Assembly: GCF_044324875.1 (NCBI RefSeq) | Contig: NZ_CP172185.1 | Length of the DNA: 64,000 nucleotides | Strand: one strand, 5' to 3' | DNA from: Escherichia coli | Lineage (GTDB): Bacteria; Pseudomonadota; Gammaproteobacteria; Enterobacterales; Enterobacteriaceae | Shown here: piece after piece, positions 1-64,000 of the stretch | How positions within the stretch are numbered: position 1 is the first letter of the stretch | How the letters are laid out: every line of letters starts with the position of its first letter | Program-made: the position numbers and the translations under genes | The notes under the pieces: model-generated | Database searches by the model: none | What the model was told of the DNA's origin: nothing | The model's input: only the letters and a program-made list of their open reading frames with translations

Positions 1-2966
<2,966 letters not shown>

Positions 2967-2970
2967 TATT

Positions 2971-2994
2971 TAACGCCGGTTTTAACCGGCGTTA
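2971..2994. terminator. palindromic hairpin between convergent lplT and tas (taacgccgg-tttt-aaccggcgtta)
   Basis: Perfect inverted repeat read directly; no strong T-tract, so efficiency uncertain. Confidence 0.35.
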
Positions 2995-2997
2995 ATC

Positions 2998-4038
2998 TTA
3001 TGGTGCAGGATACGTATAAACCTGATGCACCGCTTCAATTTCAGCTAATACGTCTTCGCTTAACTCCAGATGCAAACTTTCGACGTTAGTTTTCAGCTGC
3101 TCCATCGTGGTTGCGCCCAGCAGAGTGCTGGCAACAAACGGTTGACGGCGTACAAATGCGAGCGCCATCTGAGCAGGGTCCAGGCCATGACGTCTGGCGA
3201 TATCAACATACGCCGCGACGGCTTTTTGCGTTTGCTCACCGCTATAGCGGGTGAAGCGACTAAAGAGCGTATTACGTGCGCCAGCGGGTTTTGCACCATT
3301 GAGATATTTCCCGGTCAGCGTGCCGAAACCCAGGCACGAATAGGCCAGCAGTTCGACTCCTTCATACTGGCTGACTTCTGCCAGACCTACTTCAAAACTG
3401 CGGTTTAACAGACTGTAAGGGTTCTGAATGGTGACAATACGCGGCAGATCGTGTTTGTCCGCCAGATGCAGGTAGCGCATTACGCCAAATGCAGTTTCGT
3501 TCGACACGCCGATATAACGAATTTTTCCCGCGCGTTGGTACTCTGCCAGTGCGTCCAGCGTATCCAGCAGCGAAACCGCAGGCGCAGAATCTGTCCAGCT
3601 ATAACCGAGTTTGCCGAAGCAGTTGGTTGGGCGCTGCGGCCAGTGCACCTGATAAAGATCGAGGTAATCAGTCTGCAGACGCTTGAGGCTGTCATGCAGC
3701 GCTTCGCGGATATTCTTCCGATCCAGCGCCTGATCCGGGCGGATGCCCTTGTCATTATTGCGCGACGGTCCGCTCACTTTGGAGGCGATAATTAACTTTT
3801 CGCGGCTGCCATGTTTCGCCAGCCAGTTGCCGACGTAGGTTTCGGTTAACCCTTGCGTTTCGGGGCGCGGAGGTACTGGGTACATTTCGGCAACGTCGAT
3901 AAGGTTAATGCCCTGAGCGACGGCATAGTCGAGTTGTGCGTGGGCGTCGGCTTCGCTGTTCTGTTCACCAAACGTCATCGTGCCAAGCCCCAGCGTGCTG
4001 ACTTCCAGCGAACTGTGGGGTATACGGTGATATTGCAT
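2998..4038 (-). CDS. tas: NADP(H)-dependent aldo-keto reductase
   Basis: 346-aa ORF; aldo-keto reductase family sequence; conserved neighbourhood. Confidence 0.9.
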   Translation of the reverse strand: MQYHRIPHSSLEVSTLGLGTMTFGEQNSEADAHAQLDYAVAQGINLIDVAEMYPVPPRPETQGLTETYVGNWLAKHGSREKLIIASKVSGPSRNNDKGIRPDQALDRKNIREALHDSLKRLQTDYLDLYQVHWPQRPTNCFGKLGYSWTDSAPAVSLLDTLDALAEYQRAGKIRYIGVSNETAFGVMRYLHLADKHDLPRIVTIQNPYSLLNRSFEVGLAEVSQYEGVELLAYSCLGFGTLTGKYLNGAKPAGARNTLFSRFTRYSGEQTQKAVAAYVDIARRHGLDPAQMALAFVRRQPFVASTLLGATTMEQLKTNVESLHLELSEDVLAEIEAVHQVYTYPAP

Positions 4039-4145
4039 AGCCGTTTCCTTTTTATAATCACGACATAAGGAATATAAAAATGGCAGAGGGAAGGGAAAAG
4101 GGAAAGAGAAAAATCTTAAGGCCAGCCGGATGCTGACCTTATTTG

Positions 4146-4364
4146 TTAACGTTCAATAATTTGCGAAACATCATCACGGTTAATTTGCATCGCGTTACCT
4201 TGCTGATCGTGATAACTCACCAGCCCGGTATCATCATCAATTTCAGGTTTTCCATCGGTCAAAATCATACGGCCATCTTTGGTCGCCATGACGTAATCAC
4301 TGGAACACCCGGAAACAGCAAACGCCAGTCCGACTGCAGAAATTATTACTGCCCATTTTTTCAT
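4146..4364 (-). CDS. ygdR: small lipoprotein, DUF903 family
   Basis: 72-aa ORF with lipoprotein signal peptide and lipobox (LAFAVSG-C); paralog of ygdI in this window. Confidence 0.85.
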
Positions 4365-4501
4365 CCGGTTATCCTCATTTGGCCCACCTATGATAATAGT
4401 CTGTTTATAAACCGACGTTATATATCTTGAAAGCAGGAAAATCTTAAACTGTGAGGGGAACAGGAGTGAGTACGCCCTCCCGCAGGAGAGCGTACGGAGT
4501 A

Positions 4502-5215
4502 TCAGAGCGGGTTCTTTTTGTTGCGAATAAGGTTGAGGCTTTCAACCGCAATAGAGAAGAACATCGCGAAGTAGATGTAACCTTTCGGTACGTGGATGTC
4601 GAAACTTTCCAGAATCAGGGTAAAGCCCACCAGAATCAGGAAAGAGAGCGCCAGCATTTTTACCGAAGGATGGCGTTCGACAAAATCACCAATCGAGCGC
4701 GCGGCAAACATCATCACGCCTACGGCAATCACCACGGCTGCCATCATAATAAACAGGTGATCTGACAGACCCACAGCGGTAATCACCGAGTCGAGGCTGA
4801 AGATAATATCCAGCAGCATAATCTGCACGATAGCGCCGAGGAATGATGAAACGCGTGTTTTCAGCCCTTCTTCTTCACCTTCAATGGATTCGTGGATTTC
4901 CTTGCTGGCTTTCCAGATAAGGAACAAGCCACCCAGAAGCAGAATCAAATCACGGGCGGAAATTTCCTGGCTGAATATTGTAAAAAGCGGATTCGTCAGG
5001 CGCGTAACCCAGGCGATTGATGCCAGCAGCGCCAGACGCATAACCATGGCTCCCGCCAACCCCAGACGCCGCGCATGAGCACGTTGTGCTGTGGGGAGCT
5101 TTGCCACCACCAGAGAAAGGAAAATAATATTGTCGATCCCAAGAACGATCTCCAGCAGCGTCAGCGTACCGAGCGCAAGCCAGGCGTTAGGATCGGTTAT
5201 CCATGCAAATAACAT
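4502..5215 (-). CDS. ygdQ: TerC-family integral membrane protein
   Basis: 237-aa hydrophobic ORF; conserved position between ygdR and mutH. Confidence 0.85.
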
Positions 5216-5283
5216 CTAAAAAGCCCTGCCAAAAAAATGAAGCGGTAATTATATGCCCGGAAAGCGGCAGGTCAAAGCGATGG

Positions 5284-5973
5284 CTACTGGATCAGAAAAT
5301 GACGGGCCAGTAGCGCACTGGTGAAATTCTTCTTCAAATAAAATCCGCGCGGCAGCGTCAGAATCCGTTCGCCCCGGGCACCAATGGCTTCGGTCAGCGC
5401 TTTCGCATTCGCTGCTTTCGGTCGTATCTGTAAATATTCCCCGTGACGAGCGGTAATCCGCTCAACCTGACCGAGAACAATCATATCCATTAATTCTTCC
5501 CAGTCTTCGCGTAGCTGTCGGTCTTCCTCTTCATTCGGGCTCCACAGTAACGGTGATCCTACGCGACGCTGCGCCAGCGGGATGCTGCGCTCGCCTTCAA
5601 CCGGTATCCACAGTACGCGTTTGAGCTTGTGGCGTACGTGGCTGGTTTCCCAGGTCACCCCGCTATTACCCGTTAACGGGGCAACACAAACGAATGTTGT
5701 TTCCAGCGGACGACCAAGACTATCCACAGGGATAGTTTTAAGTTCCACGCCCAGGGCAGCAAAATCTTGCTCAGGTTTACTTCCTGCGCTGGCACCTAGC
5801 CAGATCTCCAGTAACACGCCAATCCAGCCCTTATCGCGTTTTAAATTCTCTGGTGTAACCAGCCCGGCAAGTGCCGCCAGTTCTCCCAATGTATAACCAG
5901 AAAGTTGCTGTGCTTGCGCTAACAACTGTTCTTCAGTTTCGGGAGGAGAGAGCAGTGGGCGAGGTTGGGACAT
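5284..5973 (-). CDS. mutH: DNA mismatch repair endonuclease MutH
   Basis: 229-aa ORF recognised as MutH; conserved neighbourhood. Confidence 0.92.
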
Positions 5974-6149
5974 GTCACGATACCTTGGTTAAAAAACAAA
6001 CAGCAATTATGTGCCGAATATTCGCAGTGTAACTTTTTCCACATGCGTTGTTCAATTCTCTGATTTATATTGCTTTTTAGGCTTCCTGTAATCGAGTTGC
6101 GCAACACTGCAATGGGTTTTCCAAATCTGGTCACTGAAAATAAACAGGA

Positions 6150-6520
6150 TCTTACACCATGTTATCCACAGAAAGCTGGGATAACTGTGAAAAACCTCCA
6201 CTACTGTTTCCATTTACAGCCTTGACGTGCGACGAAACTCCAGTTTTTAGTGGTTCAGTGCTTAACTTAGTGGCACATTCTGTGGATAAATACGGCATTG
6301 GTTGATCTTTCGCCAACCCGTAAATGAGAGGTGTGACCTGGGTCACGAATTACTCTTTTTTATTACTAAAATTACATGTAATGCATTGACTGATAATGAA
6401 TATTTTAAAATGTCTATATCGGGCTTATTCAGAATGCTCCGGGTTTTCCCGTAGTAATTCCGTAGTTCTTCACAACTCTATCCACAGAAAAGGTGAATAA
6501 AAACGGCTATCCACCCATTC
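6150..6520. promoter_or_regulatory. DARS2-like DnaA-reactivating sequence (DnaA-box cluster) plus divergent mutH / rppH-ptsP promoter region
   Basis: Perfect DnaA boxes TTATCCACA at 6162..6170 (+) and 6281..6289 (-), near-consensus cTATCCACA at 6478..6486 and TATCCACC at 6508..6515; DARS2 is described in the mutH-ygdP(rppH) intergenic region. Confidence 0.55.
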
Positions 6521-6657
6521 CTCTGTTTATAACTCTGCACATAACTGTGAGTTATTCAATTGTTATTAGTGTGTAATGCCCTGCAGAGAGTGGTTTACCG
6601 TCTTCCTGGAGTATGAAACAATCATTCGTATATAAAGCTTTATTTTGAGGTAGTCCG

Positions 6658-7188
6658 GTGATTGATGACGATGGCTACCGCCCAAACGTAGGTATCGTGA
6701 TTTGTAATCGCCAGGGGCAGGTAATGTGGGCCCGGCGATTTGGTCAGCACTCCTGGCAATTTCCGCAAGGCGGAATCAACCCCGGAGAATCCGCAGAGCA
6801 GGCGATGTACCGTGAATTGTTTGAAGAAGTAGGATTAAGCCGCAAAGACGTTCGAATCCTTGCTTCAACGCGTAACTGGTTGCGCTACAAATTACCGAAA
6901 CGTTTGGTGCGTTGGGACACGAAGCCGGTTTGTATCGGCCAAAAACAAAAATGGTTTCTCTTGCAGCTGGTGAGCGGCGATGCAGAAATCAATATGCAAA
7001 CCAGCAGTACACCAGAGTTTGACGGCTGGCGATGGGTAAGTTACTGGTATCCGGTCAGACAGGTGGTGTCATTTAAACGTGATGTCTACCGTAGGGTAAT
7101 GAAAGAGTTCGCGAGTGTGGTGATGTCACTGCAGGAAAATACGCCAAAACCACAAAACGCATCTGCTTATCGACGTAAAAGAGGTTAA
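6658..7188 (+). CDS. rppH: RNA pyrophosphohydrolase (Nudix)
   Basis: 176-aa ORF with GTG start; Nudix box ([22 protein letters not shown]). Confidence 0.92.
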
Positions 7189-7200
7189 GTCACGCCAATT

Positions 7201-9447
7201 ATGCTCACTCGCCTGCGCGAAATAGTCGAAAAGGTAGCCAGCGCACCACGCCTGAATGAGGCGTTAAATATTCTGGTTACCGACATCTGTCTTGCGATGG
7301 ATACCGAGGTCTGTTCGGTTTACCTTGCCGATCATGATCGACGTTGTTACTACCTGATGGCGACCCGGGGGCTGAAAAAACCACGCGGTCGCACTGTAAC
7401 GCTCGCGTTTGATGAAGGGATCGTCGGCCTGGTTGGCAGGCTGGCGGAACCGATAAACCTTGCAGATGCGCAAAAGCACCCCAGCTTCAAATACATCCCT
7501 TCCGTAAAAGAAGAACGTTTCCGCGCGTTTTTAGGCGTACCAATTATTCAACGTCGCCAGTTGCTTGGTGTACTGGTGGTACAGCAACGAGAGTTGCGCC
7601 AGTATGACGAAAGTGAAGAATCCTTCCTGGTGACGCTTGCCACTCAGATGGCAGCTATTCTTTCTCAGTCGCAGTTGACTGCCTTGTTTGGACAATATCG
7701 CCAGACGCGAATCCGCGCATTACCGGCAGCGCCTGGTGTGGCGATTGCCGAAGGCTGGCAGGATGCCACGTTACCTTTAATGGAACAGGTGTATCAGGCA
7801 TCAACGCTGGATCCGGCTCTGGAACGCGAACGACTGACCGGGGCGCTGGAAGAAGCGGCAAACGAGTTTCGCCGCTACAGCAAACGCTTTGCCGCCGGTG
7901 CACAAAAAGAAACGGCGGCTATTTTCGATCTTTACTCGCACCTGCTTTCGGACACCCGGCTGCGGCGCGAATTGTTTGCCGAGGTTGATAAAGGCTCGGT
8001 GGCAGAGTGGGCGGTAAAAACGGTCATTGAAAAATTTGCCGAACAGTTTGCCGCGCTAAGCGATAACTATCTCAAAGAGCGGGCTGGCGATTTACGTGCG
8101 CTGGGTCAGCGATTGCTGTTTCATCTTGATGACGCTAATCAAGGGCCGAACGCCTGGCCGGAACGTTTCATTCTGGTGGCAGATGAACTGTCAGCGACAA
8201 CGCTTGCAGAGCTGCCCCAGGATCGCTTAGTCGGTGTTGTCGTGCGAGATGGCGCAGCCAACTCCCATGCTGCGATCATGGTACGTGCGCTGGGGATCCC
8301 TACCGTAATGGGCGCGGACATTCAGCCTTCGGTGCTGCATCGTCGGACGTTGATCGTCGATGGTTATCGCGGTGAATTGCTGGTCGATCCGGAGCCGGTA
8401 CTGCTGCAAGAATATCAGCGGCTAATTAGTGAAGAGATTGAACTTAGCCGTCTGGCGGAAGATGACGTCAATTTACCCGCCCAGTTAAAAAGCGGCGAGC
8501 GCATTAAAGTCATGCTCAATGCCGGTTTAAGCCCGGAACATGAAGAAAAACTGGGCAGCCGTATTGATGGCATAGGACTTTATCGCACTGAAATCCCATT
8601 CATGCTGCAAAGTGGTTTTCCGTCGGAAGAAGAACAGGTGGCGCAGTATCAGGGGATGCTGCAAATGTTCAATGATAAACCCGTCACCTTGCGTACGCTG
8701 GATGTCGGAGCAGATAAGCAGCTGCCTTACATGCCGATCAGCGAAGAGAATCCATGCCTGGGTTGGCGTGGGATTCGCATTACGCTCGATCAGCCGGAGA
8801 TCTTCTTGATCCAGGTGCGGGCGATGCTGCGTGCTAATGCCGCTACGGGCAACCTGAATATTCTGTTGCCGATGGTCACCAGCCTCGATGAAGTTGACGA
8901 AGCACGCCGCCTGATTGAACGTGCCGGACGTGAAGTCGAGGAGATGATCGGTTACGAAATTCCCAAACCACGTATCGGCATCATGCTTGAAGTGCCGTCA
9001 ATGGTATTTATGCTGCCGCATCTGGCAAAGCGGGTCGATTTTATCTCTGTTGGCACCAACGATCTGACTCAATACATCCTGGCCGTTGATCGCAACAATA
9101 CCCGGGTGGCGAACATTTATGACAGTCTTCATCCTGCAATGTTACGAGCTCTGGCGATGATCGCTCGGGAAGCGGAAATACATGGTATCGATCTCCGTTT
9201 GTGCGGTGAAATGGCGGGCGATCCCATGTGCGTGGCAATCCTCATTGGGCTTGGGTATCGTCATCTGTCTATGAACGGACGTTCTGTAGCGCGCGTAAAA
9301 TACCTGCTGCGGCGCATTGATTATGCCGAAGCAGAAAATCTTGCGCAGCGTAGTCTGGAAGCGCAACTGGCGACCGAAGTTCGCCATCAGGTTGCAGCCT
9401 TTATGGAGCGTCGCGGCATGGGCGGGTTGATTCGCGGAGGGTTATAG
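7201..9447 (+). CDS. ptsP: phosphoenolpyruvate-protein phosphotransferase EI-Ntr (GAF + PEP-utilising domains)
   Basis: 748-aa ORF immediately downstream of rppH; enzyme-I family sequence. Confidence 0.93.
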   Translation: MLTRLREIVEKVASAPRLNEALNILVTDICLAMDTEVCSVYLADHDRRCYYLMATRGLKKPRGRTVTLAFDEGIVGLVGRLAEPINLADAQKHPSFKYIPSVKEERFRAFLGVPIIQRRQLLGVLVVQQRELRQYDESEESFLVTLATQMAAILSQSQLTALFGQYRQTRIRALPAAPGVAIAEGWQDATLPLMEQVYQASTLDPALERERLTGALEEAANEFRRYSKRFAAGAQKETAAIFDLYSHLLSDTRLRRELFAEVDKGSVAEWAVKTVIEKFAEQFAALSDNYLKERAGDLRALGQRLLFHLDDANQGPNAWPERFILVADELSATTLAELPQDRLVGVVVRDGAANSHAAIMVRALGIPTVMGADIQPSVLHRRTLIVDGYRGELLVDPEPVLLQEYQRLISEEIELSRLAEDDVNLPAQLKSGERIKVMLNAGLSPEHEEKLGSRIDGIGLYRTEIPFMLQSGFPSEEEQVAQYQGMLQMFNDKPVTLRTLDVGADKQLPYMPISEENPCLGWRGIRITLDQPEIFLIQVRAMLRANAATGNLNILLPMVTSLDEVDEARRLIERAGREVEEMIGYEIPKPRIGIMLEVPSMVFMLPHLAKRVDFISVGTNDLTQYILAVDRNNTRVANIYDSLHPAMLRALAMIAREAEIHGIDLRLCGEMAGDPMCVAILIGLGYRHLSMNGRSVARVKYLLRRIDYAEAENLAQRSLEAQLATEVRHQVAAFMERRGMGGLIRGGL

Positions 9448-9597
9448 CGCGGATCATATACATATCTTTTAACGGTATCCGGCAACCAGCCAGGTCCCCT
9501 TGTGCTATTATTCGCACCTTTGGAGCGCCTGAAACCTGCGGCGCGCATTTCAATCGCTGTTCTCTTTCAGCGAAATAACAAGAACTTGTGGTGACAG

Positions 9598-10473
9598 ATG
9601 ACCAGTAGCTATCTGCATTTTCCGGAGTTTGATCCGGTCATTTTCTCAATAGGACCCGTAGCGCTTCACTGGTACGGCCTGATGTATCTGGTGGGTTTCA
9701 TTTTTGCAATGTGGCTGGCAACACGTCGGGCGAATCGTCCGGGCAGCGGCTGGACCAAAAATGAAGTTGAAAACTTACTCTATGCGGGCTTCCTCGGCGT
9801 CTTCCTCGGTGGACGTATTGGTTATGTTCTGTTCTACAACTTCCCGCAGTTTATGGCCGATCCGCTGTATCTGTTCCGTGTCTGGGACGGCGGCATGTCC
9901 TTCCACGGCGGCCTGATTGGCGTTATCGTGGTGATGATTATCTTCGCCCGCCGTACTAAACGTTCCTTCTTCCAGGTCTCTGATTTTATCGCACCACTCA
10001 TTCCGTTTGGTCTTGGTGCCGGGCGTCTGGGCAACTTTATTAACGGTGAATTGTGGGGCCGCGTTGACCCGAACTTCCCGTTTGCCATGCTGTTCCCTGG
10101 CTCCCGTACAGAAGATATTTTGCTGCTGCAAACCAACCCGCAGTGGCAATCCATTTTCGATACTTACGGTGTGCTGCCGCGCCACCCATCACAGCTTTAC
10201 GAGCTGTTGCTGGAAGGTGTAGTGCTGTTTATTATCCTCAACCTGTATATTCGTAAACCGCGCCCAATGGGAGCTGTCTCAGGTTTGTTCCTGATTGGTT
10301 ACGGCGCGTTTCGCATCATTGTTGAGTTTTTCCGCCAGCCCGACGCGCAGTTTACTGGTGCCTGGGTGCAGTACATCAGCATGGGACAAATTCTTTCCAT
10401 CCCGATGATTGTCGCGGGTGTGATCATGATGGTCTGGGCATATCGTCGCAGCCCACAGCAACACGTTTCCTGA
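9598..10473 (+). CDS. lgt: prolipoprotein diacylglyceryl transferase
   Basis: 291-aa membrane ORF recognised as Lgt; followed 7 nt later by thyA. Confidence 0.93.
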
Positions 10474-10479
10474 GGAACC

Positions 10480-11274
10480 ATGAAACAGTATTTAGAACTG
10501 ATGCAAAAAGTGCTCGACGAAGGCACACAGAAAAACGACCGTACCGGAACCGGAACGCTTTCCATTTTTGGTCATCAGATGCGTTTTAACCTGCAGGATG
10601 GATTCCCGCTGGTGACAACCAAACGTTGCCACCTGCGTTCCATCATCCACGAACTGCTGTGGTTCCTGCAGGGCGATACTAACATTGCTTATCTACACGA
10701 AAACAATGTCACCATCTGGGACGAATGGGCCGATGAAAATGGCGACCTCGGGCCAGTGTATGGTAAACAGTGGCGCGCCTGGCCAACGCCAGATGGTCGT
10801 CATATTGACCAGATTACTACGGTATTGAACCAGCTGAAAAACGACCCGGATTCCCGCCGCATTATTGTTTCAGCGTGGAACGTAGGCGAACTGGATAAAA
10901 TGGCGCTGGCACCGTGCCATGCATTCTTCCAGTTCTATGTGGCAGACGGCAAACTCTCTTGCCAGCTTTATCAGCGCTCCTGTGACGTTTTCCTCGGGCT
11001 GCCGTTCAACATTGCCAGCTACGCGTTACTGGTGCATATGATGGCGCAGCAGTGCGATCTGGAAGTGGGTGATTTTGTCTGGACCGGTGGCGACACGCAC
11101 CTGTACAGCAACCATATGGATCAAACTCATCTGCAATTAAGCCGCGAACCGCGTCCGCTGCCGAAGTTGATTATCAAACGTAAACCCGAATCCATCTTCG
11201 ACTACCGTTTCGAAGACTTTGAGATTGAAGGATACGATCCACATCCGGGCATTAAAGCGCCGGTGGCTATCTAA
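10480..11274 (+). CDS. thyA: thymidylate synthase
   Basis: 264-aa ORF with the ThyA active-site region (..[24 protein letters not shown]..). Confidence 0.95.
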
Positions 11275-11293
11275 TTACGAAACATCCTGCCAG

Positions 11294-11322
11294 AGCCGAC
11301 GCCAGTGTGCGTCGGTTTTTTT
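11294..11322 (+). terminator. rho-independent terminator after thyA
   Basis: GC stem ccgacgc/gcgtcgg followed by T8 run. Confidence 0.6.
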
Positions 11323-11458
11323 TACCCTCCGTTAAATTCTTCGAGACGCCTTCCCGAAATTTTGCAACGTCCTGCAACGGCGTAAATAGTCCGGAAGATG
11401 CGCCGAAGAAATAGAAACTGGCCCTCGTCTTTTTTTCTCCTCGCCCCATACTGCCGGC

Positions 11459-11929
11459 ATGAAAACACAACGTGGTTATACGCTGATTGAAACGCTGGTC
11501 GCGATGCTGATTTTGGTCATGCTAAGCGCAAGTGGACTCTATGGCTGGCAATACTGGCAGCAGTCGCAACGGCTATGGCAAACCGCCAGCCAGGCGCGGG
11601 ACTATTTGCTCTATTTACGTGAAGATGCCAACTGGCATAACCGCGACCACAGTATCAGCGTTATCAGGGAGGGGGCGTTATGGTGCCTTGTGAGTTCCGC
11701 TGCTGGGGCCAATACCTGTCATGGCAGTTCACCATTGGTCTTTGTGCCACGCTGGCCCGAAGTCGAAATGAGCGACCTGACACCTTCGCTTGCTTTCTTT
11801 GGCCTGCGCAATACCGCATGGGCCGGGCATATTCGCTTCAAAAACTCAACGGGCGAGTGGTGGCTGGTGGTTTCGCCGTGGGGAAGACTCCGGCTTTGTC
11901 AGCAAGGAGAAACAGAAGGATGCCTGTAA
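11459..11929 (+). CDS. ppdA: prepilin-type (pseudopilin-like) protein
   Basis: 156-aa ORF; N-terminal prepilin motif [15 protein letters not shown]. Confidence 0.85.
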
Positions 11930-12483
11930 AAGAGCTAGGTTTTTCTCTGCTGGAAGTGTTGATTGCTATGGCGATCAGTAGCGTATTGTTGCTGGGGGCA
12001 GCACGCTTTCTGCCTGCGTTACAGCGTGACAGTTTAACGAGCACCCGTAAGCTGGCGCTGGAAGATGAAATCTGGCTGCGGGTATTTACCGTTGCGAAGC
12101 ATCTCCAGAGGGCGGGTTATTGTCATGGCAGCTGTACCGGCGAAGGGCTGGAAATTGTCGGACAGGGTGACTGTGTCATTGTGCAGTGGGATGCGAACAG
12201 TAACGGTATCTGGGATCGCGAACCGGTAAAAGAGTCCGACCAGATTGGATTTCGTCTGAAGGAGCATGTGCTGGAAACGCTACGCGGTGCGACATCCTGT
12301 GAAGGTAAGGGCTGGGATAAAGTCACTAATCCGGATGCCATCATTATCGACACTTTTCAGGTTACCCGACAGGATGTCAGCGGTTTCTCGCCGGTGTTGA
12401 CGGTTAATATGCACGCTGCCAGCAAGGCTGATCCGCAAACCGTGGTGGATGCCAGCTATAGCGTGACAGGATCCAACCTGTGA
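11920..12483 (+). CDS. ppdB: prepilin-type (pseudopilin-like) protein
   Basis: True start at ATG 11920 (ORF track is 5'-extended); N-terminus [19 protein letters not shown] is a prepilin leader with Glu+5; overlaps ppdA stop. Confidence 0.8.
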
Positions 12484-12887
12484 ACCGCGAAAAGGGTGTT
12501 TCGTCACTGGCTCTGGTCCTGATGCTGCTGATTTTGGGTAGCTTGCTATTACAAGGAATGAGCCAACAGGATCGCAGTTTTGCCTCTCGCGTGAGCATGG
12601 AAAGTCAGTCATTGCGCCGCCAGGCCATCGTTCAGTCGGCGCTGGAGTGGGGAAAAATGCACTCCTGGCAGACGCAGCCCGCAGTTCAGTGCTTACTGTA
12701 TGCTGCCACCGGTGCCCGGGTTTGTCTGCGTTTATTGGCAGATAATGAGGCCTTATTGATTGCCGGTTATGAAGGCGTTTCGTTGTGGCGAACAGGTGAA
12801 GTCATCGATGGAAACATTGTTTTTTCGCCACGCGGCTGGAGCGATTTTTGTCCGCTGAAAGAGAGGGCGTTATGTCAGCTTCCCTGA
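12480..12887 (+). CDS. ygdB: DUF2509-family protein with hydrophobic N-terminus, in the ppd operon
   Basis: 135-aa ORF, GTG start overlapping the ppdB stop. Confidence 0.8.
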
Positions 12888-13195
12888 AGAATCAACAAGG
12901 CTTTAGCCTGCCGGAGGTAATGTTGGCGATGGTGTTGATGGTGATGATTGTCACTGCGTTATCGGGTTTCCAGCGAACATTAATGAACAGTCTTGCCAGC
13001 AGAAACCAGTACCAACAGCTCTGGCGGCATGGCTGGCAGCAAACGCAACTGCGTGCGATTTCGCCACCTGCCAACTGGCAGGTCAACCGAATGCAGACAT
13101 CGCAGGCGGGATGTGTCAGCATCAGCGTTACGCTAGTTTCACCCGGGGGCAGAGAAGGCGAGATGACCCGCCTGCATTGCCCGAATCGTCAGTAG
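12872..13195 (+). CDS. ppdC: prepilin-type (pseudopilin-like) protein
   Basis: Start at ATG 12872 (ORF track is 5'-extended); N-terminus [24 protein letters not shown] is a prepilin leader. Confidence 0.8.
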
Positions 13196-13207
13196 TCAGG
13201 AGCCGCT

Positions 13208-16200
13208 ATGTTAAGGGTCTACCATTCCAATCGTCTGGACGTGCTGGAAGCGTTGATGGAGTTTATTGTCGAACGCGAACGGCTGGACGATCCTTTCGAA
13301 CCAGAGATGATTCTGGTGCAAAGTACCGGTATGGCGCAGTGGCTGCAAATGACCCTGTCGCAAAAGTTTGGTATTGCGGCAAACATTGATTTTCCGCTGC
13401 CTGCGAGCTTTATCTGGGATATGTTCGTCCGGGTGTTACCGGAAATCCCCAAAGAGAGCGCCTTTAACAAACAGAGCATGAGCTGGAAACTGATGACTCT
13501 GTTGCCGCAATTGCTGGATCGCGAAGACTTTACCCTGTTGCGGCATTATCTGACTGACGATAGCGACAAGCGAAAACTGTTCCAGCTTTCCTCAAAAGCG
13601 GCGGACCTGTTTGACCAGTATCTGGTCTATCGCCCGGACTGGCTGGCACAGTGGGAAGCCGGGAATCTGGTAGAAGGACTTGGAGAGGCGCAGGCCTGGC
13701 AAGCGCCGTTGTGGAAGGCGTTGGTGGAATATACCGACGAACTCGGGCAACCGCGCTGGCACCGCGCCAATCTTTATCAGCGCTTTATCGAAACGCTGGA
13801 GTCCGCGACGACCTGCCCGCCGGGGTTACCTTCGCGCGTCTTTATATGCGGTATTTCCGCGTTACCGCCTGTTTATCTCCAGGCGCTACAGGCGCTGGGT
13901 AAACATATTGAAATCCATCTCCTGTTTACCAACCCCTGCCGTTATTACTGGGGCGACATTAAAGATCCTGCTTATCTGGCGAAACTGCTGACTCGCCAGC
14001 GCCGACACAGTTTTGAAGATCGCGAATTACCGCTATTTCGCGACAGCGAAAATGCCGGACAGCTCTTTAACAGCGATGGTGAACAGGATGTCGGCAACCC
14101 GCTGCTGGCCTCATGGGGCAAGCTTGGGCGCGACTACATTTATCTCCTTTCTGATCTGGAGGGCAGCCAGGAGCTGGACGCCTTTGTCGATGTCACGCCA
14201 GATAACCTGCTGCATAACATTCAGTCTGACATTCTGGAACTTGAAAACTGCGCTGTTGCGGGTGTGAATATCGAAGAGTTTTCCCGTAGCGATAACAAAC
14301 GCCTGCTTGATCCACTGGATAACAGTATCACCTTCCACGTTTGCCATAGCCCGCAGCGCGAAGTTGAAGTTTTACACGATCGCCTGCTGGCGATGCTGGA
14401 GGAAGACCCGACACTCACTCCGCGCGACATCATCGTGATGGTGGCCGACATCGACAGCTACAGTCCGTTTATTCAGGCTGTGTTTGGTAGCGCACCTGCG
14501 GATCGTTACCTACCTTACGCCATTTCCGACCGTCGGGCGCGGCAGTCGCATCCTGTACTTGAAGCGTTTATCAGCCTGTTATCACTGCCTGACAGTCGCT
14601 TTGTGTCGGAGGACGTTCTGGCATTACTGGATGTGCCGGTGCTGGCGGCGCGGTTTGACATCACCGAAGAAGGGCTGCGTTATTTACGCCAGTGGGTCAA
14701 CGAGTCTGGCATTCGTTGGGGGATAGATGACGACAACGTTCGCGAGCTGGAACTCCCCGCCACCGGACAACACACCTGGCGATTTGGCCTGACGCGTATG
14801 TTGCTGGGCTACGCGATGGAGAGCGCGCAGGGCGAGTGGCAATCGGTTCTACCTTATGATGAATCGAGCGGCTTAATTGCAGAACTAGTGGGGCATCTGG
14901 CTTCACTGCTAATGCAGCTAAACATCTGGCGTCGCGGGCTGGCGCAGGAGCGTCCGCTGGAAGAGTGGTTGCCGGTTTGTCGCGATATGCTCAACGCCTT
15001 CTTCCTGCCGGATGCGGAAACCGAAGCGGCGATGACGCTGATCGAACAACAATGGCAGGCGATTATCGCCGAAGGTTTAGGTGCGCAGTATGGCGACGCG
15101 GTGCCGCTGTCACTATTGCGTGATGAACTGGCACAGCGCCTGGATCAGGAACGTATCAGCCAGCGTTTTCTCGCCGGACCGGTTAACATTTGTACTCTGA
15201 TGCCAATGCGTTCCATCCCATTCAAAGTGGTTTGCCTGCTGGGAATGAACGACGGCGTTTATCCACGCCAGCTTGCGCCATTGGGCTTTGACCTGATGAG
15301 CCAGAAACCGAAGCGTGGCGACCGTAGTCGTCGCGATGACGACCGCTATCTGTTCCTGGAAGCGTTAATTTCCGCGCAGCAAAAACTCTATATCAGCTAT
15401 ATCGGGCGTTCTATTCAGGATAACAGTGAACGTTTCCCGTCGGTACTGGTGCAGGAACTGATCGACTACATCGGGCAAAGCCATTATCTACCGGGCGATG
15501 AAGCGCTCAACTGTGATGAAAGCGAGGCAAGGGTAAAAGCGCATCTTACTTACCTCCATACCCGGATGCCGTTTGATCCGCAAAACTACCAGCCAGGCGA
15601 ACGACAAAGCTATGCTCGTGAATGGCTACCTGCGGCCAGCCAGGCTGGTAAAGCACATTCTGAATTTGTTCAGCCGCTGCCGTTTACCTTACCGGAAACC
15701 GTGCCGCTGGAAACGCTACAACGATTCTGGGCACATCCGGTACGGGCGTTCTTCCAGATGCGTTTGCAGGTGAACTTCCGTACTGAAGACAGCGAAATCC
15801 CCGACACCGAGCCATTTATTCTGGAAGGGCTTAGCCGTTATCAAATCAATCAGCAGTTATTGAATGCACTGGTTGAGCAGGATGATGCCGAACGCTTGTT
15901 CCGCCGCTTCCGGGCGGCAGGGGATTTACCGTATGGCGCTTTTGGTGAAATTTTCTGGGAAACACAGTGCCAGGAGATGCAGCAGCTTGCCGACAGAGTT
16001 ATTGCCTGTCGCCAGCCGGGGCAGAGTATGGAAATTGATCTCGCCTGCAACGGTGTGCAGATAACTGGCTGGTTGCCGCAGGTGCAGCCGGATGGCCTGT
16101 TGCGCTGGCGTCCCTCTTTATTAAGTGTGGCGCAGGGAATGCAACTTTGGCTGGAACACCTTGTCTACTGTGCCAGCGGTGGTAATGGTGAAAGTCGCCT

Positions 16201-16576
16201 TTTTCTACGCAAAGACGGCGAGTGGCGTTTTCCGCCGCTTGCAGCCGAACAGGCTTTGCATTACCTCTCACAACTGATTGAGGGGTATCGTGAAGGAATG
16301 TCCGCGCCATTGCTGGTGTTACCTGAAAGTGGCGGCGCGTGGCTAAAAACCTGTTATGACGCGCAAAACGATGCCATGCTGGATGACGATTCCACGTTAC
16401 AAAAAGCCCGTACGAAATTCCTTCAGGCTTACGAAGGCAACATGATGGTGCGTGGCGAAGGTGATGATATCTGGTATCAACGGCTCTGGCGGCAATTAAC
16501 ACCAGAGACAATGGAGGCCATCGTTGAACAGTCGCAACGTTTCCTGTTACCGCTGTTTCGCTTTAATCAGTCATGA
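13208..16576 (+). CDS. recC: exodeoxyribonuclease V gamma subunit
   Basis: 1122-aa ORF; RecC sequence; upstream of ptrA-recB-recD. Confidence 0.95.
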   Translation: MLRVYHSNRLDVLEALMEFIVERERLDDPFEPEMILVQSTGMAQWLQMTLSQKFGIAANIDFPLPASFIWDMFVRVLPEIPKESAFNKQSMSWKLMTLLPQLLDREDFTLLRHYLTDDSDKRKLFQLSSKAADLFDQYLVYRPDWLAQWEAGNLVEGLGEAQAWQAPLWKALVEYTDELGQPRWHRANLYQRFIETLESATTCPPGLPSRVFICGISALPPVYLQALQALGKHIEIHLLFTNPCRYYWGDIKDPAYLAKLLTRQRRHSFEDRELPLFRDSENAGQLFNSDGEQDVGNPLLASWGKLGRDYIYLLSDLEGSQELDAFVDVTPDNLLHNIQSDILELENCAVAGVNIEEFSRSDNKRLLDPLDNSITFHVCHSPQREVEVLHDRLLAMLEEDPTLTPRDIIVMVADIDSYSPFIQAVFGSAPADRYLPYAISDRRARQSHPVLEAFISLLSLPDSRFVSEDVLALLDVPVLAARFDITEEGLRYLRQWVNESGIRWGIDDDNVRELELPATGQHTWRFGLTRMLLGYAMESAQGEWQSVLPYDESSGLIAELVGHLASLLMQLNIWRRGLAQERPLEEWLPVCRDMLNAFFLPDAETEAAMTLIEQQWQAIIAEGLGAQYGDAVPLSLLRDELAQRLDQERISQRFLAGPVNICTLMPMRSIPFKVVCLLGMNDGVYPRQLAPLGFDLMSQKPKRGDRSRRDDDRYLFLEALISAQQKLYISYIGRSIQDNSERFPSVLVQELIDYIGQSHYLPGDEALNCDESEARVKAHLTYLHTRMPFDPQNYQPGERQSYAREWLPAASQAGKAHSEFVQPLPFTLPETVPLETLQRFWAHPVRAFFQMRLQVNFRTEDSEIPDTEPFILEGLSRYQINQQLLNALVEQDDAERLFRRFRAAGDLPYGAFGEIFWETQCQEMQQLADRVIACRQPGQSMEIDLACNGVQITGWLPQVQPDGLLRWRPSLLSVAQGMQLWLEHLVYCASGGNGESRLFLRKDGEWRFPPLAAEQALHYLSQLIEGYREGMSAPLLVLPESGGAWLKTCYDAQNDAMLDDDSTLQKARTKFLQAYEGNMMVRGEGDDIWYQRLWRQLTPETMEAIVEQSQRFLLPLFRFNQS

Positions 16577-16751
16577 GTGCTGTATAAAAATTGCGCAATA
16601 TATCTGCTTGCTTTATGATGCGCACCAGTCACGGACTGATGGATATATAGACATAGGCTGACTCGTGCAGCACAAGATTAAATTCTGGCAGATGATTTGC
16701 GTTAACCTGTTGAATCTGGCCAGAAAATAAAGTTGATTATGAGGTCCGTGA

Positions 16752-19640
16752 ATGCCCAGCAGCACCTGGTTCAAAGCATTATTGTTGTTTGTTGCCCTTT
16801 GGGCACCCTTAAGTCAGGCAGAAACGGGATGGCAGCCGATTCAGGAAACCATCCGTAAAAGTGATAAAGATAACCGCCAGTATCAGGCTATACGTCTGGA
16901 TAACGGTATGGTGGTCTTGCTGGTTTCTGATCCGCAGGCGGTTAAATCGCTCTCGGCGCTGGTAGTGCCCGTTGGGTCGCTGGAAGATCCCGAGGCGTAC
17001 CAGGGGCTGGCACATTACCTTGAACATATGAGTCTGATGGGGTCGAAAAAGTACCCGCAGGCTGACAGTCTGGCCGAATATCTCAAAATGCACGGCGGCA
17101 GTCACAATGCCAGCACGGCACCGTATCGCACGGCTTTCTATCTGGAAGTTGAGAACGACGCCTTGCCCGGTGCGGTAGACCGCCTGGCGGACGCTATTGC
17201 TGAACCCTTGCTCGACAAGAAATACGCCGAACGTGAACGTAATGCAGTGAATGCCGAATTAACCATGGCGCGTACGCGTGACGGGATGCGCATGGCACAG
17301 GTCAGCGCAGAAACCATTAACCCGGCACACCCCGGTTCAAAGTTTTCTGGTGGTAACCTCGAAACTTTAAGCGACAAACCCGGAAATCCGGTGCAGCAGG
17401 CGCTGAAAGATTTTCACGAGAAATATTACTCTGCCAATCTGATGAAGGCGGTTATTTACAGCAATAAACCGCTGCCGGAGTTGGCAAAAATGGCGGCGGA
17501 CACCTTTGGTCGCGTGCCGAACAAAGAGAGCAAAAAACCGGAAATCACCGTGCCGGTAGTCACCGACGCGCAAAAGGGCATTATCATTCATTACGTCCCG
17601 GCGCTGCCGCGTAAAGTTCTGCGCGTTGAGTTTCGCATCGATAACAATTCAGCGAAGTTCCGTAGTAAAACGGATGAATTGATTACCTATCTGATCGGTA
17701 ATCGCAGCCCAGGTACACTTTCTGACTGGCTGCAAAAGCAGGGATTAGTTGAGGGCATTAGCGCCAATTCCGATCCTATCGTCAACGGCAACAGCGGCGT
17801 ATTAGCGATCTCTGCGTCTTTAACCGATAAAGGTCTGGCGAATCGCGATCAGGTTGTGGCGGCCATTTTTAGCTACCTCAATCTGTTACGCGAAAAAGGG
17901 ATTGATAAACAATACTTCGATGAACTGGCGAATGTGCTGGATATCGACTTTCGTTATCCGTCAATCACCCGTGATATGGATTACGTCGAATGGCTGGCAG
18001 ATACCATGATTCGCGTTCCTGTTGAGCATACACTGGATGCAGTCAATATTGCCGATCGGTACGACGCTAAAGCAGTAAAAGAACGCCTGGCGATGATGAC
18101 GCCGCAGAATGCGCGTATCTGGTATATCAGCCCGAAAGAGCCGCACAACAAAACGGCTTACTTTGTCGATGCGCCGTATCAGGTAGATAAAATTAGCGCA
18201 CAAACTTTCGCTGACTGGCAGAAAAAAGCCGCCGACATTGCGCTCTCTTTGCCAGAGCTTAATCCTTATATTCCTGACGATTTCTCGCTGATTAAGTCAG
18301 AGAAGAAATATGACCACCCAGAGCTGATTGTTGATGAGTCGAATCTGCGCGTGGTGTATGCGCCAAGCCGTTATTTTTCCAGCGAACCCAAAGCTGATGT
18401 CAGCCTGATTTTGCGTAATCCGAAAGCCATGGACAGCGCCCGCAATCAGGTGATGTTTGCGCTCAATGATTATCTCGCAGGGCTGGCGCTTGATCAGTTA
18501 AGCAACCAGGCGTCGGTTGGTGGCATAAGTTTTTCCACCAATGCTAACAACGGCCTTATGGTTAATGCCAATGGTTACACCCAGCGCCTGCCGCAGCTGT
18601 TCCAGGCTCTGCTGGAGGGCTACTTTAGCTATACCGCTACGGAAGATCAGCTTGAGCAGGCGAAGTCCTGGTATAACCAGATGATGGATTCTGCAGAAAA
18701 GGGCAAAGCGTTCGAGCAGGCGATTATGCCCGCCCAGATGCTCTCGCAAGTGCCGTACTTCTCGCGAGATGAACGGCGCAAAATTTTGCCCTCCATTACT
18801 TTGAAAGAGGTGCTGGCCTATCGCGACGCCTTAAAATCAGGGGCTCGACCAGAGTTTATGGTTATTGGCAACATGACCGAAGCCCAGGCAACAACGCTGG
18901 CACGCGATGTGCAAAAACAGTTGGGCGCTGATGGTTCGGAGTGGTGTCGTAACAAAGATGTCGTGGTCGATAAAAAACAATCCGTCATCTTTGAAAAAGC
19001 CGGTAACAGCACCGACTCCGCACTGGCAGCGGTATTTGTACCGACTGGCTACGATGAATACACCAGCTCAGCCTATAGCTCTCTGTTGGGGCAGATCGTA
19101 CAGCCGTGGTTCTACAATCAGTTGCGTACCGAAGAACAGTTGGGCTATGCCGTGTTTGCGTTTCCAATGAGCGTGGGACGTCAGTGGGGCATGGGCTTCC
19201 TGTTGCAAAGCAATGATAAACAGCCTTCATTCTTGTGGGAGCGTTACAAGGCGTTTTTCCCAACCGCAGAGGCAAAATTGCGGACGATGAAGCCAGAAGA
19301 GTTTGCGCAAATCCAGCAGGCGGTAATAACCCAGATGCTGCAGGCACCGCAAACGCTCGGCGAAGAAGCATCGAAGTTAAGTAAAGATTTCGATCGCGGC
19401 AATATGCGCTTCGATTCGCGTGATAAAATCGTGGCCCAGATAAAACTGCTGACGCCGCAAAAACTTGCTGATTTCTTCCATCAGGCGGTGGTCGAGCCGC
19501 AAGGCATGGCTATTCTGTCGCAGATTTCCGGCAGCCAGAACGGGAAAGCCGAATATGTGCATCCTGAAGGCTGGAAAGTGTGGGAGAACGTCAGCGCGTT
19601 GCAGCAAACAATGCCCCTGATGAGTGAAAAGAATGAGTGA
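16752..19640 (+). CDS. ptrA: periplasmic protease III (pitrilysin), M16 family
   Basis: 962-aa ORF with signal peptide and inverzincin motif HYLEHM. Confidence 0.95.
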   Translation: MPSSTWFKALLLFVALWAPLSQAETGWQPIQETIRKSDKDNRQYQAIRLDNGMVVLLVSDPQAVKSLSALVVPVGSLEDPEAYQGLAHYLEHMSLMGSKKYPQADSLAEYLKMHGGSHNASTAPYRTAFYLEVENDALPGAVDRLADAIAEPLLDKKYAERERNAVNAELTMARTRDGMRMAQVSAETINPAHPGSKFSGGNLETLSDKPGNPVQQALKDFHEKYYSANLMKAVIYSNKPLPELAKMAADTFGRVPNKESKKPEITVPVVTDAQKGIIIHYVPALPRKVLRVEFRIDNNSAKFRSKTDELITYLIGNRSPGTLSDWLQKQGLVEGISANSDPIVNGNSGVLAISASLTDKGLANRDQVVAAIFSYLNLLREKGIDKQYFDELANVLDIDFRYPSITRDMDYVEWLADTMIRVPVEHTLDAVNIADRYDAKAVKERLAMMTPQNARIWYISPKEPHNKTAYFVDAPYQVDKISAQTFADWQKKAADIALSLPELNPYIPDDFSLIKSEKKYDHPELIVDESNLRVVYAPSRYFSSEPKADVSLILRNPKAMDSARNQVMFALNDYLAGLALDQLSNQASVGGISFSTNANNGLMVNANGYTQRLPQLFQALLEGYFSYTATEDQLEQAKSWYNQMMDSAEKGKAFEQAIMPAQMLSQVPYFSRDERRKILPSITLKEVLAYRDALKSGARPEFMVIGNMTEAQATTLARDVQKQLGADGSEWCRNKDVVVDKKQSVIFEKAGNSTDSALAAVFVPTGYDEYTSSAYSSLLGQIVQPWFYNQLRTEEQLGYAVFAFPMSVGRQWGMGFLLQSNDKQPSFLWERYKAFFPTAEAKLRTMKPEEFAQIQQAVITQMLQAPQTLGEEASKLSKDFDRGNMRFDSRDKIVAQIKLLTPQKLADFFHQAVVEPQGMAILSQISGSQNGKAEYVHPEGWKVWENVSALQQTMPLMSEKNE

Positions 19641-22600
19641 TGTCGCCGAGACACTAGATCCTTTGCGCTTGCCCTTACAGGGCGAGCGCCTGATTGAAGC
19701 CTCTGCCGGCACAGGCAAAACCTTTACGATTGCGGCGCTCTATTTGCGCCTGTTACTTGGACTAGGCGGTTCTGCCGCCTTTCCCCGCCCGCTGACCGTT
19801 GAAGAACTGCTGGTGGTCACCTTTACCGAGGCTGCCACGGCAGAATTGCGCGGTCGTATCCGTAGCAATATCCATGAGTTGCGCATCGCCTGTCTGCGTG
19901 AAACCACCGACAATCCACTGTACGAACGCCTGCTGGAAGAGATCGACGATAAAGCGCAAGCCGCGCAGTGGTTGTTGTTAGCCGAACGGCAGATGGATGA
20001 AGCGGCAGTCTTTACTATTCACGGTTTTTGCCAGCGCATGCTCAACCTGAATGCCTTTGAATCCGGCATGCTGTTTGAGCAGCAGCTGATTGAAGATGAG
20101 TCTCTGCTACGCTACCAGGCCTGCGCCGATTTCTGGCGTCGCCACTGCTACCCGCTGCCGCGTGAAATTGCCCAGGTGGTCTTTGAAACCTGGAAAGGGC
20201 CGCAGGCGTTGCTGCGCGATATTAATCGTTATCTGCAAGGCGAAGCACCGGTTATCAAAGCACCGCCGCCCGATGATGAAACGCTGGCTTCCCGCCACGC
20301 GCAAATTGTGGCGCGTATCGACGCCGTAAAACAGCAGTGGCGCGACGCAGTGGGTGAACTGGATGCGCTGATCGAATCTTCTGGTATTGATCGACGCAAG
20401 TTTAACCGTAGCAATCAGGCTAAATGGATCGAGAAGATCAGCGCCTGGGCAGAAGAAGAGACCAACAGTTATCAGTTGCCAGAGTCGCTGGAAAAATTCT
20501 CTCAGCGTTTCTTAGAAGATCGCACGAAAGCCGGGGGGGAAACCCCGCGACATCCACTGTTTGAGGCGATCGATCAACTGCTTGCAGAACCATTGTCGAT
20601 CCGCGATCTGGTGATCACCCGCGCATTGGCTGAGATCCGCGAAACAGTAGCGCGTGAAAAACGCCGCCGTGGCGAATTGGGTTTTGATGACATGTTAAGT
20701 CGGCTCGATTCCGCGCTGCGTAGCGAAAGCGGAGAGGTGTTGGCAGCGGCGATCCGTACGCGATTCCCGGTGGCAATGATCGATGAATTTCAGGATACCG
20801 ACCCCCAGCAGTACCGAATTTTTCGCCGTATCTGGCACCATCAGCCGGAAACCGCATTGTTGCTGATTGGCGACCCGAAACAGGCCATATATGCATTCCG
20901 GGGTGCGGATATCTTCACTTATATGAAGGCGCGTAGCGAAGTTCACGCCCACTACACTTTAGATACCAACTGGCGCTCCGCACCAGGAATGGTGAACAGT
21001 GTGAACAAGCTTTTCAGCCAGACTGATGACGCGTTCATGTTTCGCGAAATTCCTTTTATTCCAGTGAAATCAGCCGGGAAAAATCAGGCGTTACGTTTTG
21101 TGTTTAAAGGTGAAACGCAGCCTGCGATGAAAATGTGGCTGATGGAAGGCGAAAGCTGCGGCGTTGGCGACTATCAAAGTACCATGGCGCAGGTATGTGC
21201 TGCGCAAATCCGCGACTGGCTACAAGCCGGACAGCGGGGCGAAGCGTTGCTGATGAACGGCGACGACGCGCGTCCGGTGCGTGCTTCGGACATTAGTGTG
21301 CTGGTGCGCAGCCGCCAGGAGGCCGCCCAGGTGCGCGACGCCTTAACGTTGCTGGAAATCCCTTCCGTTTACCTTTCGAACCGCGACAGTGTTTTTGAAA
21401 CTCTGGAAGCGCAGGAAATGCTTTGGCTGTTGCAGGCGGTGATGACGCCCGAACGTGAGAACACCCTGCGTAGTGCGCTGGCAACGTCAATGATGGGGCT
21501 GAATGCGCTGGATATTGAAACGCTGAATAATGACGAACATGCGTGGGATGCGGTAGTCGAAGAGTTCGATGGTTATCGGCAAATCTGGCGCAAACGTGGC
21601 GTTATGCCGATGCTGCGGGCGCTGATGTCGGCGCGTAAGATTGCAGAAAACTTGCTGGCAACGGCAGGCGGTGAGCGGCGTCTTACCGATATCTTGCATA
21701 TCAGCGAACTGCTACAAGAAGCCGGAACGCAGCTGGAAAGTGAACATGCGCTGGTACGCTGGTTATCGCAACATATCCTCGAGCCAGACAGTAATGCCTC
21801 CAGCCAACAAATGCGCCTCGAAAGTGATAAACATCTGGTGCAGATTGTCACGATCCATAAATCAAAAGGGCTGGAATATCCGCTGGTTTGGTTGCCATTT
21901 ATTACCAATTTCCGCGTCCAGGATCAGGCGTTCTATCACGATCGCCACTCGTTTGAGGCTGTTCTGGATCTTAACGCTGCGCCAGAAAGTGTCGATCTCG
22001 CGGAGGCCGAACGTCTGGCGGAAGATCTGCGTTTGCTTTACGTGGCGCTGACGCGTTCGGTTTGGCATTGCAGTCTCGGCGTTGCACCGCTGGTGCGCCG
22101 TCGTGGCGATAAAAAAGGTGACACCGACGTCCACCAAAGTGCGCTCGGGCGTTTGCTGCAAAAAGGGGAACCGCAAGATGCGGCAGGGCTTCGCACCTGT
22201 ATTGAAGCGTTATGCGATGATGATATTGCCTGGCAAACGGCACAAACTGGTGATAACCAGCCCTGGCAGGTTAATGATGCTATAACTGCAGAACTGAATG
22301 CGAGGATACTACAACGATTGCCCGGCGATAACTGGCGTGTCACCAGCTACTCCGGTTTGCAGCAGCGTGGTCACGGTATCGCTCAGGATCTGATGCCACG
22401 GCTGGATGTTGATGCCGCAGGCGTGGTCAGCGTCGTTGAAGAACCGACGTTAACACCGCATCAGTTCCCGCGCGGTGCGTCACCGGGGACATTCTTGCAC
22501 AGTTTGTTTGAAGACCTCGATTTTACCCAGCCGGTTGACCCGAACTGGGTACAGGAAAAACTGGAACTCGGCGGCTTTGAATCGCAGTGGGAACCGGTGT

Positions 22601-23175
22601 TGACCGAGTGGATCACGGCTGTCCTCCAGGCACCTCTCAATGAAACGGGTGTTAGCCTGAGTCAGCTTTCCGACCGCGATAAACAGGTGGAGATGGAGTT
22701 TTACCTGCCGATTAGTGAACCGCTCATCGCCAGCCAGCTTGATGCACTAATTCGCCAGTTTGATCCGCTATCCGCTGGCTGCCCGCCGCTGGAGTTCATG
22801 CAGGTACGCGGCATGTTAAAAGGCTTTATCGACCTGGTATTCCGCCACGAAGGGCGTTATTACCTGCTCGACTATAAATCCAACTGGCTGGGTGAAGACA
22901 GTTCGGCTTACACCCAACAGGCTATGGCAGCGGCGATGCAGGCACACCGCTATGATCTGCAATATCAGCTTTATACCCTGGCGCTGCACCGTTATCTGCG
23001 CCATCGCATTGCTGATTACGACTATGATCGTCACTTTGGCGGCGTTATCTATCTGTTCCTGCGTGGCGTTGATAAAGAACATCCGCAACAAGGGATTTAC
23101 ACAACCCGACCCAACGCCGGGTTGATTGACCTGATGGATGAGATGTTTGCCGGTATGACCCTGGAGGAGGCGTAA
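19633..23175 (+). CDS. recB: exodeoxyribonuclease V beta subunit (helicase-nuclease)
   Basis: ORF 19624..23175; likely start at ATG 19633 ([10 protein letters not shown]..) overlapping ptrA end; Walker A GTGKT. Confidence 0.93.
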
Positions 23176-25001
23176 TGAAATTGCAAAAGCAATTACTGGA
23201 AGCTGTGGAGCACAAACAGCTACGCCCGCTGGATGTGCAATTTGCCCTGACCGTGGCGGGAGATGAACATCCTGCCGTCACCCTCGCGGCAGCCCTGTTA
23301 AGCCACGACGCCGGGGAAGGGCATGTCTGTTTACCGCTCTCACGACTGGAAAATAACGAGGAGTCACATCCGCTGTTAGCAACCTGTGTCAGTGAAATCG
23401 GTGAGTTACAAAATTGGGAAGAATGCTTGCTGGCTTCACAAGCGGTCAGCCGGGGAGATGAACCAACGCCGATGATCCTCTGTGGTGATCGTCTTTATTT
23501 GAATCGCATGTGGTGTAACGAGCGCACAGTGGCACGCTTTTTCAACGAAGTGAATCATGCCATTGAGGTTGATGAAGCTCTACTGGCGCAAACCCTGGAC
23601 AAACTTTTTCCAGTAAGCGATGAAATTAACTGGCAAAAAGTTGCGGCGGCAGTGGCGCTGACGCGGCGGATCTCGGTGATTTCCGGCGGCCCTGGCACCG
23701 GTAAAACGACCACCGTAGCGAAGTTGCTGGCAGCGTTAATTCAAATGGCCGACGGCGAACGCTGCCGTATCCGTTTGGCTGCACCAACGGGTAAAGCTGC
23801 CGCGCGCTTAACCGAATCTCTCGGCAAGGCTTTGCGACAGTTACCGCTGACCGATGAACAAAAGGAACGCATTCCGGAAGATGCCAGTACTTTGCATCGA
23901 TTGCTGGGTGCACAGCCGGGTAGCCAGCGTTTACGTCATCATGCCGGTAACCCGCTGCATCTTGATGTGCTGGTGGTAGATGAAGCGTCAATGATCGATC
24001 TGCCTATGATGTCGAGACTGATCGACGCCTTGCCCGATCATGCGCGAGTGATCTTTCTCGGCGATCGTGATCAACTGGCCTCGGTTGAGGCTGGGGCTGT
24101 GCTGGGCGATATTTGTGCTTATGTCAATGCCGGCTTTACCGCCGAGCGTGCCGGGCAGCTAAGCCGCCTGACGGGAACTCACGTTCCGGCAGGAACTGGC
24201 ACAGAAGCGGCATCTTTGCGCGACAGTCTCTGCCTGCTGCAAAAAAGCTATCGTTTCGGCAGCGATTCTGGCATTGGTCAGTTAGCTGCGGCGATCAACC
24301 GTGGTGATAAAACGGCAGTGAAAACCGTTTTTCAGCAGGATTTTTCTGATATCGAAAAACGGCTTTTACAGAGCGGCGAAGATTATATTGCGATGCTTGA
24401 GGAAGCTCTTGCGGGTTATGGACGTTATCTGGATCTGCTGCAAGCGCGTGCCGAGCCGGATTTAATCATTCAGGCGTTCAATGAGTACCAACTTTTGTGC
24501 GCCCTGCGGGAAGGGCCGTTTGGCGTGGCTGGACTGAATGAGCGAATTGAGCAGTTTATGCAACAGAAGCGCAAAATTCATCGTAATCCGCACTCTCGTT
24601 GGTACGAAGGCCGACCGGTGATGATTGCCCGTAATGACAGCGCGCTTGGGTTGTTTAATGGCGATATCGGTATCGCTCTGGATCGTGGGCAGGGGACGCG
24701 CGTCTGGTTTGCGATGCCGGACGGCAATATTAAGTCTGTGCAACCGAGTCGCTTGCCAGAGCACGAAACTACGTGGGCGATGACGGTACATAAATCGCAG
24801 GGATCGGAGTTCGACCATGCGGCGTTGATTTTACCGAGCCAACGCACGCCGGTAGTAACACGAGAGCTGGTTTACACTGCGGTAACCCGCGCGCGTCGAC
24901 GTTTGTCGCTGTATGCCGATGAGCGTATTTTGAGTGCGGCAATCGCCACGCGCACTGAGCGGCGCAGTGGTCTGGCGGCATTGTTTAGTTCGCGGGAATA
25001 A
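23175..25001 (+). CDS. recD: exodeoxyribonuclease V alpha subunit
   Basis: 608-aa ORF; start overlaps recB stop (TAATG); Walker [10 protein letters not shown]. Confidence 0.95.
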
Positions 25002-25009
25002 ACGTAATT

Positions 25010-25050
25010 GCCGGATGCGACGCACGGGTGTTACGCATGTCGCATCCGGC
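25010..25050. repeat. REP-like palindrome between convergent recD and argA
   Basis: gccggatgcgacgc ... gtcgcatccggc inverted repeat read directly. Confidence 0.45.
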
Positions 25051-25062
25051 GATTTTCATCGC

Positions 25063-26394
25063 TTACCCCAAATCCGCCATCAACACTTTGGATTTACGCT
25101 GGTAGTTGTACAACTGCTTTTTGCTCTCGGGCAGTAAATCAATATCCACTGGGGTAAATCCACGTTCCTGGAACCAGTGAATACTGCGCGTGGTCAGCAC
25201 AAATAATTTGCTTAAGCCGCTCTGCTTCGCCTGAGCGGCAATGCGTTCCAGCAGAACCTCGCCCCGTGATGAACTGCGGTAATCCGGGTGAACTGCCACA
25301 CAGGCCATTTCCCCAATCTTCTCTTCCGGGAACGGATAGAGCGCGGCGCAGGCAATAGTCGTGTTATCGCGCTGAATAATGGTGAATTTGTCGATTTCCA
25401 TCTCCAGCTGCTCGCGAGAACGGCGCACCAGAATACCTTGCTGCTCCAGCGGGCGAATCAACTCCAGAATACCGCCAATATCGTTGATTGTTGCGCGACG
25501 AATCTGCTCGGCGCTTTCCATCACAATCTGCGTACCGATACCGTCGCGTGAGAACAACTCTTGCAACAGCGCGCCATCTTCCTGATAACTGATTAAATGA
25601 CAGCGACGCACGCCGCTGCGGCAGGCTTTCACTGCGCCACGCAAAAAGCGCACCGTACCGGAGTTGTAATCGCCTTTCTCTTCCTGGGCTTCTACCCGTG
25701 CTTGCGCTTCGTTAGGGAAAAGTTCGGAGACAATATCACCGTCGTCATTAGTGACGCCCTGGGAAGAGCAAAAACCAATCATCTTTTCAGCTTTCAGTTT
25801 GATGGCCAGTTGAGTGGCAATCTCTTCCGAGGTCAGATTAAAGCTCTCGCCAGTGACTGAAACAGCGACCGGCCCCATTAGCACTATTGCACCGCTGTCC
25901 AGTTGACGATGGATCGCGTCTTCATCAATCCGCCGGATACGCCCGCTATGGCAGTAATCCACGCCGTCATCGACGCCCAGCGGCTGGGCAATAATAAAAT
26001 TGCCACTGACGACGTTGATATGCGCGCCCTGCAGCGGCGTGTTATTGAGACTCATCGACAGGCGAGCAGTAATATCCAGTTGCAATGTTCCCGCAGCCTG
26101 CTTCACCAGTTCCAGTGTTTTGGCGTCGGTCACACGTATATTCTTGTGATACAGCGGTTCGTGGTGATGCGCGGCCAGATTTGCGTCGATCTGCGGACGT
26201 GCGCCATAGACCACCACCAGACGGATGCCGAGGCTGTGCAGCAACCCGATATCATTAACGATACTGGAGAAATTCTCATGCTCAATGGCTTCACCGCCGA
26301 GCATGATGACAAACGTTTTTCCCCGGTGGGTATTGATATAGGGAACCGAATGGCGGAATCCCTCGACCAGCTCGGTTTTACGTTCCTTTACCAC
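25063..26394 (-). CDS. argA: amino-acid N-acetyltransferase (N-acetylglutamate synthase)
   Basis: ORF track 25063..26460; start placed at GTG 26394 ([13 protein letters not shown]..) giving 443 aa; AAK + GNAT domain order. Confidence 0.92.
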
Positions 26395-26625
26395 GGCACA
26401 CCTCTTTGCATGATTATTCGAAATTAGTGTATTTTTATTCTGTTTTTTCGCAGGGTGCAAGTGTAAATTTTATGCGAGAGCGACTTTTTTATCAGTAATG
26501 CCGTGAATATAAAAAGAATGTTTACCGTTTATTAGATGACAGATTATGCGTCTTTCGCTAAAGTTTCCGGTCAAATTAGTCGTTTACTTGTTACACAGCT
26601 TAGATTTCTTTTGCTCGGGAGAGGC

Positions 26626-27879
26626 ATGTCAGGATCCAACACTGCAATCAGCCGTCGTCGTTTACTGCAAGGCGCGGGTGCCATGTGGCTATTGAGCGTA
26701 AGTCAGGTCAGTCTGGCTGCGGTCAGCCAGGTCGTGGCGGTGCGCGTCTGGCCTGCGTCCAGCTACACCCGCGTGACGGTAGAATCAAATCGTCAGCTGA
26801 AATATAAGCAGTTCGCGTTGAGTAACCCGGAACGCGTGGTGGTGGATATCGAAGATGTAAACCTGAACTCGGTACTCAAGGGGATGGCGGCACAAATTCG
26901 TGCAGACGACCCGTTCATCAAGTCGGCGCGCGTCGGGCAATTTGACCCGCAAACCGTACGCATGGTTTTTGAATTAAAGCAAAACGTAAAACCGCAGCTG
27001 TTTGCCCTTGCGCCGGTCGCCGGGTTTAAAGAGCGTCTGGTGATGGACCTCTATCCGGCCAATGCACAGGATATGCAGGACCCGCTGCTGGCGCTGCTGG
27101 AGGATTACAACAAAGGCGACCTCGAAAAGCAGGTGCCGCCAGCGCAAAGTGGTCCACAACCAGGTAAAGCAGGGCGCGATCGTCCGATTGTCATTATGCT
27201 TGACCCTGGCCACGGTGGCGAAGACTCCGGTGCGGTGGGGAAATACAAAACGCGCGAAAAAGACGTGGTATTGCAAATAGCTCGCCGTCTGCGCTCTCTG
27301 ATCGAGAAAGAGGGCAATATGAAGGTGTACATGACGCGCAATGAAGACATCTTCATTCCGTTGCAAGTGCGCGTAGCAAAAGCCCAGAAACAGCGTGCCG
27401 ACCTGTTTGTCTCTATCCATGCCGACGCCTTTACCAGTCGCCAGCCGAGCGGTTCCTCTGTGTTTGCGCTCTCAACCAAAGGTGCAACCAGTACTGCGGC
27501 AAAATATCTGGCACAAACCCAGAACGCCTCGGACTTGATTGGTGGCGTGAGCAAAAGCGGTGACCGCTATGTCGACCACACCATGTTCGATATGGTGCAG
27601 TCGCTGACCATTGCCGACAGCCTTAAGTTTGGTAAAGCGGTGCTGAATAAGCTCGGTAAAATCAACAAGCTGCATAAAAATCAGGTTGAACAGGCCGGGT
27701 TTGCCGTGCTGAAAGCGCCTGATATTCCCTCCATTCTGGTCGAAACGGCGTTTATCAGTAACGTTGAGGAAGAGCGTAAACTGAAAACGGCGACCTTCCA
27801 GCAGGAAGTTGCGGAGTCTATTCTTGCGGGGATTAAAGCGTATTTTGCCGATGGGGCGACGCTGGCGAGAAGGGGATGA
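26626..27879 (+). CDS. amiC: N-acetylmuramoyl-L-alanine amidase with Tat signal peptide
   Basis: Start at ATG 26626 ([19 protein letters not shown]..), twin-arginine motif; 417 aa; ORF track is 5'-extended. Confidence 0.92.
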
Positions 27880-27881
27880 TA

Positions 27882-27907
27882 AAAAGGCGCTGAATGGCGC
27901 TTTTTTT
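27882..27907 (+). terminator. rho-independent terminator after amiC (A-tract/stem/T-tract, potentially bidirectional)
   Basis: aaaaaggcgc-tgaatg-gcgcttttttt read directly. Confidence 0.5.
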
Positions 27908-27953
27908 ATGGGAGAGCAGAAACAAAAAAACACCCGTTAGGGTGTTCAATAAT

Positions 27954-28030
<77 letters not shown>

Positions 28031-28238
28031 TCCGTGGATGCGCACTATACTCCGCTCGCGTTTTCATGCAACCTTTTTTTTACCCCGATCACGGATTCGG
28101 CATGATTTTGAACAAAAACAAATCACTAAAGCCTATTTTTTGTGCAAAATTTGCGTCAGGGAGAGGCTGCTCATTTCATTAAACGCGGCGGTTTGTTATC
28201 TTCGTTGCGCCTTATTTTTTAACCTGAAGAAGAGAACA

Positions 28239-29336
28239 ATGAAAGGACGTTGGGTAAAGTACCTTCTTATGGGCACGGTTGTGGCAATGCTTGCCGCCTG
28301 CTCTTCCAAACCAACCGATCGCGGACAGCAATATAAAGACGGGAAATTTACCCAGCCTTTCTCTCTGGTGAACCAGCCAGATGCCGTTGGCGCGCCGATT
28401 AACGCCGGTGATTTTGCCGAGCAAATTAACCATATCCGTAATTCGTCACCGCGTCTGTATGGCAACCAGAGTAATGTTTATAACGCGGTGCAAGAGTGGC
28501 TGCGCGCAGGCGGTGATACCCGCAATATGCGCCAGTTCGGCATTGATGCCTGGCAGATGGAAGGTGCCGACAACTATGGTAACGTGCAGTTTACAGGCTA
28601 TTACACGCCGGTAATTCAGGCGCGCCATACCCGCCAGGGCGAGTTCCAGTATCCGATTTACCGTATGCCGCCAAAACGTGGTCGTCTGCCGTCTCGTGCG
28701 GAGATCTACGCGGGGGCATTGAGTGATAAATATATTCTCGCTTACAGTAACTCCCTGATGGATAACTTCATTATGGATGTGCAGGGTAGTGGGTATATCG
28801 ACTTTGGTGATGGCAGTCCGCTTAACTTTTTCAGCTATGCAGGGAAAAACGGTCATGCCTATCGCAGCATTGGTAAGGTGCTGATCGACCGTGGCGAAGT
28901 GAAAAAAGAAGATATGTCGATGCAGGCGATTCGTCACTGGGGCGAAACACACAGTGAAGCCGAGGTTCGCGAGCTGCTGGAACAGAACCCGTCTTTCGTC
29001 TTCTTTAAACCGCAATCTTTTGCACCGGTGAAAGGGGCAAGTGCGGTGCCGCTGGTTGGCCGTGCTTCTGTTGCCTCCGATCGTTCAATTATTCCGCCAG
29101 GTACTACCTTGCTGGCAGAAGTGCCGCTGCTGGATAATAACGGCAAATTTAACGGTCAGTACGAATTGCGTCTGATGGTGGCGCTGGATGTCGGTGGCGC
29201 AATCAAAGGCCAACACTTCGATATCTATCAAGGGATCGGGCCGGAAGCCGGGCACCGCGCAGGTTGGTACAACCACTATGGACGTGTCTGGGTGCTGAAA
29301 ACGGCTCCGGGCGCAGGTAACGTCTTTAGCGGCTGA
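28239..29336 (+). CDS. mltA: membrane-bound lytic murein transglycosylase A (lipoprotein)
   Basis: Start at ATG 28239 (MKGRWVKYLLMGTVVAMLAAC, lipobox); 365 aa; the ORF-track extension would overlap the tRNA and is rejected. Confidence 0.93.
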   Translation: MKGRWVKYLLMGTVVAMLAACSSKPTDRGQQYKDGKFTQPFSLVNQPDAVGAPINAGDFAEQINHIRNSSPRLYGNQSNVYNAVQEWLRAGGDTRNMRQFGIDAWQMEGADNYGNVQFTGYYTPVIQARHTRQGEFQYPIYRMPPKRGRLPSRAEIYAGALSDKYILAYSNSLMDNFIMDVQGSGYIDFGDGSPLNFFSYAGKNGHAYRSIGKVLIDRGEVKKEDMSMQAIRHWGETHSEAEVRELLEQNPSFVFFKPQSFAPVKGASAVPLVGRASVASDRSIIPPGTTLLAEVPLLDNNGKFNGQYELRLMVALDVGGAIKGQHFDIYQGIGPEAGHRAGWYNHYGRVWVLKTAPGAGNVFSG

Positions 29337-29411
29337 TGTGATATTCTGTATGCCGTTTTTACGTATACGACAGGGTGAGGGATAACCTCGCCCTTTTTAT
29401 TCTGAGGTGCT

Positions 29412-30218
29412 ATGTCTGTGGTAATTAGTGATGCATGGCGTCAGCGTTTTGGTGGCACAGCGCGTCTGTATGGTGAAAAAGCGTTGCAACTGTTTGCTGA
29501 CGCGCATATTTGTGTGGTCGGTATTGGCGGTGTCGGTTCCTGGGCGGCGGAAGCGCTGGCGCGCACAGGGATTGGCGCAATCACGCTTATCGATATGGAT
29601 GATGTGTGCGTCACCAATACCAATCGGCAAATTCATGCCCTGCGCGATAACGTTGGGCTGGCAAAAGCGGAAGTTATGGCGGAGCGTATTCGCCAGATTA
29701 ACCCGGAGTGCCGTGTAACGGTGGTGGATGATTTCGTGACGCCGGATAACGTAGCGCAGTATATGAGCGTGGGTTATTCGTACGTGATTGATGCCATTGA
29801 TAGTGTACGGCCCAAAGCGGCGCTGATTGCTTATTGTCGGCGCAATAAAATCCCACTGGTCACAACCGGTGGCGCGGGTGGGCAGATTGACCCGACGCAG
29901 ATTCAGGTTACCGATCTGGCGAAAACGATTCAGGACCCGCTGGCGGCGAAGTTGCGTGAGCGCCTGAAAAGCGATTTTGGCATAGTGAAAAACAGTAAAG
30001 GTAAGCTCGGCGTGGATTGCGTGTTCTCTACCGAAGCATTGGTGTACCCGCAGTCAGACGGTACGGTGTGTGCTATGAAAGCCACGGCGGAAGGGCCGAA
30101 GCGGATGGATTGTGCATCTGGATTTGGCGCGGCGACGATGGTGACCGCCACCTTTGGTTTTGTTGCGGTTTCTCATGCGCTGAAGAAGATGATGGCGAAA
30201 GCGGCCCGTCAGGGGTAA
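29412..30218 (+). CDS. tcdA: tRNA threonylcarbamoyladenosine dehydratase (ThiF/MoeB-like E1 fold)
   Basis: 268-aa ORF with nucleotide-binding motif VVGIGGVGSWAAEALARTG. Confidence 0.9.
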   Translation: MSVVISDAWRQRFGGTARLYGEKALQLFADAHICVVGIGGVGSWAAEALARTGIGAITLIDMDDVCVTNTNRQIHALRDNVGLAKAEVMAERIRQINPECRVTVVDDFVTPDNVAQYMSVGYSYVIDAIDSVRPKAALIAYCRRNKIPLVTTGGAGGQIDPTQIQVTDLAKTIQDPLAAKLRERLKSDFGIVKNSKGKLGVDCVFSTEALVYPQSDGTVCAMKATAEGPKRMDCASGFGAATMVTATFGFVAVSHALKKMMAKAARQG

Positions 30219-30225
30219 ACAATCA

Positions 30226-30257
30226 GGTCGGATGCGACGCGAACGTCTTATCCGACC
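30226..30257. repeat. REP-like palindrome between convergent tcdA and csdE
   Basis: ggtcggatgcgacgc gaacg tcttatccgacc. Confidence 0.45.
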
Positions 30258-30268
30258 TGGTTCTGTGC

Positions 30269-30712
30269 TTAAACCTGCTTCGCCACAGCGATAATCGCCT
30301 CGCTTAACGCATTCAACCCTTGGCTGCGTGAGGCGCTAAGCTGCGCACGCAATCCCAGCTCATCAAACAATGCCAGCGGCGACTGTGCCTGCAATTCGGC
30401 GGCGGTTTTCCCCTCAACGGCAGTCAACAACACCGCCAGCAGGCCGCGCACAATGCGCCCTTCGCTGTCGCCAAAGAAGTGCATTTTACCGTTTTCAGCC
30501 ACGGTATATCCCAGCCAGACGCGGTTTTCGCATCCGGCAATCTCTTTAGCCTGCGCTTTTAACTCGTCTGGCAAAGCCGGAAGCTGTTTCCCCAGCATGA
30601 TCAACTGGCGATATTTATCTTCCCATTGCGACAACGGTGCGAAGGTATTGCGTAACGTTTCTGCGGTTACGGTTGTGCCGAACGGATGTCCGGCGAATTG
30701 CGGGTTTGTCAT
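30269..30712 (-). CDS. csdE: cysteine desulfurase sulfur-acceptor protein (SufE-like)
   Basis: 147-aa ORF immediately downstream of csdA on the minus strand. Confidence 0.9.
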
Positions 30713-31917
30713 TAATCCACCAATAATTCCAGCGCGCGGTCAACGGCATTCACCAGCGCATCCACATCACTCTTTGTATTATATGGCGCAAATGAGGCAC
30801 GCAGTGTGCCGGTTACGCCTAATTCTGCCAGTAGCGGCTGAGCGCAATGCTGCCCGGCGCGCAGGGCAATACCGTACTCCGCCAGCAGCGTCACCATATC
30901 GCTGTGATGAACGCCAGCAAAATCGAAGGCCAGCAGGCTGGAATCCTGGCAGCGGAATGAACGAAAGCCTGGACGTTTCGCCAGCGCATCTTCCGCCAGC
31001 GTTGCTAAGCTACGGCTCCAGTTTTCAGCCTGGTTGATATCGTAATCTGCCAGCCATTCCAGCGCCGCGCTTAATCCTATGACACCAGCGACATTTGGCG
31101 TTCCGGCTTCCAGTTTCCACGGCGCAGATTGAGTCGTGAAGCCGTCAAAACTCACTTCGTGAATCATTTTGCCGCCACCCAGCCAGGGTGACATCGCTTC
31201 CAGCAGTTCTGATTTGCCATACAGCACGCCGATACCCGTCGGGCCATACAGTTTGTGACCTGAAAAAGCATAGAAATCAATATCCAGTTGCTGAACATCC
31301 GCAGGGAAATGCACCGCCCCCTGAGCACCATCAACCATCACCACCATCCCGGCTGAATGAGCAAAGGTAATCGCTCGCGCCAGATCCGGGCAACCGCCAG
31401 TGACATTCGACATTTGTCCCAGAGCAAGAATTCGACTACGAGGTGTGATCAGTTCTGGCAACAAATCGACATCCGGCAGTCGCTGCGCATTAAGCGGCAA
31501 TTTCACCACTTTGGATCCAGTTTGTTGGGCGACCATCAGCCAGGGGACAAGGTTGGCGTGGTGTTCTGCCACGCTGACAATAATCTCATCGCCCGGTTGC
31601 AGATGCGGACGCGCATAGCATTGTGCCACCATGTTGATGGATTCAGTGGTGCCGCGCGTCCAGACGATAGTTTTATCATCCGGTGCATTCAGTAATTGCG
31701 CCACTTTCTCTCGTGCAGCTTCATAACGCGCGGTCAGGCGTTGGGCTTCGGCAAACTGGCTGCGATGGACGTTTCCGGCGCTCAGGCTGTAAAACTGTCG
31801 GGTGGCTTCAACCACGGCTTCAGGTTTAAGCGCGGTCGCGGCGCTGTCGAGATAGACGCCCGCATCCTGTAGTGCGGGAAACTGGGCGCGAAACTGCGCG
31901 GGATTAAAAACGTTCAT
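30712..31917 (-). CDS. csdA: cysteine desulfurase / sulfinate desulfinase (PLP-dependent)
   Basis: Start at ATG 31917 ([16 protein letters not shown]..), 401 aa; class-V aminotransferase-like. Confidence 0.92.
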
Positions 31918-32108
31918 GGTACTCCTCGGCTTGATGCACCGATCGTGACGCAAAATTCACTTTGATACAAGGAGAGTGCTAACCATCAGAATTATCTGGA
32001 TATCCTGGCGAAGCCGCGTCAGTAACATATGCTGAATAGTGTTAGGCGTTAATTTTAGCCTGTTAATCAATACTATTAAGATTTATTAATCGCTTTAAGG
32101 AGAAGATG

Positions 32109-32336
32109 ATGAAAAAGACTGCCGCAATTATTTCTGCCTGTATGCTGACTTTTGCCCTGAGCGCCTGTTCCGGTTCGAACTATGTGATGCACACCAATGA
32201 CGGACGTACCATCGTCTCTGACGGCAAACCACAGACTGATAACGATACCGGTATGATTTCGTATAAAGACGCTAATGGCAACAAACAGCAGATCAACCGT
32301 ACTGACGTGAAAGAGATGGTCGAACTGGATCAGTAA
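32109..32336 (+). CDS. ygdI: small lipoprotein, DUF903 family (paralog of ygdR)
   Basis: [20 protein letters not shown] lipobox; start chosen at second ATG for SD spacing (AGGAG at 32098..32102). Confidence 0.85.
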
Positions 32337-32351
32337 TTCGCGATCGCAAGG

Positions 32352-32558
32352 TAAAAAAAAGCACCGCAATTAGGCGGTGCTACATTAATCACTATGGACA
32401 GACAGGGTAAATGTACAGGAAGTGAAAAAAGGTAGCTTTGCTACCATGGTCTGAATCGCAGACCAATTGCAAACACAACAACACAACATCACAACCGTAA
32501 GCCAAAAGTTCACCAGAACACGCATTCCGATAAAACTTTTCGTTCCGGCTCAGGAAGT
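32352..32558 (-). ncRNA. gcvB: GcvB small regulatory RNA (Hfq-dependent, amino-acid transporter regulon)
   Basis: Reverse complement begins ACTTCCTGAGCCGGAACGAAAAGTTTTATCGG.., contains the GU-rich region GTTGTGATGTTGTGTTGTTGTGTTTGCAATTGG and ends in terminator GCACCGCCTAATTGCGGTGCTTTTTTTT; divergent from gcvA. Confidence 0.85.
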
Positions 32559-32686
32559 GCCGCCACTATAGGTATTTGCTGGTAGAAGCTCAACGGACAA
32601 TTTATAATGGCTCAGATTAAAAAAACTAATAGGTTACACAGTGTGATCTAATTGTTAAATTCATTTAACATCAAAGTTTAAAAGCC

Positions 32687-33604
32687 ATGTCTAAACGATT
32701 ACCACCGCTAAATGCCTTACGAGTTTTTGATGCCGCAGCACGCCATTTAAGTTTCACTCGCGCAGCAGAAGAGCTTTTTGTGACCCAGGCCGCAGTAAGT
32801 CATCAAATCAAGTCTCTTGAGGATTTTTTGGGGCTAAAACTGTTCCGCCGCCGTAATCGTTCACTCCTGCTGACCGAGGAAGGGCAAAGCTATTTCCTCG
32901 ATATCAAAGAGATATTTTCGCAATTAACCGAAGCGACGCGTAAACTCCAGGCCCGTAGCGCCAAGGGGGCGTTGACGGTCAGTTTACTCCCCAGTTTCGC
33001 CATTCATTGGTTGGTTCCGCGACTTTCCAGCTTTAATTCAGCTTATCCGGGAATTGACGTTCGAATCCAGGCGGTTGATCGTCAGGAAGATAAGCTGGCG
33101 GATGATGTTGATGTGGCGATATTTTATGGTCGGGGCAACTGGCCGGGGCTACGGGTGGAAAAACTTTACGCCGAATATTTATTGCCGGTGTGTTCGCCGC
33201 TACTGCTGACTGGCGAAAAACCCTTGAAGACCCCGGAAGATCTGGCTAAACATACGTTATTACATGATGCGTCACGCCGTGACTGGCAGACATATACTCG
33301 CCAATTGGGGTTAAATCATATCAACGTTCAGCAAGGGCCAATTTTTAGCCATAGCGCCATGGTGCTGCAAGCGGCTATTCACGGGCAGGGAGTGGCGCTG
33401 GCAAATAACGTGATGGCGCAATCTGAAATCGAGGCCGGACGTCTTGTTTGCCCGTTTAATGATGTTTTGGTCAGTAAAAATGCTTTTTATCTGGTTTGTC
33501 ATGACAGTCAGGCAGAACTGGGTAAAATAGCCGCCTTTCGCCAATGGATCCTGGCGAAAGCCGCTGCTGAACAAGAAAAATTCCGCTTTCGTTATGAACA
33601 ATAA
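32687..33604 (+). CDS. gcvA: LysR-family transcriptional regulator of the glycine cleavage system
   Basis: 305-aa ORF with LysR HTH N-terminus; adjacent to gcvB. Confidence 0.93.
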   Translation: MSKRLPPLNALRVFDAAARHLSFTRAAEELFVTQAAVSHQIKSLEDFLGLKLFRRRNRSLLLTEEGQSYFLDIKEIFSQLTEATRKLQARSAKGALTVSLLPSFAIHWLVPRLSSFNSAYPGIDVRIQAVDRQEDKLADDVDVAIFYGRGNWPGLRVEKLYAEYLLPVCSPLLLTGEKPLKTPEDLAKHTLLHDASRRDWQTYTRQLGLNHINVQQGPIFSHSAMVLQAAIHGQGVALANNVMAQSEIEAGRLVCPFNDVLVSKNAFYLVCHDSQAELGKIAAFRQWILAKAAAEQEKFRFRYEQ

Positions 33605-33622
33605 TTTACGTAGGGTACGACC

Positions 33623-34018
33623 ATGACCAGCCGTTTTATGCTGATTTTCGCCGCCATTAGCGGCTTCATTTTTGTGGCTCTGGGCGCTTTTGGCGCGCAT
33701 GTGTTAAGTAAAACCATGGGGGCCGTTGAGATGGGCTGGATCCAGACCGGTCTCGAATACCAGGCGTTCCACACGCTGGCGATCTTAGGTCTGGCGGTGG
33801 CAATGCAGCGTCGCATCAGTATCTGGTTTTACTGGAGTAGCGTTTTCCTCGCGTTAGGCACGGTGCTGTTCAGCGGCAGCCTTTATTGCCTGGCACTGTC
33901 CCATCTGCGTTTGTGGGCGTTTGTCACTCCGGTTGGCGGCGTGAGCTTCCTTGCGGGCTGGGCGTTAATGTTAGTTGGTGCTATCCGTTTAAAACGCAAG
34001 GGCGTAAGTCATGAATAA
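33623..34018 (+). CDS. ygdD: inner membrane protein, DUF423 family
   Basis: 131-aa hydrophobic ORF; conserved position. Confidence 0.85.
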
Positions 34019-35111
34019 GGTTGTATTGCTGTGCCGTCCGGGCTTTGAAAAAGAGTGCGCCGCAGAAATTACCGATAAAGCCGGCCAGCGGGAAATTTTC
34101 GGTTTTGCCCGCGTGAAAGAGAATGCGGGTTATGTGATTTATGAATGTTATCAACCTGATGATGGCGATAAGTTAATCCGTGAGCTGCCGTTCAGTTCAT
34201 TAATTTTTGCCCGCCAGTGGTTTGTAGTGGGGGAACTCCTGCAGCATTTGCCGCCAGAAGATCGTATTACTCCCATTGTCGGCATGTTACAGGGCGTAGT
34301 AGAGAAGGGCGGTGAACTGCGTGTTGAAGTTGCCGATACCAACGAAAGCAAAGAGTTGCTGAAATTCTGCCGTAAATTCACCGTGCCGCTACGCGCTGCC
34401 TTGCGCGATGCGGGTGTGCTGGCGAACTATGAAACGCCGAAGCGTCCGGTTGTGCATGTATTCTTTATTGCACCAGGCTGCTGCTATACCGGTTACTCAT
34501 ACAGCAACAATAATTCGCCGTTCTATATGGGCATTCCGCGCCTGAAATTTCCGGCAGATGCGCCGAGTCGTTCCACGCTCAAACTGGAAGAGGCATTTCA
34601 TGTGTTTATTCCTGCGGATGAGTGGGATGAACGCCTGGCGAACGGGATGTGGGCGGTGGATTTAGGCGCTTGCCCAGGCGGCTGGACCTACCAACTGGTG
34701 AAGCGCAACATGTGGGTTTATTCCGTCGACAACGGCCCGATGGCGCAAAGTCTGATGGATACCGGACAGGTGACGTGGCTGCGGGAAGACGGTTTCAAAT
34801 TCCGTCCGACACGCAGCAATATCTCCTGGATGGTATGCGATATGGTTGAAAAACCGGCGAAAGTTGCGGCATTGATGGCGCAGTGGCTGGTTAATGGCTG
34901 GTGCCGTGAAACCATTTTCAACCTCAAACTGCCGATGAAAAAACGCTACGAAGAAGTGTCACACAATCTGGCGTATATTCAGGCACAGCTTGATGAACAT
35001 GGCATAAATGCTCAGATCCAGGCGCGGCAGTTGTATCACGATCGCGAAGAAGTGACGGTGCACGTCCGCCGTATCTGGGCTGCGGTGGGTGGTCGTCGCG
35101 ACGAGCGATAA
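34011..35111 (+). CDS. rlmM: 23S rRNA 2'-O-ribose C2498 methyltransferase
   Basis: 366-aa ORF overlapping ygdD stop; recognised from memory. Confidence 0.9.
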
Positions 35112-35154
35112 CAGGCAAGGCCGGGGCGTCGTCTCCGGCCTGCTACCCTTTCCG

Positions 35155-35886
35155 TCAGGCTGTTACCAAAGAAGTTGCAACCTGGCGCTCATCAGAAATA
35201 ATGTGCGTTACCTCATCCAGATGCCCGATGCGGGCTTCCCCTGAACGATTAAATTTACTTTTATCAATCAATAACAACGATTGCGCGGCGCGTTTTAATA
35301 GCATTGATTTGTAATCAGCGTTGATGGCATTGGAGTCCCACAGTGCGCCGCTGCTATCGATCCCTTCACAAGAAAAAATAAACAGATCGATTTCCAGCGA
35401 TTTAAGTTGAGAAATCAGCGAGGGATTGACGTAACAGCCATATTTGCGCTCAAGTGTGCCGCCGGAACTGATCAGTTGAATGCGTTCGCGTTTACCGAGT
35501 TCATGGCAAATCGGATGGCTATTGGTGAAGACCTGGATGTTGATGTCAGGCAACTGGCGTGCCAGATACCAGCAGGTTGAACTTGCGTCTAAGGCTATTA
35601 CCATCCCTTCTTCAATCCACGCGAGCGCCTCGCGCGCGATATCTGCTTTATGCGCATAATGGCTTTTCAGCCGGATGTGAAAGGGATCGCCACTGTCTTG
35701 ATTTTGACGGTGGATATATTTAGCGCGCCCATGATTGCGCAGAATTTTACCCTGCGTCTGTAATTCATTGAGATCGCGACGAATGGTTTCTTTACTGACC
35801 TTTAGCTGTTCAGAGAGAGCTTCCGTGGTCAGGCTGGTATGGTTCAGCAGCAGGTCGACTATCGCTTGCTGGCGTGCCGCTTTCAT
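35155..35886 (-). CDS. fucR: DeoR-family transcriptional activator of the fucose regulon
   Basis: ORF track 35155..35895; start placed at ATG 35886 (MKAARQQAIVDLL..), 243 aa. Confidence 0.9.
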   Translation of the reverse strand: MKAARQQAIVDLLLNHTSLTTEALSEQLKVSKETIRRDLNELQTQGKILRNHGRAKYIHRQNQDSGDPFHIRLKSHYAHKADIAREALAWIEEGMVIALDASSTCWYLARQLPDINIQVFTNSHPICHELGKRERIQLISSGGTLERKYGCYVNPSLISQLKSLEIDLFIFSCEGIDSSGALWDSNAINADYKSMLLKRAAQSLLLIDKSKFNRSGEARIGHLDEVTHIISDERQVATSLVTA

Positions 35887-35943
35887 ATTTTTCACCCCAT
35901 CATTCGATAACCGCCCGCGTCATGCGGGCGTACCGGTATGAGA

Positions 35944-36366
35944 TTACGGTGTTACCCCTTTTTTTAAAAGAATATTCCCGTACTTCGCTCGTTCGCCTGT
36001 GATAACGATCGCAAAGGCTTTTTGTGCCCGTTCATAAAACGCAAAACGATTGATGCGGATGATGTCAGGACACGGGGCTTGTAGTGAAAGCGCATTACGG
36101 TAACGTCGTTCTACTTCAGGATCGAGAGTGTCACCTTCTACCGCCGCCATCATCACCAGCGGCGGTGCATAACTGTCCAGTTCAAATAACGGGATAATCG
36201 CCTGGAGCAAGTCGCTCACCAACAGGCCATCAGCGCGGATCACCTGCGGTCCCATCGAATGGGCGGGAAAGTGAGCATCGGAAAAAATAATTTCATCTCC
36301 ATGCCCCATCTCTGCCAGCACTTTCAATAGTTCGGGAGAAATTAACGGCGAAATTGTTTTCAGCAT
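35944..36366 (-). CDS. fucU: L-fucose mutarotase
   Basis: 140-aa ORF, RbsD/FucU family; within fucPIKUR. Confidence 0.92.
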
Positions 36367-36367
36367 T

Positions 36368-37786
36368 TCACACTTCCTCTATAAATTCAGGTTCAGTTTG
36401 CGGGTAGAAATAACGGTACTGATAATGAATCTGCGCGCGGGCTTCTTCCGGGCTGTTAAATTCCCCTACGCCATACCAACCGAACAGCGCAGCTCCTGCG
36501 ACGGTCGTTTCTGCGTCGTCGAGAACTTTTACCGGAATATCAAGCATATTGGCTTTAATCTGATTCCACAAAGTGTTGCGACTTCCTCCGCCGACTAACA
36601 ATAATTCAGAGGCTTTAAAGTGCCCGATTTTTTCCAGCATCTGTAGATTGCGCTGTAATTGCTCAGTTAACCCTTCCAGCGCCGCGCGATAGAAATGCCC
36701 CCGCGTGGTATTAAGCGTCACTCCTTGCCAGCCAGCGTTCTGACACGACAATAAATCACACTGCATTTTCACACCATCCGCGCCAGGTGCGATCAGACGA
36801 GCCTCTTCAATCAACATTTGCCAGGGAGTTTCAGCCGTCCAGAACAGTTTTCTCACCCATTCCAGCACGCCGGATGCCAGCCATTGCATACCTGGGTTAT
36901 ACAACCCTGCCTGACTATCCAGTTCGCAGGTGGAACCGGCATACTGACTTAACAGCGAAGTATCAACCTGGGCGCTACGGACCATTAAAATTTCCCATGT
37001 ACCGGAAGAGAGCACGGGTTCATTTTGTTCAGCACCAGCGCCAAAAAGGGCGAACTGGGTATCGTGACCTGCGGAAATCACCGGTATGCCAACGGGTAAG
37101 CCGAGCATTGCTGCGGCGCTGTTCTGTAACGTACCAATCTGTTCACCCGCTTCCACCAGACGAGGGAAGAGGCGGCGTGGAATACCGGTGGCGTGTAAAA
37201 TTTGCGGACTGAAATCGCGTTGCTGGATATCCAGCATCTGGCTGGTTCCGGCCATCGTGATATCAGTAGTGAATTCGCCGGTTAAACGGTGGTTAATCAG
37301 CGACGAAATAAAGAGCCAGGCGTGCGCGCGTTCCAGCAGTTGTGGATGATTTTCTTTCAACCACACCAACTTATATAACGTATTGAAACTAAAGGCTCCG
37401 ACGCCAGAAATAGCCTGCAACTGCTGTGCGGAGATCAACCGTTCAATATTGTCCATTACCGCTGCTGTTCGCGGACATTTCCAGCTAATGATCGGATAGA
37501 GCAGATTGCCTTGCTTATCTACCAGAGCGCCATCCACACCAAAGGTGGTGACGGCGATACCGCGGATGTGGCATTCAGTCAGTTCACTATTGATTTGCCG
37601 ACAGCAATCAGCAAAGCGTTGCAAAATGGCGTCTAAAGACCACTGGTGCCAGGTGGTGTTTTCCATCGCGATATCGCTGGCATTAGGCGTTGAGGCGCGG
37701 GCAACAATTTTTCCCTGCCGATTAACCGCGATGGCCCTGACATTGGTCGCGCCACAGTCGAGTACCAGGATAACTTCTTGTTTCAT
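36368..37786 (-). CDS. fucK: L-fuculokinase
   Basis: FGGY-kinase ORF; start placed at ATG 37786 ([17 protein letters not shown]..) because of AGGAG SD 7 nt upstream; ORF track extends to 37816. Confidence 0.9.
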
Positions 37787-37894
37787 AATCGCTCCTGCAA
37801 TATAGCCGGATAACATTGCTTATCCGGCTAACCACTCTTGCTTGTTCAGGCCCGGTAGCCGGAGCGACCGGGCATCACATCAGGGAGTAATGTA

Positions 37895-39670
37895 TTAACG
37901 CTTGTACAACGGGCCGTAGTTCTGGCAAGCGCGGTAATCCTGGCCTTCAATATCCATGCCGTGCGCGGCCCAGGCAGAAGGACGATACACTTTGGTCTCT
38001 TCAACGTTGTGCATACATACCGGGATACGCAGCATGGAGGCAAGAGTGATAAAGTCTGCGCCAACGTGGCCGATGGTTAGAACCCCGTGGTTAGCGCCCC
38101 AGTTCGCCATTACCGAGTACACATCCGTAAACGGCCCTTTACCGGTGAGGCGCGGTGCAAACCAGGTGGTTGGCCAGGTTGAGTTGGTGCGTTTGTTGAG
38201 GATGTCATGCACATCCTTCGGCAATTCCACGCTCCAGCCTTCCGCGATTTGCAGTACCGGTCCCAGGCCTTTGATGATGTTGACACGAGTCATGGTGAAC
38301 GGGACGCCGCCTTCGGTAAGGAAGCGGGAAGAGTAACCGCCGCCACGGAAGTATTCGTGGATCGCCGGGCACCATTCGGTAGCGGCGAGGCAAGCGTCAG
38401 CCTCTTGCTGAGAGATTTCCCAGTGTGGCTTCATCGTCGGGTTACCTTCGCTGTCGCGTTGTTTACAGGAACCGTCCAGCGCAGCAGAACCGGAGTTGAT
38501 CAAATGGATGATGCCGTGTTCTGCCAGTCCATCGAGTTTATGCCCCGTTACACGTTCAATTGCTTCTGGTGACCAGTAGGTACGCACATCGGCAAATACC
38601 TGAGCGGTGCCGGTGAGCTGGTGACCCATTAGCATTGCCACGCCGTTAAGACTGTCGTTTTCGGTCGCCACGACAAAGGGTTCGCGCACGCCATTCCAGT
38701 CAAATGAACTGTTAAGGATCGCTTCGGCGGTGTCGCCATTGGGATATTGATCGGTCCAGTGGCGTTGTCCCTGGAAGCCCGCAGCGATGGCGTTGTAGCC
38801 AAGTGATTCTTCTACGCGACCAATATCGGCCAGTTTGCTGTTGCCTTGCATCATGTCGCGGATACACATCGCCATCAGTAAACTTTCGCGCAGAACTGCG
38901 CGGCTTTGCTCGGCATTGCGTTGATACTGTTTGTTATTTTCATCTTCGCCATAGCGGAAGTTTTTATCAGCCCAGGCCAGCGCCATTTCCAGTTCGGCTT
39001 CGTCGTAAATCTTCTGATCGATACGGCGACGAAGTTCGGTCATATCCACCGCCTGGACTTTCATTCCCAGCCAGGATTCAAAGAAGTTGTGATCAACAAT
39101 AGAACCGGCGATACCCATCGAAACGCCACCCAGCGACAGATAGCTTTTACCTTTCATGCTGGCGACGGCCAAACCGGCGCGGGCAAAGCGCAGCAGTTTT
39201 TCTTCAACATCAGCAGGAATCGATGTGTCATCGGCATCCTGAACGTCATGACCGTAAATGGAGAATGCCGGGATGCCTTTCTGGCTGTGAGCTGCCAAAG
39301 CCGCAGCCAGGTAAACAGCGCCGGGGCGTTCAGTGCCGTTAAAGCCCCAAATGGCTTTCGGGCGGGTTGGATCCATGTCGATAGTTTCACTGCCATAGCA
39401 CCAGCAAGGCGTTACCGTAATGGTGAGGCCTACATTCTGACTGCTGAATTTTTCTTCGCAAGCAGCGGCTTCAGCCATACCCGCGATACAGGTATCGGAA
39501 ATGACACACTCGACGGCAGCTCCGCAGGCATGGCGCAGTTTCTCGGTCAGCAGTGCGGCCGTAGCTTTCGCCATATTCATTGTTTGTTCTTCAAGCGACT
39601 CACGAACACCCATGCGACGACCGTCAATAACCGGGCGGATACCAATTTTCGGTAAGCTGATTTTTTTCAT
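37895..39670 (-). CDS. fucI: L-fucose isomerase
   Basis: 591-aa ORF recognised as FucI. Confidence 0.95.
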
Positions 39671-39702
39671 TACAGATTCCTCACTTTATTCGGAAAATAT
39701 GT

Positions 39703-41019
39703 TCAGTTAGTTGCCGTTTGAGAACGGAAACGGGCAAAGATAAAGATGACCGCGAAGCAGAGTGCGGGGATCAGTTCAGCAGTGGGGATGTTGCCCGCCG
39801 CGTCACTGACAAAACCCATGACCGGAGTGACAATACCGCCGCCAATAATGGTCATAACGATGAAGGACGAACCGTATTTGGTGTCCTGGCCGAGATTCTT
39901 AATGCCCAGCGAGAAGATTGTTGGGTACTGAATCGACATAAAGGCACTGCATAATGTCAGGGCTATTAAGCCCACATGACCGCCAGCGAAGGCTGAGATC
40001 AGGCACAGTGCCATAGCGATTAATGCGTAGGCTGCCAGGACTTTGTGTGGTGCGAAGCGACTGATGAGCCAGGTACCGGTGAAACGACCAATAAAGAAGC
40101 ACACCATGGTTCCGGTTAAATAGTTAGCGGCAAAGCCTGCGGTCATACCTGGAATTTCTTCTACAGCGTAGCGAATCAAATAGCTCCAGCAGGCCGTTTG
40201 CGCGCCGACATAGCAGAATTGCGCTAATACCGCCCAGCGCCAGTGACGAATACGCGCCAGACGAGAAAGCGATGCGGAGAACGATCCTTGTTTGGCGTCA
40301 CTGTGATTATCACTCTGCAATGCCGGGAATTTCGTCAGCATGATCAGCAGGGCGACCAGTAACACGATAGCCACGATGATCATATAAGGTGTCTGTACCG
40401 ATAATACCAGGCTGTGTTTATACGCACTCAATTGCTCTGGAGACATTTTATCGAGAACGTCTTGCGATTGATGTGGCACGTTAGACAAAATAAGACTTTG
40501 CCCAAAGACAACCGCGATAATTGCGCCAAACGAGTTAAATGTTTGCGCAAGATTTAAGCGGAAGTGACCACTGCTTTCCGGCCCTAATACCGTAACAAAA
40601 GGGTTTGCGGCAGTTTCCAGACAACCTAATCCGGCTGCAATAATAAATAGGCCAACTAAAAATAAGGTGTAGTTCATTATTTCTGCAGCGGGCCAGAATA
40701 ATGCAGCGCCCAAGGCATATAAAAATAATCCGGTAATAATCCCTGCTTTATAACTGAGTTTTTTCATCAATATCCCAGCAGGGATTGGGATAATGAAATA
40801 ACCAAAGTAAAAGGCCGATTGGATCAGGCCAGCCTGGAAATTTGTCAGCGTAAAAGCCTGCTGGAATTGAGGTAATAAAATGTCGTTAAGGTTATTGGCT
40901 ACCGCCCAAAGAAAAAACAGTGAGCACAGCAGCGCGAATGGAATAATGTAACTTCTGCTTTGCCCTGCATCTTTATCTACCGCACGGTAACTCTGCGTTT
41001 GTATTGATGTGTTTCCCAT
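39703..41019 (-). CDS. fucP: L-fucose:H+ symporter (MFS)
   Basis: 438-aa multi-TM ORF. Confidence 0.95.
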   Translation of the reverse strand: MGNTSIQTQSYRAVDKDAGQSRSYIIPFALLCSLFFLWAVANNLNDILLPQFQQAFTLTNFQAGLIQSAFYFGYFIIPIPAGILMKKLSYKAGIITGLFLYALGAALFWPAAEIMNYTLFLVGLFIIAAGLGCLETAANPFVTVLGPESSGHFRLNLAQTFNSFGAIIAVVFGQSLILSNVPHQSQDVLDKMSPEQLSAYKHSLVLSVQTPYMIIVAIVLLVALLIMLTKFPALQSDNHSDAKQGSFSASLSRLARIRHWRWAVLAQFCYVGAQTACWSYLIRYAVEEIPGMTAGFAANYLTGTMVCFFIGRFTGTWLISRFAPHKVLAAYALIAMALCLISAFAGGHVGLIALTLCSAFMSIQYPTIFSLGIKNLGQDTKYGSSFIVMTIIGGGIVTPVMGFVSDAAGNIPTAELIPALCFAVIFIFARFRSQTATN

Positions 41020-41565
41020 AGCATCCTCTTAGGTTCAGAAGCTTAAGCACGTAATCGGTTATGTTTTCAAAAGTGCAAAACCAGCGAGTTCGGGCTTCAT
41101 ATCAGTGAATATTTGCCTGTCAGAAATGAACTCATGGATTCATTTTCAAATAAAAAACGCTCTGTAATATGACGGCGGTCACACTTATTAGCTGGGAGGT
41201 GACTTTATGTGACTACCATCACTTTAATAATCGAAATTTCATGCCCGTTTCAGAAAATAAATCATAAAAAACACAAACCCGATGACCGTATTAATTGTTT
41301 GTGCCGAAAACGGGCATTTCTGGCGAGGGGGAATGGAAAAATGACCGTTTTGATAAATATTTTTAAGAGCGGTCATTTTTAATAGGGTTATAAAAAGAGA
41401 ACTTGCAGTTATTTACTGTGATTAGTTGAACCAGGTCACAAAATATAAGCTTGTGAATTTCTTTCTGGTTAATCAGGAAGAAGATGGTGGGTAATTAAAC
41501 GGCTAATTCAATAGTGTGAAAGGAACAACATTATTGCCCTGTTTTGAATCAGAGAGAGGTAGCTA
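41020..41565. promoter_or_regulatory. divergent fucPIKUR / fucAO control region with candidate CRP site and repeated ATGACCG/CGGTCAT motifs
   Basis: 546-bp AT-rich intergenic region between divergent fucP and fucA; TGTGActaccaTCACT at 41208..41223. Confidence 0.6.
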
Positions 41566-42213
41566 ATGGAACGAAATAAACTTGCTCGTCAGATTATTGA
41601 CACTTGCCTGGAAATGACCCGCCTGGGACTGAACCAGGGGACAGCGGGTAACGTCAGTGTACGTTATCAGGATGGGATGCTGATTACGCCTACAGGTATT
41701 CCATATGAAAAACTGACGGAGTCGCATATTGTCTTTATTGATGGCAACGGTAAACATGAGGAAGGAAAACTCCCCTCAAGCGAATGGCGTTTCCATATGG
41801 CGGCCTATCAAAGCAGACCGGATGCCAACGCGGTTGTTCACAATCATGCCGTTCATTGCACAGCAGTTTCCATTCTTAACCGACCGATCCCCGCTATTCA
41901 CTACATGATTGCGGCGGCTGGCGGTAATTCTATTCCTTGCGCGCGTTATGCGACCTTTGGAACACGCGAACTTTCTGAACATGTTGCGCTGGCTCTCAAA
42001 AATCGTAAGGCAACTTTGTTACAACATCATGGGCTTATCGCTTGTGAGGTGAATCTGGAAAAAGCGTTATGGCTGGCGCATGAAGTTGAAGTGCTGGCGC
42101 AACTTTACCTGACGACCCTGGCGATTACGGACCCGGTGCCAGTGCTGAGCGATGAAGAGATTGCCGTAGTGCTGGAGAAATTCAAAACCTACGGGTTACG
42201 GATTGAAGAGTAA
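41566..42213 (+). CDS. fucA: L-fuculose-phosphate aldolase (class II)
   Basis: 215-aa ORF. Confidence 0.95.
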   Translation: MERNKLARQIIDTCLEMTRLGLNQGTAGNVSVRYQDGMLITPTGIPYEKLTESHIVFIDGNGKHEEGKLPSSEWRFHMAAYQSRPDANAVVHNHAVHCTAVSILNRPIPAIHYMIAAAGGNSIPCARYATFGTRELSEHVALALKNRKATLLQHHGLIACEVNLEKALWLAHEVEVLAQLYLTTLAITDPVPVLSDEEIAVVLEKFKTYGLRIEE

Positions 42214-42237
42214 TTTCGTAAAGCAACAAGGAGAAGG

Positions 42238-43389
42238 ATGATGGCTAACAGAATGATTCTGAACGAAACGGCATGGTTTGGTCGGGGTGCTGTTGGGGCT
42301 TTAACCGATGAGGTGAAACGCCGTGGTTATCAGAAGGCGCTGATCGTCACCGATAAAACGCTGGTGCAATGCGGCGTGGTGGCGAAAGTGACCGATAAGA
42401 TGGATGCTGCAGGGCTGGCATGGGCGATTTACGACGGCGTAGTGCCCAACCCAACAATTACTGTCGTCAAAGAAGGGCTCGGTGTATTCCAGAATAGCGG
42501 TGCGGATTACCTGATCGCTATTGGTGGTGGTTCTCCACAGGATACTTGTAAAGCGATTGGCATTATCAGCAACAACCCGGAGTTTGCCGATGTGCGTAGC
42601 CTGGAAGGACTTTCCCCGACCAATAAACCCAGTGTACCGATTCTGGCAATCCCCACCACAGCAGGCACTGCGGCAGAAGTGACCATTAACTACGTGATCA
42701 CTGACGAAGAAAAACGGCGCAAGTTTGTTTGCGTTGATCCGCATGATATCCCGCAGGTGGCGTTTATTGACGCTGACATGATGGATGGTATGCCTCCAGC
42801 GCTGAAAGCTGCGACGGGTGTCGATGCGCTCACTCATGCTATTGAGGGGTATATTACCCGTGGCGCGTGGGCGCTAACCGATGCACTGCACATTAAAGCG
42901 ATTGAAATCATTGCTGGGGCGCTGCGAGGATCGGTTGCTGGTGATAAGGATGCCGGAGAAGAAATGGCGCTCGGGCAGTATGTTGCGGGTATGGGCTTCT
43001 CGAATGTTGGGTTAGGGTTGGTGCATGGTATGGCGCATCCACTGGGCGCGTTTTATAACACTCCACACGGTGTTGCGAACGCCATCCTGTTACCGCATGT
43101 CATGCGCTATAACGCTGACTTTACCGGTGAGAAGTACCGCGATATCGCGCGCGTTATGGGCGTGAAAGTGGAAGGTATGAGCCTGGAAGAGGCGCGTAAT
43201 GCCGCTGTTGAAGCGGTGTTTGCTCTCAACCGTGATGTCGGTATTCCGCCACATTTGCGTGACGTTGGTGTACGCAAGGAAGACATTCCGGCACTGGCGC
43301 AGGCGGCGCTTGATGACGTTTGTACCGGTGGCAACCCGCGCGAAGCAACGCTTGAGGATATTGTAGAGCTTTACCATACCGCCTGGTAA
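42238..43389 (+). CDS. fucO: lactaldehyde reductase (1,2-propanediol oxidoreductase), Fe-ADH family
   Basis: ORF with tandem ATGs at 42238 and 42241 (true start could be either); Fe-ADH motifs. Confidence 0.92.
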   Translation: MMANRMILNETAWFGRGAVGALTDEVKRRGYQKALIVTDKTLVQCGVVAKVTDKMDAAGLAWAIYDGVVPNPTITVVKEGLGVFQNSGADYLIAIGGGSPQDTCKAIGIISNNPEFADVRSLEGLSPTNKPSVPILAIPTTAGTAAEVTINYVITDEEKRRKFVCVDPHDIPQVAFIDADMMDGMPPALKAATGVDALTHAIEGYITRGAWALTDALHIKAIEIIAGALRGSVAGDKDAGEEMALGQYVAGMGFSNVGLGLVHGMAHPLGAFYNTPHGVANAILLPHVMRYNADFTGEKYRDIARVMGVKVEGMSLEEARNAAVEAVFALNRDVGIPPHLRDVGVRKEDIPALAQAALDDVCTGGNPREATLEDIVELYHTAW

Positions 43390-43407
43390 ATGCGCTGATG
43401 TGATAAT

Positions 43408-43440
43408 GCCGGATGCGACGCTAGCTGCGTCTTATCCGGC
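43408..43440. repeat. REP element between convergent fucO and xni
   Basis: gccggatgcgacgc tagct gcgtcttatccggc, followed by a partial second copy (ttgcatccggcacgcc). Confidence 0.5.
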
Positions 43441-43493
43441 GTATAAGTTCATTAAATTCAATGTGTTGATAATCGTTTGCATCCGGCACGCCG

Positions 43494-45727
<2,234 letters not shown>

Positions 45728-45784
45728 AGGAAATACATCGCGTTAAAACGGAGGAAGCGCCGCCCGAAAGCGGCGCGAAAGGAC

Positions 45785-47074
45785 TTAGCTGAACAGAGAG
45801 TAGAAGATTGCGGAGATTGCAATCAGACCCATCACGACAACGAATACGTTGCTGATGTGACCGCTGTACTTACGCATTGCCGGTACTTTCTGAATTGCGT
45901 ACATCGGCATCAGGAACAGGATCATCGCGATGATTGGGCCGCCCAGGGTTTCAATCATACCCAGGATGCTCGGGTTCAGGGTGGCAACAATCCAGGTCGT
46001 TACCAGCATGAACAGCGCAGTAATACGGTTCAGCTTGTTGATTTCGATAGACTTACCTTTACCACGCAGAGATTTAATCACCATACCGTTGAAGCCTTCA
46101 CGTGCGCCCAGGTAGTGGCCGAGGAAGGATTTGGTGATAGCGATAATCGCGATAATCGGTGCCATCCACGCGATAACCGGTGCGTTAAAGTGGTTAGCCA
46201 GGTAAGACAGAATCGAGATGTTCTGCTCTTTAGCCGCAGCCAGGTCTGCCGGAGTCAGGCTCAGTACGCAGCTGAATACGAAGAACATTACGGTCAGCAC
46301 CATCATGATGTGTGCGAATGCCAGGATCTTCGAGCATTTCTGTTCTGCCATATCGCCGTACTCTTCACGCTTCGCAACAGCGAAAGAAGAGATGATCGGA
46401 GAGTGGTTGAACGAGAACACCATTACCGGAATTGCCAGCCACAGGGTCATCCACAGACCGTTTCCGGTTGCCGATGCAGTGTCCAGAGACAGCGTTTCCA
46501 GTGCTGCGCCGTTCCACTGCGGGATCAGGTACAGAGCCAGCAGCATCAGTACGCCAACAAACGGGAATACCAGAATACTCATCGCTTTAACGATCATCTG
46601 CTCACCGAAGCGAACGATGGTCATCATACCCACGATCAGGATCAGCGACAGAATCGCACGCGGCGGTGGTGTCATACCCAGCTGGTGAGACATGAAGCTT
46701 TCAACTGTATTGGTGATTGCCACGCTATAAACCAGCAGGATCGGGTAGATAGCGAAGAAGTAGAGCAGGGTAATCAGTTTACCTGCGCCAATACCAAAGT
46801 GTTCTTCTACAACCTCGGTGATGTCTTCGCCCGGGTTTTTACCAGACAGTACGAAGCGAGTCAGACCGCGGTGAGCAAAAAATGTCATCGGGAACGCAAG
46901 GATAGCCATGATGATCAGCGGGATCATACCGCCAACACCGGCGTTGATTGGCAGGAACAGCACGCCCGCGCCGATTGCCGTGCCGTAAAGGCCCAGCATC
47001 CACATGGTGTCTGTCTTGCGCCAGGCACTACGAGAGTCTTTCGACGCAATCGTGCTGGTTTGAGTCGTTTCCAT
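45785..47074 (-). CDS. sdaC: serine:H+ symporter (HAAAP family)
   Basis: 429-aa multi-TM ORF. Confidence 0.95.
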
Positions 47075-47629
47075 CTATTTCTCCTGGAGGAATGCAAATA
47101 ATTCAGCTTTTAGCCAGTTCAGCCCGGGAAGGTGCCTGACCGTAAAAATGAAATCTGTCTATCGGCGATGGCTTAATCATTTACCGCCGTAATAATTTGA
47201 GGGCGGAAAGATACACACAAGTTATGTATCTATCAGTGATCTTGATCCCAAATACAATAATCTACTTGGAAGATAGATTATCCCAACGCTTTACTCTGTA
47301 AATCAAAAGTAAAAGAGAATTTAAGGGCAATATTTGCCCATTAAACGACATCTGACTTCTTCCGGGGCGCGCAATATATGTAGGTTGAACTGAAAAAATC
47401 AATACTTTTAGTTAATCATGGCGATAATTTCTTTTTCATAGCGATAAAATGTGGTTTATGAAAATAGGTAAACGTTTGCGTTACAACATAAATTGTATGA
47501 CATATTAACTGTAATGATATTTATCGCGTGAGGGTGGTAAGAAACATTCATATAACAAATGAAATAAATTGATGGGTATGTGACCAAAAACGAGAAAACC
47601 CGGCAACAAACGTCACCGGGGGAGGGAGA

Positions 47630-48994
47630 TTACGTGCAGATTTCGTAGCAAGGGATGTAGGCTGAGCCTGGCAACTTCATACGATGCTGGGCAACAAAAC
47701 CCTGTAGCAGGTCATCCATACGACGCATAATCTCTTTATCGCCGTTGATTTTATAAGGACCAAACTCTTCAATGGCGCGAATACCGACTTCTTTTACGTT
47801 ACCCGCCACAATACCGGAGAACGCACGGCGCAGGTCGGCAGCCAGCACTTCAACGGGTTGATCCGGGTAAAGCTTCAGATTAGCCATATTCTCGTGAGAC
47901 GGCTCAAACGGCATTTGCAAATCTGGCGCAATGCGCATTGACCAGTTAAAGCTGTAGGCATCGCCTGTGTCGCGGCGATTTTCTTTCACCAGCGGCATCG
48001 ATTTTTTCATCTGACGAGCGACTTCAGCGGCGTCATCAATGATGATGCGGTAATGGCGGCGCGCGTTTTCACCCAACGTATGCACGACAAACTCGTCCAG
48101 TACGCGGAAGTAGTCGGCGCTCTCTTTCGGGCCGGTGAGGATCAATGGTAAAACCTGATCTTTGTTGGCCGGGTTCATTAAAATTCCCAGCAAATACAGC
48201 AACTCTTCTGCCGTACCCACACCGCCAGGGAAGATAATGATACCGTGAGCGATACGGACAAACGCTTCCAGACGTTTTTCGATATCTGGCATGATGATCA
48301 ATTCGTTGACCAGCGGGTTAGGCGGTTCAGCGGCGATAATCGACGGCTCTGTCATACCAATAAAACGACTGTCTTTGTAACGCTGCTGTGCGTGTCCGAC
48401 CGCAGCGCCTTTCATCGGCGCTTCCATCGCTCCCGGACCACAGCCGGTGCAGATATTCAGCTCACGCAGGCCCAGCTGATTCCCGACGCGACGGGCATAC
48501 AAATACTCGTTTTCGTTAATTGAGTGCCCGCCCCAGCAGACCACCATATTTGGCGCTTCACCGACATGCAGTGCGCGAGCGTTACGCAAGATGGAAAAGA
48601 CCAGGTTAGTGATGTGGACGGAGTTGTCGAGATTCAGGTTGGGAAAACGAACGGTGTTATGGATTTGCCCGTAAACGAAGAGAATGTCACGCAGAACCGC
48701 GAACAAGTTGGCCTGCAAAGCGCGAATAATTCGCCCATCGACAAAAGCCTCTTCCGGGGGATTAATCAGTTCCAGCTTTACGCCGCGTTCACGGCGCAGG
48801 ACGTTAATATCGAAATTTTCAAAACGAGACAGCAATTCTTTGCTGTTATCGGTCAAACTACCGGAGTTCAGTACGGCAAGTGAACAGTTGCGAAACAGTT
48901 GATAGAGGTCGCTGCTGGCGGTGCGTTTAAGCATATCCACTTCCAGCTGCGACAACATATCCATGGAGCCAAGCGGGCTAATATGTGTAATCAA
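47630..48994 (-). CDS. ppnN: pyrimidine/purine nucleotide 5'-monophosphate nucleosidase (LOG family)
   Basis: 454-aa ORF recognised as YgdH/PpnN. Confidence 0.9.
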
Positions 48995-49105
48995 GAAAAA
49001 CTCCTTATGGGACGAATATCGTCATTCCCTTTGATTACAATAGCCCTGCCTGATGACCTTTCACAACCTTCTGCGTGAATCCAGCACGCAAAATTGAGAA
49101 AAAAT

Positions 49106-49954
49106 TTATTGCCGAACCAGTCTTGTGGTCGATGGGACAAAATCGCTATTACTGCGCCACGGGTTAATGTCCAGACCGCCACGACGGGTATAACGTGCGT
49201 AAACGCTCAATTTCTCTGGCTGGCAGAAGCGTAACAGGTCATTAAAGATGCGTTCCACGCACTGTTCGTGGAACTCGTTGTGATGACGGAAAGAAACCAG
49301 GTAACGCAGCAGTTTTTCTCTGTCAATTTGGCGTCCACGATACTGAATTTGGATCGATCCCCAATCTGGTTGATGGGTGATCAGGCAATTTGATTTCAGC
49401 AGGTGGCTGACGAGCGTCTCTTCTACTACTTTTTCGCCACTGGTGGCATTCTCCAGATAGTCAGTAGTGAATTCATAGTTATCGATAGTGATATCCTGGT
49501 CATCAATGCAAGTGCCATTGAAATGACCTATCGGTTGGCCTTCCAGTTCATCAAGACGATATAACGCCACGCTAACCTTACCCTGAGCGCAAGTGCTTAA
49601 GTCGCGCTCCAGCGTCTGGCGCACCTCATCCCAGTTATTAAAACGCGTCTGGTTAAAACTGTTGAGATAGAGCTTAAAACTCTTCGACTCAATCAGATTT
49701 GCGCTGGTGTAATCAAGTTCAACATGACCGACGGCGACCTGCGGCAAACCTTTCGCATTCAGCCAGGAAAGTTCATATAGCGTCCAGATATCCGTACCGT
49801 GAAAAGGCAGGTTATCCGCTTTCAGACCCAGCGGATCGCGATTCAGACTACGCGGAACGCCTTGCAGTAGGCTGGCGTCATAGGTATCCCGGTAATCGGT
49901 TGATTTTCCAAGAGTCAGGCCCGCAAGTGCCTGATGGTTTGCATAAGAAGACAT
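49106..49954 (-). CDS. queF: NADPH-dependent 7-cyano-7-deazaguanine (preQ0) reductase
   Basis: 282-aa ORF, two-domain QueF type. Confidence 0.92.
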
Positions 49955-50021
49955 GTTTCACCGTCATAAACCAGATAAACTAAACGACAAGTGTATCTGG
50001 TTTAAGTGAAGAGAGAAATTA

Positions 50022-50567
50022 GTGGACGATTTGACCGCACAAGCCCTGAAAGATTTTACTGCACGCTACTGCGATGCGTGGCATGAAGAGCATAAAAGCT
50101 GGCCGTTGAGTGAGGAACTGTACGGCGTTCCTTCACCGTGCATTATTTCAACCACCGAAGACGCCGTATACTGGCAACCCCAGCCGTTTACCGGGGAACA
50201 AAATGTAAACGCGGTTGAACGCGCTTTTGATATTGTGATACAACCCACAATTCATACCTTTTATACGACTCAGTTTGCCGGGGATATGCACGCGCAGTTT
50301 AGCGATATTAAACTGACATTGCTGCAAACCTGGAGTGAAGACGACTTCCGTCGGGTGCAGGAAAATCTGATTGGTCATCTGGTGACTCAGAAAAGGCTAA
50401 AATTGCCGCCCACGCTATTTATCGCGACGCTGGAAGAAGAGTTAGAGGTGATCTCGGTGTGTAATCTCTCCGGTGAAGTGTGTAAAGAGACGCTGGGAAC
50501 ACGTAAACGGGCGCATTTAGCCTCAAATCTTGCGGAATTCCTTAATCAACTTAAGCCTCTTCTGTAA
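50022..50567 (+). CDS. syd: SecY-interacting protein Syd
   Basis: 181-aa ORF divergent from queF. Confidence 0.92.
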
Positions 50568-50777
50568 TCCAAATACCCCATCTGGTTGTGAGAGATCTCT
50601 TACAGACTCTGTAGGAGATCGCCAGGAAATAAGCGAATACTTAAAAAGATAAGAATCGTTATTTTCATTTAAAATCAATATATTGCTTGTTAATCCTTAA
50701 CTTTCATATTAAATTTTCCTTAAGGCATTGTCTGTAAGCGCCTTGTAAGACTTCGCGAAAAAGACGATTCTATCTTC

Positions 50778-51143
50778 GTCGACAGGGAGTCAGACAACGA
50801 AGTGAACATCAGGATGATGACACTTCTGAAGGACACACCAGGATGGTGTTTCAGGGAAAGGCTTCTGGATGAAGCGAAGAGGATGACGCAGGACGCGTTA
50901 AAGGACACCTCCAGGATGGAGAATGAGAACCGGTCAGGATGATTCGGTGGGTCAGGAAGGCCAGGGACACTTCAGGATGAAGTATCACATCGGGGTGGTG
51001 TGAGCAGGAAGCAATAGTTCAGGATGAACGATTGGCCGCAAGGCCAGAGGAAAAGTTGTCAAGGATGAGCAGGGAGCAACAAAAGTAGCTGGAATGCTGC
51101 GAAACGAACCGGGAGCACTGTGAATACAGTGCTCCCTTTTTTT
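50778..51143 (+). ncRNA. csrB: CsrB small RNA (CsrA-sequestering, multiple GGA motifs)
   Basis: About 366 nt with roughly 15-18 repeats of CAGGA(U/A/C)G-like motifs (catCAGGATGatg, acCAGGATGgtg, tCAGGATGatt, ttCAGGATGaag, ttCAGGATGaac, cAAGGATGag ...) and terminal hairpin gggagcactgtgaatacagtgctccc + T7; boundaries approximate. Confidence 0.85.
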
Positions 51144-51188
51144 ATTCCTGCTATTCTTCGCGGCAGTTTTTCTTATTGAGGTTGCTTT

Positions 51189-51518
51189 ATGACCACTCAT
51201 GACCGCGTTCGTCTCCAGTTGCAGGCGCTTGAAGCGTTACTGCGTGAACATCAGCACTGGCGAAACGATGAACCCCAGCCGCATCAATTTAATAGTACCC
51301 AACCGTTCTTTATGGACACCATGGAACCACTGGAGTGGTTGCAGTGGGTGCTGATCCCGCGAATGCACGATTTGTTAGAAAACAACCAGCCGTTACCGGG
51401 CGCTTTTGCCGTTGCTCCCTATTATGAAATGGCGCTGGCGACGGACCACCCGCAACGCGCGCTTATTCTGGCTGAGCTGGAAAAACTGGATGCTCTTTTT
51501 GCGGATGATGCGAGCTAA
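51189..51518 (+). CDS. yqcC: DUF446-family protein
   Basis: 109-aa ORF; conserved position upstream of truC. Confidence 0.85.
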   Translation: MTTHDRVRLQLQALEALLREHQHWRNDEPQPHQFNSTQPFFMDTMEPLEWLQWVLIPRMHDLLENNQPLPGAFAVAPYYEMALATDHPQRALILAELEKLDALFADDAS

Positions 51519-52300
51519 TGCTGGAAATACTCTATCAGGATGAATGGCTGGTTGCGGTAAATAAACCCTCCGGCTGGCTGGTTCACCGCAGCTGGCTGGA
51601 TCGCGACGAGAAAGTAGTGGTCATGCAAACCGTGCGTGACCAGATAGGCCAGCATGTGTTTACTGCTCATCGTCTGGACCGACCAACTTCTGGTGTGTTG
51701 TTGATGGGATTATCCAGCGAGGCCGGACGGCTGCTGGCACAACAGTTTGAACAGCACCAAATCCAGAAACGTTACCATGCGATTGTGCGCGGCTGGTTGA
51801 TGGAAGAAGCAGTTCTGGATTATCCACTGGTGGAAGAACTGGACAAAATCGCTGATAAATTTGCCCGCGAAGATAAAGGCCCACAGCCAGCAGTGACGCA
51901 TTATCGCGGTCTGGCGACCGTAGAAATGCCGGTAGCGACCGGACGTTACCCGACCACGCGCTACGGCCTGGTGGAACTGGAGCCGAAAACCGGACGCAAG
52001 CACCAGCTCCGTCGCCATCTTGCCCATTTGCGCCACCCGATTATTGGCGACAGCAAACATGGTGATTTACGCCAGAATCGCAGCGGTGCTGAGCATTTTG
52101 GCCTTCAGCGGTTAATGTTGCATGCCAGTCAGTTGTCATTGACGCATCCTTTTACTGGCGAGCCGCTGACTATTCACGCGGGCCTGGACGACACCTGGAT
52201 GCAGGCGTTATCACAATTTGGCTGGCGCGGTCTGCTTCCTGAAAATGAAAGGGTTGAGTTCAGTGCGCCATCGGGTCAGGATGGAGAGATAAGTTCCTAA
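51518..52300 (+). CDS. truC: tRNA pseudouridine(65) synthase
   Basis: 260-aa ORF, RluA-family motif [12 protein letters not shown]; start overlaps yqcC stop (TAATG). Confidence 0.92.
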
Positions 52301-52317
52301 TCCAGGGAGAAAACGGT

Positions 52318-52767
52318 ATGGCGGAAATTGGTATTTTTGTCGGCACCATGTACGGAAATTCGCTGTTAGTGGCGGAAGAAGCAGAAGCAATTCTGACCGC
52401 ACAGGGCCACAAAGCAACGGTATTTGAAGATCCTGAATTAAGCGACTGGCTGCCCTATCAGGATAAGTATGTTCTGGTGGTTACGTCCACGACCGGGCAG
52501 GGCGACCTTCCTGATAGCATTGTGCCGCTCTTTCAGGGAATCAAAGATACCCTGGGCTTCCAGCCGAATCTGCGTTATGGCGTGATTGCGCTCGGCGACA
52601 GTAGTTATGTGAATTTCTGCAATGGCGGCAAACAGTTCGATGCCTTGTTGCAGGAACAGAGCGCTCAGCGAGTGGGAGAAATGCTGTTGATTGACGCCAG
52701 TGAGAACCCGGAACCGGAAACGGAATCAAATCCGTGGGTCGAACATTGGGGCACGCTGTTGTCCTGA
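52318..52767 (+). CDS. yqcA: flavodoxin-like protein
   Basis: 149-aa ORF with flavodoxin fold signature ([10 protein letters not shown]..). Confidence 0.9.
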
Positions 52768-53201
52768 TACGTTCAGCGAGCGGTAAATGCCGTTTTAGCG
52801 GTGCTGAATCGAATCTTTTCAGGCAAATGCCAGTAAAAACTGCTTCATAGCGCGGATTTTTACTGGCGTTTGCCTGGAGTCAAGCGATCCATTTCATACT
52901 CTTCTTTATTTCTTCGTTTTAACCCTTCCTTTCTTGTTCTTGTTTTCATTTCCGTGAAGTGGATTCCACCGTCCAGGGCTAATGCCAAAATCGGGCCTCA
53001 TTGAACGCATTAATGTTGTGTTGTTGCACGGTGAGCCACTATGGCGCGCTTTTTATACTGCTATTGCCAGATATAAACACGCGCCGTATTCGGCGAACGA
53101 CCTATAAAAACGGCAAAAAACACCCTACGTCACCTCTGATTTCCTGGCGATGTCGCAGTCCAGAGTGAGCGTGGCTAACGCGAATTTTCAGGAGTGCAAC
53201 A

Positions 53202-54554
53202 ATGAGTTCTTTAAGTCAGGCTGCGAGCAGTGTGGAAAAACGCACAAATGCTCGTTACTGGATAGTGGTGATGTTGTTTATCGTCACATCCTTCAACTAC
53301 GGCGACCGCGCTACGCTTTCTATTGCCGGTTCGGAAATGGCCAAAGATATCGGCCTTGATCCCGTGGGAATGGGCTATGTGTTCTCTGCTTTCTCATGGG
53401 CTTATGTTATCGGACAGATCCCTGGTGGTTGGTTGCTGGATCGTTTTGGTTCAAAACGCGTCTACTTCTGGTCGATCTTTATCTGGTCGATGTTTACCTT
53501 GCTGCAAGGCTTCGTCGATATTTTTAGTGGATTCGGCATTATCGTTGCCCTGTTTACGCTGCGCTTCCTGGTCGGGCTTGCTGAAGCGCCATCTTTCCCC
53601 GGCAACAGTCGCATTGTTGCGGCCTGGTTTCCGGCGCAGGAAAGGGGAACGGCGGTGTCGATTTTTAACTCCGCTCAATACTTCGCAACGGTGATCTTCG
53701 CGCCGATTATGGGCTGGCTGACGCATGAAGTGGGCTGGTCACACGTCTTCTTCTTTATGGGCGGTCTGGGCATTGTCATCAGCTTTATCTGGTTGAAAGT
53801 CATCCACGAGCCAAATCAACATCCGGGTGTAAATCAGAAAGAGCTGGAGTACATCGCCGCGGGTGGCGCGCTGATCAATATGGATCAGCAAAATACCAAA
53901 GTTAAAGTGCCGTTCAGCGTGAAGTGGGGGCAGATCAAACAGCTGCTCGGGTCACGGATGATGATCGGCGTTTATATCGGTCAGTACTGTATCAACGCCC
54001 TGACTTACTTTTTCATTACCTGGTTTCCGGTTTATCTGGTGCAGGCGCGTGGGATGTCGATCCTGAAAGCGGGCTTTGTGGCTTCCGTTCCGGCGGTTTG
54101 CGGTTTTATCGGCGGTGTGCTGGGTGGGATTATTTCCGACTGGCTGATGCGCCGCACGGGATCGCTGAACATTGCGCGTAAAACACCGATCGTAATGGGC
54201 ATGTTGCTGTCGATGGTGATGGTGTTCTGCAACTACGTCAACGTTGAGTGGATGATCATCGGTTTTATGGCGCTGGCCTTCTTCGGTAAGGGCATCGGGG
54301 CGCTGGGTTGGGCAGTAATGGCAGATACCGCGCCAAAAGAGATCAGCGGTCTTTCCGGTGGCCTGTTCAACATGTTCGGTAACATTTCTGGCATCGTCAC
54401 GCCAATCGCAATTGGTTATATCGTTGGCACGACTGGCTCGTTTAATGGGGCGCTGATTTATGTTGGTGTTCATGCCTTAATCGCGGTGCTGAGCTACCTG
54501 GTGCTGGTGGGCGATATCAAGCGTATCGAGCTGAAACCTGTCGCGGGGCAATAA
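53202..54554 (+). CDS. gudP: D-glucarate/galactarate transporter (MFS)
   Basis: 450-aa multi-TM ORF at head of gudPXD. Confidence 0.92.
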
Positions 54555-54555
54555 G

Positions 54556-55896
54556 ATGACGACACAATCCAGTCCTGTTATTACTGATATGAAAGTCATT
54601 CCGGTCGCCGGGCACGATAGCATGTTGCTTAATATTGGTGGGGCGCATAACGCATATTTCACTCGCAATATTGTGGTACTCACCGATAACGCCGGGCATA
54701 CCGGCATTGGTGAAGCGCCAGGCGGAGAGGTGATTTATCAGACACTGGTCGATGCTATTCCGATGGTGTTGGGCCAGGAAGTTGCGCGCCTGAATAAAGT
54801 GGTTCAGCAGGTGCATAAAGGTAATCAGGCAGCCGATTTTGATACCTTCGGCAAAGGTGCCTGGACTTTTGAATTGCGCGTTAATGCCGTGGCGGCGCTG
54901 GAAGCCGCCTTGCTTGACCTGCTAGGTAAGGCGCTGAATGTTCCGGTCTGCGAACTGTTGGGGCCAGGCAAGCAACGCGAGGCTATTACCGTCCTCGGTT
55001 ATCTGTTTTATATCGGTGATCGGACCAAAACCGATCTTCCTTATCTGGAAAATACGCCGGGCAACCATGAGTGGTATCAATTGCGGCATCAGAAAGCGAT
55101 GAACAGCGAAGCCGTTGTGCGTCTGGCGGAAGCCTCACAGGATCGCTACGGCTTTAAAGATTTCAAACTTAAGGGCGGCGTGTTACCTGGCGAGCAAGAA
55201 ATCGACACTGTTCGTGCATTGAAGAAACGCTTCCCGGATGCGCGGATTACCGTTGATCCCAACGGTGCATGGCTGCTTGATGAAGCTATTTCTCTGTGCA
55301 AAGGGCTGAATGATGTTCTTACCTATGCTGAAGATCCATGCGGAGCAGAACAGGGGTTCTCCGGACGTGAAGTGATGGCGGAGTTTCGACGGGCGACCGG
55401 CTTGCCCGTCGCGACTAACATGATCGCCACCAACTGGCGCGAAATGGGCCATGCGGTGATGCTCAATGCGGTAGATATTCCACTTGCCGATCCGCATTTC
55501 TGGACGCTTTCCGGTGCAGTCCGCGTAGCGCAGCTTTGCGACGACTGGGGGCTGACCTGGGGCTGCCATTCCAATAATCACTTCGATATCTCTCTGGCGA
55601 TGTTTACCCATGTGGGTGCGGCGGCACCGGGTAATCCTACCGCTATCGATACCCACTGGATTTGGCAGGAGGGCGATTGTCGCCTGACCAAAAATCCGCT
55701 GGAGATTAAAAACGGAAAAATTGCCGTTCCTGATGCGCCCGGTCTGGGCGTGGAACTGGACTGGGAGCAGGTACATAAGGCGCATGAGGCCTATAAACGT
55801 CTGCCTGGCGGTGCGCGTAACGACGCGGGCCCGATGCAGTACCTGATCCCCGGCTGGACCTTTGACCGTAAACGTCCCGTTTTCGGCCGTCATTGA
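54556..55896 (+). CDS. gudX: glucarate dehydratase-related protein (enolase superfamily paralog)
   Basis: 446-aa ORF clearly paralogous to the next ORF (shared blocks e.g. [37 protein letters not shown]). Confidence 0.92.
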
Positions 55897-55916
55897 TTTT
55901 GAAAAAGGACATAAAT

Positions 55917-57257
55917 ATGAGTTCTCAATTTACGACGCCTGTTGTTACTGAAATGCAGGTCATCCCGGTGGCGGGCCATGACAGTATGCTGATGAATCTG
56001 AGTGGTGCACACGCACCGTTCTTCACGCGTAATATTGTGATTATCAAAGATAATTCTGGTCACACCGGGGTAGGGGAAATTCCCGGCGGCGAGAAAATCC
56101 GTAAAACGCTGGAAGATGCGATTCCGCTAGTGGTGGGTAAAACGCTGGGTGAATACAAAAACGTTCTGACGCTGGTGCGTAATACATTTGCCGATCGTGA
56201 TGCCGGCGGGCGCGGTTTGCAGACATTTGATTTGCGGACCACTATTCATGTGGTTACCGGGATAGAAGCGGCAATGCTGGATCTGCTGGGGCAACATCTG
56301 GGGGTTAACGTGGCATCGCTGCTGGGCGATGGTCAACAGCGTAGCGAAGTCGAAATGCTCGGTTATCTGTTCTTCGTCGGTAATCGCAAAGCCACACCGC
56401 TGCCGTATCAAAGCCAGCCGGATGATAAATGTGACTGGTATCGCCTGCGTCACGAAGAAGCGATGACGCCGGATGCGGTGGTGCGCCTGGCGGAAGCGGC
56501 ATATGAAAAATATGGCTTCAACGATTTCAAACTGAAGGGCGGTGTACTGGCCGGGGAAGAAGAAGCAGAATCTATTGTGGCACTGGCGCAACGCTTCCCA
56601 CAGGCGCGTATTACCCTCGATCCTAACGGTGCCTGGTCGCTGAACGAAGCGATTAAAATTGGTAAATACCTGAAAGGTTCGCTGGCTTATGCAGAAGATC
56701 CGTGTGGTGCGGAGCAAGGTTTCTCCGGGCGTGAAGTGATGGCAGAGTTCCGTCGCGCGACTGGCCTGCCGACCGCAACCAATATGATCGCCACCGACTG
56801 GCGGCAGATGGGCCATACGCTCTCGTTACAATCCGTTGATATCCCGCTGGCGGATCCGCATTTCTGGACGATGCAAGGTTCGGTACGTGTGGCGCAAATG
56901 TGCCATGAATTTGGCCTGACCTGGGGTTCGCACTCTAACAACCACTTCGATATTTCCCTGGCGATGTTTACCCATGTAGCCGCTGCTGCACCGGGTAAAA
57001 TTACTGCTATTGATACGCACTGGATCTGGCAGGAAGGCAATCAGCGTCTGACCAAAGAACCGTTTGAGATCAAAGGCGGGCTGGTACAGGTGCCGCAAAA
57101 ACCAGGATTGGGCGTAGAAATCGATATGGATCAGGTGATGAAAGCCCACGAGCTGTATCAGAAACATGGGCTTGGTGCGCGAGACGATGCGATGGGAATG
57201 CAGTATCTGATTCCTGGCTGGACGTTTGATAACAAGCGCCCGTGCATGGTGCGTTAA
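55917..57257 (+). CDS. gudD: D-glucarate dehydratase
   Basis: Start at ATG 55917 ([20 protein letters not shown]..), 446 aa; ORF track is 5'-extended. Confidence 0.93.
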
Positions 57258-57331
57258 GACAGAAAACCAAAACCGGCTTCATAAGAAGTCGGTTTGAGAT
57301 TACTGACGAAGTGGTTTACGGGGCCGGTTTT

Positions 57332-57433
57332 CCCCCTCGCCCTTTCAGGGAGAGGGGCGGGGTGAGGGTAATCATTCGCACTTGCGTTGGCCTGTTCCCC
57401 TCACCCTAACCCTCTCCCCGGAGGGGCGAGGGG
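57332..57433. repeat. large imperfect palindrome (about 37-bp G/C-rich arms, about 28-nt spacer) between convergent gudD and barA
   Basis: Left arm ccccctcgccctttcagggagaggggcggggtgaggg vs right arm cccctcaccctaaccctctccccggaggggcgagggg are near reverse complements. Confidence 0.55.
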
Positions 57434-57497
57434 ACTGTCTGTGCTGCTCCCAGCATTGGCATTGGACGGAACCTATTTTGACTCGACAAGACGTCCA

Positions 57498-60254
57498 TTA
57501 CCCGAGAATTTTGCTGGCTTCGCGCGCGACATTATCCATCTCGTCCAACAGTTCCAGCAGCTCCGGCTCCAAATCTTCTTCTTTAGTACCGCTACGTAGC
57601 TGTTGTTCGATCAGCTGGCAGAGATTCTTCATACGCGGCACACCGCTATAGCCGCAACTGCCATGCAGTTTATGAATCAAATCAACCAGGCCTTCCGGGT
57701 TTTCTCCAACCAGCTGTTCCTCAACTTTGTTGCGAACTTCAGGCAGGAAATCGAGTAACATTTGCAGCATATCGCGCGCTAAATCGGTTTTTCCTGCTGC
57801 CTGGCGTAGTGCCAGTTGCCAGTCGAGGGTCGCATTCGGGTTCACCACAATTTCGTTGACTTCGGGCGTCACGACGCGAGACGAAATACCGCTGCCAGGC
57901 TTGTAGCGCAACAACAAATTATGCAATCGCTCTTCTTCAATCGGTTTCGCCAGATAATCGCTCATCCCTGCGCCAAGCAGCTTCTCTTTTTGCCCGGCCA
58001 TTGCATGCGCCGTTACCGCGATAACTGGCGTTTGTTGCTGATGGGGGAGCTGGTGGATGAGTTCGCAGGCCCGAATGCCGTCCATGTCCGGCATTTGAAT
58101 ATCCATTAAGATCAAATCGAACGGCATCTGTTTCGCCCGTTCAACCGCCTGATGCCCGCTATCGCAAAGTTCCACATGTTGCACCATATCTTCCAGCAAT
58201 GCGCCGATAAGTTTCAGGTTAGCGGGGTTGTCATCAACCGCCATGACTGTCATTGCCAGCTTACTTTCATCGGTTACAGGCAAAAGCGTGTTTTGTTTGT
58301 GATGACAAAATTCCGTCAGGGCAGGTAACAGGCGCGTAGGTGTTAATGGTTTCAGCAGACACGCGCCGATACCATCTTGCTTAAGTTTTTCAGCATTGAC
58401 TTGTGCATGGCAAGGAAGTGCCAGCATCAGGAAATCGGTCATCGATACCGCTTTCGCTAATCGCTCATGTTGCATTGTTAGCGGCTCGCGGAAGGTCACC
58501 GCAATGCCTAATAACATCATGTCGTAATGCGCGGGAGGCAGCGCGGAGAACGTTGGGCTATAAACCACTTCCAGCGGCGTTTCACTTAAAATATCCAGCG
58601 TGCATTGCGCTGCTGCGGAGTTTGGTTCGACATAGGCCAGGCGCTTGCCGGCGAGGCACTGGGTGGATGGCCCTTCGATAATAATGTTCGGGTTCAGATC
58701 GAGATTAATGTGGAACCAGAAAGTTGAACCGCGATTCGGCTGGCTATGGAACGAAATATCGCCGCCCATTTCATTAACCAGTTTTTGTGTAATCACCAGC
58801 CCCAGCCCGGTGCCACCATGACGGCGGGAAATACTGGCATCAGCCTGTCGGAAGGCCTGGAATAAGCGCGATTGATCGCGTTCAGGAATACCAATGCCGG
58901 TATCCCGAATCTGCACTTCAATCTGCACTTTAGTATTACTCAGCGCACGTTTTTCTACCAGAATATCAATGTTGCCATTCTCGGTGAATTTAATTGCATT
59001 CCCTACCAGGTTAGTGATGATTTGCTGTAATCGCAGTGGGTCGCCAATTACGTTATCGGGCACGTCGCTCTTAATATTGAGCGTCAGTTCCAGCCCTTTA
59101 TCGTGAGAAGAATGTGCCAGCAGGGTAACGACTTCATCCAGCGTGCTGCGTAGTGGGAATGGAATACTTTCCAGAATCAGCTTACCTGCTTCCAGTTTCG
59201 AGAAGTCGAGAACATCATTAATAATTGCCAGCAAATTATTTGCCGAACGTTCAATCGTATTCAGGTGATCGCGCTGCGTTGGTGTTAATTCTGTTTTCAG
59301 CGTCAGGCGGGTAAAGCCAATAACACCATTCAGTGGTGTACGCAGCTCGTGTGACATATTTGCCAAAAACTCGGATTTAATACGCGCCGCTTCCTGGGCG
59401 CGCTTTTTCGCCAGATCCAACTCAACGTTCTGAATTTCCATCTGCTCCAGCGTTTCACGCAGATCGGACGTCGCCTGGTCGATATTGTGCTGCATCTCTT
59501 CGTGATAAGCAGCCAGCGACATTGCCATCGAGTTGATACCGTTTTTCAGCATATCCAGCTCGCCGAGCATAAATCCTTCCACCCGGCTGTCGAGTTGCCC
59601 GCGACGGATGCGGTCGACGGTATTCACCATGTTGCGAATCGGACCGGTTACATCGCGCATTAAGCGCCAGCCAAAAATAAGCGCAATACCGATACAAAAC
59701 AGCATCATCACGCTGGAAATAAAGATCTCTTTATATTGCTGCAAGCGAACCGATTTAAGATCCAGCTCCAGCGCAATATATCCCAGCATATTTTGACTAT
59801 TTTTGGCATCGCTACTGGGCGATTCGTCGGGGGAGTAACTCTCAGAAATAATCGGCGTGCGGAGGATCATAATATCGCCGTCACGAGTGACAGTGAGCTG
59901 GCGAGGAAACGGCACGTTGCTGCCGAGCTGCATTGATGAAGGATCAAGATGAAAATTGGAGGTGACAAAGAGTCGGTTATTTTCATCATAAACCGAAATC
60001 GCGCGAACAATATCGGAATGGCGACGATGCAGTACGCTTATTAACTGACCGATAGATTCGCGATTTTGCAGGCTCATGCCATATTCAGTAGAAACTGCAA
60101 GCGGCTCAATAATGCTGGCTCCGGCATCTTCCAGTTGACGCTGCAAGTCGTTATAGCGATGCACAACGAAAAAGATACTCAGCAATAAACCAATAAGGAC
60201 GGTCGGTGCCAGGATCAGAATCATCATGCGTGCGCGCAGGCTGTAGTTGGTCAT
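57498..60254 (-). CDS. barA: hybrid sensor histidine kinase BarA (HAMP-HisKA-HATPase-REC-HPt)
   Basis: 918-aa ORF with H-box ([12 protein letters not shown]), receiver and HPt regions. Confidence 0.95.
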
Positions 60255-60310
60255 GGAGTTCCGTTATGGGACAATTAAGGTCACACTGTTAAATTGAGAA
60301 AGTCTCGCCA

Positions 60311-61612
60311 ATGGCGCAATTCTACTCTGCAAAACGACGCACGACGACGCGTCAGATCATAACTGTTTCAGTCAACGACCTCGACTCTTTTGGTCAGGGC
60401 GTGGCGCGACATAACGGCAAAGCGTTATTTATTCCTGGATTACTGCCACAGGAAAACGCGGAAGTTACTGTTACTGAAGATAAAAAACAGTATGCCCGCG
60501 CTAAAGTCGTGCGCCGGTTAAGCGATAGCCCGGAACGCGAAACGCCACGCTGCCCTCATTTTGGCGTATGCGGTGGCTGTCAGCAACAACACGCCAGCGT
60601 GGATTTACAGCAGCGAAGCAAAAGTGCGGCACTCGCCCGATTAATGAAACACGAAGTCTCTGAAGTGATCGCCGATGTTCCCTGGGGCTATCGCCGTCGC
60701 GCGCGTTTAAGTTTGAACTACTTACCGAAAACACAGCAACTTCAGATGGGGTTTCGCAAAGCGGGCTCCAGTGACATTGTCGACGTTAAACAATGCCCCA
60801 TTTTAGTGCCCCAACTTGAAGCATTGCTGCCCAAAGTCAGGGCATGCCTGGACAGCTTACAAGCTATGCGCCATCTTGGTCATGTTGAACTGGTACAGGC
60901 AACCAGCGGCACGCTGATGATTTTGCGCCATACCGCACCGCTAAGTTCGGCTGATCGCGAAAAACTGGAACGCTTTTCGCATTCTGAAGGCCTGGATCTG
61001 TATCTCGCCCCCGATAGTGAGATACTCGAAACCGTCGCTGGTGAGATGCCCTGGTATGACTCAAACAGGTTGCGCTTAACTTTTAGCCCGCGCGATTTTA
61101 TTCAGGTCAATGCGGGTGTGAACCAAAAAATGGTAGCGCGTGCGTTGGAATGGCTGGATGTGCAACCTGAAGATCGCGTACTGGATTTGTTCTGCGGTAT
61201 GGGCAACTTTACACTGCCATTAGCGACACAAGCTGCCAGTGTGGTGGGTGTAGAAGGTGTTCCGGCGCTGGTGGAAAAAGGCCAGCAGAATGCGCGTCTT
61301 AATGGCTTACACAATGTGACGTTTTATCACGAAAATCTTGAAGAAGATGTCACAAAGCAGCCGTGGGCGAAAAACGGCTTCGATAAAGTGTTGCTGGACC
61401 CGGCGCGAGCAGGTGCCGCAGGTGTTATGCAGCAAATTATAAAACTGGAACCTATTCGTATAGTTTATGTATCCTGTAACCCTGCAACGCTGGCTCGGGA
61501 TAGCGAAGCGTTATTAAAAGCAGGATATACCATTGCGCGACTGGCGATGCTGGATATGTTCCCACACACGGGACATCTGGAATCGATGGTACTTTTCTCG
61601 CGCGTTAAATAG
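60311..61612 (+). CDS. rlmD: 23S rRNA m5U1939 methyltransferase (TRAM + Fe-S + SAM MTase)
   Basis: 433-aa ORF with Cys cluster [14 protein letters not shown]. Confidence 0.93.
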
Positions 61613-61659
61613 TTGCGATTTGCCGATTTCGGCAGGTCTGGTCCCTAAAGGAGAGGACG

Positions 61660-63894
61660 ATGGTTGCGGTAAGAAGTGCACATATCAATAAGGCTGGTGA
61701 ATTTGATCCGGAAAAATGGATCGCAAGTCTGGGTATTACCAGCCAGAAGTCGTGTGAGTGCTTAGCCGAAACCTGGGCGTATTGTCTGCAACAGACGCAG
61801 GGGCATCCGGATGCCAGTCTGTTATTGTGGCGTGGTGTTGAGATGGTGGAGATCCTCTCGACATTAAGTATGGACATTGACACGCTGCGGGCGGCGCTGC
61901 TGTTCCCTCTGGCGGATGCCAACGTAGTCAGCGAAGATGTGCTGCGTGAGAGCGTCGGTAAGTCGGTCGTTAACCTTATTCACGGCGTGCGTGATATGGC
62001 GGCGATCCGCCAGCTGAAAGCGACGCATACCGATTCTGTTTCCTCCGAACAGGTCGATAACGTTCGCCGGATGTTATTGGCGATGGTCGATGATTTTCGC
62101 TGCGTGGTCATCAAACTGGCAGAGCGTATTGCTCATCTGCGCGAAGTAAAAGACGCGCCGGAAGATGAACGCGTACTGGCGGCAAAAGAGTGCACCAATA
62201 TCTACGCGCCGTTGGCGAACCGTCTTGGGATTGGACAACTGAAATGGGAGCTGGAAGATTACTGCTTCCGTTATCTCCACCCGACCGAATACAAACGCAT
62301 CGCAAAACTGCTGCATGAACGCCGTCTCGACCGCGAACACTATATCGAAGAGTTTGTCGGCCATCTGCGCGCTGAGATGAAAGCTGAAGGCGTTAAAGCT
62401 GAAGTGTATGGTCGTCCGAAACACATCTACAGCATCTGGCGCAAAATGCAGAAAAAGAACCTCGCCTTCGATGAGCTGTTTGATGTGCGTGCGGTACGTA
62501 TTGTCGCCGAGCGTTTACAGGATTGTTATGCCGCACTGGGGATAGTGCACACTCACTATCGCCACCTGCCGGATGAGTTTGACGATTACGTCGCTAACCC
62601 GAAACCAAACGGTTATCAGTCTATTCATACCGTGGTTCTGGGACCAGGTGGCAAAACCGTTGAGATCCAAATCCGCACTAAACAGATGCATGAAGATGCA
62701 GAGTTGGGTGTTGCTGCGCACTGGAAATATAAAGAGGGCGCGGCAGCTGGCGGCGCACGTTCGGGACATGAAGACCGGATTGCCTGGCTGCGTAAACTGA
62801 TTGCGTGGCAGGAAGAGATGGCTGATTCCGGCGAAATGCTCGACGAAGTACGCAGCCAGGTATTTGACGACCGGGTGTATGTCTTTACGCCGAAAGGTGA
62901 TGTCATTGATTTGCCTGCGGGATCAACACCGCTGGACTTCGCTTACCACATCCACAGTGATGTCGGACACCGCTGCATCGGGGCAAAAATTGGCGGGCGC
63001 ATTGTGCCGTTCACCTACCAGCTGCAGATGGGCGACCAGATTGAAATTATCACCCAGAAACAGCCGAACCCCAGCCGTGACTGGTTAAACCCAAACCTCG
63101 GTTACGTCACAACCAGCCGTGGGCGTTCGAAAATTCACGCCTGGTTCCGTAAACAGGACCGTGACAAAAACGTTCTGGCTGGGCGGCAAATCCTTGACGA
63201 CGAGCTGGAACATCTGGGGATCAGCCTGAAAGAAGCAGAAAAACATCTGCTGCCGCGTTACAACTTCAATGATGTCGACGAGTTGCTGGCGGCGATTGGT
63301 GGCGGGGATATCCGTCTCAATCAGATGGTGAACTTCCTGCAATCGCAATTTAATAAGCCGAGTGCCGAAGAGCAGGACGCCGCCGCGCTGAAGCAACTTC
63401 AGCAAAAAAGCTACACGCCGCAAAACCGCAGTAAAGATAACGGTCGTGTGGTGGTTGAAGGTGTCGGTAACCTGATGCACCACATCGCGCGCTGCTGCCA
63501 GCCGATTCCTGGAGATGAGATTGTCGGCTTCATTACCCAGGGACGCGGTATTTCAGTACACCGCGCCGATTGCGAACAACTGGCGGAACTGCGCTCCCAT
63601 GCGCCAGAACGCATTGTTGACGCGGTATGGGGTGAGAGCTACTCCGCCGGATATTCGCTGGTGGTCCGCGTGGTGGCTAATGATCGTAGTGGGTTGTTAC
63701 GTGATATCACGACCATTCTTGCCAACGAGAAGGTGAACGTACTTGGCGTTGCCAGCCGTAGCGACACCAAACAGCAACTGGCGACCATCGACATGACCAT
63801 TGAGATTTACAACCTGCAAGTGCTGGGGCGCGTGCTGGGTAAACTCAACCAGGTGCCGGATGTTATCGACGCGCGTCGGTTGCACGGGAGTTAG
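61660..63894 (+). CDS. relA: GTP pyrophosphokinase, (p)ppGpp synthetase I
   Basis: 744-aa ORF recognised as RelA. Confidence 0.95.
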   Translation: MVAVRSAHINKAGEFDPEKWIASLGITSQKSCECLAETWAYCLQQTQGHPDASLLLWRGVEMVEILSTLSMDIDTLRAALLFPLADANVVSEDVLRESVGKSVVNLIHGVRDMAAIRQLKATHTDSVSSEQVDNVRRMLLAMVDDFRCVVIKLAERIAHLREVKDAPEDERVLAAKECTNIYAPLANRLGIGQLKWELEDYCFRYLHPTEYKRIAKLLHERRLDREHYIEEFVGHLRAEMKAEGVKAEVYGRPKHIYSIWRKMQKKNLAFDELFDVRAVRIVAERLQDCYAALGIVHTHYRHLPDEFDDYVANPKPNGYQSIHTVVLGPGGKTVEIQIRTKQMHEDAELGVAAHWKYKEGAAAGGARSGHEDRIAWLRKLIAWQEEMADSGEMLDEVRSQVFDDRVYVFTPKGDVIDLPAGSTPLDFAYHIHSDVGHRCIGAKIGGRIVPFTYQLQMGDQIEIITQKQPNPSRDWLNPNLGYVTTSRGRSKIHAWFRKQDRDKNVLAGRQILDDELEHLGISLKEAEKHLLPRYNFNDVDELLAAIGGGDIRLNQMVNFLQSQFNKPSAEEQDAAALKQLQQKSYTPQNRSKDNGRVVVEGVGNLMHHIARCCQPIPGDEIVGFITQGRGISVHRADCEQLAELRSHAPERIVDAVWGESYSAGYSLVVRVVANDRSGLLRDITTILANEKVNVLGVASRSDTKQQLATIDMTIEIYNLQVLGRVLGKLNQVPDVIDARRLHGS

Positions 63895-63902
63895 TCTTAC
63901 AT

Positions 63903-63940
63903 AGCTGGATATGGCGTCAGCCGTATCCAGCGATATCTTT
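63903..63940 (+). terminator. hairpin terminator after relA
   Basis: gctggata-tggcgtcagccg-tatccagc stem-loop followed by a T-rich tract. Confidence 0.5.
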
Positions 63941-64000
63941 TACTCGAAGGTATTACACCTGACAGACCCGCAATTTTCAGGACAATTCAATGAATCAAAT

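Follow-up and report, generated by a model that had tools for sequence, protein, structure and literature searches.

The window analysed here, a 64,000-nucleotide stretch of Escherichia coli DNA, carries the fucPIKUR operon on its minus strand. Within the operon, fucI (37895-39670, minus strand; open reading frame list and K-12 annotation) ends in a UAA stop codon at 37895-37897 (minus strand), and fucK, encoding a 472-aa protein (NP_417283.2 in the K-12 annotation), starts at an AUG codon at 37784-37786 (minus strand), as annotated in K-12. The two genes are separated by an intercistronic spacer of 108 nt (37787-37894, minus strand), in which the fucK Shine-Dalgarno sequence AGGAG (37792-37796, minus strand) lies 5 nt ahead of the AUG. 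Its GGAG is kept in all aligned genera (alignment A2), and the fucK start with its MKQ.. N-terminus is kept in all genera compared. The open reading frame list places the longest-ORF start of fucK at ATG 37816, inside the loop of a hairpin described below (hairpin B); since both the Shine-Dalgarno sequence and the MKQ.. start are retained from genus to genus, this ATG is not the real fucK start. The spacer shows no differences from that of K-12 MG1655. Of 5426 complete E. coli genomes, 5424 contain it as a single copy, 5258 of them at 99% identity or more, and the 901 bases around the hairpins also match 5424 of the 5426, with fucI and fucK annotated beneath the match.

A preliminary description of this DNA had reported two stem-loops between fucI and fucK in fucPIKUR. 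Both were confirmed: the strings it quoted were found exactly, agccggataacattgcttatccggct at 37804-37829 and cccggtagccggagcgaccggg at 37851-37872, and both fold beyond chance. Since the operon lies on the minus strand these strings are antisense to the mRNA, which is harmless because both are palindromic. The range given at that time (37817-37894) required correction, as its first position, 37817, is a loop nucleotide of hairpin B and half of that hairpin was left out; the true span is 37803-37873.

The fucI-proximal stem-loop, hairpin A (GCCCGGUCGCUCCGGCUACCGGGC; 37850-37873, minus strand), starts 21 nt past the fucI stop codon; its stem, in which a mismatch separates 7 bp from a further 2 bp, is closed by a UCCG loop. 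An inverted-repeat search returned its arms (37850-37859/37864-37873) as 10 nt with 90% complementarity, and folded alone as RNA of the minus strand it reached -18.2 kcal/mol (z = -3.1), with 1 of 200 shuffles as stable. The fucK-proximal stem-loop, hairpin B (UAGCCGGAUAAGCAAUGUUAUCCGGCUA; 37803-37830, minus strand), consists of 11 perfect bp closed by a 6-nt loop and ends 6 nt ahead of the fucK Shine-Dalgarno sequence. Its arms (37803-37813/37820-37830) were returned by the same search as 11 bp with 100% complementarity, and alone, again as minus-strand RNA, it reached -17.5 kcal/mol (z = -6.2), a stability matched by 0/200 shuffles. The whole spacer folded as RNA at -45.1 kcal/mol (z = -3.9; 0/200 shuffles as stable), and in the ensemble prediction both stems had base-pair probabilities of 0.88-1.0. 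Both hairpins are genuine and more stable than chance.

Further elements were predicted around the two stems. The 19-nt linker between the hairpins (CUGAACAAGCAAGAGUGGU; 37831-37849, minus strand) contributes its positions 37831-37837 as the 3′ arm of an outer helix enclosing hairpin A, the 5′ arm of which, AUUACUC (37885-37891, minus strand), lies 3 nt past the fucI stop. Minimum free energy and ensemble predictions gave this helix base-pair probabilities of 0.80-0.99. A T-to-G change in the 5′ arm of strains ATCC 25922 and JKHS006 would break one pair, and because this variant occurs naturally we regard the outer helix as tentative. RNase E cleaves at the motif RN↓WUU. Only two matches occur in the spacer, and one of them, AUAUU (37799-37803, minus strand), is located directly past hairpin B and precedes the fucK Shine-Dalgarno sequence, making it a candidate cleavage site. 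The Shine-Dalgarno sequence itself (37792-37796) was predicted to pair with UCCU at ~37767-37770 (minus strand; +16 to +19 of fucK) in most of the flanking contexts that were folded, its probability of being unpaired ranging from 0.01 to 0.3; if it forms, such pairing might hold down fucK translation without any involvement of the hairpins. A small open reading frame over hairpin A (AUGCCCGG...UGA, 9 codons) was rejected, as it is without a Shine-Dalgarno sequence and its stop is lost in a divergent genome deposited as "E. coli" (L004).

The main thing to know about these hairpins, their probable REP/BIME origin, had been missed in the preliminary description. For the comparison, fucI loci were taken from one genome per species and the sequence downstream of fucI was read. 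Nine orthologous fucI-fucK spacers (L005-L012 and L023) were found to contain canonical inverted REP pairs with the layout ...CCTAC - linker - GTAGG...; they belong to several Citrobacter species, Salmonella enterica subsp. arizonae, Klebsiella spallanzanii and one genome deposited as Serratia marcescens. The K. spallanzanii pair reads TGCCCGGTGGCGCAAGCTTACCGGGCCTAC - 13 nt - GTAGGCCGGATAAGCGCAGCGCCATCCGGC, and that of C. youngae reads TGCCTGATGGCGACGCTGACGCGTCTTATCAGGCCTAC - 13 nt - GTAGGCCGGATAAGGCGAAGCCGCCATCCGGC. In alignment A2, the E. coli hairpins share columns, order and orientation with both REPs, between the fucI stop and the fucK ribosome binding site. By hand count in this alignment, hairpin A (TGCCCGGTCGCTCCGGC-TACCGGGCCTGA) is ~77% identical to the forward REP of Klebsiella/Citrobacter (TGCCCGGTGGCGCAAGCTTACCGGGCCTAC) and hairpin B (GTTAGCCGGATAAG--CAATGTTATCCGGC) is ~73% identical to the inverted Y-type REP (GTAGGCCGGATAAGCGCAGCGCCATCCGGC). 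The 7-bp core GCCGGAT/ATCCGGC is invariant in 12 of 12 sequences, and within the forward unit the swaps between REP subtypes are compensatory, U-A replacing C-G and A-U replacing G-C. In the one genome labelled Serratia marcescens (L007; JADMXW010000002.1), FucI shares 93% identity with the E. coli protein and the spacer carries REPs of the Klebsiella/Citrobacter type; it looks as if either the organism label is doubtful or the locus was transferred.

The E. coli element has the architecture of an inverted-pair BIME (forward unit, 19-nt linker, inverted unit) and is located extragenically, between tandem genes in the transcribed region of the operon; K-12 carries a canonical BIME of like architecture at L002:5397-5493. 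The REP palindrome was defined as imperfect, ~33-40 nt long, with a head GCC[G/T]GATG and a tail [C]TTATC[C/A]GGC. Against this definition, the Escherichia hairpins measure 24-28 nt; hairpin B retains GCCGGATAAG and ATCCGGC with its centre replaced, and hairpin A fits the GCCCGGT..ACCGGGCC type of Klebsiella/Citrobacter. The GTAG (CTAC) tetranucleotide that flanks REPs is used by the RAYT transposase. In Escherichia hairpin A the CTAC tag has become CTGA, and in hairpin B the GTAGG tag has become GTTAG, so that E. coli, E. albertii and L004 carry GTTAG and CCTGA/TCAGG at positions where most other aligned genera have GTAGG and CCTAC (two rows deviate, Citrobacter Cu233 with TATCGG and S. arizonae with CCGAC). 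Inner stems are absent from both Escherichia hairpins, that of hairpin B being replaced by CAATGTT, and hairpin B has gained AA/UU and UA/UA pairs that complete its perfect 11-bp stem.

Dispersal was assessed by blastn against E. coli genomes. The E. coli spacer was found at a median of 1 place per genome and showed no similarity to other REPs in these searches. Under the same settings the Klebsiella spacer, used as a positive control, matched 27,849 places in total, the median for one E. coli genome being 5, which identifies it as a dispersed repeat and confirms the sensitivity of the search. Because the E. coli spacer is single-copy under settings that detect the Klebsiella spacer, it no longer acts as a dispersed repeat, and an active repeat was rejected as an explanation.

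Catalogued resources were also consulted. A scan of both strands of 37000-38700 against Rfam, with E values of up to 10 allowed, gave no match. The K-12 annotation was uninformative on REP status because the copy of NC_000913.3 consulted lacks REP features altogether, also where the canonical BIME lies (L002:5397-5493). The curated K-12 REP catalogue comprises 355 REP elements and 697 PUs. In the available part of a preprint supplement, fucI and fucK appear only in expression tables, apart from a single row of a terminator table in which fucK stands without a REP label (bioRxiv 10.64898/2026.03.23.713779). A literature search on fucI/fucK returned nothing about this spacer.

Taken together, the alignment data suggest that the E. 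coli hairpins are very probably REP/BIME-derived, forming a decayed and immobile inverted REP pair. The proposed homology draws on ~75% identity over ~30 nt per hairpin plus synteny; alternatively, though with low probability, the GC palindromes were reached by convergence. Under the REP-derived reading, the ancestor shared by Escherichia, Citrobacter, Salmonella and Klebsiella would have carried a BIME between fucI and fucK, and Escherichia would have lost the hallmarks of REP mobility (GTAG/CTAC tags and inner stems) and kept the two strong stem-loops. For Citrobacter and Klebsiella, folding predicts one long hairpin made of both REPs paired together. An 8-nt complementarity between the two E. 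coli hairpin units (37823-37830 with 37856-37863) was also returned by the inverted-repeat search. A switch between hairpins A and B by means of this complementarity was rejected, the inter-unit helix having a probability of ~0 in the ensemble, and the 8 nt are best read as a leftover of REP-REP complementarity.

The spacer was then considered as a conserved sequence. Compared with E. albertii, 2 of 108 positions differ (1.9%) versus 21.7% at four-fold sites of fucI and fucK (Fisher p = 3e-8); compared with L004, 7 of 108 differ (6.5%) versus 27.3% at four-fold sites (Fisher p = 7e-7). The fucA-fucP control region diverges by 8-10% and the intergenic region 3′ of fucR by 14-19%. With divergence roughly ten-fold below that of four-fold sites, the spacer is under strong purifying selection. 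The other intra-operon fuc spacers diverge by 0-3%, about equal to the fucI-fucK spacer, and the conservation is therefore not hairpin-specific. Among seven Escherichia sequences 13 spacer sites are variable, only two of them in stems: an A-to-G change in an O157:H7 strain and a C-to-T change in L004. Both yield G.U on the mRNA strand and A.C on the other, which is suggestive of selection at the RNA level, although with two events the pattern is not significant.

In E. coli 13KWH46 (NZ_CP019250.1), the sole genome of the 5424 whose spacer match covers <80%, a 1332-bp IS3-family element (L084:1670-3001) is inserted in the loop of hairpin A, oriented as the operon and flanked by a 5-bp target duplication, CTCCG. 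Its termini resemble those of IS2. REP-specific targeting by this element was considered as support for REP identity and rejected; since IS2 is not REP-specific, the insertion is no evidence of REP identity. At a further site in the window, the xni-fucO intergenic region (43408-43440; L001:1795-1880), there is one REP of canonical form, to which the available part of the preprint supplement gives the K-12 label REP203 (bioRxiv 10.64898/2026.03.23.713779). Marked differences separate the window strain from K-12 in this REP and in its flank on the xni side, whereas the two strains have the same fucI-fucK spacer sequence.

These data bear on a rival reading of the hairpins as a relic without function, in which a selfish REP pair was inserted, decayed, and persists through constraint on the whole spacer or on linked features such as the fucK ribosome binding site. 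In its favour are the lost GTAG tags, the single copy and the lack of detectable resemblance to other REPs in the E. coli element, together with the similar conservation of all intra-operon spacers and the tolerance of an IS2-like insertion in the hairpin A loop by one strain. However, the ten-fold reduction in divergence relative to four-fold sites spans all 108 nt, beyond the vicinity of the ribosome binding site, Escherichia hairpin B has been lengthened to an 11-bp perfect stem from a 7-bp invariant core, and many lineages keep unrelated hairpins at this place. We consider a relic improbable.

The unrelated hairpins became apparent when 29 fucI-fucK spacers from Enterobacterales were grouped by eye, giving ~16 sequence-unrelated types. 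Most types contain a GC-rich hairpin, typically 6-9 nt past the fucI stop, and z was at or below -2 in 22 of the 29 spacers; the fucP-fucI spacer, used as a control, was unstructured (z between -1.6 and +0.9). Examples include Buttiauxella (UGCCGCCGCC...GGCGGCA) and Edwardsiella (GGGCGGCAUCAUGCCGCCC), with other unrelated hairpins in Pluralibacter, Photorhabdus, Mangrovibacter and Cricetibacter. The series at this one orthologous site runs from canonical REP pairs and a pair both decayed and frozen to an ERIC-like element and single hairpins of unrelated sequence, and it argues that a stem-loop after fucI has been kept by selection.

Two spacers and two further structures of the window deserve separate mention. 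In Citrobacter sp. MGH106 the REP pair is replaced by another palindromic element of ~100 nt (L013:5777-5894; z = -6.5), the ends of which (CATACCC...GGTATGACGGGTATG) resemble ERIC/IRU repeats. The 260-nt fucI-fucK spacer of Sodalis sp. dw_96 (L030:5759-6018) was predicted to fold as a single hairpin, very long and imperfect (-114.5 kcal/mol, z = -5.5), and is probably another inserted palindromic element. Within the same operon, the fucU-fucR spacer (35887-35943 in the window, minus strand) contains a GC hairpin, CGCCCGCAUGACGCGGGCG, in a longer fold of -24.5 kcal/mol; this spacer is 57-58 nt long with z of -2.4 to -5.1 in most Escherichia, Citrobacter, Salmonella and Klebsiella loci, the exception being Citrobacter R56 (42 nt, z -1.5), and differs from that of E. 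albertii at 1 of 57 positions. Elsewhere in the window, a long hairpin at 25010-25050 with REP-like ends (GCCGGATGCGAC...GTCGCATCCGGC) looks like a terminator because GATTTT follows it.

Transcript levels were taken from pooled DESeq base means in the available part of the supplement to bioRxiv 10.64898/2026.03.23.713779, for which cells were not induced and the fuc operon was barely expressed. Per nucleotide, these pooled, non-inducing base means are 0.17 for fucP, 0.97 for fucI, 0.61 for fucK, 0.66 for fucU and 0.58 for fucR, so that from fucI to fucK there is a small, 1.6-fold drop followed by a flat profile through fucU and fucR. A single step at the spacer followed by a flat profile fits either a barrier or an attenuator. 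The first operon gene, fucP (39703-41019), has 5.7-fold fewer reads per nucleotide than fucI in these base means, which a simple 3′-barrier model leaves unaccounted for. The low fucP value might stem from a promoter inside the operon, from more rapid decay of the fucP part of the message, or from mapping effects.

The same step is compatible with the hairpins being mainly a partial terminator or attenuator, either Rho-dependent or pause-driven, which would cut transcription into fucKUR rather than protect upstream RNA. REP325 attenuates transcription in a partly bicyclomycin-sensitive manner and many REPs overlap Rho-binding sites (bioRxiv 10.64898/2026.03.23.713779), and in some distant orthologues a single hairpin is followed by a U-rich tail (GCCCGG..CCGGGCTTTATTGATTTTT in L014 and ...GCCGCCCACCTTTTG in Edwardsiella). 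By contrast, neither E. coli hairpin has a U-tract and the minus-strand terminator scan was negative here, REP325 fragments of 2-4 hairpins showed no Rho dependence (bioRxiv 10.64898/2026.03.23.713779), and the activator gene fucR lies downstream and requires read-through. A role mainly in termination is thus unlikely in our judgement. Intrinsic termination in particular was rejected, since the tails CUGAACAA and UAUUGCAG are without a U-tract and there was no scan match on the operon strand.

Related operons provide a precedent for protection of the upstream message. Protective 3′ structures in E. coli operons shield upstream RNA from 3′-exonucleases once an endonucleolytic cut has been made, as for the malE-malF REPs, and are conserved in Salmonella and Enterobacter (PMC5927463). 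REP325 in yjdMN acts as a dual stabiliser and partial Rho-dependent terminator, and across 146 REP-containing tandem pairs the median log ratio of upstream to downstream expression is 0.96 versus -0.09; nevertheless, REPs do not uniformly lengthen half-lives, and their effects weaken with less canonical sequence (bioRxiv 10.64898/2026.03.23.713779). A protective 3′ stem-loop is recognised by a stable stem-loop that ends the more abundant operon segment, together with mapped 3′ ends and a longer half-life upstream; of these marks, the fuc locus shows stable, conserved stem-loops and, in the pooled, non-inducing data, a 1.6-fold fall in reads per nucleotide.

By analogy to the malE-malF REPs and REP325, we propose that an endonucleolytic cut would occur downstream of the hairpins in the fucPIKUR transcript and that the stem-loops would then block 3′-to-5′ exonucleases; they might also cause RNA polymerase pausing or partial termination. 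Cleavage at AUAUU would yield a fucI message ending in two stable hairpins and a fucKUR message with an unprotected 5′ end. The predicted outcome is that the fucI (possibly fucPI) segment would be more abundant than fucKUR. As a whole, the locus appears best explained by a decayed BIME acting as a 3′-exonuclease barrier and/or partial terminator, to which we assign a probability of roughly 0.55. That the hairpins would act specifically as a stabiliser or attenuator favouring fucI (possibly fucPI) over fucKUR has about even odds. The preliminary description had suggested that the stem-loops set differential mRNA stability or decouple translation within the operon. This suggestion draws partial and indirect support from the known role of REPs, the conserved spacer, the G.U-only stem variants, the other hairpins at the site and the 1.6-fold drop, which would make it plausible; processing, termination or a change of half-life at this particular spacer stays conjectural.

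Alternatively, the structures may serve translation, either by stalling ribosomes at the fucI stop or by insulating fucK initiation from fucI translation. Work by Liang, Rudd and Deutscher in 2015 is said to have found that a REP within 15 nt of a stop codon stalls terminating ribosomes. The first REP lies 9-12 nt past the fucI stop in Klebsiella, Citrobacter and Salmonella, but hairpin A of E. coli, at +21 nt, is beyond this 15-nt limit. The predicted outer helix does begin 3 nt past the stop, yet it is the tentative part of the fold, with one pair broken by a natural variant. Similarly, hairpin B closely precedes a Shine-Dalgarno sequence that is predicted to be paired, but the pairing partner is within fucK and outside the hairpins. 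A translational role is therefore very doubtful.

A more specific version of the BIME-based reading may also be entertained, although only tentatively. In this scenario the BIME, having lost the tags that REP mobility requires, would have been exapted, and the 108-nt RNA, in which an outer helix encloses hairpin A and hairpin B lies beside the fucK ribosome binding site, would have been frozen across Escherichia as a sequence-specific processing/attenuation module that fixes the FucI:FucK ratio. The same need would have been met convergently elsewhere in Enterobacterales by unrelated hairpins, REPs and an ERIC-like element. Separately, fucI and fucK are named as targets of Spot 42 in a review. 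Pairing of Spot 42 to the spacer was rejected, as the best duplex (nt 1-65) reached -13.9 kcal/mol, weaker than 87% of random windows.

Repeats of this kind are already known to raise upstream over downstream operon mRNA; the finding is ordinary but sound, and it leaves general understanding unchanged. If the hairpins tune fucI against fucKUR, they would provide a further case of a selfish repeat retained as a post-transcriptional dial in a sugar-utilisation operon, and the locus would offer a convenient natural series for REP domestication, with all types at one orthologous site. A small practical bearing concerns fuc operon engineering, for example in fucosyllactose or fuculose strains with fucI and fucK edits.

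Compared with known systems, the fuc element resembles BIME/REP (PU) pairs such as that of malE-malF in its inverted GC-rich palindromes with GCCGGAT...ATCCGGC and GCCCGGT...ACCGGGC cores, in its extragenic location within an operon just 3′ of a gene, and in being positionally orthologous to the REP pairs of sister genera. Unlike these pairs, the fuc hairpins have mutated GTAG/CTAC tags, are 24-28 nt rather than ~33-40 nt long with the inner stem lost, and are single-copy and nearly frozen within Escherichia. Judged from the aligned sequences, the element would thus descend from REP/BIME and lack two of its defining features, the GTAG tag and multi-copy dispersal. REPINs are reportedly REP doublets that form one long hairpin (Bertels and Rainey, 2011). 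The fuc element shares with them the two inverted REPs and, in E. coli, the 8-nt remnant complementarity; unlike REPINs, the E. coli units fold separately, with an inter-unit helix probability of ~0. As in intrinsic terminators, a GC-rich hairpin lies in a transcribed spacer, but no U-tract follows either fuc hairpin. REP325 of yjdMN is likewise a REP-type element between tandem operon genes of which the upstream one is expressed more highly; it differs in being a long canonical array characterized by deletion, Northern and bicyclomycin data, whereas the fuc element comprises two degenerate hairpins known from sequence. Finally, the fuc operon is outside the set analysed by Dar and Sorek in 2018 (PMC5927463; 0 occurrences of 'fuc'), but its hairpins resemble the stem-loops described there in that a stable stem-loop, of a structure conserved across enterobacteria, is located where an abundant upstream segment meets a scarcer downstream one.

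Follow-up and report, generated by a model that had tools for sequence, protein, structure and literature searches.

Four CRP sites and five conserved FucR boxes in the divergent fucPIKUR/fucAO control region of Escherichia coli

Which regulatory signals are present in the 546 bp that separate fucP from fucA in E. coli, and do the short motifs repeated there belong to one type of site or to several? This fucP/fucA intergenic region occupies positions 41020-41565 of the window, i.e. the whole 64,000-nucleotide stretch of E. coli DNA that was analysed. The genes that delimit and regulate it are the following:

35155-35895, minus strand: fucR, regulator gene of the DeoR family (Pfam HTH_DeoR 6.8e-23, DeoRC 1.7e-45), downstream of fucPIKU
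39703-41019, minus strand: fucP, first gene of the fucPIKUR operon (NCBIfam L-fucose:H+ symporter, 977 bits)
41566-42213, plus strand: fucA, first gene of the fucAO operon (NCBIfam L-fuculose-phosphate aldolase, 452 bits)

Among the ORFs of the window, fucP is followed by fucI, fucK and fucU, and fucA by fucO; fucP, fucI, fucK, fucU, fucA and fucO all give NCBIfam equivalog matches far over the cut-off. The cognate regulator gene fucR is present in cis, at the end of the fucPIKUR operon, and a PDB search returned no solved relative of FucR at E <= 1e-5. Many E. coli genomes contain the 546-bp interval in 100% identical form, and it was found in 5024 of 5426 complete genomes. Compared with K-12 MG1655 it has the same length and aligns without gaps, 532 of the 546 bases being identical (97%, 14 substitutions). 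Gene order and the K-12 alignment together identify the interval as the fucPIKUR/fucAO divergent control region of E. coli; the sequence-only reading had named it the divergent fuc control region, and this is borne out by the identities of the flanking genes and by orthology to the 546-bp region of K-12. Our main reading, to which we give a probability of about 93%, is that the interval is this known control region and contains two weak activator-dependent promoters, four CRP sites and five FucR boxes.

Conservation was analyzed on fucA loci taken from one genome per species (80 loci, 44 of which have the divergent fucP-fucA arrangement). The alignment used for conservation values contains 27 species, and its background identity is 0.48. 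In many Citrobacter, Atlantibacter, Buttiauxella and other genomes there is also a FucA homologue, 81-88% identical, whose upstream neighbourhood lacks fucP; these homologues represent a second aldolase locus, set in another context. The CRP sites, and the position of the K-12 IS5 target that lies between two of them, are distributed as follows:

41166-41187, unstranded: OCrp0, taaTaTGAcggcggTCACActt; core 41168-41183, one mismatch to TGTGA-N6-TCACA; conservation 0.84
41192-41195, unstranded: position of the K-12 IS5 insertion target CTAG, from the MG1655 alignment (-374..-371 from the fucA ATG)
41205-41226, unstranded: OCrp1, core TGTGActaccaTCACT at 41208-41223; one mismatch (9/10 match to TGTGA-N6-TCACA); conservation 0.83
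41422-41443, unstranded: OCrp2, ttagtTGAaccaggTCACAaaa; core 41425-41440, two mismatches; conservation 0.69
41512-41533, unstranded: OCrp3, tagTGTGAaaggaacaACAtta; core 41515-41530, two mismatches; accessory site in the fucA 5'UTR

Four of the 26 matches to the CRP pattern found in the window with at most two mismatches fall in this region, where 0.22 are expected (Poisson P ~1e-4; this and the other Poisson P values and expectations per 546 bp are our own arithmetic on match counts in the window). The sequence-only reading had noticed a single near-consensus CRP site. It is real, lies exactly at 41208-41223 and corresponds to OCrp1, an assignment made by elimination, since no other CRP-type match lies between the IS5 target and OCrp2; OCrp2 (41422-41443) and OCrp3 (41512-41533) had been overlooked. 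In K-12 the OCrp0 sequence has been published and mutated, and the mutation abolishes CRP-dependent activity (Zhang et al. 2025, PMC11894529). OCrp2 and OCrp3 have been mutated as well; OCrp2 is reported to be essential for PfucAO, and OCrp3, in the 5'UTR, to have an effect of about 30% on this promoter (Zhang et al. 2024, PMC11011485). OCrp0, OCrp1 and OCrp2 are conserved across species, and OCrp3 is not conserved outside Escherichia: its identity is 0.31 against a background of 0.48, and most other genera have no CRP-type match at this position, which fits a weak accessory effect.

IS5 is described as inserting at CTAG, between OCrp0 and OCrp1, and as silencing fucPIK by displacing OCrp1 (PMC11894529). 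In propanediol-positive mutants of K-12, IS5 is always found at CTAG. In this strain positions 41192-41195 read CTGG, not CTAG, position 41196 is changed too, and a TTAG of the YTAR type remains at 41188-41191. The exact 60-mer of the window at 41166-41225 is common to only 404 of 5014 E. coli genomes. The replacement of CTAG by CTGG might alter the IS5 route to fucAO activation.

For the two promoters, the published fucAO elements were converted to window coordinates and the fucPIK side was read from conservation:

41127-41157, minus strand: conserved block, putative fucPIK core promoter (0.88 identity, 25 species), with a -10-like GAAAAT at 41142-41147
41493-41503, plus strand: PfucAO -10 element aattaa (41493-41498) and 5'RACE start C (41503), published as -73..-68 and -63 from the fucA ATG (PMC11011485)

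The block at 41127-41157 is the most conserved stretch of the intergenic region (0.88 versus a background of 0.48). It contains an imperfect palindrome, TGAACTCATGGATTCA, beside TTTTCAAATAAAAAA. Presumably it holds the core promoter and the start region of fucPIK, and it may be more than that. We infer a fucP start site near 41135, because OCrp0 would then be centred at -41.5 and because this position lies inside the segment 'Up1', which is said to hold the fucP start; the start has been placed within 100 bp upstream of the IS5 site (PMC11894529). Relative to the putative fucP start, OCrp0 is at -41.5, OCrp1 at -80.5 and box A, described below, at -109. Relative to the fucA start, our own arithmetic puts the centre of OCrp2 at -70.5, box E at -130 and box C at -189. 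Searches of the region gave no terminator and no consensus sigma-70 promoter, the latter as expected for activator-dependent promoters. The published PfucAO assignment looks internally inconsistent: the -35 element 'TTGtgA' is placed at -96..-91 from the fucA ATG (PMC11011485), where the bases (41470-41475) read TAATCA, and TTGTGA is actually found at -115..-110 (41451-41456), 36 bp from the stated -10.

The remaining motifs had been sorted in the sequence-only reading into two classes, ATGACCG or its complement CGGTCAT at four places, and a separate inverted repeat formed by atgcccgttt and aaacgggcat. Both classes are a single motif, AAACGG(T/G)CAT, which is present in five copies, A to E. 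The T/G position, taken as the centre, is at 41244 (A, minus), 41285 (B, minus), 41314 (C, plus), 41344 (D, minus) and 41373 (E, plus). Scores in the following list are those of a position weight matrix (PWM) described below, and 'unnamed' refers to the available portions of the publications:

41237-41257, minus strand: FucR box A; core CGGGCAT at 41241-41247, PWM 14.2; left arm of the second inverted repeat; unnamed
41278-41298, minus strand: FucR box B; core CGGTCAT at 41282-41288, PWM 13.4; unnamed
41304-41318, plus strand: FucR box C, the published OFucR2, CCGAAAACGGGCATT; core 41311-41317, PWM 19.1 (PMC11011485)
41337-41357, minus strand: FucR box D, minus-strand 15-mer ATCAAAACGGTCATT at 41340-41354; core 41341-41347, PWM 27.4
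41363-41377, plus strand: FucR box E, the published OFucR3, TTAAGAGCGGTCATT; core 41370-41376, PWM 22.1 (PMC11011485)

Evidence for physical binding of FucR comes from DAP-seq by Baumgart 2021, as cited in Zhang et al. 2024 (PMC11011485). The consensus derived from it is quoted there as G(A)C(T)C(G)A(C)A(G)A(TC)A(T)CGGT(G)CAT(A)T(CG), i.e. RYSMRHW-CGG-K-CA-W-B. All five boxes match this consensus and have an intact CGG-K-CA-T core; by our own count the mismatches in the flank number zero for D, one each for B and C, and three each for A and E. Full-text literature searches returned neither a footprint nor an EMSA of E. coli FucR on fuc control DNA, and no further DAP-seq, ChIP-exo, SELEX or EMSA data on this protein, and a paper on a fucose biosensor is silent on FucR sites.

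The claim of four heptamer copies holds for three exact ones, ATGACCG (plus strand) at 41282-41288 and 41341-41347 and CGGTCAT (plus strand) at 41370-41376, although the last had been placed a few bases off, at 41379. The fourth, at 41177, is inexact: it reads CGGTCAC (41176-41182) and lies within the CRP-type palindrome TATGAcggcggTCACA. We rejected it as a FucR box, as it is the right half of OCrp0, has no A-rich 5' flank and has a PWM score below 9. For ATGACCG, 8.15 matches are expected per 64 kb on both strands, or 0.07 per 546 bp, and three are observed in the region (P ~6e-5). With the longer ACGGKCAT, four of the eight matches of the window are concentrated at 41241-41348, against 0.04 expected for the region (P ~1e-7).

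The inverted repeats that had been described are explained by these boxes. The aatgaccg/cggtcatt repeat exists as proposed: it has 22-nt arms at 41337-41358 and 41359-41380, with no gap between them and 82% complementarity, and boxes D and E together make a near-palindrome of 44 bp in E. coli. In the second repeat, atgcccgttt (41241-41250) and aaacgggcat (41308-41317) are indeed 100% complementary, but they do not form a separate element, since both arms are copies of the box with G as the degenerate base. One of these arms has T in K-12, and across species T and G alternate freely in each box, without covariation between partners; the perfect repeat is therefore a lineage accident.

Conservation of the motifs in orthologous fuc regions had been proposed as a check along with the sequence-only reading, and its outcome is decisively positive: 25 other enterobacterial species keep all five boxes at the same positions and in the same orientation. 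The exact core CGGNCA is found among the 27 species in 25 cases for A, 26 for B (the other having one mismatch), 27 for C, 27 for D and 22 for E (plus three). Order, orientation and spacing of the boxes are kept in the 44 regions fetched. The five boxes form islands of conservation (0.75-0.90 versus a background of 0.48). Taken together, the conserved islands of the alignment coincide with these boxes, with the CRP sites OCrp0, OCrp1 and OCrp2, and with the block of the putative fucP core promoter.

The PWM spans 21 nt; its training set consisted of 121 orthologous sites from the 25 species outside Escherichia (consensus tttwttAAAACGGKCATTTtt). Over 128 kb of scanned strand, D ranks first, E second, C third, A sixth and B eighth, the mean maximum score in shuffled sequence being 13.9; the training sites are orthologues of the tested sites, so that this ranking shows specificity and is not fully independent. 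Two observations concern matches outside the intergenic region. The fucP coding sequence contains four CGGTCAT/ATGACCG heptamers at 39752-40146, against 0.51 expected from synonymous-codon shuffles, none of which reaches four in 1000 trials; as candidate FucR boxes these copies were rejected, as they lack A/T flanks, score below 10 and are conserved in only 0-8 of 43 orthologues, and we treat them as chance in this lineage. Inside fucK, at 36616-36636 on the minus strand, a PWM match TGGAAAAAATCGGGCACTTTA reaches 14.8, a value comparable to that of box A and close to the maximum in shuffled sequence; fucU is about 250 bp and fucR about 720 bp downstream of it.

Published genetics in K-12 bears directly on some of the boxes. 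Mutation of OFucR3, our box E, lowers fucose induction of fucAO more than 50-fold, and mutation of OFucR2 (CCGAAAACGGTCATT), our box C, lowers it by about 30% (PMC11011485); the OFucR2 position, 41304-41318, reads ...CGGGCATT in this strain. According to the same paper, a -270..-1 fragment has full fucAO activity, and boxes A and B lie outside this fragment. Construct V6, in which E is kept and D deleted, retains about 70% of fucAO induction, and a -206 construct from which both C and D are removed loses only about 30% of it (PMC11011485); the removal of D in V6 adds little further loss, and box D is thus not needed for fucAO. D is at the same time the best of the boxes, with zero consensus mismatches and the top PWM match in the 64-kb window, and no name for it was found in the available parts of the published text on fuc FucR sites. 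The proposal that the motifs are FucR operator half-sites is correct in that CGGTCAT is the core of the FucR box. The half-site character itself is doubtful given the roughly 70% induction obtained with box E alone; 'half-site' may be the wrong word for these boxes, since a single one can work alone.

Box C differs between strains. Position 41314 is G here (CGGGCAT) and T in K-12 (CGGTCAT), and the consensus permits both. The exact 38-mer of the window around this box is found in 1806 genomes and a version with one mismatch in 1221, while about 2000 genomes with the region are not matched by this short query. The 1221 genomes probably carry the K-12 T allele, and both alleles are common in E. 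coli.

Two explanations of the repeats without FucR boxes were weighed against the main reading. Chance, or the AT-rich composition of intergenic DNA, could make such motifs recur, as short 7-mers do; fucP itself carries four copies that look non-functional. Yet the enrichments observed (P ~1e-4 to 1e-7), the retention of position and orientation in 25 other species at a background identity of only 0.48 and the published mutagenesis that backs two of the boxes are not what composition would produce, and the intragenic copies of fucP show by contrast what chance copies look like, with conservation in only 0-8 of 43 orthologues. Conservation and mutagenesis together refute chance recurrence, which we regard as close to impossible. 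It is hardly more probable that the inverted repeats act as secondary structure, either as a cruciform in AT-rich, easily melted DNA or as a hairpin in a leader RNA, and not as boxes for a protein. The 44-bp near-palindrome of D and E would suit such a structure, as would a report of the region as a zone of stress-induced duplex destabilisation (PMC5493358). In 73 pairs of adjacent boxes, however, dyad symmetry is confined to the 10-bp boxes (7.6 of 10 positions) and the inner spacer is at chance level (2.55 versus 2.35 of 8); partner boxes show no covariation at the T/G position, and no compensatory changes that keep the arms complementary were found across species. The boxes also lie between the divergent starts, that of fucP being putative, so that they are untranscribed from the known promoters, and no Rfam family matches at E <= 1 in 40800-41800. 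We rejected the cruciform or hairpin on the lack of symmetry beyond the boxes and of T/G covariation.

Spacing bears on how the boxes of the main reading may be grouped. Distances were measured across 45 regions in genera from Escherichia to Yersinia and Photorhabdus, which are related sequences and not independent samples. OCrp0 and OCrp1 are 39-40 bp apart in all 45 regions, the centre of OCrp1 is 28.5 bp from A in all genera where it was calculated, A is 41-42 bp from B, and E is 58.5-59.5 bp from the centre of OCrp2 across genera. Adjacent boxes in (-,+) orientation, i.e. B and C or D and E, are separated by 29 bp in 73 cases and by 30 bp in 10. The distance between C and D is the only variable one, with gaps of 11-65 bp between adjacent (+,-) boxes. 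The alignment reveals one further element:

41266-41277, plus strand: A', degenerate conserved element, AAAAAACACAAA here and AAAACCCACAG in most genera

A' lies 29-30 bp from box A, in a slot equivalent to that of C beside B or of E beside D. In four Photorhabdus species this slot holds a canonical box, and A' itself has a negative PWM score.

These distances suggest, as a refinement of the main reading and not as a replacement, that FucR might bind three dyads, A|A', B|C and D|E, each composed of divergent boxes 29 bp apart and bound by one oligomer. Under this tentative model, a rigid module on the fucP side (OCrp0-OCrp1-A|A'-B|C) and another on the fucA side (D|E-OCrp2) would be joined by a flexible linker. 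The narrow distribution of the (-,+) spacing (29 bp 73 times, 30 bp 10 times) against the wide C-D gap, the invariant distances from OCrp1 to A and from E to OCrp2, and the presence of a conserved element in the A+29 slot, replaced by a canonical box in the four Photorhabdus species, argue for it. The activity of construct V6, where E works without D and the dyad is thus dispensable for fucAO, the negative PWM score of A' and the non-independence of the related sequences speak against it. We are slightly more inclined to doubt than to accept that there are three 29-bp dyads in two CRP-anchored modules and that the orientation of a box decides the promoter it serves, plus for fucAO and minus for fucPIK. 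If it were true, it would give a concrete architecture for one DeoR-family activator driving two divergent CRP-dependent promoters. The five-box layout with its fixed spacings leads to testable predictions for the poorly characterised fucPIK side, which concern A, B, D and A'.

Returning to the main reading, a regulatory scheme can be proposed which rests on functional experiments made in K-12, whose control region has 14 substitutions relative to this one, one of them at the T/G position of box C. FucR with fuculose-1-phosphate and CRP-cAMP activate both operons in K-12; for fucAO, box E (OFucR3) and OCrp2 are described as essential and box C (OFucR2) and OCrp3 as accessory (PMC11011485). Metabolism of fucose would yield the fuculose-1-phosphate that activates FucR, and FucR on its boxes, together with adjacent bound CRP, would switch on both promoters. 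OCrp0 and OCrp1 would serve fucPIK, and OCrp2 and OCrp3 fucAO. FucR probably aids the binding or the function of CRP at OCrp2, since it is inactive without CRP. For fucPIK the same would be achieved, together with OCrp0 and OCrp1, by the boxes in minus orientation, A, B and D, which are the natural candidates for its activation.

The feature is thus already known, and its regulatory logic is published and partly validated. With the K-12 region (PMC11011485, PMC11894529) it shares the locus, the flanking genes, the four CRP operators, OFucR2 and OFucR3. It differs from K-12 by the G for T in box C, which makes a perfect 10-bp inverted repeat with box A, by CTGG instead of CTAG at the IS5 target, and by a variable patch at 41319-41335. 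In the available portions of the K-12 publications, four FucR sites are named ("four known" sites in PMC11894529) and two sequences are given; we count five conserved boxes and A'. What is added here is the deep conservation, the unification of two motif classes into one and the reassignment of the motif at 41177 to CRP; further increments are the unnamed, best-scoring box D, the A' element and the fixed 29-bp dyad spacing. Only the possible arrangement of FucR sites in three dyads is modestly new.

In wider terms, the fuc system can be set beside several others. Its control region in K-12 was reportedly the subject of work by Chen, Lu and Lin in 1989 and by Podolny and colleagues in 1999. The fuc regulon serves as a textbook example of experimental evolution, in which IS5 activates fucAO and allows growth on propanediol, and it is also a gut-colonisation trait. 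Its arrangement resembles malEp-malKp, where divergent activator-dependent promoters likewise carry asymmetric boxes in both orientations and interspersed CRP sites, and where CRP and the specific activator also act jointly. The two systems differ in that MalT is a STAND/LuxR-type protein, whereas FucR is of the DeoR family, and in that the box sequence and the inducer are not the same; for the box-repositioning mechanism of MalT we have no evidence of a counterpart at fuc. Closer by family are GlpR (glpTQ/glpACB), DeoR (deoCABD), AgaR and UlaR, which like FucR belong to the DeoR family and respond to sugar-phosphate effectors. DeoR-family arrays consist of multiple operators over one to two hundred bp, often with CRP co-regulation and divergent promoters. 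To our knowledge the FucR box has no sequence relationship to the palindromes of GlpR and DeoR. The other DeoR-family regulators are repressors released by their effector, whereas FucR is an activator that needs it.

Follow-up and report, generated by a model that had tools for sequence, protein, structure and literature searches.

The REPs of Escherichia coli are palindromic units that carry a conserved GTAG tag and occupy extragenic positions at the 3' ends of transcription units, and inverse pairs of such units make up BIMEs. BIME-1 elements consist of one z1 and one y unit joined by an L linker, which is well conserved and often contains an IHF site, and BIMEs are known to vary from strain to strain (PMC3333891). 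The inverted REP pair with its spacer, the REPIN, is thought to be the unit mobilized by RAYT/TnpA-REP (PMC3337134, PMC3333891); mutation of the GTAG tag abolishes binding and cleavage by the REP transposase TnpA-REP (Ton-Hoang et al., PMC3333891). At transcript ends, REP325 attenuates transcription and protects the upstream mRNA, and expression is higher for convergent genes that flank a REP (bioRxiv 10.64898/2026.03.23.713779). The closest described counterpart of the element analysed here is REP203 of E. coli K-12, a hairpin catalogued at 2931813-2931851 (Harris et al. 2026 supplement, bioRxiv 10.64898/2026.03.23.713779). The K-12 RefSeq record contains no REP features at this junction or elsewhere in the 49-kb stretch examined, so that its silence at the junction means nothing, and fucO, xni and ygdG are all absent from the RepRanger supplements.

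The window considered here is a 64,000-nt stretch of an E. coli genome (NZ_CP172185.1), in which the + strand encodes fucA and fucO and the - strand encodes xni and sdaB (41566-45727, ORF list). The fucO and xni genes are convergent and their stop codons are separated by a non-coding gap of 104 nt. The first-pass annotation had placed its REP cluster at a convergent fucO/xni junction, and both the ORF list and the annotation of matching genomes confirm this placement: a 301-nt junction query matched 5425 of the 5426 complete E. coli genomes, and the flanking annotation was always fucO/xni. The length of xni is 756 nt in the annotation of near-identical genomes. A 109-aa ORF on the + strand (43400-43729) is antisense to xni and was dismissed. 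Our main reading, to which we assign a probability of roughly 0.78, is that the fucO/xni gap contains the remains of a BIME, that its intact unit, REP1, is likely a two-way 3'-end element, and that the 54-nt form of the gap found in K-12 arose by deletion. The features of the junction are as follows.

42238..43389, + strand: fucO (lactaldehyde reductase) CDS, from the ORF list and a 100% identical E. coli genome annotated fucO
43387-43389, + strand: fucO stop codon, TAA
43408..43440, + strand: REP1, intact z2-type palindromic unit, from the inverted repeat, the REP pattern, the fold and the Rfam naRNA4 alignment
43408-43421 and 43427-43440: arms of REP1, enclosing the loop TAGCT at 43422-43426
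43441..43444, + strand: degenerate CTAC tetranucleotide, here GTAT, from orthologue alignments
43441..43473, no strand assigned: L-type linker of 33 nt, as in BIME-1 and atypical BIMEs, from homology to BIME linkers
43456-43468, + strand: one-mismatch match to the IHF consensus, overlapping the next feature
43459..43471, - strand: predicted IHF site, TATCAACACATTG, an exact match to the IHF core consensus WATCAANNNNTTR
43474..43488, + strand: REP2 remnant, CGTTTGCATCCGGCA, from alignment to the right half of REP203, to complete BIMEs and to the xni-proximal REP of Citrobacter
43494-43496, - strand: xni stop codon
43494..44249, - strand: xni (flap endonuclease Xni, formerly ygdG) CDS, from the ORF list

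REP1 lies after fucO in the extragenic space between the convergent genes, at the 3' end of a transcription unit, and starts 18 nt past the fucO stop. On the + strand its orientation is that of an iREP, the GTAG-type REP being read on the - strand. Its sequence, GCCGGATGCGACGC-TAGCT-GCGTCTTATCCGGC (43408-43440), comprises two inverted 14-nt arms that are 86% complementary and enclose a 5-nt loop, forming the imperfect, GC-rich palindrome of 30-40 nt typical of E. coli REPs, with one unpaired C/U position and one G.U pair in the stem. The strict REP pattern GCCGGATGCGNCG-N3-9-CGNCTTATCCGGC has a single match in the 64-kb window, at REP1, and none in 100 shuffles, and the predicted hairpin is stable in the RNA of either strand (-26.0 kcal/mol and z = -5.3 for the + strand; -22.6 kcal/mol and z = -5.8 for the - strand). 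Positions 42-76 of the Rfam model naRNA4 (RF02564), a stretch that corresponds to the z2-type hairpin ACUGCCuGaugCGaCGCUUGC.GCGuCUuauCaGGC, align with REP1 almost base for base (27.6 bits, local E = 0.0024), and the only systematic change from the consensus is a compensated foot pair, G:C for U:A. The score remains below the gathering score of 59.5 because only half of the model is present, and besides naRNA4 the Rfam search of the element yielded only noise. Every stem position is paired (100%) in the six long-form orthologues (see below), and pairing is likewise retained throughout the stems of the four short-form orthologues, whereas loops and flanks are variable. One stem pair goes from G:C in E. 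whittamii through G.U in N96/CT265 to A:U in K-12, covariation that does not reach significance in alignments of just 4 to 6 sequences. The claim of one full REP is therefore borne out by the inverted arms, the strict-pattern match, the fold and the z2-type naRNA4 consensus; the alignment to REP/BIME consensus sequences that had been proposed as a check was carried out, REP1 matching the z2-type consensus and the linker aligning with those of BIMEs.

The second unit, REP2, is shorter. In what follows, the inner arm is the one adjoining the GTAG/CTAC tag and the outer arm is the other. The sequence previously quoted as a degenerate second unit, TTGCATCCGGCACGCC, is present at 43477-43492, and the REP2 remnant that we delimit there comprises the loop (TTTG) and the outer arm of a y-type unit in the orientation opposite to that of REP1, ending 5 nt before the xni stop. 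The GTAG tag and the inner arm are missing, leaving only 15 nt; the remnant is thus a genuine piece of a REP, as the first-pass annotation held, although it is a truncated unit rather than a degenerate whole one. The core of REP2, GCATCCGGCA (43479-43488), is a perfect 10-nt complement of 43407-43416, but this pairing is absent from the predicted RNA folds, which are dominated by the local REP1 hairpin.

The 33-nt spacer between the two units provides a further link to BIMEs. As a query we used the 65-nt E. albertii version of the linker region, which runs from one REP tail through CTAC, the spacer and GTAG to the other REP tail. It yielded full-length matches of 77-79% identity at other E. 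coli loci, including ettA/nadR, where a y unit is followed by CTAC, a 31-nt linker, GTAG and a z2 unit, and epmB/yjeJ, where CTAC, a 36-nt linker and GTAG join a z1 unit to a y unit in a textbook BIME-1. A related arrangement, at 77% identity over 66 nt, is found at the K-12 barA/gudD junction, which has a y unit, CTAC, the linker, GTAG and a decayed unit, and its linker has the 13-mer ATTAAATTCAATG in common with that of the window. The aligned linkers share the core GTGCATT.AAATT.AATG. In a shuffle test, the observed score was reached by 4 of 2000 shuffles of the E. albertii linker and by 105 of 2000 for the window linker, which is the more diverged of the two. These alignments identify the 33-nt spacer as a homologue of the L linker found in genuine E. 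coli BIMEs. A 66-bp tandem duplication was also considered, given a 21-nt direct repeat (43387-43407 and 43453-43473, 71% identity), and rejected on two grounds: the outgroup sequences, with GTTAAT in place of GATAAT, make the similarity weaker, and the second member of the repeat belongs to the L linker common to unrelated loci.

With a z2-type REP1, a REP2 remnant and an L-linker homologue of 33 nt between them, the earlier suggestion of a decayed BIME-like cluster is well supported. Because only the loop and outer arm of the second unit are left, the inverse pair is incomplete and the element is a BIME remnant rather than an intact BIME. The L linker is that of BIME-1, but the composition is not the one z1 plus one y unit of that class: REP1 is z2-like, and both the remnant and REP203 are y-like, a z2 plus y composition that would make the element an atypical BIME under the classification in PMC3333891.

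The tag next to REP1 has decayed as well. The tetranucleotide that follows REP1 is CTAC, the complement of the GTAG tag, in E. albertii and in strain E69, ATAT in other E. coli long alleles and GTAT in the window, which therefore lacks the conserved tag of E. coli REPs; the assignment to the REP family accordingly rests on the stem consensus and on orthology. With its tag mutated, REP1 should no longer be recognized by the REP transposase, and the window copy is predicted from its sequence to be immobile, a fixed fossil rather than a mobile copy.

The junction is polymorphic in E. coli. The 104-nt form occurs in 1469 of the 5426 complete genomes (27%), including those of Nissle 1917, JJ1886, ATCC 25922 and APEC O1, and nearly all the others, K-12 and B among them, have a 54-nt gap with a single hairpin, which in K-12 is GCCGGATACGACG-TTTG-CGGCGTATCCGGC. 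REP203 combines a left arm of the REP1 type with a loop and outer arm of the REP2 type. Two further variants were observed. Strain Z503 (locus L031) encodes FucO and Xni proteins identical to those of the short-allele laboratory strain B25FEP-TDT, yet carries the long allele, and the head of its REP1 is GGATACG, as in K-12 REP203, which suggests recombination between long and short alleles. In PM06121 (locus L030, at about 100-120), a 12-nt deletion removes CGTTACCGTACC, the xni stop codon included; the annotated xni of this strain is 780 nt long, against the usual 756 nt, and extends into the REP remnant.

Both forms extend beyond typical E. coli. A single scan of species-representative genomes, made with a degenerate FucO C-terminus pattern, recovered 21 loci and missed E. 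fergusonii, E. marmotae and E. ruysiae. The long form is present in E. albertii (xni 95% identical to that of the window) and in E. coli E69 (92%), in both cases with CTAC intact and GTAG after the linker, and in Escherichia sp. MOD1-EC7003 (96%), which has ATAT in place of CTAC and no trace of the second unit. The short form is present in E. whittamii (93%) and in E. coli N96 (95%). Citrobacter species (about 78-80%) carry two REPs whose tag ends face each other (CTAC...GTAG), the outer arm CATCCGGCA being located a few bases from the xni stop. No REP was found at the junction of Kluyvera, which has a conventional hairpin with a T-rich tail, or at that of Enterobacter sp. JUb54, where a different inverted repeat was recognized by eye and a terminator scan of the junction found nothing. 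The remnants of E69 and of the window are of equal length but differ in sequence (GGTAGTATTCGGCA versus GTTTGCATCCGGCA), so that TTTG could be a mutated GTAG instead of a REP loop. The alignment of fucO to the window is limited to the final 75 nt of the gene in the divergent E69 (locus L014, CP089930.1, 12588-12662), so that the rest of fucAO is missing or replaced upstream.

What the element does is suggested by its K-12 counterpart. REP203 is listed among the REPs located within experimentally mapped bidirectional terminators, in both log and stationary phase (Table 16 supplement, bioRxiv 10.64898/2026.03.23.713779) and coincides with the overlap of the convergent transcript 3' ends (bioRxiv 10.64898/2026.03.23.713779). 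Given this overlap, REP1 most likely serves the window strain in the same way, as a two-way 3'-end and stability element, with the proviso that the 3'-end mapping comes from K-12 and that REP203 and REP1 are not strictly the same hairpin. The underlying mapping study is probably that of Ju et al. 2019. Also in favour of a 3'-end role, REP325 acts both as a terminator and as an mRNA stabilizer (bioRxiv 10.64898/2026.03.23.713779), and Kluyvera, whose junction lacks a REP, has a conventional hairpin with a T-rich tail in its place. The REP1 hairpin would form in both the fucAO and the xni transcripts and mark their 3' ends, which would be set by stopping or pausing of RNA polymerase, by a block to 3'-to-5' exonucleases, or by both. 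It does not have the hairpin-plus-U-tract structure of an intrinsic (Rho-independent) terminator: REP1 is followed by no U-tract on either strand, and a terminator scan of both strands of the junction returned no site.

The same element could be a decaying selfish BIME/REPIN left by the REP transposase, without any effect on the expression of fucO or xni, a reading that shares the identity assigned above and differs from ours on function only. We regard it as somewhat unlikely, though it has substance, considering that one REP has decayed, that the CTAC tag is mutated, that the hairpin has no U-tract past it and that the element varies in presence among strains and species at no obvious cost; in addition, terminal REPs have no genome-wide effect on mRNA half-life (bioRxiv 10.64898/2026.03.23.713779). 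Against a functionless fossil, some GC-rich hairpin is present at the junction in every allele and genus examined, the stems stay fully paired while the loops and flanks vary, and REP203 coincides with the mapped convergent 3' ends. A function of a different kind may be envisaged for the polymorphism itself. REPs located within 15 nt of a stop codon are reported to cause ribosome stalling and to lower translation (Liang et al. 2015, as cited in PMC12306157). Both alleles have 18 nt between the fucO stop and the hairpin, but the distance from the hairpin to the xni stop is 6 nt in K-12 and 53 nt in the window. The K-12-type hairpin is thus within the stalling range of the xni stop and that of the window is not, so that the allele would set the level of Xni; that the long and short forms constitute an old regulatory polymorphism across species, acting without a change of promoter or protein, is nevertheless doubtful at best.

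Another possibility is that the main role of the element resides in the linker, which would still bind IHF in the manner of RIP/RIB elements or BIME-1 and act through DNA bending or local chromosome structure and not through an RNA hairpin. The L-type linker does hold an exact match to WATCAANNNNTTR, one of only four in the whole 64-kb window, both strands counted, and IHF sites are frequent in BIME-1 L linkers (PMC3333891). However, the exact match is limited to some E. coli long alleles, such as those of the window and JJ1886, and is weaker in the outgroups: there is one mismatch in VCSW5 and there are two in E. albertii and E69. Furthermore, the linker is wholly absent from 73% of the E. 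coli genomes. An IHF-based main role, as predicted from the consensus matches, therefore appears unlikely.

With regard to the origin of the two forms, the ancestor of Escherichia probably possessed a complete pair consisting of a z2-type unit, CTAC, the L linker, GTAG and a y-type unit. In the lineage of the window, the y unit would have lost the GTAG tag and inner arm, with REP1 and the linker staying intact. The short form would have arisen by recombination or slippage between direct repeats, namely, the two arms of the ancestral pair that contain GCCGGAT (GCCGGATGCGACG for the left arm of unit 1 and the consensus GCCGGATAAGGCG for the inner arm of unit 2). Such a deletion would take out the loop and right arm of unit 1, the linker and the tag, leaving one hybrid hairpin 6 nt from the xni stop. 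The short hairpin of E. whittamii has outer-arm-type sequence on both sides (GCCGGATGCG...CGCATCCGGC), as a fusion of outer arms predicts. A complete two-REP form was not found at the junction in any of the 5426 E. coli genomes, and with a synthetic full BIME as query the best match in E. coli was the long allele, aligned with a 22-nt gap, which makes the deletion scenario a reconstruction. Each form is found in at least two species, which implies that the polymorphism is old, that alleles were exchanged between species or that the event recurred.

The polarity could also be reversed, the 54-nt REP203 form being ancestral and the long form resulting from insertion of a REP and an L linker into it. 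The short form is indeed found in E. whittamii and in the divergent E. coli N96, the complete two-REP form is missing from E. coli, and TnpA-REP is able to recombine REP and linker sites in vitro (PMC3333891). Yet the long form is present in three divergent lineages (E. albertii, E69 and MOD1-EC7003), and the putative junctions, after GCGACG and before TTTG, are not the CC|T iREP/linker cleavage sites of TnpA-REP (PMC3333891), both of which make insertion into REP203 less likely. In addition, the short hairpin, unlike a natural REP, has outer-arm-type sequence on both sides, and the Citrobacter junction contains two REPs. We consider this order of events distinctly improbable and retain the deletion from an ancestral BIME.

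Half-sites of REPs were sought in the window by exact and one-mismatch scans. The 10-mer GCATCCGGCA occurs in 6 copies versus 0.22 expected from shuffles, and because three of the six are inside genes, the motif alone is weak evidence for REP2; stronger evidence is that the remnant aligns with the outer arm of the short-allele REP and with those of complete BIMEs elsewhere. Similarly, the REP foot motif GCCGGATGCG is found in four copies within coding sequence (window positions 136, 15007, 30529 and 56468), and motif-only screens for REPs give false positives because CCG-GAT-GCG are common codons. That the second unit merely resembles a REP by chance, as these genic copies might suggest, is most improbable, given the low expected number of copies in 64 kb, its location at 38 nt from a REP within the 104-nt non-coding gap, its base-for-base alignment with the outer arms of REP203 and of complete BIMEs, and the REPs of Citrobacter at the same position adjoining the xni stop.

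Several other repeats of this kind were noticed in the window. A 41-nt palindrome at 25010-25050, GCCGGATGCGAC...GTCGCATCCGGC, has outer-arm-type sequence on both sides and corresponds to the convergent argA/recD junction of K-12, a position that is overlapped by one row, 2950580-2950631, of the Table 16 supplement (bioRxiv 10.64898/2026.03.23.713779). The convergent csdE/tcdA junction contains a REP-like unit, GTCGGATGCGACGCGAACGTCTTATCCGAC (30227-30258), with a compensated foot (GTCGGAT...ATCCGAC), and a short hairpin in the fuc operon, between fucI and fucK (37804-37831), AGCCGGATAA-CATTG-CTTATCCGGCT, has sequence of the inner-arm type on either side. The window contains a second strain-variable intergenic repeat at the barA/gudD junction, where a G/C-rich repeat with CCCTC and GAGGG blocks (57300-57480) takes the place of the REP, L linker and decayed unit of K-12 (L027, 12880-12960).

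Overall, the element is ordinary, a member of a class that has been described in depth, with a K-12 counterpart that is already catalogued; its import beyond annotation, i.e. confirmation of a REP/BIME remnant at a catalogued junction, is small. It does offer a worked example of lineage-specific decay of a REP pair, by loss of half a unit in one case and by fusion into a hybrid hairpin in the other. The two alleles, in which the hairpin is separated from the xni stop by 6 nt and by 53 nt, also constitute a natural pair for the study of REP distance effects on translation and 3'-end formation.

Among known systems, REP203 of K-12 occupies the same locus at the same 18-nt distance from the fucO stop, and it is identical to REP1 in its left flank and left arm. 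Its TTTG loop, right arm and right flank correspond to CGTTTGC...ATCCGGCACGCCG of the window, by which the second unit is recognized as part of a y-type REP, namely its loop and outer arm. The two loci differ in that REP203 is one hybrid hairpin in a 54-nt gap, close to the xni stop, whereas the window has a complete z2 hairpin, a linker and half a unit in a 104-nt gap, the hairpin being 53 nt from that stop. BIME-1 and the atypical L-linker BIMEs display the same order of REP, CTAC, an L linker of roughly 31-36 nt, GTAG and REP, with tag ends facing each other, and those at epmB/yjeJ (z1-L-y), ettA/nadR (y-L-z2) and barA/gudD (y-L-decayed) have the linker core and IHF-like sequence in common; the window departs from them in its truncated second unit, mutated CTAC and missing GTAG, and from BIME-1 in combining a z2-like instead of a z1 unit with y. 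REPINs are similar as pairs of inverted REPs with a spacer, but here one REP half is deleted and the recognition tetranucleotide is mutated, so that mobilization is not expected. Finally, REP1 aligns to the second hairpin of the model of naRNA4, the transcript of the REP325 BIME cluster, but only half of that model is matched here, and the fucO/xni locus is not a naRNA4 gene.

Follow-up and report, generated by a model that had tools for sequence, protein, structure and literature searches.

The csrB small RNA gene and its control elements between syd and yqcC on an Escherichia coli chromosome

In the window, the whole stretch of 64 kb of Escherichia coli DNA that was analysed, positions 50778-51146 on the plus strand are, with near certainty, the chromosomal csrB gene, whose product is the 369-nt RNA CsrB. 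The CsrB covariance model of Rfam (RF00018) matched 50787-51146 on the plus strand with 382.9 bits (E 2.2e-111), far above its gathering score of 71, and the match covered model positions 1-356 of 356 and is not truncated. The alignment with the csrB ncRNA of K-12 MG1655 (b4408; 2924156-2924524, complement, 369 nt) had 367 of 369 identical bases (99.5%), two mismatches and no gaps. The full-length Rfam match, the near-identity to K-12 and the synteny agree with one another, no result spoke against them, and they bear out a preliminary description of this DNA, which had named the RNA as CsrB and placed it at 50778-51143 (about 366 nt). The start given there is exactly the K-12-equivalent 5′ end (50778), but the end fell 3 nt short within the U tail, the K-12-equivalent 3′ end being 51146. 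The present analysis established the identity of the gene, its structure, motif content and context, and the conservation of its regulatory DNA.

The gene has been known since 1997, and the original description of CsrB is reportedly that of Liu et al. of that year. The copy in the window is a common E. coli allele, which is already known and is not a new finding. Copies 100% identical over the 369 nt were present in many complete E. coli genomes, a csrB match was obtained in 5,425 of 5,426 E. coli genomes, and the 18-kb stretch around csrB had a best identity of 99.3% to any complete E. coli genome. The DNA therefore comes from an E. coli lineage without a close representative in that collection, or from a near relative such as Shigella, which a collection of E. 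coli alone would not tell apart. In the PGAP-annotated E. coli RefSeq genomes no feature is listed at the csrB match, and the ncRNA is present only in the curated K-12 record. This missing label is a systematic annotation gap and is not evidence that the gene is absent. Matches were also obtained on records filed as plasmids, at one place in the E. coli collection and at 7 in PLSDB (NZ_LN868944.1, LR134122.1, NZ_CP129771.1, CP125156.1, NZ_CP141089.1, NZ_CP134663.1, and NZ_OL790696.1; 0.57-5.4 Mb). The three PLSDB records that we inspected have the chromosomal queF-syd-csrB-yqcC-truC context. A plasmid-borne csrB was rejected, as the size and the chromosomal context of the PLSDB records mark them as mislabelled chromosomes or pieces of chromosomes.

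The same gene order, queF-syd-csrB-yqcC-truC, is common to E. coli, Salmonella, and two Klebsiella species. In the window, the upstream neighbour syd, for the SecY-interacting protein, lies outside the RNA gene at 50022-50567 on the plus strand (PF07348, E 3.8e-73), and the downstream neighbour yqcC (DUF446) lies at 51189-51518 on the plus strand (PF04287, E 9.6e-35), followed by truC at 51518-52300 (PF00849). RefSeq agrees with all three assignments, and the location between syd and yqcC proposed in the preliminary description is thus confirmed by both Pfam and the RefSeq annotation. The sensor kinase gene barA is located in the same window at 57498-60254 on the minus strand, 6.4 kb downstream of csrB, and its product acts in trans. 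It was identified with the BarA equivalog model NF008318 of NCBIfam (1623.9 bits, cut-off 890) and is also annotated under the megablast match. The proximity of barA to csrB is the known K-12 arrangement. Rfam also found two other RNA genes in the window. One is a full-length GcvB sRNA at 32353-32558 on the minus strand (RF00022, 199 bits), which carries an 8-nt insertion (UUGUGUUG) in the GU-rich region relative to the Rfam consensus, and the other is a tRNA gene at 27957-28030 on the minus strand.

The most conspicuous property of the RNA is its content of GGA motifs. The plus strand of 50778-51146 contains 22 GGA triplets, the minus strand 2. The number equals that of K-12 CsrB in a direct comparison, and 22 is also the published number for E. 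coli CsrB (PMC7652899). Among the 22 triplets, 14 are AGGA and 11 are AGGA[UAC]G. When 360-nt segments were slid along the 64-kb window, the mean GGA number was 4.8 (sd 2.4) and the maximum of 22 was at csrB, and AGGA[TAC]G, which averages 0.29 per 360 nt, had its maximum of 11 at the same place. Mononucleotide shuffles of CsrB still contained 12.0 ± 2.7 GGA (maximum 23), so the richness in G and A accounts for part of the excess, about half. Composition does not explain why the strands differ 22:2 or why the GGA triplets lie in loops.

The counts depend on how the motif is defined. About 15-18 motifs of the CAGGA(U/A/C)G type had been proposed for this RNA, which holds under a loose definition, as 16 copies have the GGA core with up to two flank mismatches, but the strict CAGGA[UAC]G heptamer occurs only 9 times. 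With up to one flank mismatch there are 12 copies. The 1997 description reportedly counted 18 imperfect CAGGA(U/A/C)G repeats, a figure that the count of 15-18 echoes. The proposed motif spacing of 15-25 nt is approximate. Successive GGA triplets are separated by a median of 14 nt (range 4-32), and the strict motifs are 15-50 nt apart.

The GGA motifs are mostly exposed in the predicted structure. The minimum-energy fold of CsrB has -119.9 kcal/mol versus -97.6 ± 5.2 for the shuffles (z = -4.3). In this fold 9 GGA triplets are in hairpin loops and 10 are otherwise unpaired, so that 19 of 22 are predicted to be single-stranded. The other 3, including one in the terminator, are paired. The mean unpaired probability is 0.81 at the GGA triplets versus 0.44 for the whole RNA, and K-12 CsrB has nearly the same predicted GGA exposure. 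The strong rho-independent terminator of the preliminary description was also recovered. The terminator scan placed it at 51111-51143 on the plus strand, with a GGGAGCACUGU / ACAGUGCUCCC stem of 11 bp at 51111-51136 that contains 7 G-C pairs, a 4-nt loop, and a terminal run of seven U (T7 in the DNA).

Evolutionary evidence for the fold came from an alignment of 20 CsrB sequences, namely the window RNA and those of 19 genes that represent 17 further species of Enterobacterales, each confirmed by Rfam at 195-380 bits. All 19 of these genes have full-model matches to RF00018. In the consensus structure, compensatory double changes occur at 13 of 41 pairs. The hairpins with covariation support include those with GGA loops at alignment columns 98-112, 147-159, and 167-187, in addition to the terminator, where, for example, pairing at columns 373/394 is kept through compensatory changes as A-U, G-C, and C-G. 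The CsrB/RsmB orthologues of Salmonella, Klebsiella, Enterobacter, Hafnia, Erwinia, Pantoea, and Edwardsiella share with the window RNA the GGACACCUCCAGGAUGGAGA hairpin, a 3′ block extending from UCANGGAUGAGCAGGGAGCA to AAACGAAC, and the terminator, and the middle third is poorly alignable.

The motif number varies between taxa, as had been suggested. Within the Rfam span, the 19 genes contain 19-28 GGA triplets over a length of 302-380 nt. The number is 21 in the window, Escherichia albertii, Citrobacter, and Salmonella, 22-24 in Enterobacter, Klebsiella, and Pluralibacter, and 25-28 in Edwardsiella, Cedecea, Shimwellia, Enterobacillus, and Hafnia. The shorter RNAs of Erwinia, Pantoea, and Mixta (302-317 nt) have 19-23.

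The window copy and K-12 CsrB have the same length, the same two ends, the same 22 GGA positions, the terminator, and the syd/yqcC flanks, and they differ at two nucleotides. At CsrB nucleotide 52 (window 50829), the base 5′ of the third GGA, there is A here and C in K-12, which changes CAGGAC to AAGGAC. At nucleotide 340 (window 51117) there is A here and G in K-12, converting a G·U pair of the terminator stem to A-U. The A at 51117 agrees with the Rfam consensus, and both substitutions are common to many E. coli strains such as 118UI. Upstream of csrB there are five differences from K-12, at 50679, 50682, 50686, 50695, and 50710, only the last of which is private. Position 50710, which is -68 relative to 50778, is T in the window and G in K-12 and in the best-matching strains. 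Complete E. coli genomes matched a 61-nt probe centred on 50710 in 5,152 cases, none of them at 100%. The T at 50710 is a private promoter-region SNP, located between the UvrY box and the putative -35 hexamer.

Upstream of the RNA we found the site through which the BarA-UvrY system is expected to act. The 18-nt palindrome TGTGAGAGATCTCTTACA occupies 50587-50604, with its midpoint at -183/-182 relative to the start of the RNA. It is identical in sequence and position to the UvrY-P site that was defined at E. coli csrB by footprinting and ChIP-exo (Zere et al., 2015; PMC4682653), and we annotated it as the UvrY-binding site by this match. The palindrome is invariant across the window, K-12, and strain 118UI. 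A partially conserved extra half-site, TGTAGGAGA, follows 5 bp downstream of the palindrome at 50610-50618, at the same offset as published (PMC4682653), and together with the right arm of the palindrome it constitutes the inverted repeat I1. The promoter is less obvious. A sigma-70 consensus scan of 50500-51300 found no promoter at threshold, as expected for an activator-dependent promoter. Placing the elements by hand relative to the annotated 5′ end of K-12, we propose that TTGTAA (-35, 50743-50748) and GATTCT (-10, 50766-50771), separated by a 17-nt spacer and with 6 nt to 50778, may form the weak sigma-70 promoter of csrB on the plus strand (50743-50771). The region from -67 to +1 is identical to K-12. 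The putative promoter falls inside the zone from -56 to +25 where UvrY crosslinking has been reported at csrB (PMC4682653).

The 3′ end carries the elements that determine the decay of the RNA in K-12, where CsrA bound at GGA sites 20 and 21 protects the RNA against RNase E (Vakulskas et al., 2016; PMC5027483). By the GGA count these sites are 51073-51075 and 51091-51093 on the plus strand (51073-51093 together), identical to K-12. The unstructured segment AAACGAAC that RNase E cleaves before the terminator was transferred from the same study (PMC5027483) through the gap-free K-12 alignment to 51100-51110 on the plus strand, with A327 at 51104 and A331 at 51108. This segment is invariant or nearly so in the 20 Enterobacterales sequences, and positions 51040-51116 of the window are identical to K-12, so that by sequence the same decay determinants are present. 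Taken with the UvrY box and the nearby barA, these determinants indicate that the whole known csrB control region is intact in this chromosome, as far as can be read from its bases.

We considered whether the locus may also, or instead, be read as a coding region, since three open reading frames exist mechanically. Two are on the opposite strand (50720-50908, 62 aa, and 50985-51200, 71 aa), and one is on the sense strand, starting from the first GGAUGAUG loop at GTG 50802 or ATG 50814 and ending at 50942 (46 or 42 aa). A dual-function CsrB, whose 5′ third would also be translated to a peptide of about 42 aa (MMTLLKDTPGW...ENENRSG, 50814-50942) in the group of Escherichia, Citrobacter, Salmonella, Klebsiella, and Shimwellia, is in our judgment very unlikely. 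The sense frame is indeed open for 41-70 codons in these genera (the seven closest sequences, counted from the conserved AUGAUG), but only 6-30 codons of it are left in Enterobacter, Pluralibacter, Cedecea, Mangrovibacter, Hafnia, Erwinia, and Edwardsiella, where the RNA is still conserved. Of the 19 sequences with a placeable start, 11 have a broken frame. In addition, its AUG lies inside a CsrA-binding loop without a spaced Shine-Dalgarno sequence, and conservation tracks the RNA helices through compensatory pairs and not the codons. High conservation of the nucleotides is the most likely reason why the 42-codon frame is open. That the stretch is a protein gene, with the two antisense frames or the sense frame as its coding sequence, is extremely improbable. 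Pfam matched none of the three frames, and no CDS is annotated at them in K-12 or in the PGAP genomes. In Salmonella the antisense frames have merged into one of 109 aa, and in Klebsiella they are missing or rearranged. The opposite-strand frames had been regarded as artefacts in the preliminary description, and the lack of a Pfam match and of a RefSeq protein, with the lack of preserved frames in Salmonella and Klebsiella, supports that view of them.

Another member of the same family of regulators could resemble csrB. CsrB and CsrC belong to the same Rfam clan (CL00106), and they have in common their GGA repeats and the presence of a UvrY site upstream (PMC4682653). The probability that the stretch is the paralogous CsrC or another member of the clan is nevertheless negligible. 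CsrB won the clan competition in Rfam with a full-model score of 382.9 bits, the identity to csrB of K-12 is 99.5%, and syd and yqcC are the neighbours expected of csrB. The palindrome upstream has the csrB form TGTGAGAGATCTCTTACA and not the csrC form TGTGAGACATTGCCGATA (PMC4682653). The identity as CsrC is refuted by the sequence identity and the synteny. There is likewise practically no chance that the stretch is a fortuitously GGA-rich intergenic sequence or a decayed, non-functional remnant. Composition does explain part of the GGA count (the shuffles above), but the 22:2 asymmetry, the loop-placed GGA, the folding z of -4.3, the covariation, and the fact that terminator and UvrY box are both intact speak against it. 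So does the conservation of the gene, which is nearly universal in E. coli (5,425 genomes) and extends to 17 further species of Enterobacterales. A genuinely disrupted allele, the csrB of E. coli MARGA_3 with its IS3-family insertion, looks different.

The MARGA_3 allele is a natural disruption of csrB (NZ_CM170101.1, locus L003, 1815-3278). The transposase of the IS3-family element is at locus positions 1815-2992, and the part downstream of the element matches csrB from nucleotide 92. The remainder of the csrB match is at a second place in the same record.

With CsrB as the identity of the RNA, its mode of action can be outlined from published work on the gene of K-12, which is nearly identical. 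CsrA binding, the activation by UvrY and IHF, and the decay through CsrD and RNase E are taken from that work. The BarA kinase would phosphorylate UvrY, which would bind the palindrome at -183/-182. UvrY-P, with the help of IHF, would then switch on transcription from a weak, activator-dependent promoter. The product would be the untranslated 369-nt RNA, in which short hairpin loops or single-stranded linkers hold most of the 22 GGA motifs. Every such motif may serve as a high-affinity CsrA site, and one CsrB molecule could tie up many CsrA dimers. From its 99.5% identity to the characterised K-12 RNA (PMC7652899; PMC5027483), the window RNA probably binds CsrA and sequesters several dimers in this way. 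CsrA would thereby be held from its lower-affinity mRNA targets, and its control of glycogen, biofilm, motility, and central carbon metabolism would be relieved. For the removal of CsrB, RNase E would cut the unstructured AAACGAAC that directly precedes the terminator. This cleavage would be blocked by CsrA at GGA sites 20 and 21, and CsrD would overcome the block.

Such a scheme has known relatives. CsrC of E. coli is a shorter RNA than CsrB, is encoded at a different locus, and has fewer sites. Like CsrB, it sequesters CsrA through multiple GGA motifs, is activated by BarA-UvrY, and is turned over through CsrD and RNase E (PMC4682653; PMC5027483; PMC7652899), but its UvrY palindrome is weaker and it has no IHF dependence (PMC4682653). 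In Pseudomonas, much shorter RNAs with fewer sites, RsmY, RsmZ, and RsmX, belong to other Rfam families and have no sequence-level homology to the window RNA. These RNAs are controlled by GacS-GacA. They work in the same way, as decoys whose GGA loops bind the CsrA homologues RsmA and RsmE (PMC7652899), and the pseudomonads have no CsrD orthologue (PMC5027483).

More interesting observations were made outside the window, for example in Enterobacillus tribolii DSM 103736, where three tandem full-length csrB genes are present with a period of about 611 nt (NZ_QRAP01000005.1, locus L080, 7700-9299, minus strand). The Rfam matches are at 7700-8078, 8311-8690, and 8922-9299 with 232-239 bits. Each copy has 27 GGA triplets, its own terminator, and its own upstream palindrome resembling a UvrY box (TGTGAGACATGTCTTACA or TGTGAGATATGTCTTACA). 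To our knowledge, a tandem triplication of csrB has not been reported in Enterobacterales.

For the window itself, csrB is a gene that PGAP leaves unlabelled in almost all E. coli genomes, and flagging it from the sequence was correct but rediscovers a known gene. As its RNA carries 22 GGA motifs like that of K-12, it would have the same CsrA-binding capacity, and the titration of CsrA by this RNA would be expected to be the same in this strain, with no strain-specific change in the Csr system arising from it.

Follow-up and report, generated by a model that had tools for sequence, protein, structure and literature searches.

Intrinsic terminators require a stable hairpin within a few nucleotides of a U-tract, and those that work in both directions carry an A-tract before the hairpin in addition to the U-tract after it. 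Long perfect stems in RNA can also be substrates for processing. E. coli RNase III needs about two helical turns of duplex, and it cuts stems of this kind in E. coli mRNAs, the rnc and pnp leaders being well-known cases. REP/BIME elements are extragenic palindromes which lie downstream of operons and act as stabilisers of mRNA 3′ ends.

A further class of 3′ stem-loops is linked to the Rho factor. It has been reported that Rho-dependent transcripts of E. coli end just after stable stem-loops which have no U-tract and which are followed by sequence richer in C than in G (Dar and Sorek 2018, PMC6061677). PNPase and RNase II trim the RNA back to such stem-loops, and it was suggested in the same study that terminators can switch class in evolution.

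The spacer between yqcA and gudP of E. coli holds a genuine, conserved, and unannotated RNA stem-loop, which is located in the yqcA 3′ UTR. The best reading is to file this hairpin with the known U-tract-less 3′ stem-loops linked to Rho-dependent termination. In particular, the palindrome could well be the 3′-UTR stem-loop of the yqcC-truC-yqcA mRNA, a remodelled terminator which now serves mainly as an exonuclease barrier, with Rho termination taking place downstream; this account as a whole is held with middling confidence.

Locus, structure, and conservation of the stem-loop

In E. coli, yqcC, truC, and yqcA are followed by gudP, and all four genes lie on the + strand, as given by the list of open reading frames and by the RefSeq annotation of identical DNA and of K-12. 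Positions are those of the window, that is, the whole 64-kb stretch of DNA that was analysed. They are converted by the relation x = 2975302 − K-12 NC_000913.3 position, where x is the window position and the locus is on the K-12 minus strand. The K-12 hairpin is identical to that of the window. The features of the locus are the following.

50787–51146, + strand: CsrB, upstream of the spacer (Rfam match)
52318–52767, + strand: coding sequence of yqcA (flavodoxin), the last gene of yqcC-truC-yqcA (list of open reading frames; RefSeq annotation of identical E. coli DNA and of K-12)
52804–52811, + strand: conserved motif 5′ of the hairpin, CTGAATCG (alignments A1 and A2; anchor spacing of 75–76 nt to GTCAAGCGA)
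52817–52839, + strand: 5′ arm of the 23-bp helix, with GGCAAATGCC, kept across genera, and the A5 tract 52835–52839 (RNAfold, pair list)
52840–52856, + strand: apical region, with a weak 4-bp mini-hairpin CTGC/GCGG, an 8-nt loop, and −3.3 kcal/mol (fold)
52857–52861, + strand: T5 run topping the 3′ arm (alignments A1 and A2, T counts)
52857–52879, + strand: 3′ arm of the 23-bp helix, with TTTGCCTGGAG as its basal part (fold, alignments, pair list)
52880–52960, + strand: pyrimidine-rich, G-poor tract, a candidate Rho loading (rut) region (composition, fold, invariant columns)
53184, + strand: peak of a Rho region, equivalent to K-12 2922118 on the − strand (entries listed in supplementary file 2 of Adams et al. 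2021, PMC7815308)
53202, + strand: gudP ATG (list of open reading frames, RefSeq annotation)

The yqcA-gudP spacer measures 434 nt, and neither K-12 RefSeq nor PGAP annotates any feature in it. A preliminary description of this DNA, made from the sequence alone, had reported an inverted repeat in the spacer at 52822–52874 and had given its distances to the neighbouring genes. Both distances are borne out: the last base of the yqcA stop codon is 52767, which leaves 54 nt to the arm as it was then drawn, and the gudP ATG stands at 53202. The repeat itself is as described, with arms ggcaaatgccagtaaaaa and tttttactggcgtttgcc, a 17-nt spacer, and one T-G position at 52828/52868. The repeat is thus real, but the arm length of 18 bp was an underestimate. 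The helix pairs 52817–52839 with 52857–52879 in 23 consecutive pairs, 20 of them Watson-Crick and 3 G-U, with no mismatch.

The structure is far more stable than expected from base composition. The + strand RNA folds at −46.3 kcal/mol in RNAfold, as compared to −22.2 ± 3.4 kcal/mol for its shuffles (z = −7.1; none of 200 as good). The − strand fold is weaker by 8 kcal/mol (−38.3 kcal/mol, z = −5.4), because on this strand the G-U positions turn into A-C mismatches. Approximately 0.003 arm pairs of this kind are expected by chance in 64 kb, counting at least 17 of 18 matching arm positions and a spacer of up to 60 nt. Indeed, the window contains only 10 local inverted repeats of at least 16 nt, among which the hairpin is the second longest. 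Two small open reading frames, of 38 aa and 44 aa, span the stem in the list of open reading frames; they were rejected as genes, having non-ATG starts and overlapping the stem or its variable loop.

The element is nearly universal in the species. It is found, as are bases 52700–53250 in general, in 5,425 of 5,426 complete E. coli genomes, and it is at least 99% identical in 4,938; several swine ETEC chromosomes are 100% identical over bases 52700–53250. The few polymorphisms seen in E. coli are placed in the loop or upstream of the stem, outside the stem itself. Searches by blastn with 11-nt words located the element at one place in the median E. coli genome and at no more than two in any. 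The element is single-copy and therefore not a REP-like family. It resembles REP/BIME elements in being an extragenic palindrome downstream of an operon, and REP-like sequence (GCCGGGTAAGGCG...) takes the place of the hairpin in the same spacer of several other Enterobacteriaceae; it differs from them in its single copy, in lacking the REP consensus, and in its AT-rich apex.

An origin as a dispersed repeat or MITE was considered and rejected, since the element is single-copy and its distribution is wide enough for an ancestral origin with repeated loss. Two loosely similar octamers, TGAATCGA and TCAAGCGA, flank the element with 6 of 8 positions identical, and some genera carry the second octamer only, which resembles an empty site. 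By the authors' estimate the match between the octamers is not significant once offsets are allowed.

The embedded U-run and the comparison across genera

It had been stated in the preliminary description that no T-run follows the repeat on either strand. This holds after the complete stem, where the sequence is GTCAAGCGATCC on the + strand and TGAAAAGATTCG on the − strand, but it does not hold for the palindrome itself, since the T5 run at 52857–52861 lies within the 3′ arm and pairs in the stem with A5 at 52835–52839. No U-rich stretch with 5 or more T in 8 nt lies directly 3′ of the 23-bp stem, the sequence there being TCAAGCGATCC, and the terminator scan returned no terminator-like site at the full stem on either strand. 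The earlier judgement that the hairpin is not a canonical intrinsic terminator is therefore correct. The same scan found no other terminator-like site on the + strand from yqcA to gudP.

The hairpin which does abut the U-run is the CTGC...GCGG mini-hairpin, spanning 52840–52855 directly before T5. Its 4 bp, 8-nt loop, and −3.3 kcal/mol fall short of the stable stem next to a U-tract that characterizes a canonical terminator; a hairpin of this size and energy is not strong enough to make intrinsic termination efficient. Two further Escherichia lineages (L005 and L006) keep the long stem, and the hairpin at this place drops to 0 kcal/mol in them. When U5 is in the hybrid only the 4-bp mini-hairpin can form, and therefore inefficient release is expected there. 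The E. coli element retains A5 and T5 in the same register as the A-tract and U-tract of bidirectional terminators. It departs from intrinsic terminators in the 4-bp size of the hairpin at the U-run, in pairing that runs 18 bp past this run, and in having nothing U-rich after the stem.

The comparative set covered 80 of 145 loci of YqcA relatives, with one genome per species, and consisted of the sequence downstream of each stop codon. It shows a spacer built of modules. Module A comprises the motif ACTGAATCGnGTTAGC, followed by GGCAAATGCC and then by the hairpin. The longer motif is carried by other genera, while E. coli retains its first half only. Module A occurs in Escherichia, part of Citrobacter, Salmonella, Superficieibacter, Silvania, Kosakonia, and Phytobacter; it is reduced in Raoultella-like genomes, and Enterobacter, Leclercia, the C. 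freundii group, and others lack it. In genomes without module A, yqcA is often followed by REP-like sequence or directly by a GC-rich hairpin only. Module B starts with TCAAGnGA-N6-TTCAnAnT, the best conserved block of the spacer (52880–52901; invariant columns). The spacing is rigid: 75–76 nt separate the motif from module B, with 71–72 nt to TTTCCGTGAAG and 62 nt to AATGTTGTGTTGTTGCACGGTGAG. The last two blocks are upstream of the TATACT −10 box at 53056–53061.

In the genera other than Escherichia, a small hairpin whose sequence varies occupies the centre of module A, and a T5-T6 run comes after it. Hairpins of this kind are CCTTTC-ATTT-GAAAGG, CCGC-AAAA-GCGG, and CCGC-ATCTTAC-GCGG. An A-tract usually lies 5′ of these inner hairpins, and a further 9–10 bp pair outside them (AAATGCCnG/CnGGCRTTT). 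The inner hairpins are weak, at −3 to −6 kcal/mol. With a small hairpin, a T5-T6 run, and usually a matching A-tract, the homologs of Citrobacter, Salmonella, Superficieibacter, and Raoultella resemble intrinsic terminators, and the copy of Citrobacter sp. MGH106 passes the terminator scan on both strands. Judged by their sequences, the homologs of these four genera look like a weak intrinsic terminator. The T-run that follows the small hairpin survives in about 19 of 27 sequences and is the best-kept part of the 3′ arm elsewhere. Within Escherichia the apical sequence is variable; a 6-bp AU-rich hairpin takes its place in other genera.

Pairing across genera was evaluated in an alignment of 27 sequences. 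In register, 67% of the cells are paired, as compared to 31–48% when the partners are slid by 1–3 columns, and the pair formed by columns 44 and 76 covaries (C-G 8, A-U 7, U-A 3). RNAalifold on 15 hairpin-bearing sequences yields a 10-pair core with one compensatory pair and a weak consensus of −5.75 kcal/mol. Support for an RNA reading from covariation is thin, consisting of this one clearly compensatory pair and a weak consensus. The preliminary description had named conservation with compensatory changes across Enterobacteriaceae as a check on the palindrome, and the outcome is mixed. E. coli shares a core of 10–12 bp with Citrobacter, Salmonella, and Superficieibacter, and there is one pair with clear covariation (A-U 7, C-G 3, U-A 2), but the basal 10 bp are specific to Escherichia. 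Among cells that are not Watson-Crick, G-U exceeds A-C by 24 to 2 in Escherichia and by 88 to 46 in the whole alignment, counts which are not phylogenetically independent. This bias favours a palindrome that acts as RNA of the + (mRNA) strand.

The strand bias also bears on a role in double-stranded DNA, in which the palindrome would be a protein-binding site or a cruciform-prone element of the gudPXD upstream region. The fixed distances of the hairpin region (75–76, 71–72, and 62 nt) to conserved blocks upstream of the gudP promoter would suit such a role, GGCAnnTGCC is itself a small conserved DNA palindrome, and the most conserved block of the spacer adjoins the stem. However, arms of 18–23 bp with a 17-bp spacer are unlike known operators, and the stem is more than 175 bp upstream of the gudP −10 box. 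The arms covary instead of being fixed, and one arm position most often holds T/G, a combination that lacks symmetry in DNA and forms a wobble pair in + strand RNA. In addition, the spacer between the arms is 10 nt shorter in Salmonella, and its sequence is free to vary. The suggestion of a protein-binding palindrome, made in the preliminary description, thus finds no support in the G-U asymmetry or in a loop whose length differs by 10 nt between genera, and a role at the DNA level is regarded as highly improbable. The upstream regions of garP-garD and of gud were compared, and no convincing common regulator motif was found.

A promoter scan picked up a promoter-like sequence on the − strand, TTGACT-16-AAAAAT, inside the 3′ arm. 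An antisense promoter was rejected: its −10 element lacks the final T in all other genera, and the one match equals the shuffle expectation of 0.9.

The extension of the stem can be assigned to one genus. Of the cells in the middle 12 bp, 97% are paired in Escherichia and 81% in Citrobacter, Salmonella, and Superficieibacter, whereas the basal 10 bp are paired in 98% of cells in Escherichia and in 44–59% elsewhere. Basal pairing is high only in Escherichia, and therefore the long stem is a genus-specific extension. The 3′ flank, which is TTTTCAyngg in every other genus, is TTTGCCTGGAG in Escherichia, and every one of the differences adds a pair with the 5′ sequence TTCAGGCAAA, which is widely conserved. 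Conversely, the apical hairpin of Escherichia has decayed, with energies from −4.7 to 0 kcal/mol.

These alignments point to a clear ancestry of the hairpin in an intrinsic terminator, of which the embedded T5 would be the relic of the U-tract. The ancestor was probably a weak intrinsic terminator at the same position in many Enterobacteriaceae, made of a small hairpin and a U-run, with an A-tract and some extra pairing. In the Escherichia lineage the apical hairpin would have decayed, and a few substitutions on the 3′ side would have stretched the helix to 23 bp. With the helix lengthened to this extent the U-run became buried in the stem, and therefore no U-tract remains after it. The earlier interpretation was right on a terminator that is not canonical and on a link to Rho or to a 3′ end; it missed the embedded T-run and hence the terminator ancestry.

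A possible but rather doubtful alternative is that the ancestral terminator still works, in a leaky form. The polymerase would pause on U5, and the apical hairpin, aided by NusA, would free some transcripts at approximately 52861–52865, while the remaining palindrome would merely zip up later. The T-run after the small hairpin is, in this regard, the best-kept feature of the 3′ arm across genera, and the fact that Escherichia, too, has kept it suggests that intrinsic termination persists to some degree. In other genera the hairpins are scarcely stronger than that of E. coli, the Citrobacter homolog satisfies the scan on both strands, and the operon has no other terminator. Nevertheless, the E. 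coli site is not called by the scan, its apical stem is as short and weak as described and reaches 0 kcal/mol in L005 and L006, and no 3′ end is present here among the Term-seq entries listed by Adams et al. (2021, PMC7815308). From the entries of the same source, a downstream/upstream ratio of 0.80 under bicyclomycin leaves little room for stops that are independent of Rho, with the caveat that transcripts from the gudP promoter may contribute. Leaky termination of this kind is compatible with the reading as a remodelled terminator that serves as exonuclease barrier, and does not exclude it.

The lengthened stem also raises the possibility of an RNase III processing site. The duplex would form only on transcripts that have passed the U-run, and its cleavage would uncouple the yqcA mRNA from the gudP read-through RNA and set the stability of both RNAs. 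The 23 uninterrupted pairs reach the required duplex length of about 20 bp or more, and the lengthening is derived and apparently selected in Escherichia, as several substitutions are involved and all of them create pairs. The stem is similar to those of the rnc and pnp leaders in its uninterrupted duplex of about two helical turns; it differs in its location in a 3′ UTR and in being a predicted substrate only. On the other hand, a long stem is equally explained as a stronger block to exonucleases, and the homologous stems elsewhere, with no more than about 18 pairs and with interruptions, are well under the approximately 20 bp needed. A processing site is judged improbable.

Rho and the spacer downstream of the stem

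The sequence that follows the stem has the composition expected for Rho. The tract at 52880–52960 contains 20 C, 8 G, and 41 T in 81 nt, and the GC skew reaches its minimum of −0.43 at 52880–52959, the strongest C>G skew of the region, which starts at the foot of the stem. Little internal structure is predicted in the tract, except for one 12-bp helix closing a loop of about 56 nt. The first 22 nt form the most conserved block of the spacer, and the tract has a fixed length of 71–72 nt across genera, with conserved blocks at both ends. The composition of the tract may instead serve the architecture of the gudP promoter.

A Rho-dependent loss of signal across the spacer has been reported. According to the entries listed by Adams et al. 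(2021, PMC7815308), a Rho score of 3.98 (p = 9e-8) is assigned to K-12 2922118. The downstream/upstream reads given there are 23/114 in untreated cells and 90/112 with bicyclomycin, so that read-through rises from 0.20 to 0.80; these values refer to 800-nt windows (PMC7815308). The peak, at window position 53184, falls about 300 nt past the stem, in the gudP leader, right after the second of two conserved leader hairpins. The signal may thus reflect attenuation of transcripts from the gudP promoter and not read-through from yqcA.

The 3′-end data are negative in the range covered. No 3′ end falls in K-12 2922000–2922999 among the Term-seq entries listed by Adams et al. (2021, PMC7815308), and the stable end predicted at the foot of the stem (approximately K-12 2922423) is absent from these entries. 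The missing end is possibly explained by low expression. The entries listed in the Cappable-seq and SMRT-Cappable-seq supplements likewise include nothing for the yqcA-gudP locus.

As compared to the class of Dar and Sorek (PMC6061677), the hairpin is a stable sense-strand stem-loop soon after a stop codon, with its helix beginning 50 nt after that of yqcA, and no U-rich tract follows the stem. C exceeds G directly downstream (skew −0.43). The bicyclomycin-sensitive drop in signal across the spacer would also suit the class, but it may belong to gudP-leader transcripts and not to yqcA read-through. The yqcA stem differs from the class in being far longer than usual (23 bp) and in concealing the A5 and U5 tracts, a trace of its terminator ancestry. 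It differs also in the dominant steady-state 3′ end just after the stem, which defines the class and which is not among the Term-seq entries listed by Adams et al. (PMC7815308). The proposal of a Rho-linked or RNA 3′-end role, raised in the preliminary description, is made plausible by the rut-like C>G tract after the stem and by the published Rho region in the spacer.

The sequence of events would then be as follows. RNA polymerase would mostly read through, and the long hairpin would snap shut behind it. Rho would load on the unstructured C>G pyrimidine tract, from the foot of the stem onwards, and would halt transcription before or at the gudP start. Subsequently, 3′-to-5′ exonucleases would trim the tail to the hairpin, which would then protect the mRNA. 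The tract as the loading site of Rho and the foot of the stem as the mature 3′ end are what we infer from this arrangement.

If this account is correct, the yqcC-truC-yqcA operon gains a defined 3′ end, which the annotation does not give. It would also explain how a constitutive housekeeping operon avoids reading into the inducible glucarate operon 330 nt downstream. Moreover, it would provide a clean and datable switch from intrinsic to Rho-dependent, stem-loop-protected termination, brought about by a handful of substitutions in one genus. Such switching of terminator class was proposed by Dar and Sorek in general terms only, and the comparison between genera fits a class switch displayed in progress. 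The use of the case would be in annotation and in benchmarks for terminator prediction, with no concept changed.

The motif upstream of the hairpin and the gudP leader

The motif just 5′ of the hairpin, conserved as ACTGAATCGnGTTAGC in many genera, draws attention to small regulatory RNAs. The hairpin would be the 3′ end of such an RNA, processed from the yqcA 3′ UTR or transcribed from its own promoter, and the motif would be its seed. In Citrobacter and Salmonella the motif, ACUGAAUCGUGUUAGC, is indeed complementary to the gudP leader GCUAACRCGAAAAUUCAGGAG, GCUAACGCGAAAAUUCAG, beside the Shine-Dalgarno sequence, with a duplex of −19 to −23.5 kcal/mol. None of 300 shuffles matched this energy. 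Among approximately 4,600–6,400 windows of the same strand the duplex ranks first in two loci (L008 and L023) and twelfth in a third, and the next-best chance windows are within 1–2 kcal/mol of it.

The complementarity does not extend to E. coli, which is without the complementary half of the motif; the duplex there has −7 kcal/mol and comes 3415th among 5910 windows. Kosakonia, Phytobacter, and Escherichia are without the complementarity, and in Silvania and Superficieibacter it is not significant. Motif and leader are each conserved in clades that are unable to pair, and pairing of the motif with the leader was rejected as an explanation of the E. coli element on account of its absence in Escherichia and its low rank.

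The other hallmarks of a small RNA point in the same direction. A search of Rfam 15 gave no credible match to the spacer, at E ≤ 10 in the window and at E ≤ 1 in six other genera, and only CsrB, upstream, was recovered. The RIL-seq-derived tables list yqcA as a CDS node only, with an sRNA probability of 0.0002, and contain no node for its 3′ UTR or for the spacer. There is no conserved promoter upstream, and the stem has no U-tail for Hfq; the element thus lacks the U-tail and the 3′-UTR listing by which Hfq-dependent 3′-UTR-derived sRNAs are recognised. The unannotated small RNA put forward in the preliminary description is hence not supported, neither Rfam nor the RIL-seq tables nor a conserved promoter speaking for it, and it is considered very unlikely.

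A related and similarly improbable view, although slightly less so, takes the hairpin as the Escherichia remnant of an old enterobacterial non-coding element, composed of ACUGAAUCGnGUUAGC and a terminator-like hairpin, which ancestrally controlled the glucarate transporter gene at the RNA level. The motif of Citrobacter and Salmonella can form a duplex of 15–16 bp with the gudP leader beside the ribosome-binding site. It could work in cis, within read-through transcripts, or in trans, as an RNA derived from the 3′ UTR. In E. coli this pairing would have been lost and maybe replaced by the 23-bp stem, which would insulate gudP via Rho loading and/or RNase III cleavage. The pairing of motif and leader is best taken as a hint on the ancestral role of module A, and not as an explanation of the E. 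coli hairpin.

Conserved sequence next to the hairpin

The best-conserved block of the entire yqcA-gudP spacer is window 52880-52901, which adjoins the hairpin of the yqcA 3′ UTR (52817-52839 paired with 52857-52879, + strand). In E. coli it reads TCAAGCGA-N6-TTCATAC, and its invariant pattern, TCAAGnGA...TTCAnAnT, is found in 27 sequences from 10+ genera. From the likely gudP start the block is some 176 bp upstream, and a constant 71-72 nt separate it from the conserved block that follows, TTTCCGTGAAG..TTCCAC. Judged by its sequence against the CRP consensus, the block looks like a CRP site in which one half-site is good (aGcGA-N6-TCAcA).

The predicted fold of this region contains a long-range pairing:

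52886-52897 with 52954-52965, GATCCATTTCAT / GTGAAGTGGATT: 12 bp

This pairing is predicted to enclose the pyrimidine-rich tract, a candidate Rho loading region, as a 56-nt loop, and it links two conserved blocks, TTTCAyAC and CGTGAAG; in all genera, each of these is an inverted copy of the other. The fold that includes it is only marginally better than those of shuffled sequences (z = -1.9).

In one strain, E. coli 2014C-4135 (L085), foreign DNA is inserted directly after GTCAAG, at the equivalent of window 52884/52885; some 80 nt beyond that point an IS66-family tnpA is annotated. The insertion interrupts the conserved block that adjoins the hairpin on its 3′ side; the stem is undamaged.

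The gudP leader

The gudP 5′ leader (window 53131-53184) is conserved across 55 species and contains two hairpins, both with compensatory changes. No Rfam family matched it.

Helix 1: CACCTCTGA/TCAGAGTG in E. coli, CATTCTGA/TCAGAATG in most genera, CATCCTGT/ACAGGATG in Kosakonia
Helix 2: GCGT/ACGC in E. coli, CTGGC/GCCAG in the C. freundii group

A published Rho termination peak at K-12 position 2922118 corresponds to window 53184 (Adams et al. 2021, PMC7815308), and sits just after helix 2, 18 nt 5′ of the gudP ATG. The leader could act as a Rho-dependent attenuator.

The motif that precedes the homologous hairpin on its 5′ side in Citrobacter and Salmonella, ACTGAATCGTGTTAGC, is reverse-complementary to the stretch of gudP leader beside the Shine-Dalgarno sequence.

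L008 3527-3545: motif complementary to the gudP leader of the same locus; the same in L022-L025

The motif-leader duplex in these two genera has 10 + 5 bp and a bulge of 3 nt, with an energy of -19 to -23.5 kcal/mol, and in L008 and L023 it ranks first among about 4,600-6,400 windows. The complementarity has been lost in Escherichia and is absent in Kosakonia and Phytobacter.

Variation of the yqcA 3′ UTR among relatives

Many Enterobacteriaceae carry an extra GC-rich hairpin right after the yqcA stop:

First ~45 nt past the yqcA stop: CCCTCCC..GGGAGGG hairpin (L008, L009, L022-L025, L047-L052, L062-L064 and others)

Further conserved sequence, GCCAGTAAGC...AACGACC, separates it from the motif and the main hairpin. 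E. coli, with a 3′ UTR about 60 nt shorter, has neither of these elements.

Kosakonia and Phytobacter (L049, L051, L052, L062, L064) keep the 5′ half of the element, namely the motif, GGCnnnTGCC and GTAAAA, and have an A-run in place of the T-run in the 3′ arm (e.g. GGTGAAAAGTGC), so that the hairpin cannot form there. Since the 5′ half is kept without a hairpin, its conservation must have a cause other than the stem.

Elsewhere, the longest local inverted repeat of the window is G/C-rich and lies at 57333-57433, with 39-nt arms (CCCCTCGCCC...GGGGCGAGGGG) that are 82% complementary and separated by a 23-nt spacer.

What the first reader, a model, noticed from the sequence alone, without database searches (positions are those of the whole stretch)
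54556..55896. gudX: enolase-superfamily paralog of glucarate dehydratase with unresolved function
gudX and gudD are tandem paralogs of the same length sharing long identical blocks. GudD is the known dehydratase, while the physiological substrate of GudX is not established to my knowledge. Both genes also carry long antisense ORFs at equivalent positions, which I take to be a by-product of the duplication rather than genes.
Basis: partly seen in the sequence, partly recalled or inferred. Interest (0 to 1): 0.3.

Follow-up and report, generated by a model that had tools for sequence, protein, structure and literature searches.

The report
gudX, glucarate dehydratase's conserved partner paralog
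This is the known E. coli gene gudX, an old, carefully preserved copy of the glucarate dehydratase gene that always sits just upstream of it; its exact job is still unproven, so the finding is correct but ordinary.

Summary
Window 54556-55896 (+) is gudX, the middle gene of gudP-gudX-gudD. It is about 99% identical to the E. coli K-12 "glucarate dehydratase-related protein" solved as PDB 4IL0 and 4GYP.

GudX and GudD are both 446 aa and 63% identical. The identical blocks exist at protein level only. Synonymous sites are saturated, so the duplication is ancient and there is no gene conversion.

All 18 GlucD catalytic and ligand residues are present in GudX and invariant in 85 GudX orthologues. 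dN/dS is 0.030, against 0.032 for GudD. In every locus long enough to judge (81 of 81, from Enterobacterales to Neisseria) gudX lies between the transporter gene and gudD.

Differences specific to GudX cluster in the lid loop next to substrate-binding Thr103 (Q102W, two residues shorter) and beside the catalytic His (S338C). PDB 4GYP holds both proteins.

Best reading: a selected, active-site-intact partner subunit of GudD in hexarate catabolism, with its own substrate or role unproven. I found no paper defining an activity.

The antisense ORFs are codon-usage artefacts. They are no longer than synonymous shuffles give, are not conserved, and also occur in the unrelated gudP. Already known; low interest.

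The parts
53202..54554 (+). gudP, an MFS glucarate/galactarate transporter and first gene of the operon
   Evidence: 450-aa ORF; Pfam MFS_1 at 4.7e-57; annotated gudP in E. coli RefSeq genomes; found upstream of gudX in the related loci that reach that far.
54556..55896 (+). gudX (old names ygcY, GlucDRP), the enolase-superfamily paralogue of glucarate dehydratase that is the subject of the finding
   Evidence: 446-aa ORF starting 1 nt after the gudP stop. About 99% identical to PDB 4il0/4gyp_C 'glucarate dehydratase-related protein'. MR_MLE_C 6.9e-51 and MR_MLE_N 9.7e-09. 63% identical to GudD. TIGR03247 score 749, below the 828.7 cut-off.
54859..54900 (+). Codons 102-115 of gudX. They encode the remodelled lid loop ([15 protein letters not shown]) next to substrate-binding Thr104, which is GudD Thr103.
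   Evidence: 9 of the 22 clade-discriminating positions fall here: W103/Q102, E106/D105, loss of T109 (the neighbouring T108 is also absent from GudX and discriminates at the 95% level within Enterobacterales), V/I, N/H, A/V, A/T, L/I. The motif [18 protein letters not shown][A/S]ALL is identical in Gallibacterium, Gilliamella, Entomomonas and Neisseria GudX.
55165..55173 (+). Codons for the K204-x-K206 motif of GudX, matching GudD K205 and K207 (the general base)
   Evidence: Residue mapping; invariant in 85 of 85 GudX orthologues. The catalytic role of the GlucD residues comes from my own knowledge of the published GlucD work.
55564..55569 (+). Codons C337-H338 of GudX. They hold the catalytic His (GudD H339) preceded by the clade-specific Cys; GudD has Ser338.
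   Evidence: WGCHSNNHF is present in 224 of 240 proteins carrying the GudX signature.
55897..55916 (+). gudX-gudD spacer carrying a Shine-Dalgarno-like AAGGA. No terminator lies between the genes.
   Evidence: Sequence; no terminator-like site between the genes. The short spacer is conserved across the related loci.
55917..57257 (+). gudD, the bona fide D-glucarate dehydratase and downstream tandem paralogue
   Evidence: 446 aa, aligns 1-446 with PDB 1ec7 GlucD at 1030 bits. TIGR03247 score 899, above the cut-off.
55183..55893 (-). 236-aa antisense ORF inside gudX, in the codon-aligned antisense frame. It is an artefact, not a gene.
   Evidence: Only 3 sense codons (CTA123, TCA194, TTA210) create antisense stops. 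The longest open run, 237 codons, compares with a synonymous-shuffle mean of 222 +/- 54 (p = 0.36). The span stays open in only 13 of 80 orthologues.
56127..57167 (-). 229-aa and 113-aa antisense ORFs inside gudD, in the same frame and split by one stop. They are artefacts.
   Evidence: Two antisense stops (CTA71, TTA304). Observed 232 codons against a shuffle mean of 262 +/- 57 (p = 0.66). The span stays open in only 18 of 77 orthologues.
52768..53201 (+). Intergenic region upstream of gudP, presumed to hold the operon promoter and regulatory sites
   Evidence: Inferred from gene layout only. The simple sigma-70 scan found no + strand site here. A CdaR-type regulator gene (Diacid_rec domain) is clustered with the module in other genera.

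Best explanation
The ORF is gudX. It encodes the glucarate dehydratase-related protein, an ancient and still selected paralogue of GudD. It is co-transcribed and translationally linked within gudP-gudX-gudD.

Most likely it works as a partner subunit of GudD in D-glucarate/L-idarate (hexarate) catabolism. It keeps a complete enolase-superfamily active site: the KxK general base, the His-Asp dyad, three Mg ligands and all known glucarate ligands. It has a remodelled, two-residue-shorter lid loop (Q102W) and a Cys next to the catalytic His. It can assemble with GudD into a mixed 2:2 tetramer.

Shown here: identity, paralogy, intact catalytic residues, strong purifying selection, invariant synteny, and co-occurrence of both chains in one crystal entry.

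Inferred: that the mixed tetramer is the physiological form, and that the lid changes tune turnover or stereo/substrate preference at the GudX sites rather than abolish function.

The confidence figure is for the partner-subunit mechanism. The identity as gudX is near certain.
For: Identity: full-length match at about 99% to 4il0/4gyp_C, and RefSeq annotates gudX here.

Ancient duplicate kept by selection: the identical-codon fraction at identical residues is 0.479, against 0.429 expected from codon usage. The 28-aa identical block has only 10 of 28 identical codons.

Selection: median dN/dS is 0.030 for gudX and 0.032 for gudD (27 comparisons with dS < 1.5, out of 75 species pairs computed). 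The median dN ratio is 1.16. Within Enterobacterales, 312 columns are >=95% conserved in GudX and 317 in GudD.

Active site: all 18 GlucD catalytic and ligand positions are identical in GudX and invariant in 85 of 85 GudX orthologues. Truly degenerate family members (P0240, P0243, P0255) have lost many of them.

Partnership: the order gudP-gudX-gudD holds in 77 of 77 Enterobacterales species loci that reach far enough, one of which carries a broken gudD. It also holds in 4 of 4 loci from Pasteurellaceae, Orbaceae, Entomomonas and Neisseria. No terminator lies between the genes. PDB entry 4gyp contains 2 GlucDRP chains plus the GlucD sequence.

Derived copy: every outgroup GlucD structure scores higher to GudD than to GudX, e.g. 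1bqg at 756 against 656 bits.
Against: GudD crystallises and, from my own knowledge of the literature, is fully active as a homotetramer; PDB 1ec7 and related entries hold GudD chains only. GudX also crystallises alone (4il0, 8 chains). The heteromer is therefore not obligatory in vitro.

gudX can be lost while gudD stays intact. There is a premature stop in Pantoea septica (L071), and ygcY is reported as a pseudogene or absent in S. Dublin and S. Choleraesuis (PMC3282883).

I found no in vivo evidence for the complex and no non-polar gudX phenotype. The only fitness report, Dickeya solani Tn-seq on galactarate (PMC10202176), is explained by polarity on the downstream garL, garR and garK genes.

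I could not map the discriminating residues onto the 4GYP interface because no coordinates were available. The locus sample was selected through GudX, so it cannot rule out rare GudX-only genomes.
Confidence: 0.55

Rival explanations
1. GudX is a stand-alone dehydratase or epimerase for a different acid sugar (another hexarate or stereoisomer imported by GudP). Its linkage to gudD reflects a shared pathway, not physical association.
For: The catalytic apparatus is fully conserved. The clade-specific changes sit in the specificity-determining cap loops: G28/S29 in the 20s loop, and W103 plus the shortened 100s loop. It falls below the glucarate dehydratase equivalog cut-off. It crystallises on its own (4il0).
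Against: All residues known to bind glucarate are unchanged. In 81 of 81 informative loci it is never separated from gudD and never joined to a different pathway or transporter. It co-crystallises with GudD (4gyp). No alternative substrate is reported in any paper I could search.
Confidence: 0.22
2. GudX is simply a redundant, low-activity isozyme of GudD that acts as a back-up glucarate dehydratase.
For: It has the same residues, the same operon and the same length. From my own recollection of Hubbard et al. 1998, purified GlucDRP has weak GlucD activity; that paper is not held in the library.
Against: A redundant weak copy should drift or be lost. Instead omega is 0.03, equal to gudD. The 22 clade-specific residues are fixed across Gamma- and Betaproteobacteria, and the pair has stayed together since a duplication old enough to saturate synonymous sites.
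Confidence: 0.15
3. GudX is a decaying duplicate or catalytically dead pseudoenzyme without selected function.
For: Sporadic pseudogenes exist (L071; Salmonella serovars). It is named only 'enolase C-terminal domain-like protein' by PGAP.
Against: dN/dS is 0.03. Catalytic residues are invariant in 85 of 85 orthologues. The ORF is intact in 79 of 80 species loci. The gene is present across at least 80% of the query in 5406 of 5426 E. coli genomes.
Confidence: 0.03
4. The long antisense ORFs in gudX and gudD are overlapping protein-coding genes.
For: They are long: 236 and 229 aa.
Against: They are no longer than synonymous-codon shuffles give (p = 0.36 to 0.85 across frames). The same phenomenon occurs in the unrelated gudP. 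The spans are interrupted in 67 of 80 gudX orthologues and 59 of 77 gudD orthologues.
Confidence: 0.01

Closest known systems
E. coli K-12 GudX / GlucDRP (b2788, formerly ygcY; PDB 4IL0, and 4GYP together with GlucD)
   Same: Essentially the same protein: a full-length alignment with 5 substitutions in 446 residues. Same gene order, gudP-gudX-gudD next to barA.
   Different: Only strain-level substitutions (T2A, E58D, L164V, K379Q, H406Q relative to the crystallised sequence).
E. coli D-glucarate dehydratase GudD/GlucD (PDB 1EC7 and others; NCBIfam TIGR03247)
   Same: Same fold and domains, same length and 63% identity. The KxK motif, His-Asp dyad, metal ligands and glucarate-binding residues are identical.
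   Different: 22 residues are fixed differently between the clades. They are concentrated in the 100s lid loop (Q102W, T108/T109 deleted), in the 20s loop (S29G) and next to the catalytic His (S338C). GudX scores 749 against a TIGR03247 cut-off of 828.7. From my own recollection, its glucarate/idarate turnover is strongly impaired.
PDB 3N6H/3N6J/3PFR 'mandelate racemase/muconate lactonizing protein' (Actinobacillus succinogenes, by my recollection)
   Same: A member of the GudX clade: 790 bits to GudX against 625 to GudD. It carries [18 protein letters not shown] and WGCHSNNHF.
   Different: 74% identical. It differs in the otherwise shared block (YAEDPCIGENGYSGRE against [16 protein letters not shown]).
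Single-copy GlucD homologues without a GudX partner (e.g. P0239; Pseudomonas putida GlucD, 1BQG)
   Same: The same family with the catalytic residues retained.
   Different: P0239 stands alone beside TctA/TctB transporter genes with no tandem paralogue. It is closer to GudD than to GudX (59% against 55%; 1bqg at 756 against 656 bits). GudD-like enzymes therefore exist without GudX, whereas no GudX without GudD was seen.

Membership tests
Enolase superfamily, glucarate dehydratase (GlucD) subgroup | N-terminal capping domain plus C-terminal modified TIM-barrel domain (Pfam MR_MLE_N / MR_MLE_C) | tested here: met
   MR_MLE_C 6.9e-51 (residues 187-404) and MR_MLE_N 9.7e-09.
Enolase superfamily, glucarate dehydratase (GlucD) subgroup | KxK motif (GlucD K205/K207) and His-Asp dyad (H339/D313) as acid/base catalysts | tested here: met
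   GudX K204, K206, H338 and D312 align exactly and are invariant in 85 of 85 orthologues. The residue roles come from my own knowledge of the GlucD literature.
Enolase superfamily, glucarate dehydratase (GlucD) subgroup | Mg2+ ligands (D235, E260/E266, N289) and glucarate ligands (N27, H32, T103, Y150, N237, N341, H368, R422) | tested here: met
   All are identical in GudX and invariant across the clade.
Glucarate dehydratase equivalog (NCBIfam TIGR03247), meaning isofunctional with GudD | Whole-protein score at or above the curated cut-off of 828.7 bits | tested here: not met
   GudX scores 749.0 bits and GudD 899.3 bits. I therefore do not file GudX as a glucarate dehydratase proper.
Glucarate dehydratase equivalog (NCBIfam TIGR03247), meaning isofunctional with GudD | Physiologically competent dehydration of D-glucarate/L-idarate | not testable with these tools
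   This needs enzyme kinetics. My recollection of Hubbard et al. 1998 is that GlucDRP is strongly impaired; the paper is not held.
GudX / GlucDRP orthologous group | Closer to the GlucDRP reference (4IL0) than to GlucD, with the clade signature (W103, two-residue-shorter 100s loop, C337) | tested here: met
   1038 bits to 4il0 against 650 to 1ec7. The signature residues are present.
GudX / GlucDRP orthologous group | Position between the MFS hexarate transporter gene and gudD | tested here: met
   Window layout. The same order is found in 77 of 77 plus 4 of 4 informative loci.
Heteromeric GudX-GudD enzyme (proposed) | Physical complex of the two proteins | tested here: inconclusive
   PDB 4gyp lists 2 GlucDRP chains, and the GlucD sequence is also assigned to that entry. 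I take the 2:2 ratio from 18 GlucD chains over 5 entries, assuming 4 chains in each of the other four. No in vivo data were found.
Overlapping antisense protein-coding genes | An open frame longer than codon usage predicts and conserved among orthologues | tested here: not met
   Shuffle p-values are 0.36 to 0.85. The frame stays open in 13 of 80 gudX and 18 of 77 gudD orthologues.

The most novel reading that the evidence does not exclude
The physiological glucarate dehydratase of bacteria carrying the gudPXD module is an obligate alpha2-beta2 GudX-GudD enzyme. In it, the GudX sites (intact chemistry, remodelled Trp-containing shorter lid) do something GudD sites cannot: they either process a different hexarate or stereoisomer, or act as a substrate-sensing or allosteric subunit. 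That would explain why an apparently 'impaired' paralogue has been held at omega of about 0.03 and glued to gudD across Gamma- and Betaproteobacteria.
Probability: 0.3. Interest if true: 0.45.

Novelty: already known. Interest (0 to 1): 0.25.

Why it matters
gudX is one of the E. coli genes with a solved structure but no assigned physiological role.

Glucarate and galactarate use matters for gut colonisation. In Salmonella, hydrogen-stimulated glucarate catabolism aids virulence (PMC3877842), and ygcY is a pseudogene or absent in host-adapted Salmonella serovars (PMC3282883).

GudX is as strongly constrained as GudD, keeps every catalytic residue, and is never found apart from gudD in the sample. 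This turns 'unknown paralogue' into a specific, testable hypothesis of a heteromeric partner with a lid-loop-tuned site. It argues against treating gudX as redundant or dead in metabolic models.

It does not change the picture of the pathway, and nothing here is new in kind.

Tried and rejected
**Gene conversion or recent duplication as the source of the identical blocks.** Rejected. Synonymous sites are saturated and the longest exact DNA run is 20 nt.

**Duplication as the source of the antisense ORFs.** Rejected. Codon-usage shuffles reproduce them, and gudP shows the same feature.

**Dickeya solani Tn-seq 'gudX needed on galactarate' as evidence of a GudX function.** Rejected. The genes lie in the order gudP, gudX, gudD, garL, garR, garK on one strand (apparently one operon), so insertions are probably polar. 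gudD scores too, although the paper's own annotation lists a separate galactarate dehydratase gene, garD, next to the cluster.

**Literature.** They gave no paper on GudX activity. 'ygcY' mostly hits the MBNL1 RNA motif, and 'gudX' mostly hits author initials. Hubbard 1998, the Aghaie 2008 paper (PMC3259651) and a further review I looked up by PMC id are not held.

**The search of protein representatives.** Uninformative. At 50% clustering the GudX and GudD clades collapse, and most hits are fragments.

**Other scans.** The Rfam scan of the locus found nothing. The promoter/terminator scan found no sites of note inside the operon.

**Structure work.** I did not run structure prediction or fold search, because an experimental structure of the same protein exists. 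I could not map residues onto it because no coordinates are exposed by the tools.

Full report
**What is there**

Window 53202-57257 (+) holds three consecutive genes. They are a 450-aa MFS transporter (53202-54554), a 446-aa enolase-superfamily protein (54556-55896, the finding) and a second 446-aa enolase-superfamily protein (55917-57257). barA is convergent at 57498-60254.

Megablast places the stretch in 5406 of 5426 complete E. coli genomes, where RefSeq annotates gudP, gudX ('enolase C-terminal domain-like protein') and gudD. The finding's ORF aligns end to end with PDB 4il0 and 4gyp chain C, 'glucarate dehydratase-related protein', with five substitutions. The downstream gene aligns 1-446 with GlucD (1ec7).

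**Checking the observation**

GudX and GudD are 63% identical (284/448, E = 0) and of equal length. Identical protein blocks reach 28 aa ([28 protein letters not shown]), then 16, 12 and 12 aa.

At DNA level the picture is different:
- Overall identity is 65% and the longest exact run is 20 nt.
- Among 267 identical, degenerate residues only 128 use the same codon (0.479), against 0.429 expected from codon usage alone.
- Within the 28-aa block only 10 of 28 codons are identical.

The duplication is therefore ancient, there is no sign of gene conversion, and the identical blocks are held by selection on the protein.

**Antisense ORFs**

The long antisense ORFs (236 aa in gudX; 229 and 113 aa in gudD) are all in the codon-aligned antisense frame. 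In that frame stops arise only from sense TTA, CTA or TCA codons. gudX has three such codons (123, 194, 210), gudD two (71, 304) and the unrelated gudP six, yet gudP still has a 174-codon open run.

One thousand synonymous-codon shuffles per gene give equally long or longer open frames (p = 0.36 for gudX, 0.66 for gudD in that frame). Across orthologues the same spans stay open in only 13 of 80 (gudX) and 18 of 77 (gudD).

They are not genes. Their cause is codon usage, not the duplication. Only the shorter second-frame pair (83 and 117 aa) truly sits at equivalent positions, because it is antisense to the conserved block.

**Catalytic residues**

Every GlucD residue I know to be catalytic or ligand-binding is identical in GudX at the aligned position. 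The residues are N27, H32, T103, Y150, F152, K205, K207, D235, N237, E260, E266, N289, D313, H339, N341, D366, H368 and R422; their roles come from my own knowledge of the GlucD structural papers.

All 18 are invariant in 85 GudX-clade and 81 GudD-clade sequences. By contrast, some distant family members found in passing (P0240, P0243, P0255) have lost many of them. By sequence, GudX is not a dead enzyme.

**Selection and distribution**

A GudX-signature scan of one genome per species returned more than 520 confirmed hits, of which the best 80 were kept. All are Enterobacterales.
- In all 77 loci that extend far enough the order is gudP-gudX-gudD. Three loci are cut short.
- Four more loci were chosen from GudX-type proteins outside the order: Gallibacterium, Gilliamella, Entomomonas and a Neisseria species. 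They show the same MFS-gudX-gudD order, often inside a complete garD/garL/garR/garK/cdaR cluster.
- In those four, gene 1 is GudX-type (71-73% to GudX) and gene 2 is GudD-type (78-86% to GudD).

Pairwise dN/dS against the window gene has a median of 0.030 for gudX and 0.032 for gudD. The median dN ratio is 1.16. Within Enterobacterales, 312 columns are >=95% conserved in GudX and 317 in GudD.

Exceptions are rare:
- a premature stop in Pantoea septica gudX (L071);
- a broken gudD in the symbiont Ca. Pantoea haifensis (L051);
- a report that ygcY is a pseudogene or absent in S. Dublin and S. Choleraesuis (PMC3282883).

A GudD-like single-copy gene without a partner exists (P0239). No GudX without GudD was seen.

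**What distinguishes GudX**

Twenty-two positions are fixed (>=97%) differently in the two clades. Nine lie in GudD residues 102-116, next to substrate-binding T103: Q102W, D105E, loss of T109 (T108 is also absent from GudX, and is a discriminating position within Enterobacterales), I110V, H111N, V112A, T114A and I116L. Others flank catalytic elements:
- S29G in the 20s loop;
- E146T and M147V before Y150;
- N202K before the KxK motif;
- D294N and Q297E after N289;
- S338C immediately before the catalytic His.

The motif [18 protein letters not shown][A/S]ALL is identical from E. coli to Neisseria. All outgroup GlucD structures score higher to GudD than to GudX, for example 1bqg at 756 against 656 bits and 3mzn at 593 against 538. 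GudX is therefore the derived copy. NCBI's equivalog model excludes it: 749 bits against a cut-off of 828.7.

**How it most likely works**

Shown: an intact active site, strong selection, strict adjacency and order with gudD, no terminator between the genes, and translational linkage (1-nt and 20-nt spacers). One crystal entry (4gyp) contains two GlucDRP chains and also the GlucD sequence. I infer a 2:2 ratio from the chain counts.

Inferred: GudX is a partner subunit of GudD in hexarate catabolism. Its own sites bind glucarate-like substrates, but the remodelled lid alters their turnover or preference.

Against: GudD alone and GudX alone both crystallise as homo-oligomers. gudX is occasionally lost while gudD survives. 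No in vivo evidence was found.

I put about 0.55 on the partner-subunit reading, 0.22 on a stand-alone enzyme with another substrate, 0.15 on a weak redundant isozyme and about 0.03 on no function.

**Literature**

No paper in the searchable library defines a GudX activity. The original characterisation (Hubbard et al. 1998) is not held. My recollection is that it reports GlucDRP as 65% identical to GlucD and strongly impaired in dehydration and epimerisation.

A Dickeya solani Tn-seq study lists gudX among genes needed on galactarate (PMC10202176). Its own gene table shows the genes in the order gudP, gudX, gudD, garL, garR, garK on one strand, with garD separate. Polarity on garL, garR and garK therefore explains the phenotype; gudD scores too.

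**Verdict**

The finding is real and correctly named. The function is still unresolved, but the gene is well known and has solved structures. Novelty: already known. Interest is low (0.25). The modest added value is evidence that GudX is a selected, active-site-intact and inseparable companion of GudD, which makes the heteromer hypothesis directly testable.

Noticed in passing
window 50787-51146 (+): A full-length CsrB sRNA (Rfam RF00018, 382.9 bits, E = 6.8e-112) lies between syd and yqcC, upstream of the gud operon neighbourhood. barA, which by my own knowledge controls csrB through UvrY, lies about 6 kb away.
   Followed up: partly
window 57333-57433 (gudD-barA intergenic region): An imperfect inverted repeat has 39-nt GC-rich arms (82% complementary, 23 nt apart). 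A core of about 125 bp is dispersed in E. coli genomes (median 4 places per genome). The full 240-bp spacer as in this window occurs in only 188 of 5426 genomes, so this is a variable, MITE- or REP-like intergenic element. The 89-aa ORF at 57382-57651 (+), which reads '...LTLTLSPEGRGD...', starts inside it and is probably spurious.
   Followed up: partly
protein P0008 (E. coli, 583 aa, seen on 23 contigs): A natural in-frame chimera joins GudX residues 1 to about 229 directly to GudD from about residue 93 ('...KKRFPDA|[12 protein letters not shown]...'). This implies a deletion spanning the 3' part of gudX and the 5' part of gudD in one E. coli lineage. P0002-P0005 are other single-record GudX-GudD read-through fusions of 650-690 aa.
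   Followed up: partly
L071 (Pantoea septica LMG 5345) 7001-8335; L051 (Ca. Pantoea haifensis) about 8364-9683: These were the only broken copies among 80 species. gudX has a premature stop after 213 codons in P. septica while gudD is intact. gudD is disrupted in the symbiont-like Ca. P. haifensis while gudX is intact.
   Followed up: partly
window 55893-55917: The mechanical ORF list starts gudD at a TTG (55893) overlapping the gudX stop, giving 454 aa. The ATG at 55917 with an AAGGA 8 nt upstream matches the crystallised 446-aa GlucD.
   Followed up: yes
proteins P0240, P0243, P0255 (metagenomic GlucD-family representatives): These are distant GlucD-family members of about full length that have lost the KxK lysines, the catalytic His and/or metal ligands (for example K207V and H339Q in P0240). 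They are candidate true pseudoenzymes or neofunctionalised members, and contrast with GudX.
   Followed up: no
window 53000-57500 against E. coli genomes: The best complete-genome matches are only 99.0% identical, and 5399 records fall in the 95-99% band. The closest species-representative locus is 'Escherichia sp. E1V33' (L001; GudX 99%, dS about 0.09). The window may therefore come from a somewhat divergent Escherichia lineage.
   Followed up: no
L081-L083 (Gallibacterium, Gilliamella, Entomomonas): Outside Enterobacterales the gudP-gudX-gudD module is fused into a single cluster with garD (in two of the three), garL, garR, a glycerate kinase (GarK-type or MOFRL-type) and a cdaR-like regulator. 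In E. coli these are spread over separate loci.
   Followed up: no

Follow-up and report, generated by a model that had tools for sequence, protein, structure and literature searches.

BoxC was first described as a repeat downstream of the gene envM/fabI (Bergler et al., 1992; see also Bachellier et al., 1999). The same elements were later renamed PIT elements (Hoyne et al., 2000; Hoyne and Maher, 2002), TMECO (Holder et al., 2015, PMC4666352) and HPGQ motifs, which comprise HPG1 and HPG2 (Kaplan et al., 2016, PMC5100583). A BoxC unit has a length of about 34–37 nt and is composed of the block CCCTC(T/G)CCC, a short loop, the block GGG(A/T)GAGGG, a 3-nt loop and the block GGGTGAGGG. The units are typed by the 3-nt loop, which is TTA in type A and CCG-like in type B. 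In E. coli K-12, 23 units are known, and they include five inverted pairs, each of which joins a type-A (TTA) with a type-B (CCG) unit (PMC4666352). TMECO are always intergenic and are linked neither to a gene class nor to a certain distance from genes. Their loci are hypervariable among strains, far more so than control intergenic regions (PMC4666352). BoxC-type motifs have been published for more than 260 genomes. According to the literature, the G-rich strand on its own adopts either an intrastrand purine-motif triplex or a G-quadruplex in vitro. As cited in PMC4666352, PIT motifs showed neither promoter nor terminator activity and had no effect on RNA polymerase (Hoyne and Maher, 2002). 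BoxC is dispersed, non-coding repeat DNA, and in the thirty years since its discovery neither a function nor a mechanism of copying has been established for it.

Two further groups of repeats are comparable to BoxC. In Enterobacter sp. 638, repeats of the form CCCTCTCCCXX(X)GGGAGAGGG, which are often duplicated at the 3′ ends of genes, were described as two-block hairpins and presumed to be terminators, without an experimental test (Taghavi et al., 2010, PMC2869309). REPs located between convergent genes were reported to act as terminators and as blocks to mRNA decay (bioRxiv 10.64898/2026.03.23.713779).

The window, i.e., the whole stretch of 64,000 nucleotides of E. coli DNA analyzed here (NZ_CP172185.1), contains an imperfect palindrome between the genes gudD and barA, for which an initial annotation had given a size of about 100 bp. 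It was found at 57333–57433, and the convergent orientation of the two genes agrees with the RefSeq annotation of identical loci. The element is intergenic, as it lies between the stop codons of gudD (57257) and barA (57498). In the repeat search, two arms of 39 nt each (57333–57371 and 57395–57433) were detected, which are 82% complementary and 23 nt apart. When the arms are defined by the BoxC motif, they measure 36 nt and enclose a spacer of 27 nt (Table 1), close to the approximately 37 and 28 nt initially given. The blocks named there were likewise located, GGGAGAGGG at 57348 and GGGTGAGGG at 57360, with their complements at 57398 and 57410.

Table 1. Features of the gudD-barA intergenic region, with positions counted from the first nucleotide of the window.
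Feature	Position	Strand	Sequence, composition or basis
gudD stop codon	57255..57257	+	End of the open reading frame at 57257; annotation in identical genomes
Candidate bidirectional terminator, outside the repeat	57260..57298		A-tract (57260–57272), hairpin (57273–57292), TTTGAGA
Allele-specific cassette, about 180 bp	57300..57479		Alignment of BoxC against BIME alleles
Whole family-homologous unit	57328..57445	+	TTTTC, arm B, spacer, arm A (reverse complement), GACTGTCTG
BoxC arm B (type-B-like)	57334..57369	+	CCCTCGCCC (57334–57342), loop TTTCA, GGGAGAGGG (57348–57356), GCG (57357–57359), GGGTGAGGG (57360–57368), T; complete sequence CCCTCGCCCTTTCAGGGAGAGGGGCGGGGTGAGGGT; 35/36 identical to TMECO no. 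10
Spacer, 27 nt, tip of the long hairpin	57370..57396		AATCATTCGCACTTGCGTTGGCCTGTT
BoxC arm A (type A 'mm')	57397..57432	-	CCCTCGCCCCTCCGGGGAGAGGGTTAGGGTGAGGGG; 36/36 identical to TMECO no. 23
barA stop codon	57498..57500	-	Open reading frame 57498–60254 (-); annotation of identical loci

The motif GGGWGAGGG occurs five times in the window compared to 0.57 expected occurrences, and none of 100 shuffled sequences contained it five times. Folding of both strands, which had been proposed as a check, gave −83.1 kcal/mol for the RNA of the plus strand (z = −6.8) and −72.2 kcal/mol for that of the minus strand (z = −5.4). With DNA parameters, values of −35.0 and −35.7 kcal/mol were obtained (z = −5.6 and −5.8), and in each of the four folds none of 200 shuffled sequences reached the native value. 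Based on the block counts and on the folds, the palindrome is therefore a real feature beyond chance. As stated initially, it is far larger than a normal terminator and a long hairpin can form in either transcript.

To identify the element, its arms were compared with the K-12 TMECO copies in Table 1 of Holder et al. (PMC4666352), in which no. 10 is the copy between ygfF and gcvP. Both arms have the complete layout of a BoxC unit, matching published sequences at 35 and 36 of 36 positions. The suggestion that the palindrome belongs to an intergenic repeat family proved to be right: due to these matches and to the common spacer and flanks, it is identified as a full-length paired ('palindromic') BoxC element (PIT/TMECO/HPGQ). 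As BoxC pairs form an already published family, the palindrome is no new element. The family, its paired form, the rule that a type-A unit is joined with a type-B unit, the intergenic hypervariability and the lack of terminator activity are all known already. The locus shares with the published copies the three-block motif, the inverted pairing of both types, and the spacer and flanks of four K-12 pairs, as well as the intergenic position, the multiple copies and the variability of the locus among strains. The pairing rule is also followed here, since arm A has a TTA loop and arm B carries GCG in the window and CCG in five sister haplotypes. Two differences were found. The second loop of arm B is GCG in the lineage of the window, whereas CCG is canonical, and the slot between gudD and barA lacks BoxC in about 96% of the E. 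coli genomes, among them K-12. Of the 62 loci catalogued in 56 strains by Holder et al., no entry for gudD or barA was found in the part of the supplement text that was accessible. Taken as a whole, the element is probably a passenger BoxC pair residing in a tolerant 3′ intergenic slot between convergent genes.

Compared to REPs, BIMEs and REPINs, BoxC is also a short G/C-rich extragenic palindrome with a preference for 3′ intergenic positions, of which a doublet including its spacer is repeated. Like a REPIN, the pair forms an inverted doublet hairpin, and the whole unit including the spacer can be aligned across five loci. However, BoxC has no similarity to the REP consensus (GCCGGATG... / GCCTGATG...), and every BoxC arm has a third G-block which is missing from REPs. 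Accordingly, examination of the window allele revealed no REP consensus (GCCGGATG.. / GCCTGATG.., with a GTAG-type head). With the repeats of Enterobacter sp. 638, BoxC has the hairpin core of C-block and G-block in common (PMC2869309). No Rfam family reached its gathering threshold at the locus. At E-values up to 10, only sub-threshold hairpins of eukaryotic miRNA precursors were returned, the best one with 37 bits against a threshold of 77.5 bits.

Further genomic copies, whose absence had been named initially as evidence against a repeat family, are abundant. The 118-nt unit (57328–57445) matched 70,161 places, spread over 5,407 of the 5,426 complete E. coli genomes, and a genome has between 1 and 27 such places (median 15). 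Strain CFSAN061763, which agrees with the window at 100% over the tested region of 271 bp, has 11 of them. A match extending over 80% or more of the unit was obtained in 4,288 genomes. Furthermore, the number of BoxC places beyond the gudD flank is 2–3 in the strains Nissle 1917 and 83972 versus 17–18 in K-12-type strains.

The blastn matches at other loci span 57323–57444 of the window. The element can be aligned with four K-12 pairs that are arranged alike, located at hrpB-mrcB, fepB-entC, ygfF-gcvP and alx-sstT. The left flank TTTTC and the right flank GACTG...GAGC are common to the window and these four pairs. The spacer consensus TAAT.ATTCGCACC.GTGCTGGCCTGTTC is also present at ygfF-gcvP, fepB-entC and alx-sstT, and the spacer is shortened at hrpB-mrcB. 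Beyond the unit, a weaker tail (..TTTGTCAT-like), reaching to about 57470, is common to the window and the four pairs as well. The fifth K-12 pair, at lldD-trmL, is arranged the other way round, so that its arms face outward. The repeated unit is the whole pair including its spacer and short flanks. The closest copy at another locus is the one at ygfF-gcvP, and as it is only about 89–90% identical, there is no sign of recent copying.

At the gudD-barA locus itself, the BoxC cassette was found in 174–188 genomes (about 3%), and a BIME cassette of almost equal length with two REPs occupies the slot in 5,209–5,219 genomes (about 96%), among them K-12, O157, Nissle and strain 2779. In 138 genomes the region 57258–57500 is identical to that of the window, and in 36 others it is 92–95% identical. 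The strain names of the 138 genomes suggest a lineage which we take to be the OXA-48/244-associated ST38. In the alignment of both alleles, homology stops near 57299 and restarts near 57480. Neither a target-site duplication nor a clean empty site was found in this comparison, and a weak similarity of the two junctions to each other is not convincing. The element does not correspond to a MITE, which would have terminal inverted repeats, a target-site duplication and a clean empty site in other strains, as strains without the element hold another cassette of similar length and no convincing direct repeat flanks it. The polymorphism is a cassette replacement, which fits the published variability of TMECO loci, far above that of control intergenic regions.

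BarA is a sensor kinase that acts upstream of the Csr system. The slot lies in the 3′ region of barA and offers a natural contrast, with the same flanks enclosing either a BIME or a BoxC pair. It is suited to asking whether such repeats affect mRNA 3′ ends, mRNA stability or the local mutation rate.

The initial annotation had also considered the palindrome as a possible bidirectional terminator of gudD and barA. It shares with bidirectional intrinsic terminators the position between convergent genes and a G/C-rich hairpin that is stable in both transcripts, and the repeats CCCTCTCCC..GGGAGAGGG of Enterobacter sp. 638 were presumed to have a role in termination (PMC2869309). However, a T-run following the BoxC hairpin is absent on both strands, as the sequence continues with ...GGGGACTGTCTGTGC on the plus strand and with ...GGGGGAAAACCGGCCC on the minus strand. 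The pair is thus a G/C-rich stem-loop without the directly adjoining U-tract of an intrinsic terminator. A promoter and terminator scan of 57000–57800 gave no sites, the published experiments on PIT elements detected no terminator activity, and the element is missing at this locus in about 96% of the strains. In addition, a separate conserved hairpin with both an A-tract and a U-tract is located only 40 nt away. Therefore, the proposed function was not borne out, and that the BoxC pair serves as the intrinsic terminator of both genes is considered extremely unlikely.

The separate hairpin is formed by CCGGCTTC (57273–57280), the loop ATAA and GAAGTCGG (57285–57292), and on the minus strand it is followed by UUUUGGUUUU. 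Its predicted folding energy is −17.3 kcal/mol on the plus and −15.3 kcal/mol on the minus strand. It is kept in every aligned BoxC-type and BIME-type allele, and between haplotypes a compensatory change from C-G to T-A as well as a change from U·G to C-G were observed. In the lineage of the window, one G-C pair has become G·U on the plus strand and A·C on the minus strand. The consensus scan of the window allele did not call this hairpin, probably due to the A·C mismatch on the minus strand. Whereas the BoxC pair lacks flanking A- and U-tracts, the segment 57260–57298 has both, so that its hairpin is the likelier candidate for a bidirectional terminator common to gudD and barA. For annotation purposes, the element should be labeled as BoxC (PIT/TMECO) pair, and the hairpin at 57273–57292 should be treated as the likely common terminator.

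Under this assumption, transcription of both gudD and barA would end at the small conserved hairpin. If barA transcription ends there, the 3′ UTR of barA would extend over 57300–57497. This 3′ UTR would then include the BoxC pair (in other strains, the BIME), which transcripts of gudD would reach only upon read-through.

Such a position raises the question of a role on the RNA level. A hairpin at the end of barA may block 3′-to-5′ exonucleases or attenuate read-through, with BoxC and BIME being interchangeable, and by analogy to REPs it is possible that the barA mRNA is protected from 3′ exonucleases in this way. Consistent with this, the RNA hairpin is highly stable on both strands, it sits between the barA stop codon and the candidate terminator, and the alternative allele in the same slot is a BIME of almost equal length. 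REPs were reported as dual 3′ UTR elements with terminator and stabilizer function, and those between convergent genes correlate with a higher expression of both genes (bioRxiv 10.64898/2026.03.23.713779). As REPs between convergent genes are reported to act as terminators and decay blocks, the presence of two different structured repeats in one slot could point to selection for some structure there. However, terminal REPs have no global link to longer mRNA half-lives (bioRxiv 10.64898/2026.03.23.713779). Furthermore, in experimental tests BoxC/PIT motifs neither acted as terminators nor affected RNA polymerase, and the K-12 pairs occur in all contexts, including the divergent promoter region of fepB-entC. 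Most haplotypes of the gudD-barA copy also carry stem-breaking changes which are not compensated. A function as 3′ UTR element is therefore seen as a doubtful possibility, which is compatible with the passenger reading and does not exclude it.

The haplotype variation was analyzed by aligning the window with five other haplotypes, giving six sequences in total. In all five others, the second block of arm B is the degenerate AGGAGAGGA and the loop is the canonical CCG, whereas the lineage of the window has the intact block GGGAGAGGG with the loop GCG. Strain EC556 shows a T-to-G change in block 3, and strain AST215 carries a 6-bp duplication of ACCCTA in arm A. Regarding covariation, three pairs of the long hairpin are broken and none is compensated, which with six haplotypes is a weak test. 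The G/T variants in the outer helix match at three of the five paired loci and mismatch at two, a split that carries no information. The variation hence gives no support for selection on the long hairpin, a weak statement given only six sequences. The stem-breaking variants correspond to the class which Holder et al. named 'TMECO mutated' (PMC4666352). The three differences lie close together, within 10 nt of a cassette that is nearly identical elsewhere, and this clustering could have been caused by short-tract gene conversion from another BoxC copy.

The duplication in AST215 (locus L132, about 175–195, corresponding to 57398–57412 of the window) creates CCCTCACCCTAACCCTAACCC, a short run of CCCTAA/TTAGGG. 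Similar block expansions (GGGTGAGGGTGAGGGTGAGGG) are present in the loci L055 and L124. These expansions look like slippage within the G-blocks.

Another interpretation is that of a DNA-structure switch between duplex, cruciform, triplex and G-quadruplex, having a regulatory or replication-pausing role. The G-run stretch 57348–57368 of arm B fits a G-quadruplex pattern, and arm A has such a pattern on the minus strand, so that both strands are covered. Block composition and G-runs of the element are compatible with the formation of triplexes or G-quadruplexes. For BoxC oligonucleotides, published CD and NMR measurements in vitro revealed a triplex and a switch between hairpin and G-quadruplex. 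The motifs also block DNA polymerase in vitro (PMC4666352). However, DMS footprinting in vivo gave no indication of a triplex, and according to the literature the DNA remains duplex when it is double-stranded. Functional studies found no effects in vivo, and there is no link to gene class or gene distance (PMC4666352). A switch with such a role is thus very unlikely.

For the passenger pair, the following behavior is proposed. When single-stranded, either as RNA or as replication template, the element would fold into the long hairpin, and each G-rich arm may alternatively adopt a triplex or G-quadruplex, as suggested by the published in vitro work. The main consequence would be local instability, i.e., slippage, small indels, clustered substitutions and cassette replacement.

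To survey the paired architecture beyond E. coli, one genome per species was scanned with the exact pattern of the inner blocks of a pair, excluding the outer C-block. The scan returned at least 120 loci, with 123 pairs among the matches listed. The listed matches belong to Alpha-, Beta- and Gammaproteobacteria, Myxococcota, Methylomirabilota and the candidate division FCPU426, and the Gammaproteobacteria among them include Enterobacter, Superficieibacter and Serratia oryzae. On each side, 81–83% of the 123 listed pairs also carry the outer C-block, which the pattern had not required. Their spacers have lengths of 15–45 nt and are lineage-specific, and loop 2 is identical on both arms in just 4 of the 123 pairs. 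The breadth of the paired architecture would be a modest extension of the published range of the motif. The conservation of exact 9-mer blocks across phyla is hard to reconcile with purely neutral DNA.

Individual genomes show their own variants of the family. In BBSC-SA01 (Gammaproteobacteria bacterium; L083–L087), the outer C-block is missing, and the inner blocks make up perfect palindromes whose TTA/TAA loops are complementary. These palindromes are bordered by TTTTGAGTGC...GCACTAAAA within flanking DNA that is A+T-rich elsewhere, and they represent a simpler hairpin variant. Serratia oryzae (L091–L105) has at least 15 paired copies in one genome with their own spacer and extended flanks, e.g., AGTTAAGGCTAACCAGTT. 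At least 10 paired copies with their own conserved spacer and flanks were identified in a Xanthobacteraceae MAG (L115–L124), where another palindromic repeat (GGGCGTTCACGCCC...) directly adjoins the pairs, so that a BIME-like mosaic results.

These data bear on the question of whether BoxC pairs are mobile. According to this explanation, the inverted doublet with its spacer is a REPIN- or MITE-like unit which is copied by an enzyme acting in trans, and the gudD-barA copy is an old insertion. In agreement with this, the whole unit of about 120 nt including spacer and short flanks is repeated between loci, the copy number in E. coli ranges from 1 to 27 per genome, and doublets with non-identical arm loops occur in many copies per genome and across phyla among the matches listed (identical in only 4 of 123). 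However, the gudD-barA locus shows a cassette replacement and neither target-site duplication nor clean empty site, and the identity of about 89–90% to the nearest paralogue does not indicate recent copying. When 1,412 ORFs within 2.5 kb of the 123 elements in the 120 loci were clustered, no recurrent transposase-like neighbor was found. The recurrent neighbors are members of large superfamilies such as ABC ATPases, short-chain dehydrogenases and solute-binding proteins, and the genes between two nearby elements are housekeeping genes and the like, e.g., holB, tmk and a two-component system. REPINs are inverted REP doublets that RAYT transposases mobilize. A cognate RAYT-type gene was detected here neither within 2.5 kb of the 123 elements nor between neighboring ones.

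Mobile replicons do not support the mobile unit either. The element is essentially absent from phages, with three partial matches in 50,697 records. Most matches in the plasmid collection fall into very large records (0.1 to 4.9 Mb) with the appearance of megaplasmids, chromids or chromosomal DNA. A mobile unit of this kind is consequently rated as improbable. In the genomes of the Campylobacter phages A18a and A11a (MG065686.1 and MG065691.1), two 41-nt matches each were found that are 97.6% identical to arm A, which was unexpected.

A related assumption is that the repeat family spans phyla and replicates as the inverted doublet rather than as the single unit. It is based on the observation that the three 9-mers and the rule of non-identical loops recur from Enterobacteria to Myxococcota and Methylomirabilota, with spacers and flanks being lineage-specific. 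This assumption is regarded as unlikely to hold. If true, it would imply either a widely conserved trans-acting function or a copying process based on DNA structure which recognizes the blocks, and the BIME and BoxC alleles at gudD-barA would provide a natural test bed for it.

Besides the palindrome, the initial annotation had described a weaker echo of the BoxC blocks in the terminator of mltA. The sequence exists at 29373–29399 (GGGTGAGG-GATAA-CCTCGCCC-TTTTT), but its similarity to BoxC is at chance level. A decayed BoxC was rejected for this site, since only words of 9–11 nt are in common (blastn-short, E = 1.7–27). The site is an ordinary intrinsic terminator with a stem of 8 bp and a T5 run. 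The terminator region is conserved in 5,423 genomes, and no BoxC was seen at this site in the strains sampled.

The intergenic region mltA-tcdA shows a polymorphism of its own. K-12-type strains carry a 163-bp BIME with two REPs there (L131, E. coli JM83, 170–375), whereas the window has a single hairpin. The BIME of the JM83 type is flanked by a direct duplication of the hairpin of about 20 bp (AGGGTGAGGG(G/A)TAACCTC(A/G)C). It could have been inserted with a target duplication, or the form in the window could be the result of a deletion between the repeats. Adjacent to mltA, the window has one tRNA-Met (CAT) gene at 27954–28030 (-). In K-12, this position is presumably occupied by three tandem initiator tRNA genes (metZWV).

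Finally, two full-length sRNA genes were found in the window, namely gcvB at 32353–32558 (-) with 199 bits and csrB at 50787–51146 (+) with 382.9 bits. The sRNA CsrB is a regulatory target of the BarA-UvrY system. The window thus contains csrB together with barA, whose product belongs to the system controlling CsrB and which bears the BoxC repeat in its 3′ region.
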